A DNA stretch of 64,000 nt from Spirochaetia bacterium (GCA_965198005.1 CBDAOI010000002.1:851417-915416); one strand, 5' to 3'; positions 1 to 64,000 are shown, counted from the first letter of the stretch. A program made the numbers and translations. Notes: generated from the sequence alone by a model not told the origin.

Positions 1-1007
1 GTGTTGATCACCACCTCGAAGTCCGCGTCCCGCATCAGCGTTTCGTTCTCGCGTACGCGGTCGAAGATCACGATGGTGTCGTTGAGCGAGTAGCCGACGA
101 TGGTCAGGACCGCGGCGATGGTGGCGGTGCTGATCTCGAACTGCAGCGTGCCGAGCACCCCCAGCATAATCGCGATGTCGTGCACCAGCGCCAGGATCGC
201 GCCTACCGCGAACGCGATCCGGAACCGGAACAGGATATAGATGAAGATCAGGGTGAACGCGACCACGACCAGCCACACCGCCTGCTCTCCCAGCACCCGG
301 GACAGACTGGGCCCGACGAAATCGGTCTGCTGCACGGTAATCCGTTCCGCGCCGAACGCGTCCGCCAGCAGGGAGAAGACGCGGCCGGTGGTCGCCGCTT
401 CGGACGGCGCCTCGCCCGCCGCCGCGGGCAGCAGCTCGGCGCGCACGATGTAACGCTGCTCACCCGGGTTGCCGATCGCCTGCAGCGCGAAGGTCTCCAG
501 CGGCGCCAGCGCCGTGCGCACCGCCTCGATCGGGGCGTCGGGTGGCGCCGACACGTCCCGGAAGCCGAGCACCAAGCGCCGCCCCGCCTCGCGGAATCCC
601 GGCGGCTGGAGCTGGGTGGCCGGGATGTCCGCCGGCGCCGCCAACTCCACCTCCACGCCGGGTATGGTGGCCAGCTCGCCGGCAATCGCGCCGATGGTCG
701 GGAACGCCGCGAAGTCGAGCACGCGCCGCCGCACGGTGCCCTCCTGCAGCCACTCGACGGTCAGGAACCCGGGGCGCCCGAGCAGCGGGTCGGGCGGCGT
801 AAGCTCCGGCTCGAGGGCGACGCCGGCGTCAGCGATCGCCAGCGCCACCGGTGCGATCTGAATCTGCTGCGCCACGCCGCCGCTCAGATCGACGCTCAGG
901 TTCACGCCGCCGCGCGCCACCGTACCCAGCACCCCGGCGGCGATCAGCACCAGGGACAGCGCCGCCATCGGGTAGCGGATGCGGGTGAAGGGTATCACCT
1001 GTCTCAT
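1..1007 (-). CDS. secF: Protein translocase subunit SecF (3' end runs off the window)
   Basis: Manual translation from ATG at 1007, overlapping the secD stop: MRQVIPFTRIRYPMAALS...GVNLSVDLSGG; later AAVLTIVGYSLNDTIVIFDRVREN, the SecF signature. Not in the ORF track because it is truncated. Confidence 0.93.
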   Translation of the reverse strand, partial: MRQVIPFTRIRYPMAALSLVLIAAGVLGTVARGGVNLSVDLSGGVAQQIQIAPVALAIADAGVALEPELTPPDPLLGRPGFLTVEWLQEGTVRRRVLDFAAFPTIGAIAGELATIPGVEVELAAPADIPATQLQPPGFREAGRRLVLGFRDVSAPPDAPIEAVRTALAPLETFALQAIGNPGEQRYIVRAELLPAAAGEAPSEAATTGRVFSLLADAFGAERITVQQTDFVGPSLSRVLGEQAVWLVVVAFTLIFIYILFRFRIAFAVGAILALVHDIAIMLGVLGTLQFEISTATIAAVLTIVGYSLNDTIVIFDRVRENETLMRDADFEVVIN

Positions 1008-2767
1008 CGCGTGGTAACCGCCTCGCCGGCTGCGAACCCCGGCCGGCCGCGCCAGCTTATGCTGAGCCGCTGCACCCGCAGGGTCTCGGTCAGGAAGTCG
1101 AAGATGAGCCGCGACACCACCAGCGCGCTGAACATCGACGAGACGATGCCCACCGACAGGGTCACGGCGAATCCCTGGATCGGGCCACTGCCGAGCTGCG
1201 ACAGCGCGATGGCGGCGATGAAGGTGGTGATGTTGGCGTCCATCACGGTCCAGAACGCCTTGCCGAAGCCCGCCTTGACCGCCGCGCCGGCGGACTTGCC
1301 GAGCCGGTACTCCTCCTTGATCCGCTCGAAGATGATGACGTTGGCGTCTACCGCCATGCCCACCGTGAGGATCACGCCGGCGATGCTCGGCAGGGTCAGC
1401 GTGAAGTTGAACACCGACAACACCGACACCAGGAAGAACAGGTTGAGCAACAGCACGAAGTTGGCGATCAGCCCCGCGAGCTGATAGTAGGCGACCATGA
1501 ACACCAGCACGGCCAGCATGCCGAGCGCGATCGCGTTGAGGCCGGTACGGATGGCGTCTTCGCCCAGGGAGGCGCCCACCGCCTGCTGACTGAGGATCTC
1601 CAGCGGCACCGGCAGCGCCCCGGTCTCCAGCACCAGGGCCAAGTCGCGCGCCTCGCTCTCGGTGAAGCCGGTCACCACCACCGCGTTGCGAATCGCCTCC
1701 GAGATGGTCGCCGCCGCCTTGACCTTGTCGTCCAGCACCACCGCCAGCACGTTGCCCACGTTCTCGCTGGTCAGCTTGAAGAAGATCTCGCCGCCCTCGC
1801 CGGTGAGGTTGAACACCACCGTGGGTTGTTGGGTGATCGGATGGCGGCTGACCTGCGCCTGCTGGATGTAGGTGCCCTCGAGGCCCATCTGTTCGAAGAT
1901 CACGGTGTAGCCGCGGAGCTGGTCCACGCCGTAGGCGTCCTTCTCGTAGCGCCCGCGCAGCACGGTCCCGGCCGCGAGCAACTCGGGATCACGCGGCTGG
2001 CCGTCCGCCCCCAGAAAGGTGCCCGGATTGGCCGCCTGGTACTCCCGGAACCGCGCCAGGCCGTCGGTGTCCACGATGTGAAAGTTGAGCCGGCCCTTGC
2101 CGAGAATGAAGCTGCGCATGCGCTCGGGGTCCGGCGCGCCGGGCATCTCCACCACAATCTGGTCGTTGCCGCGGCGCCGGATCTGCGGCTCGGTCACGCC
2201 GAACTGATCGATCCGGTTGTTCAACACTTCGAGTGCGCGGCGAATCGCCAGTTCCTCCTCCTGCGCGTTGAGCGGTATCCCGCTCTGTTCCTGCAAGGTC
2301 TCCAGGTCCGGCTCGATCACCACGTACATGCCACCGCGCAGATCGAGCCCGAGCTGGATGCTGCGCGACCGCAGATCCTTGAGCTCCAGCAACTCGGCGC
2401 GGTGGTGGTCCTCCATCGCCACGAACGTGTCGCCCTCGGTGGGAAACACCTTGGCAACCTGTTCCACGCTCCAGGCGCCCGGCACCGTGCGCCGCTCCAC
2501 CCGCAGCCGCTCGCGCGCCCGGACGTTCAGGTAGGCCAGCCGCTCCGGCACCGGGGCGGCGGCGGCGGTCCGCACCTGCCGCACCAGATACTCCAGGTCG
2601 ACGGCGGCGCGCTGCCGGGCCAACACCCGAATCTGGTCGCGCGACGCGTTCGCCTCATGCCGCTGATCCTCCGACAGGACGAAGTACCAGCGCACCGTGG
2701 GGTAGAGGAACCACACGGACACGCCGACGAAGGCGAGAATGATCAACAGGCGTAAGCGTTTGGTCAT
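1004..2767 (-). CDS. secD: Protein translocase subunit SecD
   Basis: LGLDLRGG, RIDQFGVTEP and GMAVDANVIIFERIKEE motifs; lies between yajC and secF. Confidence 0.97.
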   Translation of the reverse strand: MTKRLRLLIILAFVGVSVWFLYPTVRWYFVLSEDQRHEANASRDQIRVLARQRAAVDLEYLVRQVRTAAAAPVPERLAYLNVRARERLRVERRTVPGAWSVEQVAKVFPTEGDTFVAMEDHHRAELLELKDLRSRSIQLGLDLRGGMYVVIEPDLETLQEQSGIPLNAQEEELAIRRALEVLNNRIDQFGVTEPQIRRRGNDQIVVEMPGAPDPERMRSFILGKGRLNFHIVDTDGLARFREYQAANPGTFLGADGQPRDPELLAAGTVLRGRYEKDAYGVDQLRGYTVIFEQMGLEGTYIQQAQVSRHPITQQPTVVFNLTGEGGEIFFKLTSENVGNVLAVVLDDKVKAAATISEAIRNAVVVTGFTESEARDLALVLETGALPVPLEILSQQAVGASLGEDAIRTGLNAIALGMLAVLVFMVAYYQLAGLIANFVLLLNLFFLVSVLSVFNFTLTLPSIAGVILTVGMAVDANVIIFERIKEEYRLGKSAGAAVKAGFGKAFWTVMDANITTFIAAIALSQLGSGPIQGFAVTLSVGIVSSMFSALVVSRLIFDFLTETLRVQRLSISWRGRPGFAAGEAVTTR

Positions 2768-3120
2768 GAGTGTGGCGCGGGCTTGGACTCGCCCGGACGC
2801 GGCCCCAGCATGCCGGTGATCGAAGCCTTGGCGAATTCGATCTTGGTGGTATCGTCCACCTTGACCGTGATCGCGTCCTCCTTGACCGCCGTCACCACCC
2901 CCCGGATGCCGCCCGAGGTCTGCACCTTGTCTCCCTTCTTGAGACGGGAGAGCATCTCGCGCGTGTCCTTCTGGCGGCGGTTCTGGGGCCGGATCACCAG
3001 GAAGTAGAAGATCAGGATGATCAGGCCGAAGGTGACCATCATGGTCACGAGTTGGCCACCGCCATTCGCGCCGCCGCCGAGACCTCCGAAAGCGCCCTGC
3101 AGAAGAGAGAACGTATCCAT
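2764..3120 (-). CDS. yajC: Preprotein translocase subunit YajC
   Basis: FYFLVIRPQ...LKKGDKVQTSGGIRG motif; ATG at 3120 preferred as start. Confidence 0.95.
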   Translation of the reverse strand: MDTFSLLQGAFGGLGGGANGGGQLVTMMVTFGLIILIFYFLVIRPQNRRQKDTREMLSRLKKGDKVQTSGGIRGVVTAVKEDAITVKVDDTTKIEFAKASITGMLGPRPGESKPAPHS

Positions 3121-3189
3121 CAGCGTGTGTCTACCACGGAGCGGCGGCACGGTCAAACGGATTGCTCACGGTTTTCGCACCTCCGCTCC

Positions 3190-3489
3190 CTAGGTCGCGA
3201 TTACGCGCTTGATTTCGGCCGGCACCCCGAACACCCCAAACAGCTTGCTGACGTCGTTCAGCGAACAGGGGCGCCGGGTGACGCGTTCGATCTCAGCACG
3301 TACCAACTCCATCTCGGTGGCCGATTCGGCATGCGCGGCGGAGCAGAACGCGGCCTTGTACAGCCCCCGGTCGAGGAGCTGCTGCGTGGTCAGCTTGCCG
3401 TAGCGCCGGCGCTGCTGACCGTGTACCAGTGCCGTGTCGCCATCGTAGCCGATTACGAACAGAAAGTCCGCGCGCCTCATCGCCGCCAA
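3190..3489 (-). CDS. Small conserved-looking hypothetical protein
   Basis: 99-aa ORF with normal composition (FLFVIGYDG...) filling the gap between groEL and yajC on the same strand. Confidence 0.65.
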   Translation of the reverse strand: MAAMRRADFLFVIGYDGDTALVHGQQRRRYGKLTTQQLLDRGLYKAAFCSAAHAESATEMELVRAEIERVTRRPCSLNDVSKLFGVFGVPAEIKRVIAT

Positions 3490-3536
3490 AAAAGAGGGCG
3501 CGCCCGCGCGCGCCCCGCAAGGTTACGCCATTCCCT

Positions 3537-5201
<1,665 letters not shown>

Positions 5202-5220
5202 TTATGTAAAGATCGCCGGT

Positions 5221-5249
5221 AACATACCGCCGAGCGCGCCGCGAATCAA
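5221..5249 (-). promoter_or_regulatory. Putative sigma70 promoter of groEL
   Basis: Minus strand reads TTGATT-N17-TATGTT. Confidence 0.55.
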
Positions 5250-6037
5250 ATATTTTCGCTCTCGATCCGCCCCGATACGCAGGTGTGGAGCGCGCCGGCG
5301 GCGTCGCGCACCAGCAGGCCTCCATCGGCCGCGACGCGTTCGATCCGCACCGGCGCGGGCAGGCCGCGGCCGGCATCGATGATCCGCACCCAGCAGCCGC
5401 GCGCGTACAGACGCCGGTCCACCGCGGCCGCCCAGTGCGGGTCGCGCAGCAACCGGTCCAGCTCGGCCAGAATCCGCTCCAGCACCTGCACGCGCGGCAC
5501 CCGGCGGCCGCACTGCAGCCGCACCGACGACGCCGGCAGCGCGCCGCCGGGCAGTCCCCGCAGCTGATTGCAGGTCACGCCCACCCCGACGCTGCACCAG
5601 CCGGCCAGCGCCTCGCACAGGCAGCCGGCCACCTTGCTGCCGCGCACGATCACGTCGTTGGGCCACTTCACCCGGCACGCCACGCCGCTCACCGCCTCCA
5701 CGGCACGCGCCACCGCCAGCCCGCACAGCAGCGGCAGCCGGGCCGGCGTGCCCGCGCCGCCGCCGGCGTCCGGACCGCTCACCGGCGCGCTCACCGCCGA
5801 CCGTGCGAGCAGCAGATTGAACAGCAGGTTGCGGCCCGGCGCGCTCACCCAGTGCCGGCGCGGGGTGCGGCCGCGGCCGCGGGTCTGGTAGTTGGTCACG
5901 ATCAAGGCGCCGTGCACCGGGGCCTGACGGATCAGCGCGCGCGCATCCTCCATGGTCGACCCGGTGCGCGGCAGGTAGTACTGCGGCGCCGCCGGCCAGG
6001 GCGAAGCCACCGCCGGCTGCAACCGCCGCCACCGCAT
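5246..6037 (-). CDS. birA: Biotin-protein ligase (BPL/LplA superfamily)
   Basis: STM, QTRGRGR, VKWPND and KVAGCL motifs; no N-terminal HTH. Confidence 0.88.
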   Translation of the reverse strand: MRWRRLQPAVASPWPAAPQYYLPRTGSTMEDARALIRQAPVHGALIVTNYQTRGRGRTPRRHWVSAPGRNLLFNLLLARSAVSAPVSGPDAGGGAGTPARLPLLCGLAVARAVEAVSGVACRVKWPNDVIVRGSKVAGCLCEALAGWCSVGVGVTCNQLRGLPGGALPASSVRLQCGRRVPRVQVLERILAELDRLLRDPHWAAAVDRRLYARGCWVRIIDAGRGLPAPVRIERVAADGGLLVRDAAGALHTCVSGRIESENI

Positions 6038-6049
6038 GGCCGGCGCCCG

Positions 6050-7423
6050 CTACATCGAGACGAACAGCTCCTGCGGCATGCGCAGCAGCTCCAGGAAGTA
6101 GGACGCGAACTCCGCCGCCGGCACCCCGTCCACCACCCGGTGATCGAACGCGAGCGACACCGGCAGCACCCAGGCCGGCCGCACCGAGCCGTTCACCACC
6201 ATCGGCGCCTGATGAATCCGGCCCGCGCCGATGATCGCCACCTGCGGCGGCTGGATCATCGGCGACGCGTACAGGCCGCCGAACGGCCCGAAGTTGGTCA
6301 GGCTGAAGGTGCCGCCGCGCAGGTCCTCGATCCGGATCGCACGGCTCTTGGCGCGGTCCACCATCGTCTTCATCGCCTGGTCGATCTGGCGGATGGTCTG
6401 GTTCTCGACGTTGTGGATGACCGGGACCATCAACCCCGCCTCGGTGTTCACCGCGACGCCGATGTTGATGTCCTTGAACACGGTCAGCTCCTCCGAGACC
6501 GGGTTGAAGTGGGCATTGAGCACCGGATACCCGCGCAGCGCGGTCGCCAGCGCCTTCATGAAGAACGGCTGAAAGCTCACGCGCACCTCCCGCCGGGCGT
6601 TCACCTTGTTCCGCACCTCGACCAGATCGTCGACGATGCCGAGGTCGAAGATGGTGGCGGTCGGGATCTTGTGGCTGGTCTCCATCGTGTGGGCGATGGT
6701 CTTGCGCAGGATGGTCAGCTCGACCGTCTGCCCGAGCGGCAGATGGGCGGGGGTGACCAGCGGATCGTCGATCAGCGGAAAGGCGAAGTCGGAGCCGCCG
6801 ACGACCGGGACCAGCGGCGCCGCGGCGGGCCGCGGTCCGGCGGGGGCGGCGTCCGTCTCGGGGAGGCCGGCCGCCGCCTGCTCGATGTCCTTGCGCACGA
6901 TGCGGCCGCCGGCGCCGCTGGGGCGCACGCGCGCGAGATCCACGTTCAGCTCGCGCGCCAGACGACGGGCGGCGGGCGTGACCAGCGGCGCGGCGGCCTG
7001 CCCGGTGCCGGCCGCGGCGCTCTCCTCGCCCGCGCCGGCGGCGCCGGTCTCGGCGCTCGGCGGCAGCGTGCTCGCGGCGGCGTCCAGCGTGCCCACCAGC
7101 GCCTGGTGCTGCCGCTTGCCGTTCGGAGGCGCACCGTCACCGCCGGCCAGACTGGCGCCGCCGGCGGCGCCAGTGCCGTCACCGTCGCCCAGGTCGATGT
7201 AGGCCAGGGTCTCACCGACGCGGATGCGGGTGCCGGCGGCGGCGCCGAACCTCAACAGCACGCCGCTCTTGGGCGATTGGATCTCGGCCACCACCTTGTC
7301 GGTCTCCACGATGGCGAGGATGTCTCCGGCCACCACCGGATCGCCGGGATCGACCCTGAACTCCAGGATCTTGCCTTCGGTCAGCCCCTCGCCGATGTCC
7401 GGGAACTTGAACTCGTAACTCAT
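6050..7423 (-). CDS. pdhC: 2-oxoacid dehydrogenase E2 dihydrolipoamide acyltransferase
   Basis: Lipoyl domain VETDKV, E3-binding TPAARRLARE, catalytic DHRVVDG. Confidence 0.93.
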   Translation of the reverse strand: MSYEFKFPDIGEGLTEGKILEFRVDPGDPVVAGDILAIVETDKVVAEIQSPKSGVLLRFGAAAGTRIRVGETLAYIDLGDGDGTGAAGGASLAGGDGAPPNGKRQHQALVGTLDAAASTLPPSAETGAAGAGEESAAAGTGQAAAPLVTPAARRLARELNVDLARVRPSGAGGRIVRKDIEQAAAGLPETDAAPAGPRPAAAPLVPVVGGSDFAFPLIDDPLVTPAHLPLGQTVELTILRKTIAHTMETSHKIPTATIFDLGIVDDLVEVRNKVNARREVRVSFQPFFMKALATALRGYPVLNAHFNPVSEELTVFKDINIGVAVNTEAGLMVPVIHNVENQTIRQIDQAMKTMVDRAKSRAIRIEDLRGGTFSLTNFGPFGGLYASPMIQPPQVAIIGAGRIHQAPMVVNGSVRPAWVLPVSLAFDHRVVDGVPAAEFASYFLELLRMPQELFVSM

Positions 7424-7451
7424 GATCTCTCGGCTCGCTTAACGGCCCTCG

Positions 7452-8447
7452 CTAAAAGGACACAGTCTCCAGCACCGCGTCCACGATGTGCTCGGCCGGA
7501 ATGAAATAGTAGTGTTCCGCGGCCGGCATCGGAATCACCGCGTCGGTCCCGGTGACGCGGCGCGGCGGGGCGTCCAGGTGCATGAACAGCTCCTCGGTGA
7601 CCAGCGCGATCAGCTCGGCGGCCACCCCGAACGACCGCGGCCCCTCGTGCACCACCACCAGCCGCCCGGTCTTGCGCACCGAGTCCAGTACCGCGGTGGC
7701 GTCGTACGGGTAGATGGTGCGCAGGTCGAGCAGCTCCGCCGCGATTCCCTCGGCGCGCAGGTGGGCGGTGGCGGCGCGCGCCTCGCGCATCATCGCGCCG
7801 TAGGCTACCAGGGTAACCGCGTCGCCGGTCTGTTCCACGCGCGCCTTGCCCAGCGGCAGCTCGTAGGGTTCGGCCGGCACCTCCTGCTGCGGCGAGTGGT
7901 AGGAGCGCTTGGGCTCCATGAAGATGACCGGATCGGGGTCCCGGATGGCGGCCAGCAGCAGCCCCTTGGCGTCGTGCGGAGTGGACGGAATCACCACCTT
8001 GAGGCCGGGTACGTGGCCGAAGGTCGCCTCCATGCTCTCCACGTGATGCTCGAGCGCCTTGAGCACGCCGCCGTACGGCATCCGGATCACCAGCGGCAGG
8101 GTCAGCATGCCGCGGGTGCGGTTGCGCATGCGCGCGACGTGGCACACGATCTGGTTGAACGCCGGCCAGACGAAGCCGCTGAACTGGATCTCGACCACGG
8201 GCCGCAACCCGGCCATCGCCATCCCGATCGCGGCGCCGACGATGCCGCTCTCCGCCAGCGGCGTATCGAAGCAGCGCCGCTGGCCGAACCGTTGCTGCAG
8301 CCCCGCGGTGACCTGGAACACGCCGCCGTTCACCCCCACGTCCTCGCCGTAGACGAGCACGCGGTCGTCCTCCTCGAGCGCTTGCGCGAGCGCGGCATTG
8401 ATGGCACTGATGGAATTGATGGAAGAAAGCAGCGATACCGCGCTCAT
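7452..8447 (-). CDS. pdhB: 2-oxoacid dehydrogenase E1 beta subunit
   Basis: GEDVGVNGGVF, DTPLAE and DPDPVIFMEPK motifs. Confidence 0.93.
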   Translation of the reverse strand: MSAVSLLSSINSISAINAALAQALEEDDRVLVYGEDVGVNGGVFQVTAGLQQRFGQRRCFDTPLAESGIVGAAIGMAMAGLRPVVEIQFSGFVWPAFNQIVCHVARMRNRTRGMLTLPLVIRMPYGGVLKALEHHVESMEATFGHVPGLKVVIPSTPHDAKGLLLAAIRDPDPVIFMEPKRSYHSPQQEVPAEPYELPLGKARVEQTGDAVTLVAYGAMMREARAATAHLRAEGIAAELLDLRTIYPYDATAVLDSVRKTGRLVVVHEGPRSFGVAAELIALVTEELFMHLDAPPRRVTGTDAVIPMPAAEHYYFIPAEHIVDAVLETVSF

Positions 8448-9517
8448 TTTCCGGTCCGCTCCAGCACCCGGCGGCGCGCGGCGAGCTGCCGCTGAAACGG
8501 CTCCGGCAGGTGTGCGTAGACGTGGCGGAAGGTGTCTTCGAGGGTCGGCCGGGCGAGCCGTTCCACCGCGTCGAATTCGCTACGGGCCGCGCTGCGCGCG
8601 GCGGCGATGATCTCGGCGAAGGCGGCCTCGTCCATCAGCCCCCGCTCGAGCAGCAGCTTCTGCAGGCGGATGATCGGGTCCCGGCGCTGCCACTCCTCCA
8701 CCTCGCCCGGCGGGCGGTAGCGCTTCGGATCGTCGGAGGTGGTGTGCGGACCGATGCGGTAGGTGACCCCCTCGATCAGGGTGGGGCCGCCGCCGGCGCG
8801 CGCGCGGGCGGCGGCGGCGGCGGTGGCGGCGAACACCGCGGTCACGTCGTTGCCGTCCACCCGGACCCCCTCGAAGCCGTAGGCGGCCGCCTTCTCCGCG
8901 AACGTGGGCGTGGCGGTCTGGTCGTTGCTGGGGACGGACAACGCGTACTGGTTGTTCTGCACGAAGAAGATGGTGCCGGTGTTCCACACCGCGGCCAGGT
9001 TCAACGACTCGTGGAAGTCTCCCTCGGAGGTGCCGCCGTCGCCGACGAACACGATGGCGATCCGGTCGCGGCCCTGGTAGCGCTCGGCGAACGCCAGCCC
9101 GACCGCGTGCGGCAGGTGCGAGCCGATGGGGAGGGAAATCGGCGTCACGTGATACTGCTCCGGGTCGAGCGCGCACCCCTGCTCGTTGCCCAGCCAGTAG
9201 AGGTAGAACTGCTGCAGCGGCACGCCGCGCACCAGCAGCCCGCCCAGCTCGCGGTAGGTCTGCAGCATCCAGTCGTCGGCACGCAACGCCATCATCGCGC
9301 CCACGCTGTTCGCCTCCTGGCCGGTGGCGGGCGGGTAGGTTCCCAGCCGTCCCTGGCGGTTGAGGCTGAACGCCCACTCGTCGGCGGCGCGCGCCTGCAC
9401 CATGTAGCGGTACGCGGCGGTAAGCTGCTGGTCACTCATCGGGAATGCCGCCGCGGCCGCCGGTCCCCGGTGGGCGGCTGCCGGTCCCGGCGCCGCGGAC
9501 GTGGTCGGCCCGCTCAC
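8444..9517 (-). CDS. pdhA: 2-oxoacid dehydrogenase E1 alpha subunit
   Basis: TPP motif GDGGTSEG...NN and HTTSDDP; substrate (pyruvate or branched-chain) not resolved. Confidence 0.9.
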   Translation of the reverse strand: MSGPTTSAAPGPAAAHRGPAAAAAFPMSDQQLTAAYRYMVQARAADEWAFSLNRQGRLGTYPPATGQEANSVGAMMALRADDWMLQTYRELGGLLVRGVPLQQFYLYWLGNEQGCALDPEQYHVTPISLPIGSHLPHAVGLAFAERYQGRDRIAIVFVGDGGTSEGDFHESLNLAAVWNTGTIFFVQNNQYALSVPSNDQTATPTFAEKAAAYGFEGVRVDGNDVTAVFAATAAAAARARAGGGPTLIEGVTYRIGPHTTSDDPKRYRPPGEVEEWQRRDPIIRLQKLLLERGLMDEAAFAEIIAAARSAARSEFDAVERLARPTLEDTFRHVYAHLPEPFQRQLAARRRVLERTGK

Positions 9518-10101
9518 CGGCGCTCCTTCCGGAGCTGCGGCCCGTGCTCCTCCGGAGCGGAAGCCGCGGCCGGTGCGACCGCCGCTGCGGGAGAGGGCGC
9601 CACGCGCGAGCCGACCAGACGCCGGCTGAGCACGAATCCGTTCTGCACGATGCGGATCAACTCCACCGCCGCCTCCACCACGCGCTTGAGACTGGCGTTG
9701 ATCCGCTGCTCTTCGCGCGCGTCGATGGTGTCGTTGTCATCCAGCGCCTCGGTGATGGCCAGGTTGAGATGCGCCACCGCCCCGATCAGCAGCGACATCT
9801 GGCGTGACAGGTGCTTGTAGGAGAACACCGCCTTGGTCTCCGCCACGCGCGCGATCGATTCCATGTGACCGAGAATGTTGCGCAGCACGTGCACCTGGCG
9901 CGGGTTCGGATTCATCTCCAGTTCCAGCCGCCAGTTCTCGAGGCGGATCATCGCTTTCTCCAGCAGCTCCTGCAGATCGGCGTTGGAGGGAAGCCGCGCC
10001 TCCTGCGGATACGGGCGGGCCGCGACAGTGCCGGTGTCGGACACGGGCACGGCGGCTGAGGCGGCTGGTTTCGGGCCGGCAGTGTGGCGGCGGGTGGACA
10101 T
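9514..10101 (-). CDS. Hypothetical helical protein, weak resemblance to phage regulatory CII/YmfL-like proteins
   Basis: Stop overlaps the pdhA start; contains AITEALDDNDTIDAREEQRI. Confidence 0.6.
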   Translation of the reverse strand: MSTRRHTAGPKPAASAAVPVSDTGTVAARPYPQEARLPSNADLQELLEKAMIRLENWRLELEMNPNPRQVHVLRNILGHMESIARVAETKAVFSYKHLSRQMSLLIGAVAHLNLAITEALDDNDTIDAREEQRINASLKRVVEAAVELIRIVQNGFVLSRRLVGSRVAPSPAAAVAPAAASAPEEHGPQLRKERR

Positions 10102-10139
10102 GCTGATTCGGCGGCGTCCGCTAACGGTTGGGCGGACGC

Positions 10140-10168
10140 TTTACAAAGCCTATGTGATTTGCTAGCGT
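10140..10168 (+). promoter_or_regulatory. Putative sigma70 promoter of tRNA-Cys
   Basis: TTTACA-N17-TAGCGT, 12 nt upstream of the tRNA. Confidence 0.5.
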
Positions 10169-10180
10169 CGCTGCAACCGT

Positions 10181-10252
10181 GGCGCCGTACCCAAGTGGTA
10201 AGGGAGAGGTCTGCAAAACCTTTATACACCGGTTCGATTCCGGTCGGCGCCT
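10181..10252 (+). tRNA. tRNA-Cys (GCA), CCA not encoded
   Basis: Acceptor stem GGCGCCG/CGGCGCC plus U discriminator, D-loop AAGTGGTAA, anticodon loop CTGCAAA, T-loop GGTTCGATTCC. Confidence 0.97.
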
Positions 10253-10279
10253 GACCGCCGGCGGCGGAGCCCTTCGCGG

Positions 10280-11113
10280 TCACGCGCCGAGCGCAAAGTA
10301 GGCACCGAGGAAGCGGCTCACCCCCTCCTCGTCGTTGCTGAACAGGGTCACCGCCCGCGCGCAGGCGCTTACTGCCGGCGGGGCGTGGCGCATCGCCACC
10401 GGGAAGCCCACCGCCCGCAGCAGCGGGATGTCGTTCATCCAGTCGCCGATGAACATCGTCTCGCTGAGCGACGACCGCAGCCCTGCCAGCAACACCCGCA
10501 TGCCGCTGAGCTTGGTGCAGGCGGCACTGCGCACGAACAGGCTGTAGCTGCCGTGGAACAGCTCGTCGGTAACGTAGAGGCTGAGCGTGCGGTCGCCAAT
10601 GCGCGCGGCCAGCCGTTTGAGCGCACCGCGGTCGCGGCAGGGGAACACCACGTGTGTCACCCGGGTCAGCCGCGTCTGCGCGGCGAGGGGCAACACCCGG
10701 TCCGACCAGTCCCGGAACTGCGGCTCGCCCATGGCGCCGCGCCGGAAGATGACGCCGCCGGCGATCACGTAGCAGGGCAGGCTGCTGGCGGCGATGATCG
10801 CCGACGCCAGCCGGTCGTCGATCACCCCGCCGGGCACCCACTGTTCGGCCCCACGCGTCTGCGTCAGCACGGCGCCGTCGAGGCAGACCATCGGCAGCTC
10901 GAGCGGCTCCAGGCAACGCGTGGTGAGGCCGGGTGCCTTGCCGGTCACGGCAACGACGTGCAGGTCCAGCGCCAGCAAGGCGCGCAGCGCGGCCAGCGTC
11001 GGTGCGCTCACCCGCTTGGCGCTGGTCAACAGGGTGCCGTCCATATCCAGCGCCACCGTGGAGATTCCGCGCCGTGCCATAGGCGCCGGATCGTGCCACG
11101 GCGGCGCCGCCAC
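10280..11113 (-). CDS. Cof-type HAD hydrolase
   Basis: DMDGTLL motif I, TK motif III and GDWMND motif IV. Confidence 0.9.
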   Translation of the reverse strand: MAAPPWHDPAPMARRGISTVALDMDGTLLTSAKRVSAPTLAALRALLALDLHVVAVTGKAPGLTTRCLEPLELPMVCLDGAVLTQTRGAEQWVPGGVIDDRLASAIIAASSLPCYVIAGGVIFRRGAMGEPQFRDWSDRVLPLAAQTRLTRVTHVVFPCRDRGALKRLAARIGDRTLSLYVTDELFHGSYSLFVRSAACTKLSGMRVLLAGLRSSLSETMFIGDWMNDIPLLRAVGFPVAMRHAPPAVSACARAVTLFSNDEEGVSRFLGAYFALGA

Positions 11114-11179
11114 TGTCGAGCGCGCCGCGGCAGCCGCCGCCGCCGGCGCGCGTCAGACGTTGCAGACGCCTCGGACGCC

Positions 11180-12823
11180 TCAGTAGACGCCGAGAATCGT
11201 CAGCCCACCCCAGCGCACGCGGTAGGAGCTCAGACCGCCCGCCGCCTCTTCATGCAGCAGTTGCAGCGTCCCCAGCTCCGGCCGGCGCAGGGTGCGGGCC
11301 GCCGGGTCGATCTGGTCGGTGGCGGTGAGCCCCTTCGACAGGACCAGGTGGCGATTGCCCAGGTTGCCGAAGTAGTAGTCTTCCGGTTCGACCTTGGCCT
11401 CCGGAGTCACCAGCGCCGCACCGGCGCCCAGGGCAGGGTCGACCGGCACCCATCCGAACTGGTGCAGGTAGAACTCGGTCCAGAAATGGGGGTGAGGCTG
11501 GTGCGGCGACTGAATCAGGTAGCCGGCCACGGGGCGCGCCGGAACCCCGGCGGCGCGCAGCAGGGCCGTGTACAGGATGGCGAAGTCGTAGGCATCGCCG
11601 CCGCCGGACCGCAGCACCTCGAGCGGATCGGCGGCGCGGGTGGGGCGGTAGGCGACGTGGGTGCGCAGGTAGTCGTACAGCATCCGGGCGCGGTTCCACG
11701 GGTTGTCGTCGCCGCCCGCCACCCGCGCCGCCACGGCCGTGACGTCGGCATCGTCCGCCGGTACCAGGGGGTCGGGGGCGGAGAACGTCAGGTAGCTCCG
11801 GGCGTGCGCGTCGTACGGCACGACGCGCCGCGGCGACACCACGGTCTCGACCGCGTAGCGCTCGAAGATGAAGTGTTGCGTAACGTCGTACACGCCGCCG
11901 GTCACCAGGTCGCGCAGGTGGAACACGGTGACCCCGGATACGTCGTCGTACAGCGGCTCCGGTTCCCGCACCACCACCTGTACGTCACGCTGCGCCGGCG
12001 CCGGCCAGATGCGCGGGACCCAGAGGTACAGCTCATTGGGGCGGGTGGCACTGACGTCCGATACCGACAGGTCGACCGCCACCGAATAGGTGCGTCTGCT
12101 GTGAAACCGCTTGGTGCCGACCGCGCCGCTCACCTCGAAGAACACCTCGTTGCTGCGGCCCTTGTCGGTCTCCACCAGCAGGTTGCCGGTGGCGGCGCCG
12201 TCGGGTACGCGCACGTGCACCTCGGTGTCGGACCAGGCTTCGTAGTCCAGGTCGTGCTCGCTGGCGGCGATGAAACGGCCGCCGGCCGCCTCCGCCTCGG
12301 AGGCCCCGCCGGTGCGCCAGGTAAACAGCACCTGGGAGTCACCGCGTTGCAGACCGAAATTGGTGCCGGTCAGCACCACCAGTTCGCCAACCGCGGCGCG
12401 CGGCCGATCCAGCGCCGCGACGTACGGCTGGCCGGGGCTGGCGGGACCGGAAATAACCACCGGCAGGAAGTCGCGGTTGGCGAACAGCAAGCCGTTGCTG
12501 CGGGCGCCGCCGGCGACCACGTACACGTAGCCGGAGCGCACCTCCTCGGGCACACGCACGCTGATGCGGTGGTCCAGCCACTCGAGATAGGCGCCGCTGG
12601 TCGGAGACACCCCCGCGATACGCACCTCGCCGCCGGCGCGGCCCCCACCGAAGTTGCTGCCGGTAATGGTGAGCACCTCTCCCGAGCTCGCTATCCTGGG
12701 CGTAATCTGTTCAATTTCGGGCGGCCGACTACGCGACTCCAGCACCAGCACCGCGAGCAGCACGATCAGACTGGCGATGGGCACCAGGGCCCGTGCGTGT
12801 GGCGACAGCGTAACGATGCGCAT
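11180..12823 (-). CDS. Membrane-anchored protein with two IPT/TIG domains and a transglutaminase-like domain
   Basis: N-terminal TM helix; two ITGSNFG/LTGTNFG IPT repeats; ALLRAAGVPAR, HFWTEFY and GWVPVDP. Confidence 0.85.
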   Translation of the reverse strand: MRIVTLSPHARALVPIASLIVLLAVLVLESRSRPPEIEQITPRIASSGEVLTITGSNFGGGRAGGEVRIAGVSPTSGAYLEWLDHRISVRVPEEVRSGYVYVVAGGARSNGLLFANRDFLPVVISGPASPGQPYVAALDRPRAAVGELVVLTGTNFGLQRGDSQVLFTWRTGGASEAEAAGGRFIAASEHDLDYEAWSDTEVHVRVPDGAATGNLLVETDKGRSNEVFFEVSGAVGTKRFHSRRTYSVAVDLSVSDVSATRPNELYLWVPRIWPAPAQRDVQVVVREPEPLYDDVSGVTVFHLRDLVTGGVYDVTQHFIFERYAVETVVSPRRVVPYDAHARSYLTFSAPDPLVPADDADVTAVAARVAGGDDNPWNRARMLYDYLRTHVAYRPTRAADPLEVLRSGGGDAYDFAILYTALLRAAGVPARPVAGYLIQSPHQPHPHFWTEFYLHQFGWVPVDPALGAGAALVTPEAKVEPEDYYFGNLGNRHLVLSKGLTATDQIDPAARTLRRPELGTLQLLHEEAAGGLSSYRVRWGGLTILGVY

Positions 12824-12873
12824 GCGCCGCGCGCTCTGTTAGTGCCGCAGGCTCATCGCGCGCGGTGGGGGCA

Positions 12874-13437
12874 TCAGCCGGGAGGAGCGTCGTCCGACGC
12901 GTCGTCCGACGCGTCGGACGACGAAGGACGGGTGGCGACGTACCGGGAAACCTCGATTTCCAGCTTGAGGGTGACCTCGTCGGCCACGTCGTCGTGGATT
13001 CCGAGGGGAAAAAACAGGAGTTTCTGGCCGAGCGACAACGGTACGCTACGGTAGGTGGTTACGTAGCGCGCCGGCGCCTCGGGCGCCTCCGCCCACCAGA
13101 CCTGACCCTGCGCCACCAGCGTCAAGTCGCCGCTCTCGCTCATGTAGGGGGTGAACACGGCCCGCACGTGGAGGTTGGTGCCGGTCACCTCCACGTCCAC
13201 CGCGCGCCCCGGAATGGTGAGATCGGTCTGCTCGCTGTTCCAATCGGTATACGGCTCCGGCTGGTTCAATGAGAGGCCGACCTTGATCTCGAGCGCGTTG
13301 TCCAGCAGGTAGCTGATCGCATCCTCCAGCGGCGGCGGCTGGGAATACGCGGCCTGCGTGCCGATGCCGGCTCCGATCAGTGCGGTGGCCAGCATCCGGC
13401 GGAACCGCAACGCGGTGGCGGGTGTCGTCATCGTCAC
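12874..13437 (-). CDS. Hypothetical exported protein
   Basis: Signal-peptide-like N terminus; start overlaps the anti-sigma stop. Confidence 0.7.
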   Translation of the reverse strand: MTMTTPATALRFRRMLATALIGAGIGTQAAYSQPPPLEDAISYLLDNALEIKVGLSLNQPEPYTDWNSEQTDLTIPGRAVDVEVTGTNLHVRAVFTPYMSESGDLTLVAQGQVWWAEAPEAPARYVTTYRSVPLSLGQKLLFFPLGIHDDVADEVTLKLEIEVSRYVATRPSSSDASDDASDDAPPG

Positions 13438-13970
13438 CGGTCCGAACCCTGCAGCTCCTCTTCGAGGAGGATGGCGGGACTCCCGAACGGCAGAAGCTGC
13501 GACTCCGCGGGCAATTCGAATGCAATCGTCCGTTCATTCCGGACCGCGAGCGGTCCCAGGCCGGCGAACGTGGGCTCCAACTGCACGACGCTGTAGTTGG
13601 AGGTCAAGGTGCCCAGCTCGCTGCGCCCGTCGCCGAGGCGGGCCCACAACGCGGCGCTGGTGGCGAGCAGCGCGATCGCCGCCACCGCCGCCGCCGCCAG
13701 CGGCGCCGGAACCCGCACCACACCACTCCAGAATGAAGCCTGACGCACGACCGCCGCACGCACCAGCTCCAACCGCCGCCAGATCAGTCCGTGCGCGGCA
13801 TTGACGTCGGGCTCCCGGCTCTCCAGCAGGGTACGGCTCACCACCTGGTAGGCGCGCACGTCGGCCAGACAGCCGGGACAATCCCGTACGTGGGACTCGA
13901 TCTGCTGCGCGTGGCGCGGCGCCAACTCGTTGTCGAGGAAGGCCGAGAGGTGCTGCTGCTCAGTACACAC
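13434..13970 (-). CDS. Zinc-finger (zf-HC2) anti-sigma factor
   Basis: LSAFLDNEL...HVRDCPGC (HxxxCxxC) followed by a TM helix; directly downstream of the ECF sigma. Confidence 0.88.
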   Translation of the reverse strand: MCTEQQHLSAFLDNELAPRHAQQIESHVRDCPGCLADVRAYQVVSRTLLESREPDVNAAHGLIWRRLELVRAAVVRQASFWSGVVRVPAPLAAAAVAAIALLATSAALWARLGDGRSELGTLTSNYSVVQLEPTFAGLGPLAVRNERTIAFELPAESQLLPFGSPAILLEEELQGSDR

Positions 13971-14517
13971 GGTTGCCCCCCGCGACGAGCAGTCGGGCGA
14001 GCCGCTGGCGGGCGCGATGGACCCGCACCTTCACGTTGCCCTCGCTGATGCCGAGGATCGAGCCGATCTGCCGATAGGTCAGGCCGGCATACTCTCGCAG
14101 AATGATAACCGTGCGCATGTTGTACGGCAGTATGCTCAATGCCTCCTGAACCGCGTCCCGGGTCGCCGCCGCAAGCACCTCGGTGTCGGCCGGCAACGCA
14201 TAGGTCTCCATCTCCCATTGGAAACGCCCGACGGCACGGCGTTCCCGTTCGCGCCGCTTCTCATGATTCAGCGACAGGTTGCGGATGACACGCAGCAGCC
14301 AGTACTTGGTATCGGCCAAGCTCGGCAACGGTGCGCTCCGCCGCAACAGTTGAACGAACGCTTCCTGTGTAAGATCTTCGGCTATTCCGCGCTCCCCCAC
14401 GATCCTGTATGCGACGCGGAATACCAGAGGGAATAACTCGCTATAGACGTGATCGAAATCAGGTGCTGAACCGTGGTGGTGATCCGTGTCCCGGAGCCGT
14501 TTGTTGTCCCGTCGCAT
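13960..14517 (-). CDS. ECF RNA polymerase sigma factor
   Basis: Region 2 AEDLTQEAF...WLLRVIRN; region 4 LTYRQIGSILGISEGNVKVRVHRAR. Confidence 0.93.
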   Translation of the reverse strand: MRRDNKRLRDTDHHHGSAPDFDHVYSELFPLVFRVAYRIVGERGIAEDLTQEAFVQLLRRSAPLPSLADTKYWLLRVIRNLSLNHEKRRERERRAVGRFQWEMETYALPADTEVLAAATRDAVQEALSILPYNMRTVIILREYAGLTYRQIGSILGISEGNVKVRVHRARQRLARLLVAGGNRVY

Positions 14518-16014
14518 CTAAAAAACAACGCCGTCCGCAGTCAGGTTACAGCGCCCTCCTCCATCCGGGTTGACCCGGCGCCACTCGGTGCCGGCCGCGG
14601 TATCGCGCACCTCGATGCCGCGCGCGGCCAGCGCGGCGCGGAGTTCGTCGGCGCGCTGGTAGTCGCGCCGCGCCCGTGCCTCCGACCGCTCCTGCACCAG
14701 GGCGTGAACGTCGGGATCGGCGCGGCCGCCGGCAGCGGTGACCGCCAGTGCCGCGCCGATCAGGTCCAACCCGAGAATAGTGTCGATCATGGCGATCGCC
14801 TGCAAGACCTGCAACGGATCGCCATCGGGGTCCTTCGCCAGCCGCCACACGATGGCCAGCAAACGCGGCATCGCCAGATCGTCGGCGGCGTGCGCGAGCG
14901 CCGCCGCGGCAAGCTGATGGTCCGCCGTGGGCCCGGCGAGCGCGGAAGCATCCTCCACCTCGGCCCGGCGGAGCAGCTCGGCCACCCGCTCGATCAGTCC
15001 CAGGCGGCTGGAACGGGCGCCGTCGAGGGCCTGCAGGGTGAAGTTCTGGTGCGCGCGGTAGTGCGCGCCCAGCACGAAGTAGCGAAAGTCCAGCGCGTCG
15101 TAGCCACGCTCGATGAGCCGTCCGATGGTGAACCAGTTCCCTCGCGACTTGGACATCTTGGTCCCGTTCACCATCAGGAACTCGCCGTGACACCAGTAGT
15201 TGACCCAGCGCTCCGGTGATTCGGGCCGGATCCCGAGGGCCGCCTCCGCCTGGGCGATCTCGTTGGTGTGATGCACCGGGATCAGGTCGATTCCGCCGCA
15301 GTGGATGTCGAACCGCTCGTCAAGGTAGCGCATCGCCATGGCACTGCACTCGATGTGCCATCCCGGGTAGCCGCGCCCCCAGGGCGAATCCCACAGCATC
15401 GCCTGTTGCTCGAACTTGGAGCGCGTGAACCAGAGGCCGAAGTCCTCCGGGTTGCGCTTGGACTGATCCACGCGGATGCGCGCGCCGGCCTGAAGCTGCT
15501 GGCGGCCGAGCAGTGCCAGATCCCCGTAGCGCGCAAACCGGGCCACGTCGAAGAACACGTTGCCGTTGGCGACGTAGGTGTAGCCGCGTTGCTCCAGACG
15601 CCGGATCAGGTCGATCATGCCGTCGACGTGGTCGGTGGCGTGGGCGACGACGTGCGGGTGCAGAAGATTCAGAGCACGGGCGTCGGCGAAGAACCGCTCG
15701 GTGTAGAACTCGGCGAGCTCCCACACGGTCTTGCCTTCCCGGCGCGCCCCCAGCAGCATCTTGTCGTCGCCCAGATCGGCGTCGCTGGCCAGATGCCCGA
15801 CGTCGGTCACGTTCATCACGTGCCGCACGCGGTAACCCAGGGCCTCGAGCGTGCGCCGCAGGACATCGACGAAGACGTAGGTGCGGAAGTTGCCGACGGT
15901 CGCGTACTCGTACACCGTCGGGCCGCAGGCGTAGAGCCCGACCGCACCCGGCACGCGCGGGACGAACTCCTGGACGCTGCGCCCGAGCGTGTTGTAGAGC
16001 CGCATGCCCGCCAC
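14518..16014 (-). CDS. cysS: Cysteine-tRNA ligase
   Basis: YACGPTVY, GWHIECSAM, HHTNE and KMSKS motifs. Confidence 0.98.
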   Translation of the reverse strand: MAGMRLYNTLGRSVQEFVPRVPGAVGLYACGPTVYEYATVGNFRTYVFVDVLRRTLEALGYRVRHVMNVTDVGHLASDADLGDDKMLLGARREGKTVWELAEFYTERFFADARALNLLHPHVVAHATDHVDGMIDLIRRLEQRGYTYVANGNVFFDVARFARYGDLALLGRQQLQAGARIRVDQSKRNPEDFGLWFTRSKFEQQAMLWDSPWGRGYPGWHIECSAMAMRYLDERFDIHCGGIDLIPVHHTNEIAQAEAALGIRPESPERWVNYWCHGEFLMVNGTKMSKSRGNWFTIGRLIERGYDALDFRYFVLGAHYRAHQNFTLQALDGARSSRLGLIERVAELLRRAEVEDASALAGPTADHQLAAAALAHAADDLAMPRLLAIVWRLAKDPDGDPLQVLQAIAMIDTILGLDLIGAALAVTAAGGRADPDVHALVQERSEARARRDYQRADELRAALAARGIEVRDTAAGTEWRRVNPDGGGRCNLTADGVVF

Positions 16015-16050
16015 CCTACACCGTGACCCGGCGGCGATTCAACGAATCCG

Positions 16051-16104
16051 GAGTCGGGGAGTCGGGCGGGGAGTCGGGCGAGTCGGGCGGCAGTCGGGCA
16101 GTCG
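16051..16104 (+). repeat. Imperfect tandem AGTCGGG repeat (about 6 copies) upstream of cysS
   Basis: GAGTCGGGGAGTCGGGCGGGGAGTCGGGCGAGTCGGGCGGCAGTCGGGCAGTCG read directly. Confidence 0.8.
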
Positions 16105-16176
16105 TGCGCGGGAGACCTGCTGACTGGCGGCCGAACTATCGCTTGGGCGAACGTTTAGCGCGTTGAGCGAGGCCCG

Positions 16177-17559
16177 TCACAGCTCGACCGTGACGGTGAC
16201 GGTCGCCTGCGGCGGCGGCGCAGGGCGGGAGTCCGCGGTGGACAGCGCGAGTTCCGCCAGGCGCAGGCGAAACCGGAAGCCGGGGCGGCGCGCAGCGGCC
16301 TCCAGCGCCGCGGTGATGTGCGCGCCGGCCGTGGTCACCGTGGCCTTCAGCGCCAGCGACGCCACCTTGACCTGCCCCACGAACTGCAGTTCGCCGCGGC
16401 CGGTGACGTCGCGCCAGGTTGCGCCCAGGCCCAGGTGCGGCCCGTCCAGCTCGGCACGCAGGGTCAGCTCCGGTTGCGCCGGTTGCGCGCCGTCCAGCTC
16501 CAGCCGGGTGGCGGCGCGCAGCGACCACGGCCCCCACGGAACCTCCTGGGCGAGGCTGAGCACCGCGCTCCGCCGCGGCTCGGGGACGGGGGGCAACGGC
16601 GCCGCGGCCAACTCCTCTCCCCGTACCGACACCCCGTAGGTGGCGCGCCCCCAGGACGGTGCCGCCGTGCCGCGCAGGCGGGCGCCCCACACCAGCGGCG
16701 CGCTCGGCGATGTTCCCGCCAGGCCGAAAAAGCCGCGATGCGCCGCCGCCACCATCGCCGCCAGCTCGGCCGGCCCCAGTTCGGCGCGCGCGGCGACCCG
16801 GACGTGGGCGCCGTGCAGGTAGGCGCGGGCCGGGGAGGCGCCCCGCGGGGCGCCGGCGGAGAGGTTGCCGCTCACCCGCAACGACACCGGGCCGGCGGCG
16901 CCGAGCGCCACCCGGGCGCCCGCCAGGTAGAGCGGGCCGCCGGGGAAGGGAACGGCCGCCAGCCGCCACGACTGCGCCACCGCGGGCGGCGCCGGCGACC
17001 GCAGCGCGGCGTACACCTCGCCGTCGGCCAGCGCCGGCGCGCTCCAGGCCGCAACCAATCCCGCCACCAGCGGAGACTGCGCGCGGCCGGGACCGCCGAG
17101 CTCATCGGCGAAAGCGGCCACGGCAACACCGGCAATCGGGGTGAGCTGCAGCCCCCGGCGCCGGCCGGGATCGAGCCCGGCATCGAGCCGCAGGCCGGTC
17201 GGTTCCGCAAACACGGCGCTGCCCGCGCTGAACCCGAGCGGGTCGCTCAGCTCACGCCAGGCACCCGCGACGGTAACCGGACCGATGACGCCCCGTGGCG
17301 TGGTCAGCCCGACGGTTACCTCCGGCGGCTCGGGGGCGCCGTGGTCGCGGGTCCAGGCCGCGCGTGCCACCGCCCGGCCCCAGTCGCCGGCGACCAGCCA
17401 GCGTTTGGTGAGCGCCAAGCCCTGTCCATCGGCTTCGGCGCGGGTGGTCAGCTCCAGCTTGCCGTGCGGCGCTGCCTCGGCGTCGCCGGACGGCGGTGCC
17501 AGAGCCGTCATGATCAACAGTCCCACCACCGTCCAGCGCGCTCGCGATCGTTCCTGCAT
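16177..17559 (-). CDS. Hypothetical exported protein, possibly beta-rich outer-membrane type
   Basis: Signal peptide; alternating hydrophobic strands; C terminus TVTVTVEL. Confidence 0.6.
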   Translation of the reverse strand: MQERSRARWTVVGLLIMTALAPPSGDAEAAPHGKLELTTRAEADGQGLALTKRWLVAGDWGRAVARAAWTRDHGAPEPPEVTVGLTTPRGVIGPVTVAGAWRELSDPLGFSAGSAVFAEPTGLRLDAGLDPGRRRGLQLTPIAGVAVAAFADELGGPGRAQSPLVAGLVAAWSAPALADGEVYAALRSPAPPAVAQSWRLAAVPFPGGPLYLAGARVALGAAGPVSLRVSGNLSAGAPRGASPARAYLHGAHVRVAARAELGPAELAAMVAAAHRGFFGLAGTSPSAPLVWGARLRGTAAPSWGRATYGVSVRGEELAAAPLPPVPEPRRSAVLSLAQEVPWGPWSLRAATRLELDGAQPAQPELTLRAELDGPHLGLGATWRDVTGRGELQFVGQVKVASLALKATVTTAGAHITAALEAAARRPGFRFRLRLAELALSTADSRPAPPPQATVTVTVEL

Positions 17560-17737
17560 ACCGCCCGTATTGCAAGATCGGTGCCAGGTGGTGCCGGCAA
17601 TGCGCGCCCGCGCGCCGGTCTCCGGCCCCGGGCTTTACGTTGATTTACGATTTACGTTCCGATTCAGCCGACGAGGCCGGCGAGCCGGCGAGGTCGCCGG
17701 CAGCCGCCGGGCGCCGGTTCGTGGCACAATAGGCGGC

Positions 17738-18292
17738 ATGCACACCTTTCTCGACGGCCGCCTGGCGGTACGCCGCGGCGACCTCACCGACTTCGGCGGC
17801 GAGACGCCGAGCGCGATCGTGAATGCCGCGAACCGCTCGCTGCTGGGCGGGGGCGGGGTCGACGGCGCCATCCATCGGCGCGGCGGCCCGGCCATCCTGG
17901 AACAGTGCCGGGAGCTGCGCCGCACCCGCTTCCCCGACGGACTGCCTACCGGAGAGGCGGTGCTGACCACCGCCGGGCGGCTGCCCGTCGACCACGTGAT
18001 CCACACGGTCGGACCGGTGTGGCAGGGCGGCGCGGCGGGCGAGCCGGAGTTGCTGCGCGCCGCGTACCGCAACAGCCTGCTGCTGGCCGCCGAGCACGGG
18101 CTGGCGGAGATCGCGTTTCCGGCAATCTCCACCGGGGTGTTCGGCTACCCGGCGGCTCCGGCGGCGCGCGCGGCGTACCAGGTGATCGAACGGTTCTGCA
18201 CCGAGCACGCCACGCCGCGCCGCGTACACCTGATCTTCTTCAGCGACGGGGACGTGCGCACCTTCCTGGAGGCCACCGCTCCGGACGCATGA
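17738..18292 (+). CDS. Macrodomain O-acetyl-ADP-ribose deacetylase
   Basis: GDLT, IVNAANRSLLGGGGVDGAIH, VIHTVGP and FPAISTGVFGYP; start ATG 17738. Confidence 0.93.
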   Translation: MHTFLDGRLAVRRGDLTDFGGETPSAIVNAANRSLLGGGGVDGAIHRRGGPAILEQCRELRRTRFPDGLPTGEAVLTTAGRLPVDHVIHTVGPVWQGGAAGEPELLRAAYRNSLLLAAEHGLAEIAFPAISTGVFGYPAAPAARAAYQVIERFCTEHATPRRVHLIFFSDGDVRTFLEATAPDA

Positions 18293-19791
18293 GTGCCGGC
18301 CTCACCTGGCGCGAGATCGACGCGGTATTGGAGGAGCTGGAACTCGGCGGCTGCTTCATCCGCGACCTCCGCCAACCGGTGCCCGAGCAGCTGGTGTTCG
18401 AGCTGTACGCGCCGCGCCGCGACCGGTTCTGGCTGCTCGTTTCATTCGCCGCGCGCCACACGCGCCTGCACCGTCTGGCGCACCGCCCCCGAGCACTGGG
18501 CGACAACCAGCGGTTCGTGGCGTTCATGCGCGCGCACGTGCGCGGCCGGCGGATCGGCGCCGCCGCCCAGGTGGGTGAGGAGCGCATCGTCAAGCTGGCG
18601 CTGGCCGGCGGGACCGCCGGAACCGGCGCTGCCGGCGCGGCGGGCGGCGGGCCGCCGGGCGCCACCGGGGCGCCGGTGATCTGGCTGCGGCTGTGGGGGA
18701 ACGCCGCCAACTGCATCGTCACGCGGCCGGACGGCCGGATTCTCGACGCCCTGTACCGCCGGCCGCGCCGGGGCGAGATCAGCGGCGGCGACTATCACCC
18801 GGCGCGCGACCTGGAGCGGCTGCGGGCGAACCGGCTGGACCGTGCGGGCGGCCCCGCGAACGACGCGGAACTGCGGCCGTTCGGCGATCCCGCCACGCCG
18901 TACAACCTGCGGGTGGAACACCACTACGCAGAGCGAGAAGCGGCGGAGCGCGCGGCCGCGGCGGCCCGTACGGCGGCTCGGCAGCGGGCCGCCGCGGAGC
19001 AGCGATTGCGGCGCCTGACGCACCGCCTGGAGCGCGAGCTGGCGGCCACTACCGACCACGAACGGCTGCGGCAGTTGGGCAATCTGCTGCTGGCCAACCT
19101 GACGCTGGTCGAGCCCGGGGCGCGCCGGGTGCGGGTCGACGACTACTATACCGGCGGCACGACCGACCTGGAGCTGACCCCCACCCTGACCCCGGCCGCC
19201 AACGCCGAGGCGTACTTCGCCCGCGCCCGCCGGGCCGAGCGCCGGCATGCGGCCGCGGCCGAACGGCTGGGCCGGGCGCGCGCGGAGCTGGCCCAGGTCG
19301 AAGCCGGCGACTCCACCGCGCCGGCGCCGGTGGCGCCACCCCGGCCCGTGACCGGCGGCGGAGCGCTGGCCGTGACCAGCGCCGCCTGCACCCTGGTGGT
19401 GGGCCGAAGCGCGCGCGAGAACGACGATCTGCTGCGCCGGGCGCGCGGCAACGACTGGTGGCTGCATTGCCGCGACTATCCGGGGGCGCACGTGTTCGTG
19501 CGCGCTCCGGCCACCAAGTCGGTGCCACTGGAGACCCTGCTCGACGCCGGCAACCTCGCCGTGTTCTACAGCAAGGCGCGCACGGCCGGGCGCGCCGACG
19601 TGTACTACACCCAGGTGAAGCACCTGCGGCGGCCGCGCACCCGCGGCCGGGGCACCGCCGCCGCCGGCCGCGGGCGGGTCATACCCACGCACGCGCGCAA
19701 TCTGTTCATCACGCTTGACCAGACGCGGATCGATCGCCTGCTGCGCGCGCGCGGCGCGCCCGGATCGACCGCCGCGTCCGGAACACGGTAG
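18289..19791 (+). CDS. NFACT/RqcH (FbpA-like) ribosome quality control protein
   Basis: GEERIVKL, NAEAYF, GRSAREND, WLHCRDYPGAHV; ATGA overlap with the macrodomain gene. Confidence 0.88.
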   Translation: MSAGLTWREIDAVLEELELGGCFIRDLRQPVPEQLVFELYAPRRDRFWLLVSFAARHTRLHRLAHRPRALGDNQRFVAFMRAHVRGRRIGAAAQVGEERIVKLALAGGTAGTGAAGAAGGGPPGATGAPVIWLRLWGNAANCIVTRPDGRILDALYRRPRRGEISGGDYHPARDLERLRANRLDRAGGPANDAELRPFGDPATPYNLRVEHHYAEREAAERAAAAARTAARQRAAAEQRLRRLTHRLERELAATTDHERLRQLGNLLLANLTLVEPGARRVRVDDYYTGGTTDLELTPTLTPAANAEAYFARARRAERRHAAAAERLGRARAELAQVEAGDSTAPAPVAPPRPVTGGGALAVTSAACTLVVGRSARENDDLLRRARGNDWWLHCRDYPGAHVFVRAPATKSVPLETLLDAGNLAVFYSKARTAGRADVYYTQVKHLRRPRTRGRGTAAAGRGRVIPTHARNLFITLDQTRIDRLLRARGAPGSTAASGTR

Positions 19792-19802
19792 GGTGCACGC
19801 GG

Positions 19803-21200
19803 ATGGAGACTCCCCCGGTCAGCCTGCCGACCCCGGTGCCGATCACGGTGGGTGCGCAGCGGCTGCTGGCGTTTCCTGTCTCCGACCGGTTCAGCTCGCT
19901 GGCCAGGCACGGGGCGCTGCAGGCGGCCCCCGGCTGGATCGTGCGCGGCGCGCAGGTCCACCCGTGGCGGTTCAGCGGCTACCGCCGGCACGCCGGGCAG
20001 CTCATGCTGGTGGGACCGCACCACGCGGGCGAGTCGCTGGCGGACGTGCTGCAGCGGAGCCCGGCGGAAGCGGTGAGCGCCCTGGCGCGGGTCGCGGCCG
20101 CCCTGACGCGGCTGACGGACGAGGCCGGGTGCGACCAGCCGCTGCACCTCAACGGCGTGTACCTGCTGGACGACGGCGGCCTGCTGCTGGTCCCGCCGCG
20201 GGTGGTCAAACAGTTGACCGAGGTGCTGGCGCCGGATGCGGTACTGGAGGCGGCCGGACGCATCAACCACCCCGATCTGGCCGGAGAAGAACGTCTGACG
20301 GTGGCCCTGGCGATCCTCGGCTATCGCGCCGCAACCGGGCGCGCCCCCTACCCGGGCGCCTCGGAGGAGCAGCTCCACTACCAGATGCGCCGGCTCGAGG
20401 TGGTGCCGGCGGCGGTGCGCGCTCCCGGTCTCGATGCGTATCTGGACCGGCTGATCAGGCGCAGCCTGGGACCGGAAGGGCAGCAGCCGCGACCGCGGCT
20501 GGGGGAATGGGCCGCGGTGCTGGAGCGCGTGCGCCGGGACGGCCTGTGGCAGCCGGTCGCCGCGGCCGAGCGGGCGGCGCGGCAGGCCGAGGCGCGCGCC
20601 CTCGAAACCAGGTTCGACCGCACCTTCCGCCGGCGTTTGTTCTTGCAGCGCAACTGGCGCACGATCGTCATCATGGCGGTGGCGGTCGCGGCCGGGGGCG
20701 GCGTGCTCGGCTCGGTAATCGCCAGGCAGCTCGAACCGCGCTCCACCCGCGGCTATACCCCGCGCCAGGTGGTGGAGACATTCTACGCCAGCCTCGGCCG
20801 GCTGGATCATGCGACGACGGACGACACGGTGATCGACGGTGCGGGCGAGGGGCTGGTCCGGGAGGTGATCGGGCTGTTCGTGATCGGCCGCGTGCAGGAG
20901 GGCTACGAGGGCCGGGCCGGCGTGGCCAGCGCGGCGGCGTGGGTGGCGGCCGGCCAGCCGGAATTGCCGGCGGGGGTGATGGTATACGGCCCGTCGGACC
21001 TGGAGATTGTCGCCGAGCAGGGACCGCCGCAACCGGTGTTCCGCGCCTCCTATCTGATGTGGCGCCCGGACCCTGAACCGGGCGACCGGGGGGAAGACCG
21101 GGAGGAAGGAGCGGCGCAGCGCGGGACCCCGATGAGCGAGCGCGTGTTCCTGCGGCAGGACCGGGGCGATTGGGTGATCTTCCGGTTCGAGGACTCTTGA
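19803..21200 (+). CDS. Hypothetical membrane protein with a degenerate kinase-like N-terminal region
   Basis: GVYLLDDGGLL and LGYRAATGRAPY; single TM helix near residue 290. Confidence 0.7.
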   Translation: METPPVSLPTPVPITVGAQRLLAFPVSDRFSSLARHGALQAAPGWIVRGAQVHPWRFSGYRRHAGQLMLVGPHHAGESLADVLQRSPAEAVSALARVAAALTRLTDEAGCDQPLHLNGVYLLDDGGLLLVPPRVVKQLTEVLAPDAVLEAAGRINHPDLAGEERLTVALAILGYRAATGRAPYPGASEEQLHYQMRRLEVVPAAVRAPGLDAYLDRLIRRSLGPEGQQPRPRLGEWAAVLERVRRDGLWQPVAAAERAARQAEARALETRFDRTFRRRLFLQRNWRTIVIMAVAVAAGGGVLGSVIARQLEPRSTRGYTPRQVVETFYASLGRLDHATTDDTVIDGAGEGLVREVIGLFVIGRVQEGYEGRAGVASAAAWVAAGQPELPAGVMVYGPSDLEIVAEQGPPQPVFRASYLMWRPDPEPGDRGEDREEGAAQRGTPMSERVFLRQDRGDWVIFRFEDS

Positions 21201-22633
21201 GCGCAGCCGACTCGATCGCCACCCGCGCCGACCTGCGCGGTCTGCGGGCCACGGTCATGGGACTCGGGGTGCATGGGGGCGGCCTGGCCACGGCGCAGTT
21301 CCTGGCGCGGCACGGTGCGCGCGTAACGGTGACCGACCTGCGGGCGGCGGCGGCGCTCGGTGCCTCGCCGGCGCAACTCGATCGCGCGGTCCGGCTGGTG
21401 CTGGGCCGGCACGAAACCGCGGACTTCACCGGCGCCGACTGCGTGGTGAAGAACCCGGGGGTGCCGGCCGACTCGCCGTTCCTGGCGGCGGCGCGCGGCG
21501 CCGGCGTCGCGCTCGAGACCGACGTCTCGCTGTTTCGCCGGCTGCATCCGCAGGTGCCGCTGCTGGTGGTGACCGGCAGCAAGGGCAAGTCCACCGCCGC
21601 CGCGGCGCTGCACCACGGGCTGCTGCACTGGCATCCGCAGGCGCGGCTGGGCGGCAACATCACCGTCTCGCCCCTGGCGTTCGCGGACGAGCTGGCGCCG
21701 CGCGCCCCGGTGGTGCTGGAGCTGTCCTCCTGGCAGCTCGGTGACCTGCCGGATCCGGCGGCGCTGCGGCCGCGGGTGGCGGTGCTGACCAACGTTCTTC
21801 CCGACCACCAGGACCGCTACCCGTCGTTGCGGGCCTACGCGCGCGACAAGCTGCACGTGTTTGCCGGCCAGAGCGCGGCCGACCGCGCCATCGTCGGACC
21901 CGGTGCCGCGCGCTGGCTCGAACGGCTGCCGGCCGCCCCAATGTGGCACGTCGCGTCCGGCGAGCTGCCGCCGGGCCGGGCCGGAGCGGTGGTGGACGGT
22001 GGCGGGCGGGTGTGGCTGCGGCCAACGTCCGCGGGCGGCGCCGGCCGCCTGCTGGTGGACGGCTGCCGGCTGCCGGGTCGGCACAACCTGCTCAACCTGG
22101 CGGCCGCGGCCCTGGGCGTGGTGGCGCTGGTGGCGCCGGCGGAGGCGGACCCGATCGCCCCCACCTTCGCGGACTTCACCGGCCTGGAGCACCGCCTGGA
22201 GCCGGTGGCCGAGTGGCGCGGCATCCGCTTCGTCAACGACTCCGCCGCCACCATGCCGCACGCCACCGCCGCGGCGCTGGCCGCGCTGCCGCCGCCCGTC
22301 ACCCTGATCGCCGGCGGCAACGACAAGCGGCTCGACTTCGCCGTGCTCAGCGCAAGCCGCGCGCCGGCGGCGGCGGTGCTGCTGGCCGGCACCGCCACCG
22401 GCAAGCTGCAGGCGGCGCTGGCCGCGGCCGGCGTGCGCGCGCACGGCCCGTTCGGCGAGCTCGAGGCGGCGGTGCGGGCCGCGGTGGCGCAGACCCCGCC
22501 CGGCGGCACCGTGCTGTTCTCCCCGGGGGCCACCTCGTTCGGCATGTTCGCCCACGAGTTCGACCGCGGACGCGCCTTCAAGCGGGTCGTGGCCGACCTC
22601 ACGCAGGGCGCGCCGGCCGGTCGCGCGCCGTGA
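21197..22633 (+). CDS. murD: UDP-N-acetylmuramoyl-L-alanine--D-glutamate ligase
   Basis: MGLGVHGGG, VTGSKGKST, ELSSWQL, HRLE, NDSAAT and FSPGATSF motifs. Confidence 0.95.
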   Translation: MSAADSIATRADLRGLRATVMGLGVHGGGLATAQFLARHGARVTVTDLRAAAALGASPAQLDRAVRLVLGRHETADFTGADCVVKNPGVPADSPFLAAARGAGVALETDVSLFRRLHPQVPLLVVTGSKGKSTAAAALHHGLLHWHPQARLGGNITVSPLAFADELAPRAPVVLELSSWQLGDLPDPAALRPRVAVLTNVLPDHQDRYPSLRAYARDKLHVFAGQSAADRAIVGPGAARWLERLPAAPMWHVASGELPPGRAGAVVDGGGRVWLRPTSAGGAGRLLVDGCRLPGRHNLLNLAAAALGVVALVAPAEADPIAPTFADFTGLEHRLEPVAEWRGIRFVNDSAATMPHATAAALAALPPPVTLIAGGNDKRLDFAVLSASRAPAAAVLLAGTATGKLQAALAAAGVRAHGPFGELEAAVRAAVAQTPPGGTVLFSPGATSFGMFAHEFDRGRAFKRVVADLTQGAPAGRAP

Positions 22634-22651
22634 ACGGGTGCCCGCCTGGAG

Positions 22652-23443
22652 CTACGACGGGCCGGCGTCGAGCCCGATGGCGGCGAACTGAGCGCGGGCG
22701 CCGAAGCTCATGTGCCCGGAATCGGAGCCGCAGTTGTTGAACTGGAACCCCTGGGCGATGCGGCGCGCCACCTCCTCGCCGGTGTTGCACCAGATCCCGC
22801 ACGGCATACCCGCGCCGCGACAGGTTTCGAGCACCTGCAGCACGACGTTCTCGTGCTCGGTATCAGGCCCCATCTCCGTGAGGCCCAGGGAGAGCATGAG
22901 GTCCAGCGGTCCGATGTAACACGCGTCGAGACCCGGAACGGTCACGATCTCGGCCAGGTTCTCCACCGCCTCGGCGGTCTCGATCTGCACCATCACGGCG
23001 AGATTGTCCTCCACCCACCGGGAGTAGTCGCGGCCGGTGTACGCGCTCAGGCGGCTGCCGCCATTGCTGCGGATGCCCGCCGGGGCGTAGCGGGTGTTGC
23101 TGACCGCGAATTCGGCGTCCCCTCTGGTTCCGACCATGGGCACCAGCACCCCCATCGCACCCGCGTCGAGGGCGCGCTGAATCCAGATCGTTTCGTTCCA
23201 GGGTACGCGGACGAACGGGGCGCAGCCGCCGAGCTGGGCGGCGCGAAAACAGTTGACCATGCCGTCGTAGCCGACGGTGCTGTGCTCCACGTCCACCAGC
23301 AGCCAGTCCCAGCCCACCTGCGCCTGAATCTCCGCCGACTCCGGAGACGCCAAGCTGATCCAGGTGCCTACGCTGGGCTCTCCCCGGCGCAGCTTGTCGA
23401 GCACGACGTTGCTCTCGATGATCGTCTTTCCAATGCCTTGCAT
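22652..23443 (-). CDS. HpcH/HpaI family aldolase
   Basis: DVEH, RALDAGA, QIET and IGPLDL motifs. Confidence 0.92.
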   Translation of the reverse strand: MQGIGKTIIESNVVLDKLRRGEPSVGTWISLASPESAEIQAQVGWDWLLVDVEHSTVGYDGMVNCFRAAQLGGCAPFVRVPWNETIWIQRALDAGAMGVLVPMVGTRGDAEFAVSNTRYAPAGIRSNGGSRLSAYTGRDYSRWVEDNLAVMVQIETAEAVENLAEIVTVPGLDACYIGPLDLMLSLGLTEMGPDTEHENVVLQVLETCRGAGMPCGIWCNTGEEVARRIAQGFQFNNCGSDSGHMSFGARAQFAAIGLDAGPS

Positions 23444-23506
23444 GGTGCGCACTAAACCAGAACGGCGCGCAATCGGCAAGCCGGGGCGGGCAGATTCTAC
23501 AGATTT

Positions 23507-23734
23507 CTACTCGTCTACTCGCTCTCTACTCGCTCGCTTGCGCGCGGCATGCGCCGGAGTCGCGGCGTTCATCGCCGGCCGCGGGCTCTCGTTCGGTCTC
23601 TTGCGGGCTGCACCGAGCGCCCGCGCGGCGCGGTCGAGTTCCACCAGAATGTCGAACCGTCGCGAGATGGCTTCGGGGGACATGTCGCGCGACACTCCGC
23701 GGCTGCTGGCTTTCGCCTCCTCGACCTGGTTCAC
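23507..23734 (-). CDS. Small hypothetical protein, partner of the upstream nucleotidyltransferase remnant
   Basis: GTG start overlaps the stop of the upstream remnant; contains DMSPEAISRR. Confidence 0.55.
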   Translation of the reverse strand: MNQVEEAKASSRGVSRDMSPEAISRRFDILVELDRAARALGAARKRPNESPRPAMNAATPAHAARKRASRERVDE

Positions 23735-23930
23735 GATCCACCCTCAAGGTGCTCGACGTCGCTGAGGTCCTGGTATCGTCCGGCTACCTTCTTCATTGCA
23801 ATCAGTCCCTTCACCGAAACGACCGTTATCGGCAGGTCGTCCAACTCGTAGACCTCGCGATCCTCCCACACGTCCACGAGAAAATCCGGCAACAGCAGCA
23901 GATCCACGGTCAGAAGATCATCGCCGATCC
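23731..23930 (-). pseudogene. C-terminal remnant of a nucleotidyltransferase-like protein
   Basis: Manual translation DLLTVDLLLLPDFLVDVWEDREVYELDDLPITVVSVKGLIAMKKVAGRYQDLSDVEHL; no 5' part, abuts the femAB stop. Confidence 0.65.
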
Positions 23931-23937
23931 TTGGACG

Positions 23938-25035
23938 TCACCGAATCGCCGGCGACGCGGGCCGGCCGCGCAACAGAGGGCGAAGCTGGGCGTAGTACCG
24001 CCGGCGCAGCGACTCCGCGCCGCGCAGCAACGGGTACGTCAACGGGTTCATCGGAACATCCCAGCAGCCCCACCGGTGCACGACCGCGCCCCCGAACCCG
24101 GTCTTGAACCGATACAGCCCCGCCCACGGGTGGCGCGGGTCGGGAGTCGGCGGAATGCCGTACAGGTCGTAGGTGCGGCAGCGGCGCTCACGCGCCAGGC
24201 GCATGGCCGCCCACTGCAGGGCGTAGTTGGCCATCAGCTCCCGGCGGCGCGGCGCCGAGGCGCCGTACAGGTAGCGCGCCATGCGGCCGCAGACGCTGAC
24301 GATGATGCCGCCGAGCAGCTCTTCGCCGTAGCAGGCGGAGAGCAGGAACACCTCCGGTGCGGCCACCGCCGCCGCCACCTCGAACAGCGTGGCGAAGTAG
24401 CGCTCGCTGTGGGCGGTGATGCGGTGCCGCTCGGCGGTAGCGCGGTAGAGACGGTACCAGGCGGCCAGCGCCGGGCCGCGCGCGGCGGCCGCCGGGGCGA
24501 CGGTCACGACCACCCCGCGGCGGTGCGCCAGGCGGATGTTGTAGCGCGTCTTGGACTTCATCCGCGCCAACAGCCGTGCCTCGTCGCCGAGCAGCGGGAC
24601 CAGCACGGTGCTCGTGGGTTGCACGTCGACCGGCGCCCGCCGCAGGTCGGCGGCAGCAGCGGGCGCCGGCAGCTCGCCCGGGGTCGCCGGCCACGGCAGG
24701 TCGTAACGCACGACCGTGGGACGCGGCGGAGCGGGGCCGTCGAAGAAGGTCCAATTCTGCAGCGTGATGCGGGGAGCCAGATCGGCCAGCATCTGCGCGG
24801 CGTCGCCGGTGGCCGGCGGCGCGGAGGGGGCGCCGGGAACGTACACCAGGGGTCCGAACGGCGTCGGCCGCATCAGGCTCAGGAGCGTGCCGCCGCTGCC
24901 GCGGGCCACCCAGTACACCGGCTCCGGGCGCCAGCCGAAGCGCTGCTTGAAGCGCGCCCAGAGCGCGCTCTGCAGCAACTCGTCGCCCGGCTTCAGGTCG
25001 TCGAGAGCGATCGGGCCCGCCTCCATGCGACCCAT
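23938..25035 (-). CDS. FemAB/FemX-family peptidoglycan bridge aminoacyltransferase
   Basis: LLQSALWARFK, MKSKTRYNIRLA, YLYGAS and GLYRFKTGFGG. Confidence 0.92.
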   Translation of the reverse strand: MGRMEAGPIALDDLKPGDELLQSALWARFKQRFGWRPEPVYWVARGSGGTLLSLMRPTPFGPLVYVPGAPSAPPATGDAAQMLADLAPRITLQNWTFFDGPAPPRPTVVRYDLPWPATPGELPAPAAAADLRRAPVDVQPTSTVLVPLLGDEARLLARMKSKTRYNIRLAHRRGVVVTVAPAAAARGPALAAWYRLYRATAERHRITAHSERYFATLFEVAAAVAAPEVFLLSACYGEELLGGIIVSVCGRMARYLYGASAPRRRELMANYALQWAAMRLARERRCRTYDLYGIPPTPDPRHPWAGLYRFKTGFGGAVVHRWGCWDVPMNPLTYPLLRGAESLRRRYYAQLRPLLRGRPASPAIR

Positions 25036-25089
25036 CGTACCGCGGCCAGATGCCGGCTGCTACGGCCTGACCGGATGGCGGGCACGGAG

Positions 25090-25206
25090 GCGCCGTTTGG
25101 CGAGTGTGAATGCCCCCCGTCCGACGCCGCCCACGGCGGCGTGGATGAGCGCCCGCTGGCCCGCGCGTAGGCGCGCCAGATGCACGAGCGAGTAGTAGGC
25201 GGTCAC
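25090..25206 (-). pseudogene. Fragment of an enoylreductase/MDR (PKS ER-like) domain
   Basis: Manual translation [29 protein letters not shown]. Confidence 0.6.
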
Positions 25207-25290
25207 GTCCACCGACCGCACCGAGCCGGCACCTCGTATGACAGGAGGGGGGGATCAACGTGCGTCGGATAGGAAGGCTACGGAGAACGT

Positions 25291-25534
25291 CATGGACCTC
25301 AGTGGATATCGACAGGGAGTAATCCATCTAGCGTGGTTCCGCGACGACCGAGCTCGGTTCTTGCTCTTTGGCATGGTCCAGTTGCTACCGACGGAGTTTC
25401 CTGGTGGCGGACGCATCAGCGCAATGCTGAATCAATTCGAGCAGTGGCAATCGATTGAGAGAGAGGCGCGCAAGAGCAGGCATATCTCGAAAGCTCTGTC
25501 TGAAATGCGAGCGGAGATAGACAAACTGAGATGA
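25291..25534 (+). pseudogene. Short lower-GC ORF, possibly an internally deleted gene
   Basis: GGAG RBS before ATG; composition differs from its flanks. Confidence 0.35.
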
Positions 25535-25653
25535 TTCAACAGACTATCTTCGCGGCCCTATTCGAATCGCGGTGGTGACTGCACCAACTGTCGCCTCGGC
25601 GCCGTTGGGGAAGTGGTCGGCAGGATGTCATACTCGCGTCCCGAGCTCGCGGT

Positions 25654-25854
25654 ATGGACTCCGCCACAGAGGTGGCCGCACACTACGGCATCCTCTGCGT
25701 CACCGGGTACATCGTCGACGACGAGATCAAGCATGCCCCCGGCTTCTTCACGAAGCTGGAGCGGCTCGAGACGGCCATGTCGGTGCGTCACCCCTATCGA
25801 CTCATGGCAAAGTTCTGCCACGTGATCGCTGCACGCATGGATGGAAGGCGCTAG
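25654..25854 (+). pseudogene. Possible C-terminal remnant of a class I SAM methyltransferase
   Basis: Ends LERLETAMSVRHPYRLMAKFCHVIAAR, like the terminal strand of SmtA-type methyltransferases. Confidence 0.35.
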
Positions 25855-25881
25855 GGGGGCACCTGCCGGGCGGCGGCAGCC

Positions 25882-27042
25882 TCACGCGAGCCCCAACTCC
25901 TGCAAGGCCGCGCGCCAGTGCAGGCACAGCACACCGTCGATCTGCATCCGCGCCGGATCCCTGCTGATGCACAGGGCCAGCGGCCGGGCGAAGTCACCCG
26001 TGAACCCCGCCAGTCCGCGCGCGTCGCGCTCGTCGATGCGGTCGGATGACTTGATCTCGACCAGCACCACCGGCATGCCGGGCCGGTCGATCACCAGATC
26101 GATCTCGACCCCGCCTCCGGTCCGCAGATAGAACAGCCGCCAGTCCGGGTATCGGTACCTCGAAAGGTGCAGAATCTGGGTGATGACGAAGTGTTCGAAC
26201 GCCTTGCCGAACTCGTAGGTCCCGGAGCGCAGCGGCACCTCGAGCGTCCGTTCCAGGGACCGTTTGACGCCGACGTCGAAGTAGTAGAACTTCGGATTGG
26301 CACGTTGCTGCTTCCGGATCGAGCGGTGATAGGCGGGCAGGTGAAAGCCCACCAGCGTGTCTTCCAGGATGCCGAAATAGGAAACGATGGTCTTGGGATC
26401 CGCTCCCACGTCGCGGGCGATGTTAGCGTAGTTGATGATGGTGCCGCTCGACTGCGCCGCTACCTCGAGGAACTCCCGGAACGGATCGAGCCGTCTGATG
26501 ATCTGTTCGGCGACAATCTCCTCCTTCAGATAGGTGAGCGCATACGCGCGAAGGTACGCGTGTTTCTCCTCTCTGCCTGCCAGCGAGTAGAGCTTCGGCA
26601 ACGTTCCCCAGTGCAGCGCGTCCTCGAGCACGAATGCGTTCTGCAGCTCCGGCACGGTCAGCGGGTAGAGGTTGTACACGAACGCCCGGCCCGCCAGCAG
26701 ATTGGACGCCCCGCGCCTGAGCTTCCTGCCGCTCGATCCGGTAAGCACGAACCGCTTGCCGGTGCTTTCGATCAGCCGATGGACCACGTCCAGGAGCCGA
26801 GGCGCGCGCTGCACCTCGTCGATCAGAATCCACTCCACCGATCCGGGCAGCGCTCTGACCTCACTCTCCAGCCGGCCCGGGCGCCTCCGATAGCGATCCT
26901 CCACCTCCGGGTCCAGCAGGTCCACGCACAACGACGCGTCCGGATCGAACGCTTCCCCGATGTAGGTGGTCTTGCCGGTGCCGCGCGCGCCGAACAGAAA
27001 GAACGAGTTGCTGCGGCTGACCTGCAGCAGCCGGCGGAACAT
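25882..27042 (-). CDS. AAA_14 ATPase with DUF4143 (PD-(D/E)xK-like) C terminus
   Basis: GARGTGKT, IDEVQ, LTGSS, LAGRA, KFYYFDVG and EIDLVI...VEIKS. Confidence 0.92.
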   Translation of the reverse strand: MFRRLLQVSRSNSFFLFGARGTGKTTYIGEAFDPDASLCVDLLDPEVEDRYRRRPGRLESEVRALPGSVEWILIDEVQRAPRLLDVVHRLIESTGKRFVLTGSSGRKLRRGASNLLAGRAFVYNLYPLTVPELQNAFVLEDALHWGTLPKLYSLAGREEKHAYLRAYALTYLKEEIVAEQIIRRLDPFREFLEVAAQSSGTIINYANIARDVGADPKTIVSYFGILEDTLVGFHLPAYHRSIRKQQRANPKFYYFDVGVKRSLERTLEVPLRSGTYEFGKAFEHFVITQILHLSRYRYPDWRLFYLRTGGGVEIDLVIDRPGMPVVLVEIKSSDRIDERDARGLAGFTGDFARPLALCISRDPARMQIDGVLCLHWRAALQELGLA

Positions 27043-27130
27043 GGCGCAATACTATCAGAAAAAAGGATCGTAGTCCATATTTCTATTCTGAAAAGGGATT
27101 ATGTTCCGCAAACCGCTCCCCGATAGATTC

Positions 27131-28405
27131 TCAGCGGCGCAGCGCCGCGATCAGCCGTTCCGCCTCCTCGACCGAGAGCTTGCCCTCCTGCAGCAGGTTG
27201 AGCACCGTCTTGACCTCGGCGCTGGTGTCGGCCTGCTGCCGCTCGCCGTCACCCGCTTCCGCGGCGCGCGCTTTTTCGGCGCCCGCCTCGTGCCAGCGCT
27301 CGCCACCATGGCGGTGGTGCTCGTGCCGGCCGGGGCCGCCGAACCGGAAGGCGCGCCGCATTTCCCGCGACACCTCCTCGCCCAGCCGGCCGAACTTCAT
27401 CCCGAACTGCTTCATGTCGCGCATGAAGCGGGGAAACTCCTCGCTGAAGTCGATGTCGAACCAGACCCCGTGCTGGCGCGGATCGTGCCGGAAGAACTCG
27501 TCCTCGTCGTCGCGCCGCCGGGTATCGAACTCGGTGTATGGCATCACCTGCACTCCTCCTTTCAGGTTGTTGATCAGAATCAGCAGCTCGGGCGGCTGGC
27601 CGCCGAACCGCAGCGTGCTTACGCCGCCTTCGCTGCGGCTGCGGGCGCCGGCGATCGTGCTGCGCATCGACCCCATGGTGCGCACCTTGACGGTGGCGTT
27701 GATCTGCTCGGGCAGCGCCAGCGTGACCCCGCCGTTGGCTGAGTAGACTGCCAGCCGGCCCGGTCCGTCGGCCGCCGCATCGGCAGCCGCCGCCGTAGTC
27801 GAGGCAGCCTCCTCCCCGTCCGGATCGGCGTCCTCCGCGGCGCCCCCGGCCGGCGCGCCCAGCGGGCTGAGCTGGAGCGCGATGCGCCCGTTGGCGCTGC
27901 GTATCGACCCGCCGCCGACCCGGCTGGCCGCCAGCCGGATACGGCCGTTCGAGGTGGCCGCCTCCAGGTGCGCGGCCTCGACCTCCTCCAACTCCAGGGA
28001 ACCGTTGGCGGCGGCGGCCTGCACGCGGCCCCGGTACCGGCGCACGTGCACCGCACCGTTGCGGGTGCGCACCTTGAGCCGGCCCTGCAGCTCGCCCACC
28101 GTGACCGATCCGTTGCGGCTGCGGATCCGGAGCTGCGTGCCCTGCGGCGCGCGCACCTCCAGCACGCCCGGCTCGGGAGTTTCGGTGCGCTGCTCCTCCA
28201 GCCGGACCGCCCGCGGGCCGTCGTTCTCGGCTGCGGCCTCGCGCACCGTGAACCGGCCGTCCGGCGGGTCGGACGATTGCCCCGCTGCGGCAACGAAGCG
28301 GGCGTGCCCTTTGCCGTCGGCGCTCGGGGCGACGGTGAGCGCCGTGTTCAGCAGCATAATCTCAAGCTGCGGTTGTGCCCCCTCCAGGGGTAACTCGATC
28401 GTCAT
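27131..28405 (-). CDS. DUF4097 beta-repeat protein with C-terminal SHOCT-like motif
   Basis: Repeated (S/T)xNG units; ends VLNLLQEGKLSVEEAERLI. Confidence 0.8.
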   Translation of the reverse strand: MTIELPLEGAQPQLEIMLLNTALTVAPSADGKGHARFVAAAGQSSDPPDGRFTVREAAAENDGPRAVRLEEQRTETPEPGVLEVRAPQGTQLRIRSRNGSVTVGELQGRLKVRTRNGAVHVRRYRGRVQAAAANGSLELEEVEAAHLEAATSNGRIRLAASRVGGGSIRSANGRIALQLSPLGAPAGGAAEDADPDGEEAASTTAAAADAAADGPGRLAVYSANGGVTLALPEQINATVKVRTMGSMRSTIAGARSRSEGGVSTLRFGGQPPELLILINNLKGGVQVMPYTEFDTRRRDDEDEFFRHDPRQHGVWFDIDFSEEFPRFMRDMKQFGMKFGRLGEEVSREMRRAFRFGGPGRHEHHRHGGERWHEAGAEKARAAEAGDGERQQADTSAEVKTVLNLLQEGKLSVEEAERLIAALRR

Positions 28406-28968
28406 ACAAGGCCTCCTCGACTCGCCGAACCCGGCGTCTCTGGCGGGATCATGCCCTCGCCCTCCTCACGCGGCCGCTCGAACAGCTTGCGCAGCGCGTC
28501 GTCCACGGCGATGCGGCCGGCGCTCACGTCCTTCAACAATTCCATACGCGCCGCGCGGCTCTGCTCCACACGCGCCCGGGCGCCCGGTTCCGGCCGGGCC
28601 GCGGCCGCATCCCGCTCCGCCCCCGGGCCGGCCGCGTCCGCGTCGCCGCCGGCTGCGGCGTCGGCGCGCAGGCGTGCTTCCGCCAGCCGCGCGTTGACGC
28701 TCGCCAGCCGCGCCTTGACGGTGGGGTAGGAGATGCCGACGCGCCGCTCGACGTTGCGGAAACTGCCCTCCGCCTCCAGGAACACGTTGACGAAGTGCAC
28801 CAGCTCCTGCGGCAGCGCGCACACCTCGCAACGCCGAAACGCTCCGCGCAACGCGACGCCGCAGCCGCGGCAGCGGTATTCCCGCACCAGCATCTCGTCG
28901 CCGCACACCGGGCACGCCCCGAGCGGCGCGTGCGCTGCGCCTACGCCCAATTCCGCCATCGCCGTCAA
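28402..28968 (-). CDS. DUF2089 family zinc-ribbon/HTH protein
   Basis: CPVC...CRGC and GISYPTVKARL. Confidence 0.88.
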   Translation of the reverse strand: MTAMAELGVGAAHAPLGACPVCGDEMLVREYRCRGCGVALRGAFRRCEVCALPQELVHFVNVFLEAEGSFRNVERRVGISYPTVKARLASVNARLAEARLRADAAAGGDADAAGPGAERDAAAARPEPGARARVEQSRAARMELLKDVSAGRIAVDDALRKLFERPREEGEGMIPPETPGSASRGGLV

Positions 28969-28974
28969 ATATGC

Positions 28975-29003
28975 AGCGTATCCTTGAAAAAATCAAGGGT
29001 CAA
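28975..29003 (-). promoter_or_regulatory. Sigma70 promoter with palindromic operator in the spacer
   Basis: TTGACC-N17-TACGCT; CCTTGA-N5-TCAAGG at 28982-28998. Confidence 0.6.
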
Positions 29004-29079
29004 ATAAACTTTTTGCAGGGATTAAGCAGTGGGCCCCTCGACGACCGACGGCGGCCCAGCCGTCCTCGCAGGGTAATTC

Positions 29080-29108
29080 TTGACTCCGGGCGGGTTGCAC
29101 GCTACGTT
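29080..29108 (+). promoter_or_regulatory. Putative sigma70 promoter of hflKC
   Basis: TTGACT-N17-TACGTT. Confidence 0.55.
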
Positions 29109-29158
29109 CTGTTGCACGATCAGGCGGCGCAATCAGGCACCTCGCCGCAGGGGGATTC

Positions 29159-30145
29159 ATGGCAGAAAGTGACGTTACGCAGGCACGCCCGGCGGGCAAC
29201 TTCAGTCCGCGCGCCGTCGGGGTCGTTGTCGCCGTCGTCGTCTTGTTCGCGATCATCGTGTCCAGCGTGTTCGTGGTGGACCAGCGGGAGACCGCCGTGG
29301 TGCTCCGATTCGGCCGCTTTCAGCGCCTCTCCAATGAGGGCCTGCACTTCAAGCTGCCGTTCGGCATCGATCGCAACATCAACGTCGAAACCCAACAGGT
29401 GAAAAAGCTGGAATTCGGCTACCGGACCGAGCGCGCCGGCGTCCAGACGGTATTCTCGGCCCAGGACTTTTCCGAAGAATCGATCATGCTGACCGGCGAT
29501 CTCAACATCGTCGACGTCGAGTGGTCGATCCAGTATCGGATCGTCGACCCACGACAGTTCCTGTTCAACGTGCTGGACCAGGAAAAGACGTTGCGCGACA
29601 TCTCGCAGTCGGTGATCAACCAGTTGGTGGGCGACCGCGCGATACTGGACGTGATCAGCAGCGAGCGTGAGAACATCGAGTTCATCGGTCAGCAACGGAT
29701 GAACGAGATCTACGACTCGTACGAGCTTGGCGTCACGGTCACCGCCCTCAAGCTGCAGAACATCGTGCCGCCCAAGGGCGCGGTGCAGAACGCCTTCGAG
29801 GATGTCAACAAGGCGATCCAGGACCGCAGCCGCTTCATCGAGGAGGGCAAGGAAGCGTACAATCAGGCGATTCCCCGGGCTCGCGGTCAAGCGTTGCAGA
29901 TCATCCAGGAGGCCGAGGGCTACCGGGAAGAGCGCATCAACCGCGCCCACGGTGACACCGCCCGCTTCCGCGCCGTGTACGCTGAGTACCGGCGGAACCC
30001 CGAGGTGACTCGCTCGCGCCTCTACTTCGAGATGTTCGAGGACGTGTTCATGAACGCGGACGGCACCGACCTGATCGACCGCAACCTGGACAATTTCATT
30101 CCATTGAAGAACCTGGTGCCCACCTTCCAAGGAGCTACGCAGTGA
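29159..30145 (+). CDS. hflK: FtsH modulator HflK
   Basis: VVLRFG, MLTGDLNIVDVEW, AFEDVNKA and IPRARG. Confidence 0.95.
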   Translation: MAESDVTQARPAGNFSPRAVGVVVAVVVLFAIIVSSVFVVDQRETAVVLRFGRFQRLSNEGLHFKLPFGIDRNINVETQQVKKLEFGYRTERAGVQTVFSAQDFSEESIMLTGDLNIVDVEWSIQYRIVDPRQFLFNVLDQEKTLRDISQSVINQLVGDRAILDVISSERENIEFIGQQRMNEIYDSYELGVTVTALKLQNIVPPKGAVQNAFEDVNKAIQDRSRFIEEGKEAYNQAIPRARGQALQIIQEAEGYREERINRAHGDTARFRAVYAEYRRNPEVTRSRLYFEMFEDVFMNADGTDLIDRNLDNFIPLKNLVPTFQGATQ

Positions 30146-31143
30146 AGAAAGGGGTAACGATAGGCGTCGTCGTCATATTTCTGGTCATCGTGTTCCTGAT
30201 GCTCGGGCCCCTGTGGGTGATGCAGGAGGGCGAGCAGGCGGTGCTGCTGCAGTTCGGGCGCATCGTGGCCTCGCATCGGGACGCCGGCTTGAAATTGAAG
30301 ACCCCGGTGATCGACCGCGTGGTCAAGTTTCCCAAGAAGATCCTGTCGTGGGACGGCGCCGCGCAGCGCATCCCCACCGAGGAGAACCAGTTCATCTGGG
30401 TGGACACCACCGCCCGCTGGCGCATTGCCGACCCGCAGCTTTTCTACGAGTCGGTGACCTCCACCGATCAGGCGGCGTCGCGCCTCGACGACATCATCGA
30501 CTCCGAGGTGCGCAAGACCATCTCTCGCAACCCGCTCACGGAGGCGGTGCGCAACTCCGACGTGATCAACCAGATCGAGCGGCGCAACGTATTCGCCACC
30601 GCGGGCCCCGAGAGCGAGATCGACGACAGCGTGATCGTCGACACCTTCACCCAGGTTACCTACCCGTCGATCAACAAGGGGCGCACCGAGCTGTCGGACG
30701 AGGTGCTCACCGAGGCGAGCCGGCTGTTGATCCAGCAGTTCGGCATCGAGCTGATCGACGTGGTGATCCGCCAGATCAAGTACTCGGACGACCTCACCGA
30801 AAGCGTCTACAACCGCATGATCGCCGACCGCCAGCAGATCGCCCAGGCGTTCCGCTCCGACGGCGAGGGACGGAAGGCGGACTGGCTCGGACAACGCTCG
30901 CGCGAGCTCAACGTGGTCCTGTCGGCGGCGCGCCGGCAGGCGGAGGAGATCAAGGGCGACGCCGACGCGCAGGCGGCCAACATCTACGCCGACGCATACA
31001 ACCAGGATCCGGAGTTCTACGAGTTCTGGAAGGCGGTCGAAGCGTATCGCATGCTGATGCCGAAGTTCCGCAAGACGCTGACCACCGACGCCGAGTTCTT
31101 CAAGTACCTGTACAACCAGGAGGGCCAGCTCTCCGGACCGTGA
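30142..31143 (+). CDS. hflC: FtsH modulator HflC
   Basis: AVLLQFG, VYNRMIADR and YADAYNQDPEFYEF. Confidence 0.95.
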   Translation: MKKGVTIGVVVIFLVIVFLMLGPLWVMQEGEQAVLLQFGRIVASHRDAGLKLKTPVIDRVVKFPKKILSWDGAAQRIPTEENQFIWVDTTARWRIADPQLFYESVTSTDQAASRLDDIIDSEVRKTISRNPLTEAVRNSDVINQIERRNVFATAGPESEIDDSVIVDTFTQVTYPSINKGRTELSDEVLTEASRLLIQQFGIELIDVVIRQIKYSDDLTESVYNRMIADRQQIAQAFRSDGEGRKADWLGQRSRELNVVLSAARRQAEEIKGDADAQAANIYADAYNQDPEFYEFWKAVEAYRMLMPKFRKTLTTDAEFFKYLYNQEGQLSGP

Positions 31144-31161
31144 ACCGGGCGGCGGCGGCGG

Positions 31162-32748
31162 ATGAGATCCATCCTCCTGTCGCGGCTCGCGGTCGAGCTT
31201 CGCCCTGACGCGGTGCGCGGCGGGCTGGACCGCACCGTTACCCGGATCTGCTACGACAGCCGCACGGTGCAGCCCGGCGCCATGTTCGTGGCGCAACCCG
31301 GCGCCCAGGTCGACGGCCACCGGTTCATCCCCGAGGCGCTGGCCGCCGGGGCGACCGCCGTGGTCCACAGCCGGGAGCTGGCGCACTACGCCGGCGGCGC
31401 AACCTACCTGCGCGTGACCGACCCGGCGGCGGCCCTGTCGCGCGCCGCCGCCGGCTTCCACGGCCACCCGTCGCGCGCGCTGACCGTGGTCGGGGTCACC
31501 GGCACCAACGGCAAGAGCACCACGGCAACCTGGATCTACCATCTGCTGCGCGCCCTCGGCACGCCGGCCGGCCTGATCTCGACCGTCGGCGCCGACTACG
31601 GATCAGGCTACGGCCCCAATCCCGAGCACGTCACCACCCCGCTGGCGGTGGAGACCCACGCCGCGCTGCGCGCCATGGTCGATGCCGGCCTGGAGGTGGC
31701 GGTGGTCGAAGCATCCTCGTGGGGGCTCGATCCGGGCAGCATGCGGCTGGCGGACGTGGCGTTCGACAGCGGCGCGATCACCAACTTCAGCCACGACCAC
31801 CTGGAGCTGCACGGCACCCGTGCCGCCTACCTGGAAGCCAAGTTGAACCTGTTTCGCGCGCTGCAGGGAAGCGCGGCGTTCGGAGTGGCGCCGGCGGCGC
31901 TGGTCGCGCGGGCGCGGGCGGCTGCCGCGGTGCCGGTGTATGGGTTCGGGCGCACCCCGGCGGCCGGCCCGGGCGCCGGCGCGGGGCCGTGGGCGTGCAC
32001 CGCGGCGGCGGTCGCGGCCGTGCCGCGCACGGGCCCGCCGCGTACGGCCATGCCCCGGGAACAGCGGTTCAGCCTGTGCCTCGCCGGCGCCGCGGCGCCG
32101 GCCGTCCTGGCCGTTCCGGGCGGCTACAACCTGGACAACTGCCTGGCCGCGGCGTCGGTGGCGGCACGGCTGACCGGCGCTTCCGCCGCGGACCTGGCGG
32201 CGCCGATCGCGCACCTGCGCCTGCCGCCGGGGCACCTGGAAGAGGTCGACTGCGGCCAGCCGTTTCAGGTGATCGTCGACTACGCCCACACCCCGGCGGC
32301 GATGCGCGCCGCGCTCGCCTTCGCCGCCGGCGCCCTGCGCGGCGCCGCCGGCAACCGGCAGCACGGCCAGCGGCGCGGCCGGATGATCGTGGTGTTCGGA
32401 TCGGCGGGCGAGCGCGATACCGCCAAGCGGCCGCTGCAGGGGCGCATCGCCGGCGAGTACGCGGACCTGGTGGTGCTCACCGACGAGGACTGCCGGGGCG
32501 AGGACCCGCTGGCGATTCTGCAGGCGATCGCGGCCGGGTGCCCGGGGCGCACGGTCGGCGACGACCTGGTGCTGGAGCCGGACCGGGCCGCGGCGATTGC
32601 CTGCGCGGTGAGCGCGGCGCGTGCGGGAGACCTGGTACTGCTGCTCGGCAAGGGGCACGAGGCGAGCATCATCGGACCCGGCGGCGCCCGGCCATGGGAC
32701 GAGCGGGCCGCCGCCGCCGCCGCCCTGCGCGCCGCCGGCTACGGCTGA
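31162..32748 (+). CDS. murE: UDP-N-acetylmuramyl-tripeptide synthetase
   Basis: DSR, VTGTNGKST, DHLELH, VDYAHTP and LLLGKGHE. The DAP-specific DNPR motif is replaced by EDCR, consistent with a non-DAP third residue. Confidence 0.93.
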   Translation: MRSILLSRLAVELRPDAVRGGLDRTVTRICYDSRTVQPGAMFVAQPGAQVDGHRFIPEALAAGATAVVHSRELAHYAGGATYLRVTDPAAALSRAAAGFHGHPSRALTVVGVTGTNGKSTTATWIYHLLRALGTPAGLISTVGADYGSGYGPNPEHVTTPLAVETHAALRAMVDAGLEVAVVEASSWGLDPGSMRLADVAFDSGAITNFSHDHLELHGTRAAYLEAKLNLFRALQGSAAFGVAPAALVARARAAAAVPVYGFGRTPAAGPGAGAGPWACTAAAVAAVPRTGPPRTAMPREQRFSLCLAGAAAPAVLAVPGGYNLDNCLAAASVAARLTGASAADLAAPIAHLRLPPGHLEEVDCGQPFQVIVDYAHTPAAMRAALAFAAGALRGAAGNRQHGQRRGRMIVVFGSAGERDTAKRPLQGRIAGEYADLVVLTDEDCRGEDPLAILQAIAAGCPGRTVGDDLVLEPDRAAAIACAVSAARAGDLVLLLGKGHEASIIGPGGARPWDERAAAAAALRAAGYG

Positions 32749-32875
32749 GGTCCTCGTGGGTCAAGGAGGCCCAGTGATGGCTCGGTGCCCAGCAGTCGGT
32801 GTCGCACACACGATCGTCAAATCGACTGCGCGCGCTGGCGCGCTGTGTTCACGCTGTCACGCTGTCACATTTGTG

Positions 32876-32903
32876 TTGACAGTCGCGCGGAATTGAGTAT
32901 CGT
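32876..32903 (+). promoter_or_regulatory. Putative sigma70 promoter preceded by TGTCAC direct repeats
   Basis: TTGACA-N16-TATCGT; upstream TCACGCTGTCACGCTGTCAC. Confidence 0.45.
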
Positions 32904-32913
32904 ATTGATCACG

Positions 32914-33195
32914 ATGGTTGCGCTGCTGATCGGTCTCGGGCTCGTTCTGTTCGCCATCTACGCCGTGTTGCCGGTGGCATGGTCTCCCGGTTGGTGGAGT
33001 GACGCGATTCAGTTCCTGAAGGGCGGCATTCCGATTCTGGCCGTGTTCGTGGGCCTGATCTCCTTCTTCGTCGGGATCGCGGACATCAAGGACAAGATCG
33101 AGGCCAAGCGGGAGGAAGAGGAGGAACGGCGCGAGGCGGCCGCGTCCGGTGGTTCCGGCTCATCCGGCTCGTCCGAAGGTTCCGATCCCGGTTGA
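32914..33195 (+). CDS. Small two-TM membrane protein
   Basis: Two hydrophobic helices followed by GIADIKDKIEAKREE. Confidence 0.75.
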   Translation: MVALLIGLGLVLFAIYAVLPVAWSPGWWSDAIQFLKGGIPILAVFVGLISFFVGIADIKDKIEAKREEEEERREAAASGGSGSSGSSEGSDPG

Positions 33196-33220
33196 CACCG
33201 GGTGCCGGTACCCCTACCTT
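33192..33220 (+). promoter_or_regulatory. Sigma70 promoter of rplM-rpsI
   Basis: TTGACA-N17-TACCTT; the -35 overlaps the upstream stop codon. Confidence 0.65.
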
Positions 33221-33248
33221 AGGCGCTCAGGCACATCGCAGTTCGCAC

Positions 33249-33689
33249 ATGGGAAATCAGTTCGACACGTTGTTCGTGAACCCGCGCGACATTACGCGCA
33301 CGTGGTACCTGATCGACGCCCGCGACCGTCCCCTGGGACGGGTGGCGGCGCGCGTTGCCACGCTGCTGCGCGGCAAGCACCGTCCTTGGTTCACGCCGCA
33401 CCAGGAAGTGGGCGACTACGTGGTGGTGATCAACGCGCGGCATGCCCGCCTTACCGGCCGCAAGCGGGAGCAGAAGACCTACTACCGTCATTCCGGCTAC
33501 CCGGGCGGGCTGAAGTCGGCAACCTACGACAAGGTGGTGGCACGCAAACCGGTGTTTCCGATGGAGCAGGCGGTGCGCGGCATGCTGCCCAAGGGGCCGC
33601 TGGGACGCAAGCTGTTCGGCAACGTCAAGATCTACGCGGACGCCGAGCACCCGCACGCCGCGCAGCAGCCGGAAGAGCTGCCGGTGTGA
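33249..33689 (+). CDS. rplM: 50S ribosomal protein L13
   Basis: WYLIDA, LGRVAA, RHSGYPGGLK, GMLPK and HAAQQP. Confidence 0.98.
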   Translation: MGNQFDTLFVNPRDITRTWYLIDARDRPLGRVAARVATLLRGKHRPWFTPHQEVGDYVVVINARHARLTGRKREQKTYYRHSGYPGGLKSATYDKVVARKPVFPMEQAVRGMLPKGPLGRKLFGNVKIYADAEHPHAAQQPEELPV

Positions 33690-33711
33690 CGGCCAACAGG
33701 AGGGCGAGTCG

Positions 33712-34104
33712 ATGGCAACCAACTTGGCGCTAGGCACCGGGCGGCGCAAGACCGCGGTGGCGCGGGTGTTTCTGCGGGCCGGCAGCGGCAAGGTCGAGGT
33801 AAACGGGCGCTCCCCGCGCGACTACTTCGGAGCCGACGATCTGGAGCGGGAGGCGCTCGCCCCGCTCGACGTTACCGACAACCTGAACAAATACGACGTG
33901 CTGATCCGGGTGCGGGGCGGCGGCCCGCACGGTCAGGCCGGCGCCTGCCGCCACGGGTTGGCGCGGGCGCTGCTGCAGCACGACGAGACCAACCGCCGCA
34001 CCCTGCGGGCCAACGAAATGCTGACGCGCGACCGGCGCATGGTCGAGCGCAAGAAGTACGGCCAGCCCAAGGCGCGCCGGCGATTCCAGTTTTCGAAGCG
34101 GTAA
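33712..34104 (+). CDS. rpsI: 30S ribosomal protein S9
   Basis: GTGRRKTAVAR...ERKKYG...QFSKR. Confidence 0.99.
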   Translation: MATNLALGTGRRKTAVARVFLRAGSGKVEVNGRSPRDYFGADDLEREALAPLDVTDNLNKYDVLIRVRGGGPHGQAGACRHGLARALLQHDETNRRTLRANEMLTRDRRMVERKKYGQPKARRRFQFSKR

Positions 34105-34175
34105 TCGACAGCATCCGGCCGGCACCGCCGCGGCGTGGCGCCGTCCACCCCACCTGGGCGCGGGCGCGGGACACT

Positions 34176-36115
<1,940 letters not shown>

Positions 36116-36228
36116 TCAACCGGAGCGGGCACCATGTCCGACCGTTGCGTCGGTCCGTCGATCGTCGAGTTGTTGACCGGCCATGGGCGTGGGCGTATCA
36201 TCTCGGCGATGAGCGGCAGGAGCTGGAT

Positions 36229-36345
36229 GTCGAGCTCAACCTTCGCTGGAACCGGATAAGCGACGTCTCGGCCCTGGTGGAGAACACCGGACTTTCCGAG
36301 GGTGACACCATAAATCTGGCGCAGAATCAGCTCAGCGAGGAGTCG
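36229..36345 (+). pseudogene. Internalin-like leucine-rich-repeat fragment
   Basis: ELNLRWNRISDVSALVENTGLSEGDTINLAQNQLS fits LxLxxNxIxDxxxL. Confidence 0.6.
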
Positions 36346-36945
36346 ATGGCCCTCTTCTGCTCCGCTCGGGAGCGCCGCCTCTGGCTGTGGACGCTGGCCG
36401 TCGTGATGGCGATCTACTCCACCCTCGGCCTCGCGCGCACGCTGGCCGGGGCACTGCGCGAGCACGGCCTGCTGGGCGCCTCCTTCCCCCTCGTCTCCTT
36501 TCTCCTCGCCATATTCCTGGTGGGGGCGACCATCGTCACGCACGGCCTGAACGCCCGGCCGGGCGGAGTGGAGGTCGCCGTCGCCCTGGGTGTCACGGCC
36601 GCCTACCTGCTGGTGTTCCTCCGGATGGCGAGTCCGGAGGAGCGCTCGCACCTCATCGAGTACGGCGTGGTGGGCGTCTTCATCTACGAAGCGCTCGCCG
36701 AGCGCGCCAGCCAGGGTCGCCGCGTCCCGGCGCTGCCCCTGCTCGCCGTCCTGGCCACGGCGGCGCTGGGCCTACTCGACGAGTGCATCCAGGCGTTTCT
36801 GCCCAGCCGCGTCTTCGACCCGATAGACATCCTGTTCAACCTGCTCGCGAGCGCGATGGCGGTGGGTGCGAGCGTCGCGCTGGCGTGGGCGCGGCGGTGG
36901 ACGAGGTCCCGCCGGGCGCGCCGTCACGTCGGCCCATCTCGATAG
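36346..36945 (+). CDS. VanZ-like membrane protein
   Basis: GAGGAG RBS; ERSHLIEYG and LDECIQAFLPSRVFDPIDILFN. Confidence 0.85.
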   Translation: MALFCSARERRLWLWTLAVVMAIYSTLGLARTLAGALREHGLLGASFPLVSFLLAIFLVGATIVTHGLNARPGGVEVAVALGVTAAYLLVFLRMASPEERSHLIEYGVVGVFIYEALAERASQGRRVPALPLLAVLATAALGLLDECIQAFLPSRVFDPIDILFNLLASAMAVGASVALAWARRWTRSRRARRHVGPSR

Positions 36946-37019
36946 CCGGCTGGGTCCTAACCCCCTGTACCCCCCCAGTTTTTTCGAACCGAGAAACCGA
37001 GAAACAATAATCGATGAAT

Positions 37020-37190
37020 CGAGGAAATCCAGGCAATCCGGGGAAGGCGGCTCTGAGATGTCCGCCGAGAAGCAGTCATCATCTCTGATCCATATGCCTT
37101 CCGCGTGTATCAACTTGATCTTGTTGTTGATGCGCTCGACCAGCCTCTGTATAGAGACGCCAGCGACACTCAGCGACATGACAACCTAGC
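37020..37190 (-). pseudogene. ISL3-family transposase C-terminal remnant (frameshifted)
   Basis: Across frames: LVERINNKIKLI / RKAYG / RDDDCF / RAAFPG, matching the ISL3 C-terminal consensus EGxNNKIKxIKRxAYGFR. Confidence 0.7.
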
Positions 37191-37387
37191 CCGCGTGACG
37201 GGCGGTCACGTCGTTTGCAGTCGTGCCACGGAAAGCGCAGAACGCTGGCGGTAGCCACAGTCGAGTTCGACGATCCGGCATCCCACCTGCCCGCCATCGA
37301 CCGCCTGAGGGGTTCTGGCCAACCACGCTCGCCGCCTGGGGTCTTGCATAGATGGCTTTGGTCTTTCACGGATGGAGGCAGTAGAAT

Positions 37388-37600
37388 ATGGCTTCTGACG
37401 AATCCTGAGTCGGTATGGCAGGATGTAGCTACCCACCTGCAGGTGTCGAAGAAACGGTCTACCGATGGGTCGATGCGAGGGGCCTACCGGCGCATCGGAG
37501 CTGTTGCGATTCAGGCTCTCACAGGTGGACGAATGGGTCCAAGACAGCCGCGCCAGCCGGACGATCGGCCATCGGGCGAGGCGGAAAAACAACGGAGACG
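37388..37600 (+). pseudogene. Excisionase-like HTH_17 DNA-binding gene, frameshifted
   Basis: GGAGG RBS; across frames MASDES* / DVATHLQV / EETVYRWVDARGLPAHR / LLRFRLSQVDEWV. Confidence 0.7.
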
Positions 37601-37609
37601 ATCGAGAGA

Positions 37610-40600
37610 ATGGCTGAGCATCCCCTTTCAACGAAGATCGGCAACCGGGTGTCCCTGACGGGCCACTTTGACGTGCCGGTCATCTTGGAGGATGCACGAC
37701 CCTTGGGGACGAATGGGTCGGCGGGTTACGAGTGCCGCGTTCGCCTGCCCGACGGGGCGCTCGAGGAGGCGGTCATCTCGCCCGACGAGGCCGCCGCGAT
37801 TCTTGGCGCACAAGAAAAATGCGCGGCCCGGCCCGCGGACGCGGAACGATTGCGACTCCTGATCGAATCCGCCCGCATTCGCCTCGCCTACGCCTACGAC
37901 CGGCAGTTTGCGGTCAGCCTGTCCGGTATCCGCACGCTGCCACACCAGATCGAGGCAGTCTACCTGAAGATGCTGCCCCAGCCGCGTCTGCGATTCCTGC
38001 TCGCCGACGACCCCGGCGCCGGCAAGACGATCATGGCCGGCCTCCTGATCAAGGAACTCAAGCTGCGGGAGGCAATCGACCGCTGTCTGATCCTCGTCCC
38101 GGCGCCCTTGACGATTCAGTGGCAGGACGAGCTGCTTCGCTTCTTCAACGAGCCGTTTCAGATCATCCACTCCGCCAATGACCAGCAGCAGCTTCTGAAT
38201 CTCTGGGAACGGGAATCCCAAGTCGTCTCATCTTTGGACTATGCCAAGCAGGACGAGGTCCGCGAGCGCGTGTGGCAGCAGCGATGGGACCTCATCATCA
38301 TCGACGAAGCCCACAAGTGCAGCGCCTATACGAAGCGCTCAGCGGGGCGCGACGACGAAGTCGAGCGCACGAAGCGCTATCAACTCGCCGAGCGTCTCTC
38401 CGAGCAGTGCGACAACCTGCTCCTTCTGACCGCGACCCCCCATCACGGCGACGACGACCGGTTCGCCCACTTCATACGACTGCTCGACCGCGATCTGTTC
38501 CCCGAGCCGCACCGCTTCAGCGAGGCAGCCGGTCGCCTGCGGCGGGATATTCTGAAGCTCGGAGAGGATTGCCCCTGGTCGCTCCGGCGCCTGAAGGAAG
38601 ACATGAAGGACATGCGCGGCCGCCGGCTGTTTCCAGACCGCCACGTGCAGACCGTCAGCTTCAACCTCGGGCCGGAGGAGTACACCATCTACAAGGCCGT
38701 CACGGCGTACATCAACGAGTACTTGCCGCAGTCGACGGGGCGCCGGAAGAACAGCGTGGCGCTTGCGCGCACCGTCTTCCAGCGACGTCTGGCAAGTTCG
38801 ACGCACGCGATTCACGAATCCCTGCGTCGCCGGCGGAAGAAGCTGGACGATCTCCTCCGCGAGCTTGAAGAGCTTTCTCCGTTCCAGCGGTCGAGGCGGC
38901 TTGCACAAATGCAAGGTCGATTGTCGGACACCGAGCAGGACGAAGACGACCTCGACGAGGCGGCCCGGGACGAGCTGATCGACGAAGCGACGACTACGGC
39001 AGAACTGGACCAGATCCGCGCCGAACTGGCGGAGTTGGCCGATCTGGTGGCCCGCGTCGGCCGGGTCCGGGAGAGCGGCCGCGACTCGAAGCTGGTCGCC
39101 CTGCGCGAGTGCGTACGGCGGTCGGAGTTCGAGGAACTGAAGGACGGACGGGGCAAGCTCCTCATCTTCACCGAGCATCGAGACACGCTCAACCACCTTC
39201 GCGAGCATCTGGAGGCGTGGGGTTACTCGACCTGCCAGATCCACGGCGGGATGAATCCGCGCGAACGCAAGCAGGCGCAGGAGGAGTTTCGGACCAGCCG
39301 CCAGATTTGCGTGGCGACCGAGGCGGCCGGCGAAGGCATCAATCTCCAGTTCTGCCACCTGATGATCAATTACGACCTGCCCTGGAATCCGACCCGCCTC
39401 GAACAGCGCCTGGGCCGCATCCACCGCATCGGTCAGTCACGCGACGTGTATGCGTTCAACTTCGTGGCGACTTCGTCGGAGGATGGCCAGCCGGTCATCG
39501 AAGGGCGCATCCTCGAACGACTCCTGAGCAAGCTGGATCGTATGCGGGAAGCGCTTGGAGACCGGGTGTTCGACGTGGTCGGCGAAGTGCTTTCCCTAAA
39601 CAAGGTCAATCTGCCGGACATGCTCCGAGAGGTCGCCTACGAACCGAGGCGGCTGGACGAGTACCTCGACGTGATCGAACAGATCGACCCCGATCTGCTC
39701 GGCCGCTACGAAGCGGCGACCGGCATCGCCCTGGCGCGAGGGCACGTGGATTTCAGCGCGTTCGCCCAGGCCAATCTGGCGGCCGAGGAGCGGCGGCTCA
39801 TGCCGCGCTACGTCCAGTCCCACTTCCTGAGCGCCGCCAAGGCGGTGGGCCTGCGTACGGAAGCGCGCGCCGACGGGCTGTGGCGCATCGAGCACGTGCG
39901 CGCCGATTTGCGCTCCGAGCGTCTCGACGCCGTGCGACGCATCGGCAAGCCCGACGCGAGCTACCGCAAGCTCACGTTTTACAAGGAGCACCTAGAGCAG
40001 GATCAACACCTGGATGCCGTGCTCCTGGGTCCCGGCCATCCGCTCTACGCCGCCGCCGATGAGAAGCTGAGGGAACTCCTGCACGACATTGTGGGGCAGA
40101 CCGCCGTCTACGTGGATCCGATGACCGAGGTCCCCTACCGGCTCCACTTCTTCGAAATCTCGGTGCGCGGCCAGACCGCCAAGGGCGAAGCGGCCACCAT
40201 TCATGCCGAGCTCGTGGCCGTCCGCGAGGAAGTCGGCGATGGCGTGGCGATCGCCAGTCGTTTCGCCATAGTTCCGGCCGACGTGTTGATCGACCTGCCG
40301 GCGCACCCGCACCCGCCGGAGACGCTTCCCGAGATCGAATACGGTCCAGTCCGCGACTACGTCAAGACGACCCTGCAGATGGACCGCCGGCACAATGCGC
40401 AGCGCGAGCGCGGCCGGTACGCCGACGTGGCGCGCGACTACCTCGAGCAGTCCTTCGAGGCACGAGTTCGGGCTGCGCGGGATCGGGTGATGGCGCTGCG
40501 CGCCCGCGAGCCGAGGGAACCGGAGGTGGCCCTGGCGCGGCAGCGGGCGGAGAACGACCTGGCCGATCTCGACCGCACCCGACAGGAACGCATCGCCGGT

Positions 40601-41155
40601 GTCGACCGGCTACGCGTGGCCCGCCACGGCCCGCTACGCCACGTGGCGAGTTGCGTGGTGTTGCCGCCGGACACGGCGGTGGACAGCTTCCCGGAGCTGG
40701 CGGAAGAGTTGGATGCCGCGCTCAAGCGGCGCATCGAGCTCGCCGCCGAGGACATCGCGGTGGCCTACGAAGAGGCCCGGGGCCGCGAGTGCGAACGGGT
40801 CGGCCACCTCAAGATCGGCTTCGACATCCGCAGCCTCGCGCCGGCCGACCCGCAGACCGGATACTTCGATCCGGTAGCCGGCGTGCGCCGCATCGAGGTC
40901 AAGGGCCGGCGGCGCGGCCGGCCGGTCAGGCTGACCACCAACGAGTGGTATAAGGCGCAGCAGCTCGGCGACTCCTATTGGCTCTACGTGGTCTGGGACC
41001 CGCTCGACCACCCGGATGCGGTTCCGCTCATGATCCGCAACCCCGCCAAGCACCTGGACTACGCCAAGAAGGAGGTGGTGGCCGCCCGCTACTACGACGT
41101 ACCGGCCCGCGCCGTCGAACGGGCGGCACGCGAGCAGCGGGGGCAGCCTCGGTGA
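37610..41155 (+). CDS. SNF2-family helicase with C-terminal DUF3883 (PD-(D/E)xK) nuclease domain
   Basis: LLADDPGAGKT, IIDEAH, LTATPH, TEAAGEGINLQ, EQRLGRIHRIGQ; C terminus GFDIRS...IEVKGR...LTTNEW. Confidence 0.92.
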   Translation: MAEHPLSTKIGNRVSLTGHFDVPVILEDARPLGTNGSAGYECRVRLPDGALEEAVISPDEAAAILGAQEKCAARPADAERLRLLIESARIRLAYAYDRQFAVSLSGIRTLPHQIEAVYLKMLPQPRLRFLLADDPGAGKTIMAGLLIKELKLREAIDRCLILVPAPLTIQWQDELLRFFNEPFQIIHSANDQQQLLNLWERESQVVSSLDYAKQDEVRERVWQQRWDLIIIDEAHKCSAYTKRSAGRDDEVERTKRYQLAERLSEQCDNLLLLTATPHHGDDDRFAHFIRLLDRDLFPEPHRFSEAAGRLRRDILKLGEDCPWSLRRLKEDMKDMRGRRLFPDRHVQTVSFNLGPEEYTIYKAVTAYINEYLPQSTGRRKNSVALARTVFQRRLASSTHAIHESLRRRRKKLDDLLRELEELSPFQRSRRLAQMQGRLSDTEQDEDDLDEAARDELIDEATTTAELDQIRAELAELADLVARVGRVRESGRDSKLVALRECVRRSEFEELKDGRGKLLIFTEHRDTLNHLREHLEAWGYSTCQIHGGMNPRERKQAQEEFRTSRQICVATEAAGEGINLQFCHLMINYDLPWNPTRLEQRLGRIHRIGQSRDVYAFNFVATSSEDGQPVIEGRILERLLSKLDRMREALGDRVFDVVGEVLSLNKVNLPDMLREVAYEPRRLDEYLDVIEQIDPDLLGRYEAATGIALARGHVDFSAFAQANLAAEERRLMPRYVQSHFLSAAKAVGLRTEARADGLWRIEHVRADLRSERLDAVRRIGKPDASYRKLTFYKEHLEQDQHLDAVLLGPGHPLYAAADEKLRELLHDIVGQTAVYVDPMTEVPYRLHFFEISVRGQTAKGEAATIHAELVAVREEVGDGVAIASRFAIVPADVLIDLPAHPHPPETLPEIEYGPVRDYVKTTLQMDRRHNAQRERGRYADVARDYLEQSFEARVRAARDRVMALRAREPREPEVALARQRAENDLADLDRTRQERIAGVDRLRVARHGPLRHVASCVVLPPDTAVDSFPELAEELDAALKRRIELAAEDIAVAYEEARGRECERVGHLKIGFDIRSLAPADPQTGYFDPVAGVRRIEVKGRRRGRPVRLTTNEWYKAQQLGDSYWLYVVWDPLDHPDAVPLMIRNPAKHLDYAKKEVVAARYYDVPARAVERAAREQRGQPR

Positions 41156-41246
41156 TTTGCGCACAAAGACAAAGATTCAGCTCCAATACCATGCGCTCTG
41201 TCACAGCCGCTCGCACGACACTGATCAAGGGAGAAGGAGAACACTG

Positions 41247-42230
41247 ATGCCCGCAAATGTGGAATCCATGGCTTACCATGGTGGTAAACCTTGGCACGGC
41301 TTGGGAACGCAGGTACCCCACAGAGTCACCGCCAAGGAGATGATCAAGGCCGCCGGGCTCGACTGGCAGGTGCAGTTGCGTCCGGCGAGAGGCTCGCGGA
41401 AGATCAACAAGAAGGGAGACGTATCTCGCTATGAAATCGTGCGTCTTCCACGTCCGAACAGTCAAGAGGAGGAAGCCCTGTTTGGTGTGGTGAGCCGGCG
41501 CTATCAGCCCCTGCAGAACAGCGAAGCTTTTGCTTTCTTCGATCCCGTAATCGATAGTAAGAGAGCGCACTTCGAGACGGCGGGCGCACTCGGTGAGGGT
41601 GAAAGGATATGGGTCTTGGCCAAGATTCCCGGCACCATGGAAATCGTCCCGGGCGACGAGTGTCACAAGTACCTGCTACTGTCGAATACTCACACTGGCG
41701 AAGGTTCGGTAGTCGTGAAGTTCACGTCGATCCGCGTAGTCTGTGAGAACACGCTGATGTTGTCGATGGAGGATGGACAACACGCATATCGGGTACGACA
41801 CTCCAAGATGATGCAATTCAGGTTGGATGAGTTGTCGAATTTCCTCGCAGTAGTTACACAGGTATACGAACGCGCCGAAGCGGAGTTGCGCAGATTGGCG
41901 GAAGTTCAAGTCACGGATGCCCGACTCAGGGAATATTTCGACGCGGTGTTCCCCAGGACTCGCAAGCAGAAGGCCGACAATAAGGATCCCGTGCGCTGGG
42001 GGCATGTTCGGGAGCTCTTCGATAGCAGCACCGATCTGCAATTGAACGGTGTCAAGGGAACGCTTTGGGCAGCGTACAACGCGATCACGAGATTCGAAGA
42101 CTACAAGCGTCCGATGGAGGACGAGATTCAAGACCGAAGGCTGGGGCGGATCTGGTTCGGTTCCGGTGCCGATGTCAAGTTGCGAGCGCTGCAAAAGGCA
42201 TCCACGTTCGCGGAAAGCTGGCGCAATTGA
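41247..42230 (+). CDS. DUF932 (phage/plasmid-like) protein
   Basis: MPANVESMAY, PWHGLG, AGLDW, YQPLQN, ETAGAL, IRVVCENTL and GTLWAAYNAIT; AAGGAG RBS. Confidence 0.88.
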   Translation: MPANVESMAYHGGKPWHGLGTQVPHRVTAKEMIKAAGLDWQVQLRPARGSRKINKKGDVSRYEIVRLPRPNSQEEEALFGVVSRRYQPLQNSEAFAFFDPVIDSKRAHFETAGALGEGERIWVLAKIPGTMEIVPGDECHKYLLLSNTHTGEGSVVVKFTSIRVVCENTLMLSMEDGQHAYRVRHSKMMQFRLDELSNFLAVVTQVYERAEAELRRLAEVQVTDARLREYFDAVFPRTRKQKADNKDPVRWGHVRELFDSSTDLQLNGVKGTLWAAYNAITRFEDYKRPMEDEIQDRRLGRIWFGSGADVKLRALQKASTFAESWRN

Positions 42231-42276
42231 TCCGGACGACGGCGGATAGTAGCAGGAGCGCCGAGGATCGTCGCCA

Positions 42277-44193
42277 ATGCGCATAACCCGGATCGAGATT
42301 CAGAACTTCCGATCGATCCGCCACTTGGTGGTCGATCTCGGGAAGACGACGGTGTTCGTCGGCCCCAACAACGCCGGCAAGACGGCGATTCTCGACGCGC
42401 TGCGGATCGCCCTGACCCGCCGCTGGGGACAGCGCGGGACGGGATTCAGCGAGTACGACGTCCACCTTGCGGATGACGCGGCCGATCCGAAGGCCTCCGG
42501 CGGCGTGAGCATCGAGCTGCGCTCCGAGGAGTCCGCTCCACAAGAGTGGTCGGACGCCATCACCGAGGATCTCGGGGACATCGTACAACTGGACCTGAAT
42601 ACCGGTCGCCGGTCCATCACCCTGAGAACCCGGTGCGCGTGGAGCGAGGAGAGCGGCGCCTTCGAGCCAAGCTGGGAATTCCTCGACGCCAGGCGCGAAC
42701 CACTCGTCGGGAGCAGCGCCCGGCGCATCAACCTCGAACGCTTCTGGCGCTATCTACCGGCGTTCTATCTCGGCGCGCTGCGGAACGCGGGCGACGAGTT
42801 TTCGCCGCGGTCTTCGCAGTTCTGGACAGGGCTGCTCAAGGCGTTGGAAATCCCCGCCGGCCTCGAATCCCGGGCGTTGCGGGTGCTCGACCTGCTCAAC
42901 CGCCGTCTGCTGAAAGCCGACCCGCGCCTAGGAGACATTGCCGCGACAATCTCGGGCGCTACGAGAATCGCGGCGCGGGATAGGGACGGCAGCCTGGACC
43001 TGCGGATGGTGCCGCTCAAGATGTGGGATCTGCTGTCCAAGGCCGAGATCATCCTGCGCAACGAGCCGGATTCCCCTTGGTTGCCGCTCCTGCGCCAGGG
43101 GCAGGGCATTCAGAGCCTGTCCGTCATTTTCCTGTTCCAGGCGTTCGTCGATCATCTGTTGGGGGAGTTGTACGAGCCCGGTAGCGAGCCGGTGCTCGCC
43201 CTGGAGGAACCGGAGACGCACCTCCATCCCCAGGCGGTACGCACGCTGTGGCGGCATATCAGCGCGTTGCCCGGTCAGAAGATCGTCACCACCCACTCGC
43301 CGTACTTCGTCCAGCACGTGCCGTTCCGGGACTTGCGGCTGGTACGGCTTACGGCGAACGGGACCGAAGTTCGCTCGCTTCCGGCCAGTTTTTCGACCAC
43401 AATTCCGGCGCTCGATGGACTGGAAGCGGTGGTGGTGAAATCGGAGGCGCGACTGAGCTACGAACGCGTACCCGAGACCCTCACCGTTCACGGCGCGCTC
43501 GACGAGACGACCTACCGCGCCCTACTCGCCGGCTGCGGCGGACACGAGAACCGCGCCGATCTCGAACAGAAGTTGCGGGACTTGCGGAACCGCTCGTCCC
43601 ATTACATCGACGACGACGAGCTACGGTCTCTCGAAACCTACGCCCGGCGAATGCGCGGAGAGATTTTCTTCGCCGAGCGCTGGCTCATCGTCGAAGGCCA
43701 GGCCGACTACTTGATCGTGCACGCAGTGGCGAACGCGCTGGGTTACGACCTGGACGAACACGGTGTGTCCGTCATCGACGCCCAAAACAACGGCAACCCG
43801 ACAACCTTCGCGGTGCTTGCCCGCGCGCTCGACATTCCCTGGCTGGCGGTGTTCGATGGTGATGAAGCCGGGCAGCGCTACGTTGAGGCCATCCGCAAGC
43901 GGGGATTCGCCATCGGCGAGATTGACCGCCGGTGTCGAACCCATCCCGCCGGCGACCTGGAGGCGCAGCTCTTGAACGACGGCCTCGGCCCGGAGTTGAG
44001 GGATACGCTGGCGGCGTTGGGCATCCACGATGCGGCCAAGCTGGATGACCAAGCCCTTTTGAGTCGATTGCGGGACAACAAGACCGCCTACGCCGCGGCT
44101 CTCGCGGCCCACCTCCGCGATGACCCCGGTCTGGCGCAACGGGCGCCCGAAGCGTTCCGGGCCGCCATCGAGCAACTGCGGGGGTTGACGTGA
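42277..44193 (+). CDS. OLD-family ABC-ATPase/Toprim nuclease (GajA-like)
   Basis: GPNNAGKT, LEEPETHLHP and TTHSP; Toprim IVEGQAD and FDGD. Confidence 0.9.
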   Translation: MRITRIEIQNFRSIRHLVVDLGKTTVFVGPNNAGKTAILDALRIALTRRWGQRGTGFSEYDVHLADDAADPKASGGVSIELRSEESAPQEWSDAITEDLGDIVQLDLNTGRRSITLRTRCAWSEESGAFEPSWEFLDARREPLVGSSARRINLERFWRYLPAFYLGALRNAGDEFSPRSSQFWTGLLKALEIPAGLESRALRVLDLLNRRLLKADPRLGDIAATISGATRIAARDRDGSLDLRMVPLKMWDLLSKAEIILRNEPDSPWLPLLRQGQGIQSLSVIFLFQAFVDHLLGELYEPGSEPVLALEEPETHLHPQAVRTLWRHISALPGQKIVTTHSPYFVQHVPFRDLRLVRLTANGTEVRSLPASFSTTIPALDGLEAVVVKSEARLSYERVPETLTVHGALDETTYRALLAGCGGHENRADLEQKLRDLRNRSSHYIDDDELRSLETYARRMRGEIFFAERWLIVEGQADYLIVHAVANALGYDLDEHGVSVIDAQNNGNPTTFAVLARALDIPWLAVFDGDEAGQRYVEAIRKRGFAIGEIDRRCRTHPAGDLEAQLLNDGLGPELRDTLAALGIHDAAKLDDQALLSRLRDNKTAYAAALAAHLRDDPGLAQRAPEAFRAAIEQLRGLT

Positions 44194-46127
44194 TCGACAC
44201 TCCACTCGAAACGAGCTTGCACGAATTGACCGACATCCAGCGGCGCGCCGTGGAGTGGGACGATGGCCCCCTGCTCGTATTGGCCGGCCCCGGCTCGGGC
44301 AAGACCCGCGTGCTTACCTGCCGGGTCGCACGCCTGCTGGAAGCCTCGCGCGAGCAGCGCTTTCGCATTCTGGCTCTGACGTTTACGACCAAGGCGGCGC
44401 ATGAAATGGCGAATCGGGTGACCGCCTTGGCGCCCGGCCTCGAAGGACGGGCGAACATCGTCACCTTCCACGGATTCTGCGCCCAAGTCTTGCGGCAGCA
44501 CGGCGTGCATCTCGGAATCAAGCCGAACTTTGCCATCTACTCGCGGACCTCGGATCGACAGGCCGTGTTGGAAGATGCCATCGGGCGCGACTCACAAGTA
44601 TTCGGCGCCGACAACCGGCGGCTCTTGCCCCTGATCGACGACTTGAAGGCTCGCATGGTCACTCCGGAGCAAGCCGAACAGTGTGATGCCGCGTGGAATG
44701 GCACGCCCCCAACAGACGCCGACCGCGTTGCCCGCGCCTACCGCCTCTACGAGGACGAGCTTCGCCGCGCCAATGCGGTGGACTTCAATTCGCTCATCCG
44801 CGAGGCGTACCGGCTCTTCGACCATCCGGCCATGGCCCGACACTACCAGACCGTCTACCGGTATTGGCTCATCGACGAGTTCCAGGACACCAACGGCGCT
44901 CAGTACGACTTGCTTCGGCGCATGGCAGGCGAGCACTTCCGCGAGATCTTCGCCGTCGCCGACGATGATCAGACCATCTACGAGTGGAACGGCGCCAACG
45001 TTCGTCGAATCGGCAGCCTGGTCGAGGACTTTGGCTGCGACGTGGTGCAACTGCCGACCAACTTCCGCTGCCCGCCGCGTATCGTCGAGGCCGCGAACCG
45101 CCTGGTCGTGTACAACGCCAGCCGCGTCGAGTCCAGGCAGCCGACCCAATCGGCGCAGGGGAAATCTACCAACGCAGATCAGGTTCAGTGTCGCGTGTTC
45201 GAGACGGACCAGGCCGAAATGGCGGGCATTGCCACCGAAATCGCCGATCTCGATGCCACTGCCCGCGGCCGGACGGCGGTGCTGGCCCGCAACCGGGCGC
45301 TGCTGGAGTCCATGCACAAGGCATTGGAAAGAAAGGGTGTGTCCGCAACGATCATGACCCGCCGCGACGACTTCGTATCGCCCGAGATGCGTTGGCTGGT
45401 GGCCTGCCTGAAGCAGATCGACCGACCACTCGACCGCCGCAACATGGTCACCCTGGTCGAGTCATTCGGGAGCTTCGCGCCCTCATCTGTGGATTTCGAC
45501 GAACTGGTGTCGCGGTCCGCTGCCGACGAAGTCACGTACCTGTCGGTATGGATCGATGTGATGCGGGACGCTGAACTGCCACCCTCCCTTGCTGCGGTTG
45601 TCGACGCGGTCGCGGGACTCGCTGCCGGAAGGGAAAAGCTCGCATTCGCGATTCAACAGGTCCTCGGTCACTTCGATGGCGACGATGCCGGCGACGACCT
45701 GAAGGAGGACTTGAGCGCTTGGCGCAGGTTGTCGAAAGAGATCAGGGCGGCGCAGGGATTCACGTCGCTCGATCGGTTTCTTCAGGAGATGGAGCTTCGG
45801 TCCAAGGAACCGGTTCTCGCGCCGGGCACGGCGTCTTTGGCGACCATCCATGGGGCCAAAGGCCTGGAGTTCGATACGGTCTACCTGATCGGTCTGGCGG
45901 AGGAGATCCTGCCCTCCTGGCACAGCGTCAAGGAAGGAAACGGCAGCGCCGCGCTCGAGGAAGAACGACGCGGCTGCTTCGTCGCCATCACGCGCGCGAA
46001 GCGACGCCTGATTCTGTCGCGAGCAGGCCAGTACCGGGGGTGGCCGAAACAACCGTCCCGCTTCCTCCAGGAAATGGACTTGCTGGACGGTGGCTCAATG
46101 AGTGGCTTGTACTCGCGGACCACATGA
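44190..46127 (+). CDS. UvrD/Rep SF1 helicase (GajB-like)
   Basis: AGPGSGKT, IDEFQDT, DDDQTIY, NFRC, TIHGAKGLEF and VAITRAK; GTGA overlap with the OLD gene. Confidence 0.92.
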   Translation: MIDTPLETSLHELTDIQRRAVEWDDGPLLVLAGPGSGKTRVLTCRVARLLEASREQRFRILALTFTTKAAHEMANRVTALAPGLEGRANIVTFHGFCAQVLRQHGVHLGIKPNFAIYSRTSDRQAVLEDAIGRDSQVFGADNRRLLPLIDDLKARMVTPEQAEQCDAAWNGTPPTDADRVARAYRLYEDELRRANAVDFNSLIREAYRLFDHPAMARHYQTVYRYWLIDEFQDTNGAQYDLLRRMAGEHFREIFAVADDDQTIYEWNGANVRRIGSLVEDFGCDVVQLPTNFRCPPRIVEAANRLVVYNASRVESRQPTQSAQGKSTNADQVQCRVFETDQAEMAGIATEIADLDATARGRTAVLARNRALLESMHKALERKGVSATIMTRRDDFVSPEMRWLVACLKQIDRPLDRRNMVTLVESFGSFAPSSVDFDELVSRSAADEVTYLSVWIDVMRDAELPPSLAAVVDAVAGLAAGREKLAFAIQQVLGHFDGDDAGDDLKEDLSAWRRLSKEIRAAQGFTSLDRFLQEMELRSKEPVLAPGTASLATIHGAKGLEFDTVYLIGLAEEILPSWHSVKEGNGSAALEEERRGCFVAITRAKRRLILSRAGQYRGWPKQPSRFLQEMDLLDGGSMSGLYSRTT

Positions 46128-48937
46128 TGGAGAGCAACGATCGCCGCCTGATCGAGGACTACCTGCCGCTGGACGTGCTCAACGCCATCGCGTCGAAGGA
46201 GAAGCTCCACCCGCGGCGCTACGTAGAGCTGGTCCACTACTGGCCGGCCCGCCGGCCGATCTCCGCCTGCCGCGCGGCAATCTACGCGGCGCTGACGCCC
46301 GCGCCGCGCACCGAAGCTGAACGGGATGAAGCCGCATCATTCGTTGCCGGGCTCTCCGCATACCAACCCGATACGAGGACGGTTTCCGAGGCACGCGAAC
46401 GGATCAAGGAGCTGCACGGCGGGCAGGCACCCAAGGTGCTCGACCTGTTCGCCGGCGGCGGCGCCATTCCGCTCGAAGCCGCCCGGCTCGGTTGCGAGAG
46501 TCACGCGATCGACTACAACCCGGTCGCGCACCTGATCGAGCTGTGCACTCTGGTCTATCCGCAGACCTTCGGCCCGAGTCTGGCGGACGACTTCGAGCGG
46601 TGGAGTGACGTGCTCCTGAAGCGGATGCGGCATGAGTTAGGCGGGCTCTATCCGCCGATCGACCTGCCCCATACTGCGGACGTGTCTCGCCAACGGCTGC
46701 TGTTCGGCAAAGCGGAGCAGAACTCCGCCCGCCGGGCCGACCCTGTTGCGTACATCTGGGCGCGCACCGTCCCCTGCCGCCGACCCGGTTGCGCAGCACC
46801 GGTCCCCCTGGTCCGGCAAGCGTGGCTGCGCAAGAAGGGCGGCGCCATCGCCGCCGTGCCGAGGATCGAGGACGGCAACCGCCTGTGTTGGGACATCGTC
46901 TCCGGCACCCAGGCGCGCGCCGTGGCGGGGCAGACCGAGCAGACCGGTTCCGGGCAGGCGGTGTGCGTGGCGTGCAATTCCCCCGTCCCGTCCGATCACG
47001 TCAAGGAGATGGCCGTGGCCGGGAGGATGGGGGAGTCGCTCGCCGCCGTCGTGGCTGCGCTGCCGCCGAAGAAGCCCCGCGCCAAGAAGCGGCAGAAGGT
47101 CTATCTGCCTGCCGGCGCGGTTGCGATGCCATCGGAAGGTGAGATTGGCCAACGCCTCGCCGCGCTCGAGGCAGAGCTCGGCTGCTTCCGCCCCGATGAG
47201 GCGTTGCAAGGCAAGCTCCGCGACCAGTTGCCGGCCTACGGCATTGAACGCTACCGGGATCTGTTCACGCCCCGGCAACTGCTCGTCCTCTTCACCCTCG
47301 TCAAGCACATTCGCCGGGCCCACGCCGAGTTGCTCCAGAACGGCATGGAAGAGGATCGCGCCAAGGCGCTGGCCACTTTCTTCGCAATGGCGTTCGGGCG
47401 CTTCGTGATCTTGTACAACAAGTTCTCGCGGTGGGAACCGCAAGATCAGATCACCCGAGGCGCAATTGGAGACCGTCAAGCTCTGAAGATGATCTACGAT
47501 TTCTCCGACATCAATCCCTTTGCCGTTACCACGGGAAGCCTTCCGTTCGCGTTGGACCGCGAGGTGTTTTGCATACGAGAGCTTGCCAAGGTCAAACAGC
47601 CTTGCGTCGTCTCCCGTGGCAACGCCGAGAAGCTGTTCTACGACAACGAGACCTTCGACGCGGTCGTCACCGATCCGCCCTACTACAGCAGCATCTACTA
47701 CGCCGACTTATCGGCGTTCTTCTACGTCTGGCTGAAGCGGATCGTCGGCGACCTCTACCCGGAGCACTTCGCACTCGCCGCCCCGCCCAAAAGGCGGGAA
47801 GCTGTGGCACAACCGAGCGAGCATGGCGACGACGCGGACAAGGCGAAGGAGCACTACGAACGCCTGATGCGCAACTCGCTGGCCGAGGCGCGGCGGGTGC
47901 TGAAGCCGGGTGCGCCGCTGGTGTGCGTCTACGCCCACCGCACCACTGAGGGGTGGGCGACTCTGATCCGGGCGCTTGTCGGCGCCGGAATGACCGTCAC
48001 CGAGGCGTGGCCAGTGCAGACGGAGTCCCGGGGCCGCGTGAACGCGCTCGGCGCTGCCGCGCTCTCCGACAGCATCTTCTTCGTGGCGCGCCGGCGCCAG
48101 CATGCGAACACCGGCCAGTACGAGTCGGAGGTTGAGCCGGAGCTTCATCGAATTGCTCGCGAGCGCGTGAAGACCCTCTGGAACGGAGGCAAGGGAATCG
48201 GCGGCGCCGACCTGTTGATGGCGGCGGTCGGCGCGGGTCTGCGCGCGTACACCCGCTTCGGGCGGGTCGATTACGCCAACGGCGACCCGGTGTCGGCGGA
48301 GTCGTACCTGCGCGAGGTCGAAGGCGTGGTCCTCGACGTGATGCTCGATGAGATCTTCGGCCTGCGCGGAGCGGCGGTGGCCGCCGTGGACTCGATCACC
48401 CGCTTCTACATCCTGTGGCGTTTCACCTATCGCGAGGCGAGCATCGAGGCGGGCGACGCCTACGTGTTCTGCTATCCCCAGGGAATCGAAATCGACGGGC
48501 CGGTCGGACTGGCGGGCAAGGCCCCGAAGCTGGTCGAGAAGTCCGGCAGCAAGTTCCGGGTGCGCACCTACGCGGAGCGCGGCGCCGACGAGCGTCTCGG
48601 GATCGCGCAGGACGGCAGGGCGGTGCCGCTGGTCGACGTGCTCCACCGCTTGCTGTACCTGCTCGATGAGCGGCCGGCCGCCGTTCAGGAGTATGTTGAA
48701 GCTGCACGGCCCAATCAGGAACAGCTTCGGTTGGTGACGCAGGCGCTGTCGGCGCCGGTTCCCGGACGAGCGGAACCGTTGCTGCAAGCATCGCCCACCG
48801 CCGAGCTCGGCGCGCTGGCGCGCTTGAACGCCAACTGGCGCGGCATCATTGAAGGGGCGGCGTATGCGCGGGAGGTTGCGGACATGGTAAGCGGCCAGAT
48901 GCCGATGGATTACGACCAAGAGACGACCGGGGAATGA
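46124..48937 (+). CDS. DUF1156-containing adenine DNA methyltransferase
   Basis: RRLIEDYLP, YWPARRP, SAM motif DLFAGGGAIPLEA, Zn ribbon and catalytic DPPYY; ATGA overlap with UvrD. Confidence 0.9.
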   Translation: MMESNDRRLIEDYLPLDVLNAIASKEKLHPRRYVELVHYWPARRPISACRAAIYAALTPAPRTEAERDEAASFVAGLSAYQPDTRTVSEARERIKELHGGQAPKVLDLFAGGGAIPLEAARLGCESHAIDYNPVAHLIELCTLVYPQTFGPSLADDFERWSDVLLKRMRHELGGLYPPIDLPHTADVSRQRLLFGKAEQNSARRADPVAYIWARTVPCRRPGCAAPVPLVRQAWLRKKGGAIAAVPRIEDGNRLCWDIVSGTQARAVAGQTEQTGSGQAVCVACNSPVPSDHVKEMAVAGRMGESLAAVVAALPPKKPRAKKRQKVYLPAGAVAMPSEGEIGQRLAALEAELGCFRPDEALQGKLRDQLPAYGIERYRDLFTPRQLLVLFTLVKHIRRAHAELLQNGMEEDRAKALATFFAMAFGRFVILYNKFSRWEPQDQITRGAIGDRQALKMIYDFSDINPFAVTTGSLPFALDREVFCIRELAKVKQPCVVSRGNAEKLFYDNETFDAVVTDPPYYSSIYYADLSAFFYVWLKRIVGDLYPEHFALAAPPKRREAVAQPSEHGDDADKAKEHYERLMRNSLAEARRVLKPGAPLVCVYAHRTTEGWATLIRALVGAGMTVTEAWPVQTESRGRVNALGAAALSDSIFFVARRRQHANTGQYESEVEPELHRIARERVKTLWNGGKGIGGADLLMAAVGAGLRAYTRFGRVDYANGDPVSAESYLREVEGVVLDVMLDEIFGLRGAAVAAVDSITRFYILWRFTYREASIEAGDAYVFCYPQGIEIDGPVGLAGKAPKLVEKSGSKFRVRTYAERGADERLGIAQDGRAVPLVDVLHRLLYLLDERPAAVQEYVEAARPNQEQLRLVTQALSAPVPGRAEPLLQASPTAELGALARLNANWRGIIEGAAYAREVADMVSGQMPMDYDQETTGE

Positions 48938-51840
48938 GCAGCACCTTCCGCCCCTGGCTCGAACGCGTCGATCTGCATCCCGACGTGCTCTCCGACCACT
49001 TGTCCGAAGACGTCTTCGCCCTCGACCTCGGCGCCCTGTCCGATTACCTGCTCGGCAAGGACTTCGGGCAGCCGGAGGCCGCATTGCCGCGCGTTCCGGC
49101 GGTGTACCGCGACGCCGCGAGCTTCTTCACCGCCTCCTACGTCACCAGCGGCCTCAAGTCCCTGCTTGAAGACGTGCTCGGGCGGCTCGCCGGCGCCGAG
49201 GGCAACCGCGTGCTCAAGCTGCTGACCCCGTTCGGCGGCGGCAAGTCGCATACCCTGGCCGCGTTGCTACACGCCGCCCGCTCGCGCGCGGCGCTCGACG
49301 CGCTGCCGGAAGCGGCTGGACTGCCCCGCCCCGAGGGCGTGCGCGTCGCGGTGGTCGACGGCCAGTTCTTCGACGCGACCAGCGGCAAGCGCCCGCCGGG
49401 CGAAGACATCACCGCCAGGACCCTGTGGGGCTGGATCGCGTGGGCGCTCGGCGGGCGGGAAGGTTACGAGCTGGTGCGGGCGCAGGACGAGGCGCGGGTG
49501 GCGCCGGGCGGCGATGCGCTGGTCGAGCTGCTCAGGGGCGGGCCGAGCCTGATCCTGCTCGACGAACTGCTGGAATACCTCATCAGCGGCGGCGGCATTC
49601 GCGTCGAGCAGACCACCTTGCGCGACGAGACCCTGTCGTTCCTCAAGCGGCTGACGGTGGCGGTCGGCAACGTGGACAACGCGGTGCTGGTGTACTCCCT
49701 GCAGTCGAGCAAGCGCGAGTCCCTCGAGTACACCAGCCTGCTCCACACCGTGGAGCACCTGGCCGCCCGCAAGGACCAGCGCCGGGAGCCGGTGGAGGGC
49801 AACGAGATCCTCCACGTCATCCAGCGCCGACTGCTCGCCAAGACCCCCGATCCGGCGGCGGCCGCGGCGACGGCGGACTCCTGCGCCCAGGTGTTCGCGC
49901 AGATGCGGCGCGCCCATGCGCAGGGCGAGCCGGAGCGCCAACAAGCCGAGGAAGAGGGCGTGGCGCTGCGCGACCGGATCAAGGCGTCCTACCCCTTCCA
50001 TCCCGCGCTGATCGACCTGATGCGCGAGCGCTGGGCCGCCATTCCCGACTTCCAGCGTACGCGCGGCGCCCTGCGCTTTCTCGCCTCCTGCCTGCGCGCC
50101 GCCCACCGCTCCGGCGGCTCGCGCCTGCTCCTCGGTCCTGGCGATGTGCCCATCCACGATGCCGAGGTCTACCTGGCCTTTTTCAAGGAAGTCGGCCAGC
50201 GGGAGGACTTTAAGGCCTGCCTGGAGCACGACTTCGTCGGCGCCAACGCGCGCTCGCGCCAGATCGACGAGCGGCGCGCGCGGGAAGTGACCGCCGAAGC
50301 CGGCAAGCAGCCCGCGACCCGGCTGGCGACCGCCATGCTGCTTTACTCCTTCGGCGGCCTGCGGCGCGGCGAGAGCGACACGAGCGACCTGCTGCCGCCG
50401 GGCATCGGCGAGCCCGATCTGCTCGGCGCGAGCATAGGACCGGACCTCGACAGCACCACCATCCAGGCCTGCCTGAAGGAGCTCAAGGAGCGTTGTCTCT
50501 ATCTGCACTTCGACGGCGTGCGCTACTGCTTCAAGAAGGACCCCAACGTCACGCTGCTGGTCGAACAGGAGGCCGAGGCCGTGTCCCGCGACGAGGCCCG
50601 TGTTGAGGCCCGCATCCGGCAGATGATCGAAGAGCGTCTCGCCGGCCAGCGGTCGGCCATCGTGTGGCCCGCGAAGCCGGCCGACGTACCGGATCGGGAG
50701 GCGCAGTTCCTCATCGCCTACCTGCCGCTTGAATTCGCCGCGCAAACTGCCGACGAGCAAAGGCGTATCGCGCTCGACCTCTGCGAAAACTTCGGCAGCC
50801 GCCAGCGGGAGTACCGGAACGGAATCGGGCTCGCCGTTCCCTCACCGGATCAGGTCGAAGTCCTGCGCCGCGCCGTGCGCTACCTGCTGGCGGTCGAGCG
50901 CGTGCAAGGGAAGTCGCGCGACCACAATCTCACCAATGCGCAGAAGGGCCAGCTCAAGGAGCGCAACGCGACGGAAAAGGCGGCGACCGAGTCTGCCTTG
51001 CTCAAGCTCTACGGCGAAGTGTGGCTGCCACTGTCCGGCAGCGATGGACTCTGGCTCGATACCGTCAGCATAGGCGGGCGTCCGCTCCAGACAACGCTAG
51101 ACGAAAAGAAGCGCGCCCTGATTCACCAGCGGTTGATGGAGCTGCTGACGACCGTGCAGCGCCGCGTGTTCGGCACAGTTGCACCGGGGAAGCTCGTCGA
51201 ACTGTACAAGCTCGGCGAGGAAGGCACCGGCCAATCCGGCATCCCCACCGACAAGGTCGTCGCCGGGTTCTACGAGTTTCTCGGGTTCCCTCGCCTTCTG
51301 TCATCGAACGCCGTACGCAAAGCCATCGCCCGCGGCGTGGAAACGGGCCTTTTCGGATTCGTCACGGGACGGCCGCCGCTCGGCGAGGACGGCCGATACC
51401 AGATCGACCGGAGCCGCGTCGCCTTCGAGCGCAGCGTCGCCGACGACGAGATCGACCTGGACTCGGGGTTTCTCATTGTGCCGGGCGCACTGCCTGAGAA
51501 GCCGTCTCTGCCCGGTGATTCGACCGCTGGCAACGGGACGGGTGTGGACACCTCAGGGCCAACGGGTGGCGGAGACGAACACGGTGACGGCGACGGCCGG
51601 GGGCATGATCCAGCGCCGCCCGACGCGAACAGCGGCCGCAAGATCGCCGTCTCATTTACCGCCGACGCAAGCAGGCTGTACGCGGCCTGGAACGCCCTCG
51701 CCAACCTCGCGGACGTGGCCGGAGAAGTATCGATCAGCGCCAGCGCGACAGCCAAGAGCGGCTACGACAAAACCAAGCTCGAGAACGGCGTCCTGGAGCC
51801 GCTCCGGGAACTCGGGCTGATAAAGGACGAGGAAGCCTGA
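48934..51840 (+). CDS. DUF499 AAA+ ATPase
   Basis: TPFGGGKSH, LILLDEL, SYPFHP and FQRTRGALR; ATGA overlap with the methyltransferase. Confidence 0.9.
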   Translation: MSSTFRPWLERVDLHPDVLSDHLSEDVFALDLGALSDYLLGKDFGQPEAALPRVPAVYRDAASFFTASYVTSGLKSLLEDVLGRLAGAEGNRVLKLLTPFGGGKSHTLAALLHAARSRAALDALPEAAGLPRPEGVRVAVVDGQFFDATSGKRPPGEDITARTLWGWIAWALGGREGYELVRAQDEARVAPGGDALVELLRGGPSLILLDELLEYLISGGGIRVEQTTLRDETLSFLKRLTVAVGNVDNAVLVYSLQSSKRESLEYTSLLHTVEHLAARKDQRREPVEGNEILHVIQRRLLAKTPDPAAAAATADSCAQVFAQMRRAHAQGEPERQQAEEEGVALRDRIKASYPFHPALIDLMRERWAAIPDFQRTRGALRFLASCLRAAHRSGGSRLLLGPGDVPIHDAEVYLAFFKEVGQREDFKACLEHDFVGANARSRQIDERRAREVTAEAGKQPATRLATAMLLYSFGGLRRGESDTSDLLPPGIGEPDLLGASIGPDLDSTTIQACLKELKERCLYLHFDGVRYCFKKDPNVTLLVEQEAEAVSRDEARVEARIRQMIEERLAGQRSAIVWPAKPADVPDREAQFLIAYLPLEFAAQTADEQRRIALDLCENFGSRQREYRNGIGLAVPSPDQVEVLRRAVRYLLAVERVQGKSRDHNLTNAQKGQLKERNATEKAATESALLKLYGEVWLPLSGSDGLWLDTVSIGGRPLQTTLDEKKRALIHQRLMELLTTVQRRVFGTVAPGKLVELYKLGEEGTGQSGIPTDKVVAGFYEFLGFPRLLSSNAVRKAIARGVETGLFGFVTGRPPLGEDGRYQIDRSRVAFERSVADDEIDLDSGFLIVPGALPEKPSLPGDSTAGNGTGVDTSGPTGGGDEHGDGDGRGHDPAPPDANSGRKIAVSFTADASRLYAAWNALANLADVAGEVSISASATAKSGYDKTKLENGVLEPLRELGLIKDEEA

Positions 51841-51883
51841 GGCAACTCACCGCCGAGAGGATGTTACTGGGGAATCGGAGTAG

Positions 51884-53845
51884 ATGAGACTCACCAAAGT
51901 AAGAATCAGGGACTTTCAGAGTATACGGGACTCGAGGGAAGTCGAGATTGGCGATGTCACTTGCCTGGTTGGAAAGAACGAATCAGGAAAGACTGCCGTT
52001 CTCCAGGCTCTATACCGCTTGAATCCCATCAACGAGGCGGGCGGCTCTTTTGACGTCACCGACGACTACCCACGTAGATCGGTGGTTAACTACAAGAGCG
52101 ATGTGGCGTCTGGACGCCGAGAGCCAGCAGAGGTAATTCAAGCCACCTATGCACTCGAATCTGACGACACCAAGGCCGTCGAGGAGCTCTTCGGGTCTGC
52201 ATGTCTCAAAGACAAGAACCCTGCCGTTTCACTCCACAAGGGATACTCAAATGAAGTCGAGGTCAGCGATCTGAATGTCGACGACAACGCAGCACTAATG
52301 CATTTGGTCGAGACCGGTGATCTTTCTCAACAGCTCACGGCACAGCTACTCCAGCAGAAGACTACCCAAGCAATGACAGAGGCGCTTGCTAACGCCGAGC
52401 AGACGGAAGCTGTGCAGAAGCTCGTGCCGACACTTCAGGAGATTCCGGAGGGAGATGTTTCTGCATTCATCTACGACCGTATTCTCCATGATCGCATTCC
52501 GAGATTCCTTTACTTCGACGAATATTACCAGATGAAGGGGCAGGATAACCTCGACGCGCTTCGCCAACGGGTGGAAAGAAGAGCGCTAGAGAACCCAGAC
52601 TACCCACTCCTGGGATTGATTGACCTAGCTGGATTGGACCTCAACCAGATTGTTGATCCGGAGCGGACAGAGGCGTTACTGGCTAATCTCGAAGCTGCCG
52701 AAAACCAACTCACACAGACAGTACTTGCCTATTGGTCTCAGAACCTGCACCTGCGGATGAGATTCGACATTCGTGCAGCGCGACCCGGAGATCCACCCGG
52801 GATGACCGCAGGCATGAACATCTGGGGACGAATACACGATACCAAGCACATGGTAAGCACGGCACTTGGTACCCGCTCCCGTGGATTCGTCTGGTTCTTC
52901 TCCTTCCTCGCCTGGTATTCACAGCTTCGCAAGGAGGGCAAGAAGCTGATCCTACTCTTGGACGAACCGGGCCTCTCTCTCCATGGAAAGGCACAGGGCG
53001 ATCTACTTCGCTATTTCGAGGAGCAACTAAGGCCAACTCATCAACTTATCTACACGACCCATTCATCGTCCATGGTTGACCCCCAGCATTTCGAACGAGT
53101 CCGCATTGTCCAAGACCTGAGCGTCGAACCAGACTCTGAAAAGCTGTCTGAGGAGCAACAGGGGACGCAGGTTATCACCGAGGTTCTCGATGCCACACCC
53201 GATAGTCTGTTTCCGCTCCAAGGTGCTCTCGGCCACGAGATTTATCAAACGCTCTTCATCGGTCCGAATAGCTTGGTCGTGGAAGGGGCGTCGGACCTAC
53301 TGTACATCCAAACCATCTCCGCCCTCCTTGAGAAGAAGGGCATGGTCGGCCTGAGTACTGATTGGACTATTACCCCGGTTGGTGGCTCTGAGAAAGTCCC
53401 AACCTTCGTTGCTCTGATTGGCGCGCAGAAGCACATGAACGTCGCAGTGCTCATTGATTTTAAAAAGAAGGATCGGCAGAATATTGAGAACCTCTACAAG
53501 CGGAAGCTCCTCAAGAAGCGCAAAGTTCTTGCCTATGTGGACTACGTCGGCAGCAGCGAAGCCGATATCGAGGATATGTTTAGCCCCGACTTCTATCTGA
53601 AGTTGGTGAACGGTGCGTTCGAGTCCTCTGTTTCGTTCACCGATTTGTCCGGAGGGCATCCGCGGATTCTTCGCCGACTCGGGGAATATCTGGACCAGAA
53701 TCCACTCCCGAATCGTGCGATCTTTAATCACTATCGACCGGCCCGGTACTTCAGCGACAACATAGCTGCACTATCTGATGGTTTGCCAGACCAGGTTCTG
53801 GACCGTTTCGAACGGGCCTTCAAGGCACTCAATGAGCTGTTGTAG
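51884..53845 (+). CDS. Second OLD-like ABC ATPase with a Toprim-like C terminus
   Basis: GKNESGKT, LLDEPGLSLH, YTTHS and VVEGASD; visibly lower GC. Confidence 0.85.
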   Translation: MRLTKVRIRDFQSIRDSREVEIGDVTCLVGKNESGKTAVLQALYRLNPINEAGGSFDVTDDYPRRSVVNYKSDVASGRREPAEVIQATYALESDDTKAVEELFGSACLKDKNPAVSLHKGYSNEVEVSDLNVDDNAALMHLVETGDLSQQLTAQLLQQKTTQAMTEALANAEQTEAVQKLVPTLQEIPEGDVSAFIYDRILHDRIPRFLYFDEYYQMKGQDNLDALRQRVERRALENPDYPLLGLIDLAGLDLNQIVDPERTEALLANLEAAENQLTQTVLAYWSQNLHLRMRFDIRAARPGDPPGMTAGMNIWGRIHDTKHMVSTALGTRSRGFVWFFSFLAWYSQLRKEGKKLILLLDEPGLSLHGKAQGDLLRYFEEQLRPTHQLIYTTHSSSMVDPQHFERVRIVQDLSVEPDSEKLSEEQQGTQVITEVLDATPDSLFPLQGALGHEIYQTLFIGPNSLVVEGASDLLYIQTISALLEKKGMVGLSTDWTITPVGGSEKVPTFVALIGAQKHMNVAVLIDFKKKDRQNIENLYKRKLLKKRKVLAYVDYVGSSEADIEDMFSPDFYLKLVNGAFESSVSFTDLSGGHPRILRRLGEYLDQNPLPNRAIFNHYRPARYFSDNIAALSDGLPDQVLDRFERAFKALNELL

Positions 53846-53901
53846 ATAGGTGCGCACGTTTGAAATTCCGAACGGGGTAAGACTCCCGATGAAACTCAGC
53901 T

Positions 53902-54055
53902 ATGACGCTTGAACAGATCGCGGCCTTGCGGCCAAGACTGGCGAATCCGAGACGCAGGAATTCAAGCGTACGACGGAACCCCTCGGCAAGGCGGCCAGTA
54001 CCGTGTGCGACATACTCAACTCAACCATCGCGGTGGACACGCGCTGTTCTGTGTA
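53902..54055 (+). pseudogene. AlbA_2/Schlafen-domain gene remnant
   Basis: Across frames MTLEQIAAL / TGESETQEFKRTT...AASTVCDILN / RGGHALF. Confidence 0.65.
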
Positions 54056-54133
54056 GTATTCGGGCATTTCCTTTCGTCTCGTCTCGGCCGTAACGCACCA
54101 TCAATACATCAGTGAATACGACGTACGTATTAG

Positions 54134-54830
54134 GTAACTACTTAGGAGGACCTCTGACAGGAGTTTCAGGATGAACGGGATTGGTGCGCAGGCGGTTCGG
54201 TATTCTACCTGTCTGCCCGCGCTCACAATTGTGCATCCAGGCGAACTGGTCTGACTGGGTACTGTCAGGGGAGTGGTCGGTTCAGGAAGTGTCGATGGTG
54301 GGTACGAACGGCGTATCGGTGGAAGGCGCGGGCCAAGGCGTCGATGGCGCCGACCGCGTTCTTGCGGGCGGTCGAGATGTAGGAGCGGATCCGGCAGAAG
54401 GCGTTGGCGCCTTCGTCGGTGCGGAACGTGCCGGAAATTTTCTGCTGCACCTTCATCATGCGAATGTCGCCTTCAGCCAGATTATTAGTGAATGGGACGG
54501 CGCAGTCGTACATGAAAGCCAGGGCTTCCTGGCGGTGCTGGTCGAGCCGTTCGAGCAGGTTTCTGGGCTTGGTCTTTTTTCTTCTCCCGCGCTTCTTGGT
54601 TGCGCCTGCAGGTAGCGGTGGCAATGGGTTCTGAGCATACCCTTGATCGAGTATCTGTTGATAACGGGCTTCAAATGCCTCGATTTGCGCAGCAGAGAGA
54701 CAGTCGGTGGTTGGTGCGGTCCGCTCGATCGTGTCCTTGATATCCAGCAGGCAGTCGATCATGTCAGCGGCCCACGGCTGGTCGTATTGCTCGTGCACAA
54801 AGGTCAACTCGCGCAGATGGTGAGCGTTGA
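54134..54830 (-). mobile_element. IS66-family remnant (3' part of the transposase and one end)
   Basis: NAHHLREL, VPFTNNLAEGDIRMMKVQQKISG and FCRIRSYIST; end-like GTAACTACTTAG at 54134. Confidence 0.85.
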
Positions 54831-54854
54831 TATGTTCACTGCAACATATCAACG

Positions 54855-55214
54855 CGTACGAGCGGCGGCAGCGGCGGCGGCGCGGCGGCCATCATCGCCA
54901 CGGGTGGTTCACCACTCGACATCGGCAGCGATACCGGCGGTAGCATCCGGGTGCCCGCGCACTGCTGCGGGATCACCGGGCTGCGACCGACCTCCGGCCG
55001 CGTTCCCCGTACCGGCCACATCGTGCCCTACGGGCTCGGCTCGTTGGATTCGCTCACCACGCTGGGACCGATGGCGCGCCGGGTAGAGGACCTGGCGCTT
55101 ACGCTACCGGTCATCAGCGGCGTGGACTGGCGCGATCCAACCGTGGTCCCGTTGCCGCTGGGGGACCCCAAGGGGGTCGACTCTGCAGGATTGCGCGTTG
55201 CGTTCTTCATCGAT
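54855..55214 (+). pseudogene. Amidase signature fragment, interrupted by the RIT element
   Basis: RTSGGSGGG, DIGSDTGGSIRVPAHCCG and GPMARRVEDL...GLRVAFFID. Confidence 0.85.
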
Positions 55215-55301
55215 TATCCCGAAAAAAATGAAATGCCGAAGTTTGATGGTAACTTGTTTCCACACAAACAGATAGCGTTGCAAACTTCGGCATAATATTG
55301 G
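55212..55301 (+). repeat. RIT left inverted repeat (90 bp)
   Basis: 85/90 identical by manual alignment to the reverse complement of 58593-58682. Confidence 0.95.
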
Positions 55302-55371
55302 CCGATGGGCAAGGCCCCTTCTATGATGAGAGCGCCAGACATCCATCTGGACATCATCAGGGAGGTGCACA

Positions 55372-56607
55372 ATGCACGACAACCTATTGTTGGACGATCT
55401 TGTCGAGAGCGTTCTTCAGGAGATCGGAAAGTTCGGCCTTGACCCGATAACGATCAACCACTATCGACAAACATATAGGCGGCTCAAGCAGTACGCAGCC
55501 GCGCGCAACGTCGAACGTTTCTGCGACAGTCTGATCCAAAGTTTCCTGCATGACCTAGAGGAACAGCACAAGGCGGGCGCAATCGGACGTGGCAGACGAA
55601 ACCATCTCAGACGAGCATCGTTGATACTGCAAGAATACGTCGCCAACGGAGCAATCAGGTGGACCACGTACACATTCGACTGCCAGCCGATGCCCAAGTC
55701 GAGAGAATTGCTGCTCCTGCATGAGAGGTTCATGGACGAGCTTGCAGCCACAAACAAAAGCGCGAATACGATACAATCATGTGCCAGCGCAGTCCGCCAA
55801 TTCCTGTTGTTCCTGGAGGACCACGACTGCACTTCGCTGGCGCTCGCCAGCGCCGCTATGGTACCGGCTTTCTTCCAGCATCTGCTCGCCACATACCGGC
55901 CCACCAGTATTCGTACCGTTGCCTCGAACATCCGCTCGTTTCTCAGATTCGCAGAAACCGAAGAACGGCTGCTATTGGCAGTCCCTTCACGCTGTGTCAG
56001 AAACAGGCCAATCATACCGATCCTTTTGGACCACGAAAACGATGCACTGGAAAAGGTGCTGCAGAACGGCCAACTCCGGCTTCGGGATAAGGCCATCATC
56101 CTGTTGGCCTTGCGAACCGGATTGCGTTCCGTAGACATCCTGAGGATCAAACTCACAGATATCGACTGGATCAATGACACCATCGCAATCGCCCAGTCAA
56201 AGACCGGAATCGCCTTCAAGATCCCGCTGATCGCGGATGTTGGCAATGCGCTCTCCGCTTACCTGCTCAATGAGCGTCCAACAACGGCTACTTCATATGT
56301 ATTCCTTCGTTGTCTAGCCCCATTCACCGTTCTGTCAGGCCATGCGGCCTGTTATGCAGTGCTTCGGCGAGCCTTCCTCCAAGCCGGGATAAGGGTTGGT
56401 AGCGAACGCAAAGGGCTCCATGTGCTGCGTCACTCTGCGGCCTCCAGGATGCTCTCCAAGGGGGTCCCGGTCACTACCATTTCGACCATGCTTGGACACG
56501 CCCACAAAGAGTCGACCGACGTCTACTTGGCGACCGACCAACAGCGCATGAGGGAGTGTGCGTTGGACCTCGCCAAGATTCCCGTGAACTGCGCAGGCCT
56601 GTCATGA
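55372..56607 (+). CDS. Tyrosine recombinase (RitA-like)
   Basis: TGLRS, HVLRH, LGH and TDVY; GGGAGG RBS. Confidence 0.92.
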   Translation: MHDNLLLDDLVESVLQEIGKFGLDPITINHYRQTYRRLKQYAAARNVERFCDSLIQSFLHDLEEQHKAGAIGRGRRNHLRRASLILQEYVANGAIRWTTYTFDCQPMPKSRELLLLHERFMDELAATNKSANTIQSCASAVRQFLLFLEDHDCTSLALASAAMVPAFFQHLLATYRPTSIRTVASNIRSFLRFAETEERLLLAVPSRCVRNRPIIPILLDHENDALEKVLQNGQLRLRDKAIILLALRTGLRSVDILRIKLTDIDWINDTIAIAQSKTGIAFKIPLIADVGNALSAYLLNERPTTATSYVFLRCLAPFTVLSGHAACYAVLRRAFLQAGIRVGSERKGLHVLRHSAASRMLSKGVPVTTISTMLGHAHKESTDVYLATDQQRMRECALDLAKIPVNCAGLS

Positions 56608-57572
56608 ATACTGCATACTCAAGCCTGTTTGCACCCTTTATCTCGGGACTGGTCGCGACCAAGCGCGCCGTTGGCTACTCCTATGAGAGCGCTGAGTTCT
56701 ATCTCCATGATTTCGACAGATACGCAGCCCGGCATCCCGCATTCCAATCCCTCGGCAGAGAGTTGGTCCACGGTTGGGCGAAAGCCAAGGACGGAGAAAA
56801 TCTGGCAGGGCATCGTATCCGGATATCGCCGATCCGTGAACTTGGCAAGTATATGCAGTCGATCGGCGTTGCAGATGCCTTCGTGCTTCCCTCAGCCGGC
56901 ATCCGTGCCGCCGCTAGGTACGTGCCTCATTTCTTTACTCACCAGGAGATTACGGCATTCTTCGGCGCCTGCGACAAGCTCCAGTCCCATGGGACGGCGC
57001 AGGCGCGACATCTGGTCCTCCCGGTATTCTTCCGCCTCCTGTATTGCTGTGGTCTGAGGACCGGTGAGGCAAGAACGCTGCGCGTTGAGCAGGTTGATCT
57101 GGAAGCCAGCCACATCGACATCATGCGTTCGAAGGGTTGCAGAAGTCGCAGACTTCCGGTGCCGGCCGACGTTCTGGGTCTGCTCCGTCGATATGCCGCA
57201 CGAGTGTCCGTGATATATCCCGGGAGAATCTACTTTTTCCCGACAACGAGATCGGATTGCTACAGCGGCGGCAGCGTAGCAGCAGTATTCAACCGCATCT
57301 GGAAGGCGGCGGGCCTGGGAGCGGGATGCGGCAACCGACCGCTTGCGTATGACTTCAGGCACCACTTTGCGCTCAGCAATCTGAACCGGTGGATCGCGAC
57401 CGGTGTTGAGGTCAACGCCATGCTCCCCTATCTCAGCAGGTACATGGGACACGCCAGCCTGGCAAGTACCGATTACTACCTTCACCTGGTTCCCGAGTTC
57501 TTCCCTACATTCGCGGCCAAGGTGCGCGCCACTGAGGCCATTCTTCCGGAGGTGGACCATGACCAGGGATAG
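56604..57572 (+). CDS. Tyrosine recombinase (RitB-like)
   Basis: CGLRTGE, YDFRHH, LSRYMGH and TDYY; ATGA overlap. Confidence 0.92.
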   Translation: MNTAYSSLFAPFISGLVATKRAVGYSYESAEFYLHDFDRYAARHPAFQSLGRELVHGWAKAKDGENLAGHRIRISPIRELGKYMQSIGVADAFVLPSAGIRAAARYVPHFFTHQEITAFFGACDKLQSHGTAQARHLVLPVFFRLLYCCGLRTGEARTLRVEQVDLEASHIDIMRSKGCRSRRLPVPADVLGLLRRYAARVSVIYPGRIYFFPTTRSDCYSGGSVAAVFNRIWKAAGLGAGCGNRPLAYDFRHHFALSNLNRWIATGVEVNAMLPYLSRYMGHASLASTDYYLHLVPEFFPTFAAKVRATEAILPEVDHDQG

Positions 57573-58587
57573 CACATCGGGACAACAATTCTGGAAGTGT
57601 GTACGTGAGTACCTCACGGTGCACCTGCCGAAAATACGCTGTTTCAGTGCGCACACCGTTGACTCCTACAGACGATCGATAGGCATGTACTGCGACTTCC
57701 TCGAAGCACAACATCGGATCAAGTTCGCGAATGTATCATGGGATCACTTCACGCGAGACTCGGTGATCAAGTACATTCAGTGGCTGCGCCAGAGGCCGTG
57801 CGGAGTCGCAACCTGCAATCTCAGACTATCCGCTCTCAAGGCATTCCTCAGATACTGTGCGGATGAAGACGTCAGCCTCTATAGTGTGTTCCAGGAGGTG
57901 AAAAAGATTCCATTACTGAAGATGGCCAGGACGCCGGTCGGTTACCTGTCGCAGACGGCCCTGAGGACGGTGCTCGCTCAACCTGATAAGACAACCGTAA
58001 AGGGGAGACGGAACAGGATGATCATGATTCTGCTATACGACACAGGAGCCAGGGTTCAAGAGCTGGTCGACTTGCGCGTCACCGACTTCCATCTGGAGGC
58101 AAGAACTCCATTCGTACTGGTGACCGGCAAAGGCAACAAAACCAGAAGTGTTCCTCTCATGGACAAGACCGTTGCCCATCTGAAGGAATATCTACGGCAA
58201 TTCCATGCTGGCCCCGCCGACCGTCACGAAGTGCCGCTGTTCTATTCCCTGCACGCGGGTAGGCCGCACATGCTATCCACCGATGCGATCAGCGTATTGG
58301 TCAAGAACTACGGCGAAGGTGCGCGCACGACATGTGCTGAGGTGCCGCCGAGAGTGCACCCTCATCTGTTTCGACATAGCCGTGCGATGCATCTCTATCA
58401 GTCCGGGATGCCGCTTCCTTATATTGCGGAATTCCTGGGACATGCAAGCGTGACTACCACTGAAATCTATGCTTCCGCGGATACCGAGATGCTGCGCAAA
58501 GCCATCGAGCGAGCAGATCCCGGGCTGGCGGACGAAACGCCCGCCTGGAAGGATGAGGAGAGTCTGAGGCGGCTGTGCGGCCTCTAA
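57559..58587 (+). CDS. Tyrosine recombinase (RitC-like)
   Basis: YDTGARVQE, GKGNK, HPHLFRH, LGH and TEIY; GGAGG RBS. Confidence 0.92.
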   Translation: MTRDSTSGQQFWKCVREYLTVHLPKIRCFSAHTVDSYRRSIGMYCDFLEAQHRIKFANVSWDHFTRDSVIKYIQWLRQRPCGVATCNLRLSALKAFLRYCADEDVSLYSVFQEVKKIPLLKMARTPVGYLSQTALRTVLAQPDKTTVKGRRNRMIMILLYDTGARVQELVDLRVTDFHLEARTPFVLVTGKGNKTRSVPLMDKTVAHLKEYLRQFHAGPADRHEVPLFYSLHAGRPHMLSTDAISVLVKNYGEGARTTCAEVPPRVHPHLFRHSRAMHLYQSGMPLPYIAEFLGHASVTTTEIYASADTEMLRKAIERADPGLADETPAWKDEESLRRLCGL

Positions 58588-58592
58588 GAGCC

Positions 58593-58682
58593 CCAATGTT
58601 ATGCCGAAGTTTGCAACGCTATCTGTTTGTGTGGAAACAAGTTACCGACAAACTTCGGCATTTGTTTTTTTTCGGGATAATC
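58593..58682 (-). repeat. RIT right inverted repeat (90 bp)
   Basis: Reverse complement of 55212-55301. Confidence 0.95.
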
Positions 58683-58687
58683 AAGGA

Positions 58688-59807
58688 TCTGGGGTATCCA
58701 TTTAACCGGACTAATGCTGTAGACTGTCGCCATGGAATACCCGCGCGGCGGCGCGCACTACCCGAGGTCGGTCGGAGAGTTCCAGGCTTGGTTCCAGAAC
58801 GATGAGGACTGCTTGGACTACTTGGAGTGGCTGCGATGGCCGGCCGGCTTCGTGTGCTCGGCTTGTGGTCATCATGGGGAGTGGCGGCTGGGGGACGGTA
58901 GGCTCAGGTGCTCCGGGTGCGGCGGCCGCACTTCGGCGACCGCCGGCACGATTTTCGACCGGACACGAACGCCGCTGACGGTGTGGTTCACTGCCTGCTG
59001 GCTGTTCGCCACCGGTAAAGATGGGATTTCGGCGCTGAGCCTGAAGCGGACGCTGGAGATCGGCTCCTACCAGACGGCATGGACTATGCTGCATCGTCTG
59101 CGCGCGGTACTGGTACGTCCGGGGCGGGATCGGCTGCGCGGGCTGGTGGAGGTAGATGAGACTTACATCGGCGGTGAGGAGCCGGGGCTGCGCGGCGGCC
59201 GGGCCGCGGGCAAGAAGGTACTGACCGGCGTAGCGGTCGAAGTCCGGGAGCCGAAAGGGATGGGGCGGTGTCGGATCGCACCGGTCCCGGATGCATCGGG
59301 GGCCTCGTTGCACCGGTTCGTGACGGATCACGTCGAACCGGGTGCGACGGTCATCACCGACGGCTGGCAGGGCTATAGCGGACTGGAGCAGCTCGGCTAT
59401 GCCCACGACCGGCGCAGCCAGCGGGCGGCTCGATTACGCGGAGAGGAGCCCGGCAAGCTGCTTCCCGCCGTGCACCAAGTTGCCTCGCTGGCCAAGCGGT
59501 GGCTGCTCGGCACCCATCAAGGCTCGGCGGAACACACGCACTTGGCCAGCTACCTCAATGAATTCGTGTTCCGCTTCAACCGTCGCCGTTCCCGGAGTCG
59601 CGGGATGGTATTCTTTCGGGTGCTAGAGCTCGCCGTCACGCACGCCCCAGTGCGCTACCAGGATCTCATCGCCAGCCATCGACCTCGGAAAGTTCCGCCA
59701 ACACCGCCGCGGGGGCGCGGGCATCCGCCGAGCTTAGCGCGGCCTCCAGCGAACCGCCCGTGGAGAACAGCGAATCCAGCTAAGTCCGGTTAAATGGATA
59801 CCCCAGA
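58688..59807 (+). mobile_element. IS1595-family insertion sequence
   Basis: Perfect 25-bp IRs TCTGGGGTATCCATTTAACCGGACT; 8-bp target duplication ATCAAGGA at 58680-58687 and 59808-59815. Confidence 0.95.
58732..59793 (+). CDS. IS1595-family transposase
   Basis: Zn ribbon CSAC/CSGC, TAGTIF, VEVDETYIGG, TDG and YLNEFVFRFNRR. Confidence 0.95.
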   Translation: MEYPRGGAHYPRSVGEFQAWFQNDEDCLDYLEWLRWPAGFVCSACGHHGEWRLGDGRLRCSGCGGRTSATAGTIFDRTRTPLTVWFTACWLFATGKDGISALSLKRTLEIGSYQTAWTMLHRLRAVLVRPGRDRLRGLVEVDETYIGGEEPGLRGGRAAGKKVLTGVAVEVREPKGMGRCRIAPVPDASGASLHRFVTDHVEPGATVITDGWQGYSGLEQLGYAHDRRSQRAARLRGEEPGKLLPAVHQVASLAKRWLLGTHQGSAEHTHLASYLNEFVFRFNRRRSRSRGMVFFRVLELAVTHAPVRYQDLIASHRPRKVPPTPPRGRGHPPSLARPPANRPWRTANPAKSG

Positions 59808-59841
59808 ATCAAGGAAATGCCGAATTCGGCATTTCCTTGAT
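59808..59841. repeat. Perfect 34-bp palindrome
   Basis: ATCAAGGAAATGCCGAA|TTCGGCATTTCCTTGAT. Confidence 0.97.
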
Positions 59842-59900
59842 AACGGCATCGTCACTCCGACCGCGGAGACGGCGGCTGCGTAGCGTGCGCTGGAGCGGCC
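59839..59900 (+). pseudogene. Continuation of the interrupted amidase
   Basis: DNGIVTPTAETAAA*RALE continues GLRVAFFID in frame. Confidence 0.7.
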
Positions 59901-60023
59901 GCCAACCCCAATCTGGCCCCGGAAAACTCCAAAATCGCCGAACCAAGCCCGCCTCAGCCGCGCCACGATGATTGATGGGATAAACGCGATTCTGGGTCGA
60001 GCTGATTGAGGGAAGGGAAAAGA

Positions 60024-60097
60024 ACCCCCTCACGGAGCTTGACCAACAAGCCCGTGAGGGGGTGGTCTCCTTGTAATCCAACAGCAAGGAGACCACC
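60024..60097 (+). promoter_or_regulatory. Two tandem hairpins, the second covering the RBS
   Basis: ACCCCCTCACGG/CCGTGAGGGGGT and GGTGGTCTCCTTG/CAAGGAGACCACC; GTG start at 60099. Confidence 0.75.
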
Positions 60098-60098
60098 A

Positions 60099-60686
60099 GT
60101 GTTACAGAAACTGCTGGGAGATACCAGCTTCCATCATCTACTTCTGAAAATCGACGAGGACGTGGCGAAAGGGGTGCGGAGCAAGGGCTGTCCGCACTGC
60201 GCGGGCGTACTGCACTCGGCGCGCTATGAGCGCAAGCCGCGCGGCGGGCCGAGCGAACTACCGCCGAACTATGAGCGGCGGGCGAGTTTCTGTTGCGCGG
60301 CGGCGGGGTGCCGCAAGCGGGTGACGCCGCCGGCGCTGCGGTTCTGGGGCCGGCGGGTGTATCTGGGGCCGGTGTTTGTGCTGGTGTTCAGCATGCAGAG
60401 CGGGATCACGCACAAGCGAACAGAAGAGTTGCGCAAGCAGTTGCGAGCGCCGACGTTGAGCCGGCGTACGCTCAGGCGCTGGCGCCAGTGGTGGCTGGAG
60501 GTGTTCCCGAGGAGTTCGTTCTGGAGCACCGGGCGGGGGCGGTTTATGCCGCCGGTAGATGAGAAGTCGCTGCCTGGGTCGCTGCTGGCGCGGTTTGGTC
60601 AGACCGACGCCGCCGAGCGGGTGGTGGCAGCGTTGCGCTATCTGGCGCCGGCGACCGCCGGAGCGAGCTCGGTGATGGCCCCCTGA
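60099..60686 (+). CDS. Transposon-associated Cys-rich/HTH protein
   Basis: CPHC...FCC...C and RRTLRRWRQWW; first gene of the DDE/ExeA module. Confidence 0.75.
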   Translation: MLQKLLGDTSFHHLLLKIDEDVAKGVRSKGCPHCAGVLHSARYERKPRGGPSELPPNYERRASFCCAAAGCRKRVTPPALRFWGRRVYLGPVFVLVFSMQSGITHKRTEELRKQLRAPTLSRRTLRRWRQWWLEVFPRSSFWSTGRGRFMPPVDEKSLPGSLLARFGQTDAAERVVAALRYLAPATAGASSVMAP

Positions 60687-60770
60687 CCACCCGCAGAAGC
60701 TGCAAGGTCCCCTGAGGTTCCCGCACGAGTTGGGGTCTATCCCCGGGGCGTAGCGCTCGCCAAATTTGGG

Positions 60771-62258
60771 GTGAGCAGAGGAACGGGGGTCATGGAAGGA
60801 CCAGACAGACAACGAGAGGTCTCAGACCGCGATCAGTGGGCACGATTCCGGTTTTCGGTGATCGGCCCGCTGTTGGCCGCGCCACCGGCGTGCGGCGAAC
60901 TGCAGCACGCGCTGCAGCAGCTGGCCGCGCGGGAGTACCAACACCCGCTGAGCAAGCAACCGATCACGCTGGGAGTGTCGACAATCGAACGCTGGTACTA
61001 CCGCGCTCGGCTGGAGTGGGATCCGGTGGGGGCGTTGCGCAATCAAGTGCGCAGCGATGCGGGCGGGCATCCGAGCGTGGCGGCGGCACAGCGCGTGGCG
61101 CTCCGCCAGCAGCACCGGGAGCACCCTGGCTGGAGCTACCAGTTGCACTACGACAACCTGAAGGAGCTGGCCAAGCAGCAGGCGGAGTTGGGGCGGGTGC
61201 CATCCTACGCGGTGGTGCGGCGGTGGATGAAGACGCAAGGGTTGTACCGTCGCAAGCGCACTCGGGTACGGCACACCGCCGGCGCCCGCAGAGCCGCCTA
61301 TCGCCTGGAGCAGCGCGAGGTGCGCAGCTACGAAGCCGAGTACGTCGGCGGCTTGTTCCATGCCGACTTTCATCATGCGTCGCGGGAGGTGCTGACCCGC
61401 CAGGGACAGTGGGTCAGGCCGCAGTTGTTCGCGGTCCTGGACGACAAGTCGCGGCTGTGCTGCCACGCGCAGTGGTACCTGCAGGAGGCTGCGGAAACCT
61501 TCGCCCACGGGCTGCTGCAGGCGTTCCTCAAGCGCGGCCTGGCACGCGCCCTGATGACCGACCACGGGGGGGCCGAGACGGCTGCCGAGATCGAAGAAGG
61601 GTTGGCTGAGTTGGGCGTGCTGCACGAGTTGACGCTGCCCTATTCGCCTTATCAGAACGCCAAGCAGGAAGTGTTCTGGGTGCCGATCGAGACCCGTCTG
61701 TTGGCGATGCTGGAAGGCGTGCCGGATCTCACCTTGGAGCAACTCAACGAAGCCACCCAGGCCTGGATCGAGTTGGAGTACCACCGGCGCGTGCACTCCG
61801 AGACCGGGCAGACGCCGCTGGAAGCCTTCCTGGCGGCCCCCAACGTGCTGCGCGACTGCCCGGCGCCGCAGCAGTTGCGGCACGCCTTTCGGGTCAAGGT
61901 GGTGCGCACGCAGCGCCGCAGTGATGGCACCCTGACCCTCGACGGCGTGCGCTTCGAGCTGCCGGGCCGGCTACGTCACTTGGCGCGGGTAGCGGTGCGC
62001 TATGCCCGCTGGGATCTCAGTCAGGCCGCAGTGGTCGATGAACGCACCGGCGCCGAGGTGGCGACCATCTACCCGCAGAACAAGACCGCCAACGCCAGCG
62101 GCCAGCGGCGGCGTTTGGAGTCCGCCGGTGCCGACTCGCCGGCGGCGCCGTCTGGAGTAGCGCCACTGTTGAAGAAGATGCTTGCCGACTACGCCGCCAC
62201 CGGCCTGCCGCCGGCCTACATCCCCAAACCAGAGAACCCCAAGGAGGATCTCCGATGA
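60771..62258 (+). CDS. DDE integrase/transposase (rve core plus Mu-like C terminus)
   Basis: WARFRFSVIGPLL, FHADFHH, LDDKSR, MTDHG, PYQNAKQE and HSETGQTP. Confidence 0.9.
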   Translation: MSRGTGVMEGPDRQREVSDRDQWARFRFSVIGPLLAAPPACGELQHALQQLAAREYQHPLSKQPITLGVSTIERWYYRARLEWDPVGALRNQVRSDAGGHPSVAAAQRVALRQQHREHPGWSYQLHYDNLKELAKQQAELGRVPSYAVVRRWMKTQGLYRRKRTRVRHTAGARRAAYRLEQREVRSYEAEYVGGLFHADFHHASREVLTRQGQWVRPQLFAVLDDKSRLCCHAQWYLQEAAETFAHGLLQAFLKRGLARALMTDHGGAETAAEIEEGLAELGVLHELTLPYSPYQNAKQEVFWVPIETRLLAMLEGVPDLTLEQLNEATQAWIELEYHRRVHSETGQTPLEAFLAAPNVLRDCPAPQQLRHAFRVKVVRTQRRSDGTLTLDGVRFELPGRLRHLARVAVRYARWDLSQAAVVDERTGAEVATIYPQNKTANASGQRRRLESAGADSPAAPSGVAPLLKKMLADYAATGLPPAYIPKPENPKEDLR

Positions 62259-62350
62259 ACCGCAAATTGCTGGCTCTCTACGGGCTGAAGTTCAACCCGT
62301 TCGCACCCGAGTTACCGACCGAGGCGCTGTGGATCGCGCCCGAGGTCGAT
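62255..62350 (+). pseudogene. ExeA-like AAA ATPase, truncated after about 32 codons
   Basis: AAGGAGG RBS and ATGA overlap; MNRKLLALYGLKFNPFAPELPTEALW. Confidence 0.75.
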
Positions 62351-62497
62351 CCTGGCCCGCAGTGCTGCGATCACGTCGTCGGTGTTCGCTGACCCGGCCG
62401 CGGAGGGGTCGGGGCGGCCGGGGCGGGCGGTAGCAGCCGGCTGAGCGGGACCGGCGAGCTCAGCGGGACGGGCGGGCTCAGCGGGCTGATCAGCCAT
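62345..62497 (-). pseudogene. 5' remnant of a host gene, possibly chorismate-mutase-like
   Basis: ATG overlaps the NUDIX gene end; MADQPAEP...DDVIAALRARID, then runs into the ExeA remnant. Confidence 0.4.
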
Positions 62498-63230
62498 CGG
62501 GTGCAGCCTGAACCGGGGCGGTCCGCACCGCCGCCGGCGCCAGAAACTCGTAGGGCTGGTTGTCCTCAATGGTCGCCGGTGCCAGGGCCGGACCCTGGAT
62601 CGCGCACCGCACCACGGCGCGGTTGAATTCGGCGACGTAGGTGGAGGAAAAATACTCGTCGAGCGGCATCCAGCGGCAGTCCTCGATCTCTGCCGGGTCG
62701 TGGCGAATCTCCTCGATCAATGGCCGCAGGCGGCATACGATGTACAAATCGGAGCGCCCGAACCGGAACTGATGACGATGACGGATACAGACGACGCCCT
62801 GAGACTCCGCCTGGATGCCGGTTTCCTCGGCCACCTCGCGCACCACCGCGGCCGCCAGATCCTCCTCGGGGTCGAGCGAGCCGCCGGGCAGCTTGTAGTA
62901 GGGGCGGCTGAGGTCGTGGCGAAACCGCTCGTTTACTACGAGCAACCGGTCGTGGGCGTCGATCACCACGCCGCCGGCACCGACGTTGTGGGTGGCGTAG
63001 TGGGGGATGTGCGCGTCGGTGTTCAGCGGCAGGGTCATCATCAGGGTGCCGTGGCCGGTATGATGAAATGCGAACCCGGCGGCCACCGGCACCAGCGCCG
63101 CCAACCGATGCGGAATCTCCAGCCAGATCAGCCGGTAGCCGGCGCGGCGCCAGGCCGCCGGCGGAAGCCGCCCGCGGTGAGCCGCCGTCGCTGGACCTCG
63201 GCCCGCTGCGCGCCGACCGCTATTAGCATG
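62490..63230 (-). CDS. NUDIX hydrolase (NUDT6-like), 5' end possibly frameshifted
   Basis: WLEIP, GFAFHH, ATHNVGAGG, KLPGG and AVVREVAEETG; no clean in-frame start. Confidence 0.8.
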   Translation of the reverse strand, partial: HANSGRRAAGRGPATAAHRGRLPPAAWRRAGYRLIWLEIPHRLAALVPVAAGFAFHHTGHGTLMMTLPLNTDAHIPHYATHNVGAGGVVIDAHDRLLVVNERFRHDLSRPYYKLPGGSLDPEEDLAAAVVREVAEETGIQAESQGVVCIRHRHQFRFGRSDLYIVCRLRPLIEEIRHDPAEIEDCRWMPLDEYFSSTYVAEFNRAVVRCAIQGPALAPATIEDNQPYEFLAPAAVRTAPVQAAPDG

Positions 63231-64000
63231 ATGTACCACTGCCGGTACGCAGCGAGCCATGCCCCTTACTGCGCAACCTATCGAGCTCTTCCTTGAAACG
63301 TCCCTCATCCGGTAACAGGTTGATGGCTCTCAGATACGCCTGTTCGACTTCGCGAAGCGGTGCCCGAAGCCGCTTCAGCGTGCGGCCGAGGTCACGCCAC
63401 GCCCAGCCATGCCGGGTTGCCGGGGCTTCAAGTTGGATTACGCGTTCGAGCAATGCACGGGCCTCGCCCAGAAGTCTCCGGTGTGCGTCGTGCCCGCCGC
63501 GACGCCGTCTTCGGCTGGCTTGCCGAGCTAGCCAGATTTTCGTCTGCGCGTACTCGTGAAGTGCTCGCGGATGCGTATTGATCAGCTCGCCAGCCTGTCC
63601 AAAGTAGCGATGCGCGGCCGACTCTTCGTTAAAGCGCCGTGCCAGGATGGCAGCTTCAATGGCATTCTCACCGGACATTGAGGGCGGTAGTCGCTGGAGT
63701 AGCTCCCGAGCCTCGCTCTCCCGGTTTCCCTCGAACAGCCCCTCGATCAGCGCACCGGTTACGCGTGGAATGGCGGCGGCCGGCCCACCGTGACGGAAGT
63801 CCTCGAATACCGACTTGGCTGCGTCCAACTCGTCGCCCATCGCGTATAGTCGGATCATCTCGGTCGCCACCGCGGCCGATGCTCGGTTGGCACGCCACGC
63901 GGATTCCAGCCGCCGGAATGCTCCTTCATGGTCGCCGACGGCACGCAGGTAGGCTACGTCACGCAGTGCTGAGATTGCAGCGTACTCAGGATGAGCCGGC
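63223..64000 (-). CDS. TPR-like C terminus of a larger protein (5' end outside the window)
   Basis: Frame is open to the window edge (PAHPEYAAISALRD...); helical repeats WAWRDLGRTL...AYLRAINLLP. Confidence 0.75.
   Translation of the reverse strand, partial: PAHPEYAAISALRDVAYLRAVGDHEGAFRRLESAWRANRASAAVATEMIRLYAMGDELDAAKSVFEDFRHGGPAAAIPRVTGALIEGLFEGNRESEARELLQRLPPSMSGENAIEAAILARRFNEESAAHRYFGQAGELINTHPRALHEYAQTKIWLARQASRRRRRGGHDAHRRLLGEARALLERVIQLEAPATRHGWAWRDLGRTLKRLRAPLREVEQAYLRAINLLPDEGRFKEELDRLRSKGHGSLRTGSGTSC

Follow-up and report, generated by a model that had tools for sequence, protein, structure and literature searches.

The terminal palindrome of a RIT element in an amidase pseudogene of a Spirochaetia bacterium and its possible part in recombination

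In a Spirochaetia bacterium (GCA_965198005.1, CBDAOI010000002.1:851417-915416), an amidase pseudogene is interrupted by three recombinase genes flanked by inverted repeats, with a perfect 34-bp palindrome on one side. Does this palindrome belong to the target or to the insert, and what could be its function? Elements of this kind, called RIT (recombinase in trio) and carrying ritABC, were reportedly described in C. metallidurans CH34 and on plasmid pHG1 of C. necator (Van Houdt et al. 2009, 2012; Ricker et al. 2013). According to section 11 of PMC3414803, the ends of RIT elements "do not fit well" with the usual sites, and the only features mentioned there are an inverted repeat and a palindrome overlapping it. 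In PMC10214605, their target specificity and movement are described as untested. Hereafter, the window is the whole stretch of 64,000 nucleotides that was analysed, and positions are counted from its first letter.

The interrupted amidase gene and its insert

The locus contains the following features:

54265-54852, minus strand: IS66-family transposase fragment (IS66 DDE, 2e-16), which truncates the 5' end of the amidase
54858-55214, plus strand: left fragment of the amidase pseudogene (Pfam Amidase, 8.5e-35, profile positions 126-241 of 445), ending in ...GLRVAFFID
55208-55213, plus strand: far-junction 6-bp spacer CATCGA (codons of I-D), identical in the insert-free allele
55214-55301, plus strand: left inverted repeat (IRL), from an inverted-repeat search, with motifs at positions 17 and 72, as in the right one
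55372-56607, plus strand: ritA, tyrosine recombinase of 411 aa (Pfam Phage_integrase, 1.1e-27, and SAM-like N-terminal domains)
56604-57572, plus strand: ritB, tyrosine recombinase of 322 aa (Pfam Phage_integrase, 9.3e-19)
57559-58587, plus strand: ritC, tyrosine recombinase of 342 aa (Pfam Phage_integrase, 1.8e-29)
58593-58680, plus strand: right inverted repeat (IRR), with the tip TTCGGGATAA (58671-58680) at its end
58681-58687, plus strand: internal spacer S' TCAAGG (58681-58686), followed by the initial base of half-site P, the rest of which is displaced by IS1595
58688-59807, plus strand: IS1595-family insertion sequence (Pfam DDE_Tnp_IS1595, 3.4e-30, and Zn_ribbon_IS1595), with its transposase at 58732-59793
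59808-59841, no strand: perfect 34-bp palindrome (arms of 17+17, 100%)
59839-59883, plus strand: right fragment of the amidase, starting at GAT 59839, translated as DNGIVTPTAETAAA and followed by a stop

The amidase pseudogene is split at GAT|AACGG, and homologues of its left fragment share 91-96% identity with it. From the 120 homologues listed, we located the left 12-mer and the right 10-mer, allowing up to 4 substitutions. Both flanks could be placed in 14 of them, the other 106 having no close enough left 12-mer. The gap between the flanks was 0 in 13 of these 14, the remaining one being a spurious placement. There, the right peptide directly continues the left one, e.g. as LRVAFFID|NGIVTPTAETAAAVERV in proteins of 467-469 aa. 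Moreover, Logan contigs from two runs of two studies (X9 and X11) join position 55211 to 59839, with 4,627 nt absent and three letters of the joint assignable to either side. This amidase allele is about 95% alike to that of the window and is devoid of RIT, IS and palindrome. No differing letters are listed between the two from 55175 to 55211 and, as judged from this alignment, the CATCGA of the far junction is the native sequence of the target. The interruption after LRVAFFID with resumption at GAT 59839, and the location of the palindrome inside the insert rather than in the amidase target, both put forward in an earlier note on this DNA, are thus confirmed. The amidase reading is lost again about 40 nt further along, at the onset of an 80-90-nt repeat.

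The insert is a RIT element, made up of ritABC and inverted repeats, together with the palindrome, and was later invaded by IS1595. The three genes lie on one strand and overlap (ATGA between ritA and ritB, 14 nt between ritB and ritC), ritA being the longest. Their products share 29% (RitA, first gene), 34% (RitB, middle gene) and 38% (RitC, third gene) identity with the trio of C. necator pHG1. In tblastn searches against this trio and more than 20 others, the best matches are ordered A, B, C as in the window. As to the catalytic Arg-His-Arg-Tyr residues, translations read by eye display a conserved context of the C-terminal tyrosine and an HxxR-like motif in all three proteins (YDFR in RitB). 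The adjacent and overlapping genes in A-B-C order, the flanking inverted repeats, the size of about 3.5 kb, the near-identical copies in one genome and the insertion within genes of other mobile elements are all RIT traits. We found no difference in kind, only distant proteins, and the element is a member of the RIT group.

From tip to tip, the element measures 3,465 nt, to which an appendix is added. The search for inverted repeats gave a length of 95 nt and 93% complementarity (55207-55301 and 58593-58687), the share of the element being 87 nt. IRL starts with the tip 10-mer TTATCCCGAA (55214-55223), followed after 7 bp by the subterminal 10-mer AAATGCCGAA, and contains an inner inverted 10-mer, TTCGGCATAA. 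The IS1595 copy has perfect terminal inverted repeats (24/24 nt), and the 8 bp duplicated from its target, ATCAAGGA, lie at 58680-58687 and 59808-59815. The right end of the RIT is found free of this IS in run X14 (58678 joined to 59807) and in a second copy of the same genome, both of which display the uninterrupted internal site. IS1595 is a later arrival, inside what we call below the internal core site.

The palindrome consists of the duplicated A and TCAAGG, the half-site P AAATGCCGAA (59815-59824), its complement P' TTCGGCATTT (59825-59834), the outer spacer CCTTGA (59835-59840) and a T. It can be written S'-P|P'-S, i.e. two 10-bp Rit-type half-sites between two 6-bp spacers, and its chance expectation within the window is 2e-5. 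As it adjoins the tip of one inverted repeat, a 10-6-10 core site is formed. Rejoining the two ends of the element computationally gives a sequence of 208 nt with 198 self-complementary positions, in the central 52 nt of which two 10-6-10 sites stand back to back; the single palindrome of about 210 bp predicted earlier is recovered.

Palindromes, targets and spacers in other RIT copies

Three RIT copies are present in the genome. Over 3,465 nt, identity between copy 1 (that of the window) and copy 2 is about 100%, and the proteins of copy 3 are 88-94% identical. We searched the genome for the palindrome core with up to 2 substitutions and obtained 6 matches, of which 3 are true, all of them beside the three RIT copies only. 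In copy 2, the 7-mer CCTTGAT stands beside IRL, its complement beside IRR, and it is repeated after the 20-bp P|P' core. Copy 1 carries the palindrome arms of copy 2 (CCTTGA), its far junction being the CATCGA of the amidase. Copy 3 has the layout of copy 2 with CGTCGA, its palindrome lies on the ritA side and its arms match its own target. It is inserted in a multicopy transposase gene, at least 4 intact copies of which exist in the genome with contiguous flanks and a single TCGACG. The empty sites of the amidase and of this host transposase show that the palindrome comes with the element and is no part of the target.

The usual target of the RIT family of the window is the D|NG codons of Mu-like and rve DDE transposases, where D is their second catalytic Asp, and the amidase site mimics this target. 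Each of the family's 17 D|NG insertions has its palindrome on the NG side.

The same palindrome layout was found in RIT elements of five phyla. It occurs in C. necator pHG1, R. jostii pRHL1, A. vitis pTi and Priestia megaterium, as well as in Clostridium estertheticum, Ruminococcus albus and Bacteroides ovatus. In Chloroflexota, RitB was detected in only 3 of the 400 genomes sampled. Among 28 fetched plasmid loci, the palindrome was recognised in 18; the 10 others comprise two truncated trios, two loci with inverted flanks and six unparsed or without palindrome. It lies next to ritA in about 16 cases and next to ritC in 16, so that related copies do carry it, on either side of ritABC. Where the tip and the subterminal motif of the inverted repeat differ (the family of the window, L177, L153 and L148), P resembles the latter. 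The two core-site arms are perfectly symmetric in L108, and the pHG1 trio (L153) has the layout tip-6-10|10-6 with TAGCGC at all three spacer positions. Double-palindrome forms (L099, L122, L148, L196) and palindrome-free forms with inverted flanks (L152, L182) were also found; these are the two reciprocal products that recombination between copies should yield. A solo palindrome without adjacent RIT tip was observed in the related genome G001 (L103/L143), and a model with a double core site does not explain it.

We then compared the spacers at the far junction, the internal and the outer positions in 27 complete single-palindrome insertions, a small sample of phylogenetically non-independent cases. 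All three are alike in 10 insertions; internal and outer are alike with a different far spacer in 7, including the copy of the window; far and outer are alike with a different internal spacer in 6; all three differ in 4. No complete insertion (0/27) has identical far and internal spacers with a different outer one. This contrast of 7 versus 0 argues for a carry-over of the spacer as a block, which predicts it, whereas a random segregation of heteroduplexes would not yield it. That the far junction equals the target is a rule drawn from one verified case and from the missing opposite class, since among the 7 insertions the native spacer is known only for the copy of the window. The identity of about 3 bp with the target, proposed earlier as sufficient, holds for this copy and not as a general rule, given the 10 insertions with one 6-bp spacer at all three places and the 6 more in which far and outer agree.

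A proposed double core site and the competing readings

With moderate confidence, we propose that the element excises as a circle with two back-to-back core sites, either of which would integrate by a crossover in its spacer, the spacer being carried over. The mobile unit would be IRL-ritABC-IRR plus the 32-bp appendix S'-P|P'-S. P is predicted to be a 10-bp Rit binding half-site similar to the subterminal inverted-repeat motif, each motif being presumably paired with a Rit protein, and S would be the 6-bp crossover spacer. The circle junction would then read tip'-S'-P|P'-S-tip, i.e. two complete 10-6-10 core sites. One of them would synapse with a weakly similar pseudo-site of the target, strand exchange taking place within the 6-bp spacer after a putative cleavage at its edges. 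The unused core site would stay whole beside the inverted repeat and, together with the half-site remaining at this fresh junction with the target, would give the 34-bp palindrome. With unlike spacers, the far junction would retain the 6-mer of the target and the palindrome-side junction that of the element. If excision takes the far 6-mer along, each site would be rewritten by the last target used. For the window, an element with the spacer of copy 2 (CCTTGA) may have entered the amidase at CATCGA|T-AACGG, before IS1595 split the internal core site.

As the junction is symmetric, either site would be usable, and the palindrome would come to lie beside ritA or ritC with the target side always the same. 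The use of either half also predicts the swap seen between L161 and L170, whose adjacent inverted repeats are identical at 86 of 88 positions and which have CCTTGA and CCTGGA in exchanged internal and outer positions. This swap and the presence of palindromes on both sides of ritABC speak for the symmetric double site of the earlier note, although its mobile form was not directly sighted. The same note expected integration with the palindrome on either side, which is true relative to ritABC and not relative to the target. In assembled contigs, as distinct from raw reads, we observed no circle junction, no excision product of the copy of the window and no inversion at a fixed site, so that the suggested inversion found no support there. 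Inverted-repeat tips on both sides were seen in none of the 21 parsed metagenome palindromes.

A single-strand or hairpin intermediate is a less probable, rather unlikely explanation. The element would leave as one strand or as a linear form with hairpin ends. The repeats and the palindrome would fold into a long hairpin whose stem forms a single double-stranded core site, and one strand exchange with the target would be followed by replication, as in integron attC sites or the strand-biased SE elements; in an extreme form, suggested earlier, the junction would be resolved into hairpin ends. Of the 208 nt of the hypothetical junction, 95% are indeed self-complementary, symmetric arms are found in 13 of 21 metagenome copies, and 17 of 27 complete insertions are of the all-alike or symmetric-palindrome type. 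A single exchange close to the tip with replication would leave the target spacer at the far junction and the palindrome intact, never the reverse, which also fits the 7 versus 0. In two reports, RIT DNA was enriched after exonuclease treatment with the circle left unmapped and hairpin molecules proposed (Nielsen et al. 2017, PMC5737581), and SE elements circularise one strand (PMC10214605). However, the unmapped circle is no argument for hairpins, because a read across the 208-bp palindromic junction would resemble a fold-back artefact. Moreover, 8 of 21 metagenome copies and 10 of 27 complete insertions have unlike arms, and mismatches occur in L149, L150, L178, L180 and L183, at the palindrome centre, close to it or in the arms. 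Centre mismatches count against hairpins, since their regeneration at each round would erase them. In profile searches, the Rit proteins match only the general Phage_integrase domain. No finding requires a resolution into hairpins or of the telomere-resolvase type.

It is far more doubtful that each insertion rebuilds the palindrome out of target sequence. What travels would then be just the 20-bp P|P' core or a single P, and the 6-bp arms would be copied through a staggered cut with hairpin or fill-in, leaving the target 6-mer in triplicate (two direct, one inverted). Such copying into both arms would be a more direct account of the all-alike class (10/27). Close relatives differ in both arms at once (CCTTGA, CGTCGA, CGTGGA and TGTCGA in one family; GTGTTC in L052 and L100 vs. 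ATGTTC in L110), and the spacer of copy 3 is that of its own target according to the intact gene copies. Under the circle model, this class, whose spacers vary among close relatives, requires two or more hops, or else an inversion. Nevertheless, the CCTTGA arms of the window are foreign to the CATCGA of intact amidase alleles, and the internal spacer differs in the 6 insertions in which far equals outer. In L174, only the outer arm agrees with the native target, and the spacer of the internal arm is that of a sister lineage. L077 and L080 share one internal spacer and have different outer ones.

Finally, a palindrome pre-existing in the target, or an independent small element beside which RITs land, is scarcely credible: the solo palindrome of G001 would suit it, but intact amidases and intact host genes of copy 3 have no palindrome, the three RIT copies are its sole location in this genome, and the 10-bp half-sites track the inverted-repeat motifs of each RIT family.

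Comparison with known recombination systems

Core sites such as loxP, dif and FRT consist of inverted binding arms flanking a 6-8 bp spacer. RIT sites likewise have 10-bp inverted arms around a 6-bp spacer, identical between partners in most insertions. In contrast, most RIT families have unlike arms (one tip motif and one subterminal-type motif), their two sites are back to back with no base in between, and unlike spacers can be accommodated. At palindromic sites, telomere resolvases (ResT, TelK, TelN) make covalently closed hairpin ends, and a perfect palindrome is also found at the putative joined ends of the RIT. However, the RIT exchange points suggested by spacer variation are 10-16 bp off the symmetry axis instead of across it, and some families have imperfect palindrome centres.

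Tn554, SE and GInts elements are, like RITs, transposons driven by several tyrosine recombinases and produce no ordinary target duplication. For SE and Tn554, PMC10214605 describes a 6-bp donor flank carried into one junction of the new insertion, and the CCTTGA that the window shares with copy 2 is comparable with this 6-mer. Unlike them, RITs have three catalytic-type recombinases, long inverted repeats, and a second complete core site at one end with both gene orientations relative to it. We found no TnpC/Srap-like fourth protein in the ORF list of the element, which contains only three ORFs, all Xer-like recombinases. With neither such a protein nor TnpA/TnpB recombinase types, the element shares one trait with the Tn554/SE group without being a member of it. 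For the poorly understood RIT elements, the end palindrome appears to mark the sites at which they are cut and rejoined.

Parts of the insertion and the empty amidase site

The order of the parts was established by reading the sequence from 54900 to 60200 together with the ORF list, a repeat finder and Pfam.

Table. Parts of the RIT (recombinase in trio) insertion, in window coordinates
54265-54852, minus strand: IS66 transposase fragment
54858-55214: left amidase fragment (Pfam Amidase profile positions 126-241 of 445)
After the left amidase fragment: left inverted repeat, 87 nt (repeat finder)
55372-56607: ritA, Phage_integrase match
56604-57572: ritB, Phage_integrase match
57559-58587: ritC, Phage_integrase match
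End at 58680: right inverted repeat (repeat finder)
58688-59807: IS1595-family element with perfect ends of 24 nt; 8-bp duplication ATCAAGGA
59808-59841: perfect palindrome, 17+17 (repeat finder)
3' of the palindrome: right amidase remainder, 14 more codons, then stop

In the ORF list, the neighbouring ORFs of ritA, ritB and ritC overlap. The chance expectation of such a palindrome within the window is 2e-5. The earlier note had placed this 34-bp palindrome inside the insert, and its observation is confirmed by amidase alignments and empty-allele contigs, the palindrome lying outside the target sequence. Among full-length amidases, the nearest ones (of 467-469 aa and 91-93% identical) read LRVAFFID|NGIVTPTAETAAAVERV, where the bar marks the insertion point. 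The two flanking peptides could be placed in 14 of the 120 listed homologues and abut directly, without a gap, in 13 of these 14. Moreover, contigs of two runs from two studies join 55211 to 59839, skipping 4,627 nt; three letters at the joint (GAT) are compatible with both sides, and the last 37 nt before it have no listed differences from the window. Because homologues and empty-allele contigs abut without it, the insert consists of the RIT, the IS1595 element and the palindrome, and the palindrome is not amidase sequence. A right end free of the IS is present in a third run and in copy 2, one of the two other RITs of the same genome. A palindrome belonging to the target is ruled out by the intact amidases, by intact host genes of copy 3 (the remaining RIT) and by the presence of the core only beside RIT copies.

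The amidase gene is broken at least three times, by IS66 (its 5' end, from 54858, is also cut by the IS66-family fragment), by the RIT with IS1595 and by loss of its 3' part. About 35 nt past the point where the amidase resumes starts a sequence of 80-90 nt (~59874-59961) that recurs at least seven times in the genome, with 83-93% identity; it probably forms one end of a further repeated element. Closely downstream, an ORF of 495 aa (60771-62258) contains MTDHGGAETAAE and, as read, resembles another DDE (rve-type) transposase; the window is a nest of mobile elements. Upstream of the IS66 fragment, an ORF of 653 aa (51884-53845) carries an N-terminal ATP-binding-like motif (GKNESGKT).

Layout of the ends in the three copies and in other RITs

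The genome holds three RIT copies, and the palindrome core is found nowhere else in it. With the tip (the terminal 10-mer of the inverted repeat) being TTATCCCGAA, the 10-bp half-site P being AAATGCCGAA and S a 6-bp spacer, all three copies have the layout flank-S-tip...tip'-S'-P|P'-S-flank. We call the 6-mer at the palindrome-free junction the far spacer, the one between inverted repeat and P|P' the internal spacer, and the one beyond P|P' the outer spacer. In copy 2, all three positions carry CCTTGA. In copy 3, all three carry CGTCGA and the palindrome lies beside ritA, not ritC; its host is a multicopy gene that this genome also carries intact at least four times, each time with contiguous flanks, one TCGACG and no palindrome. 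Copy 1, the window's RIT, has the CCTTGA arms of copy 2, with the amidase's own CATCGA at the far junction, so the palindrome and its arms were imported with the element from a copy-2-like donor.

The layout is shared by relatives of the source genome (L008, L009) and recurs in genome-contig pattern matches (L050, L052, L100, L106, L108, L110, L123, L134, L139 and others), in 23 metagenome contigs from a scan for tip-N6-palindrome and in 18 of 28 plasmid regions obtained via a RitB protein search. C. necator pHG1 has it with the spacer TAGCGC three times, and it is also present in R. jostii RHA1 pRHL1, an A. vitis Ti plasmid, Priestia megaterium, Clostridium estertheticum, Ruminococcus albus and Bacteroides ovatus. 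The scan of genome contigs with an 18-mer core returned at least 115 loci, mostly chance matches or terminator-like hairpins, and yields no frequency; a phylum-wide RitB search was positive in 3 of 400 other genomes. The ends or palindrome of L179, L181, L184, L201, L205 and L206 could not be parsed. The half-site P varies by family, in step with the inverted-repeat motifs, and where tip and subterminal motifs differ (the window's family, L177, L153, L148) it is of the subterminal type. At L108, the core-site arms are perfectly symmetric around 6 bp.

Tips on both sides of the palindrome were seen in none of the 21 parsed metagenome loci (among the 23 from the scan). In the assembled contigs of the sequencing runs, the go-back joint of X11 (59834, TAC, 55211; spacer TACCGA) and a loose end of X1 (spacer TGTCGA) are not circle junctions; the best reading of each is a different insertion whose palindrome adjoins the left inverted repeat. 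A solo RIT-type palindrome with arms ATCGACA/TGTCGAC occurs in L103 (4467-4486; the same locus as L143, from the related genome G001); it lies at the D|NG site of a transposase, and no RIT tip adjoins it. On its left is the sequence upstream of a lone tyrosine-recombinase gene, and 1.8 kb to its right there is a distant RIT-like trio. The solo palindrome of L049 is imperfect. RIT-type palindromes within or beside other RIT recombinase genes (L172:3880-3977 and L080) are nested RITs, which fit the description of pHG1 as a "maze" of recombinase genes.

Spacer classes and a proposed scheme for recombination

We compared the far, internal and outer 6-mers in 27 complete insertions with one palindrome. 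Double-palindrome forms (L099, L122, L148, L196), palindrome-free forms with inverted flanks (L152, L182), L169 (the same insertion as L163) and copies whose far end is off the contig were left out.

Table. Spacer classes among the 27 insertions
All alike, 10: copy 2, copy 3, L008, L052, L108, L134, L153, L177, L163, L197
Internal = outer, far different, 7: copy 1, L009, L123, L150, L158, L202, L207
Far = outer, internal different, 6: L149, L183, L170, L203, L200, L198
All different, 4: L146, L178, L180, L204 (L178 and L180 read by eye, both palindromes degenerate)
Far = internal, outer different, 0: none

Of the 21 parsed metagenome palindromes, 13 have symmetric arms and 8 have asymmetric ones. 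L161 and L170, whose adjacent inverted repeats are identical at 86 of 88 positions, have CCTTGA and CCTGGA exchanged between the internal and outer positions.

The simplest account is site-specific recombination between a circle and the target. The circle junction would hold two 10-6-10 core sites back to back, and the target would be a weak pseudo-site, with crossover within the 6-bp spacer. The 7-to-0 asymmetry suggests that, upon insertion, the element spacer moves as a block to the palindrome-side junction and the target spacer stays at the far junction. Excision would then take the far 6-mer along, each of the two sites being rewritten by the last target. Hops among identical targets would leave all spacers alike, a first hop onto a new spacer would make the far one different, the next hop the internal one, and a third spacer type would make all different. 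Block carry-over and pick-up would thus produce all the observed classes and the absence of the far = internal class. A circle with a double core site recombining with a target would likewise explain the layout, both gene orientations and the fixed polarity. From these comparisons we infer the existence of the circle, the points of cleavage, the pick-up rule and the part played by each of the three Rit proteins. In L099, L122, L148 and L196, a palindrome lies on both sides, and the flanks come from two target genes, the palindrome-side half of each, placed in inverted orientation; in L152 and L182, the palindrome is absent and both flanks are far-side halves. The two forms look like the reciprocal outcomes of an exchange between copies, by which the intervening DNA would be inverted, and the circle account would explain them in this way.

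A variant in which a folded single strand undergoes one strand exchange would yield the same products and is a less likely but credible alternative to the circle. The hairpin ends into which the earlier note had speculatively resolved the junction find no support. Its symmetric double attachment site is supported by the comparison, with two amendments: the crossover unit would be the 6-bp spacer, and target polarity is fixed. The ~3 bp of target identity that it had proposed come from a heterologous-spacer case, namely the window copy.

Passages of PMC3414803 describe RIT ends as unclear and note a palindrome overlapping an inverted repeat. Those of PMC5737581 report palindromic repeats of 47 and 51 bp and exonuclease-resistant RIT DNA with no circle mapped, and propose hairpins. 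According to PMC10214605, no RIT transposition has been reproduced, and SE and Tn554 show a 6-bp carry-over, behaving as we propose for the block carry-over of RIT spacers. RitABC is merely listed in islands in PMC10322971; PMC12306157 is not about RIT elements, "RIT" there meaning Rho-independent terminators. A full-text literature search, with the principal account of the family (Ricker et al. 2013) outside its reach, found no description of the two-core-site architecture.

Targets and meaning for the RIT family

About 16 insertions have the palindrome next to ritA and 16 have it next to ritC, which bears out the earlier note's expectation of both arrangements. The polarity of the palindrome relative to the target is constant: all 17 D|NG insertions of the window's family have it on the NG side, and all seven insertions at the other recurrent target, read as AEY|ER, which we take to be a conserved serine-recombinase motif, have it on the same side. 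Seven metagenome loci (L156, L158, L159, L164, L171, L173, L174) form a sister lineage that shares the P half-site, and their site reads ...AEY|ER... on the opposite strand.

An intact copy of the gene that hosts copy 3 matches rve (31.7 bits, just under the cut-off) and Mu-transpos_C (44.9 bits) and encodes, on these profiles, a Mu-like DDE transposase. The site in its protein is ...CYVD|NGKVY..., the Asp presumably being the second catalytic Asp of the DDE triad. The host of copy 2 (...LFFLD|KGPGF...AIERFNRT) has a weak rve_3 match only. D|NG was read in 10 of 20 metagenome flanks, and the amidase, with FFID|NGIV, presents the same DNA as the D|NG target. An actinobacterial RIT family (L146, L147, L148) sits at SD|(K/A/R)G of putative IS3-type transposases. 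By eye, from translations and record annotations, L150 and L152 lie at QGG|V in reverse-transcriptase genes of group II introns, L077, L182 and L172 in tyrosine-recombinase genes and L106 in parA. Interruption of radC and of IS66 tnpA by RITs is mentioned in passages of PMC2864759.

Taken together, RITs may carry two complete back-to-back crossover sites, either of which docks the element, hence both gene orientations; each 6-bp spacer would be overwritten by the last target used, making the palindrome a two-entry record of past sites; and whole RIT lineages would target the codons of the best-conserved catalytic motifs in competing mobile elements (in DDE transposases the second Asp, in serine recombinases AEY|ER, in the reverse transcriptases of group II introns QGG|V, and in tyrosine recombinases HxxRH). 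We hold this joint reading tentatively, as slightly more likely to fail in some part than to stand whole.

The window's RIT is a typical representative of an established family; its value is that of a clean three-copy natural experiment on an unsolved mechanism. For RITs, the 2023 comparison (PMC10214605) counts target specificity, the formation of empty sites and the way of moving among the untested points. Together, the window, its sister copies and the wider comparison give exact element ends, a candidate substrate of 52 bp with two 10-6-10 sites, and a defined natural target with tolerated spacer variants. Ends, substrate and target are starting materials for binding, cleavage and transposition assays. 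A circle junction would be a palindrome of ~208 bp, which may be why read mapping missed circle junctions. Finally, the comparison points to a RIT habit of hitting catalytic codons in the transposases and recombinases of other elements and, if the joint reading is true, RITs would be parasites that disable other mobile DNA.
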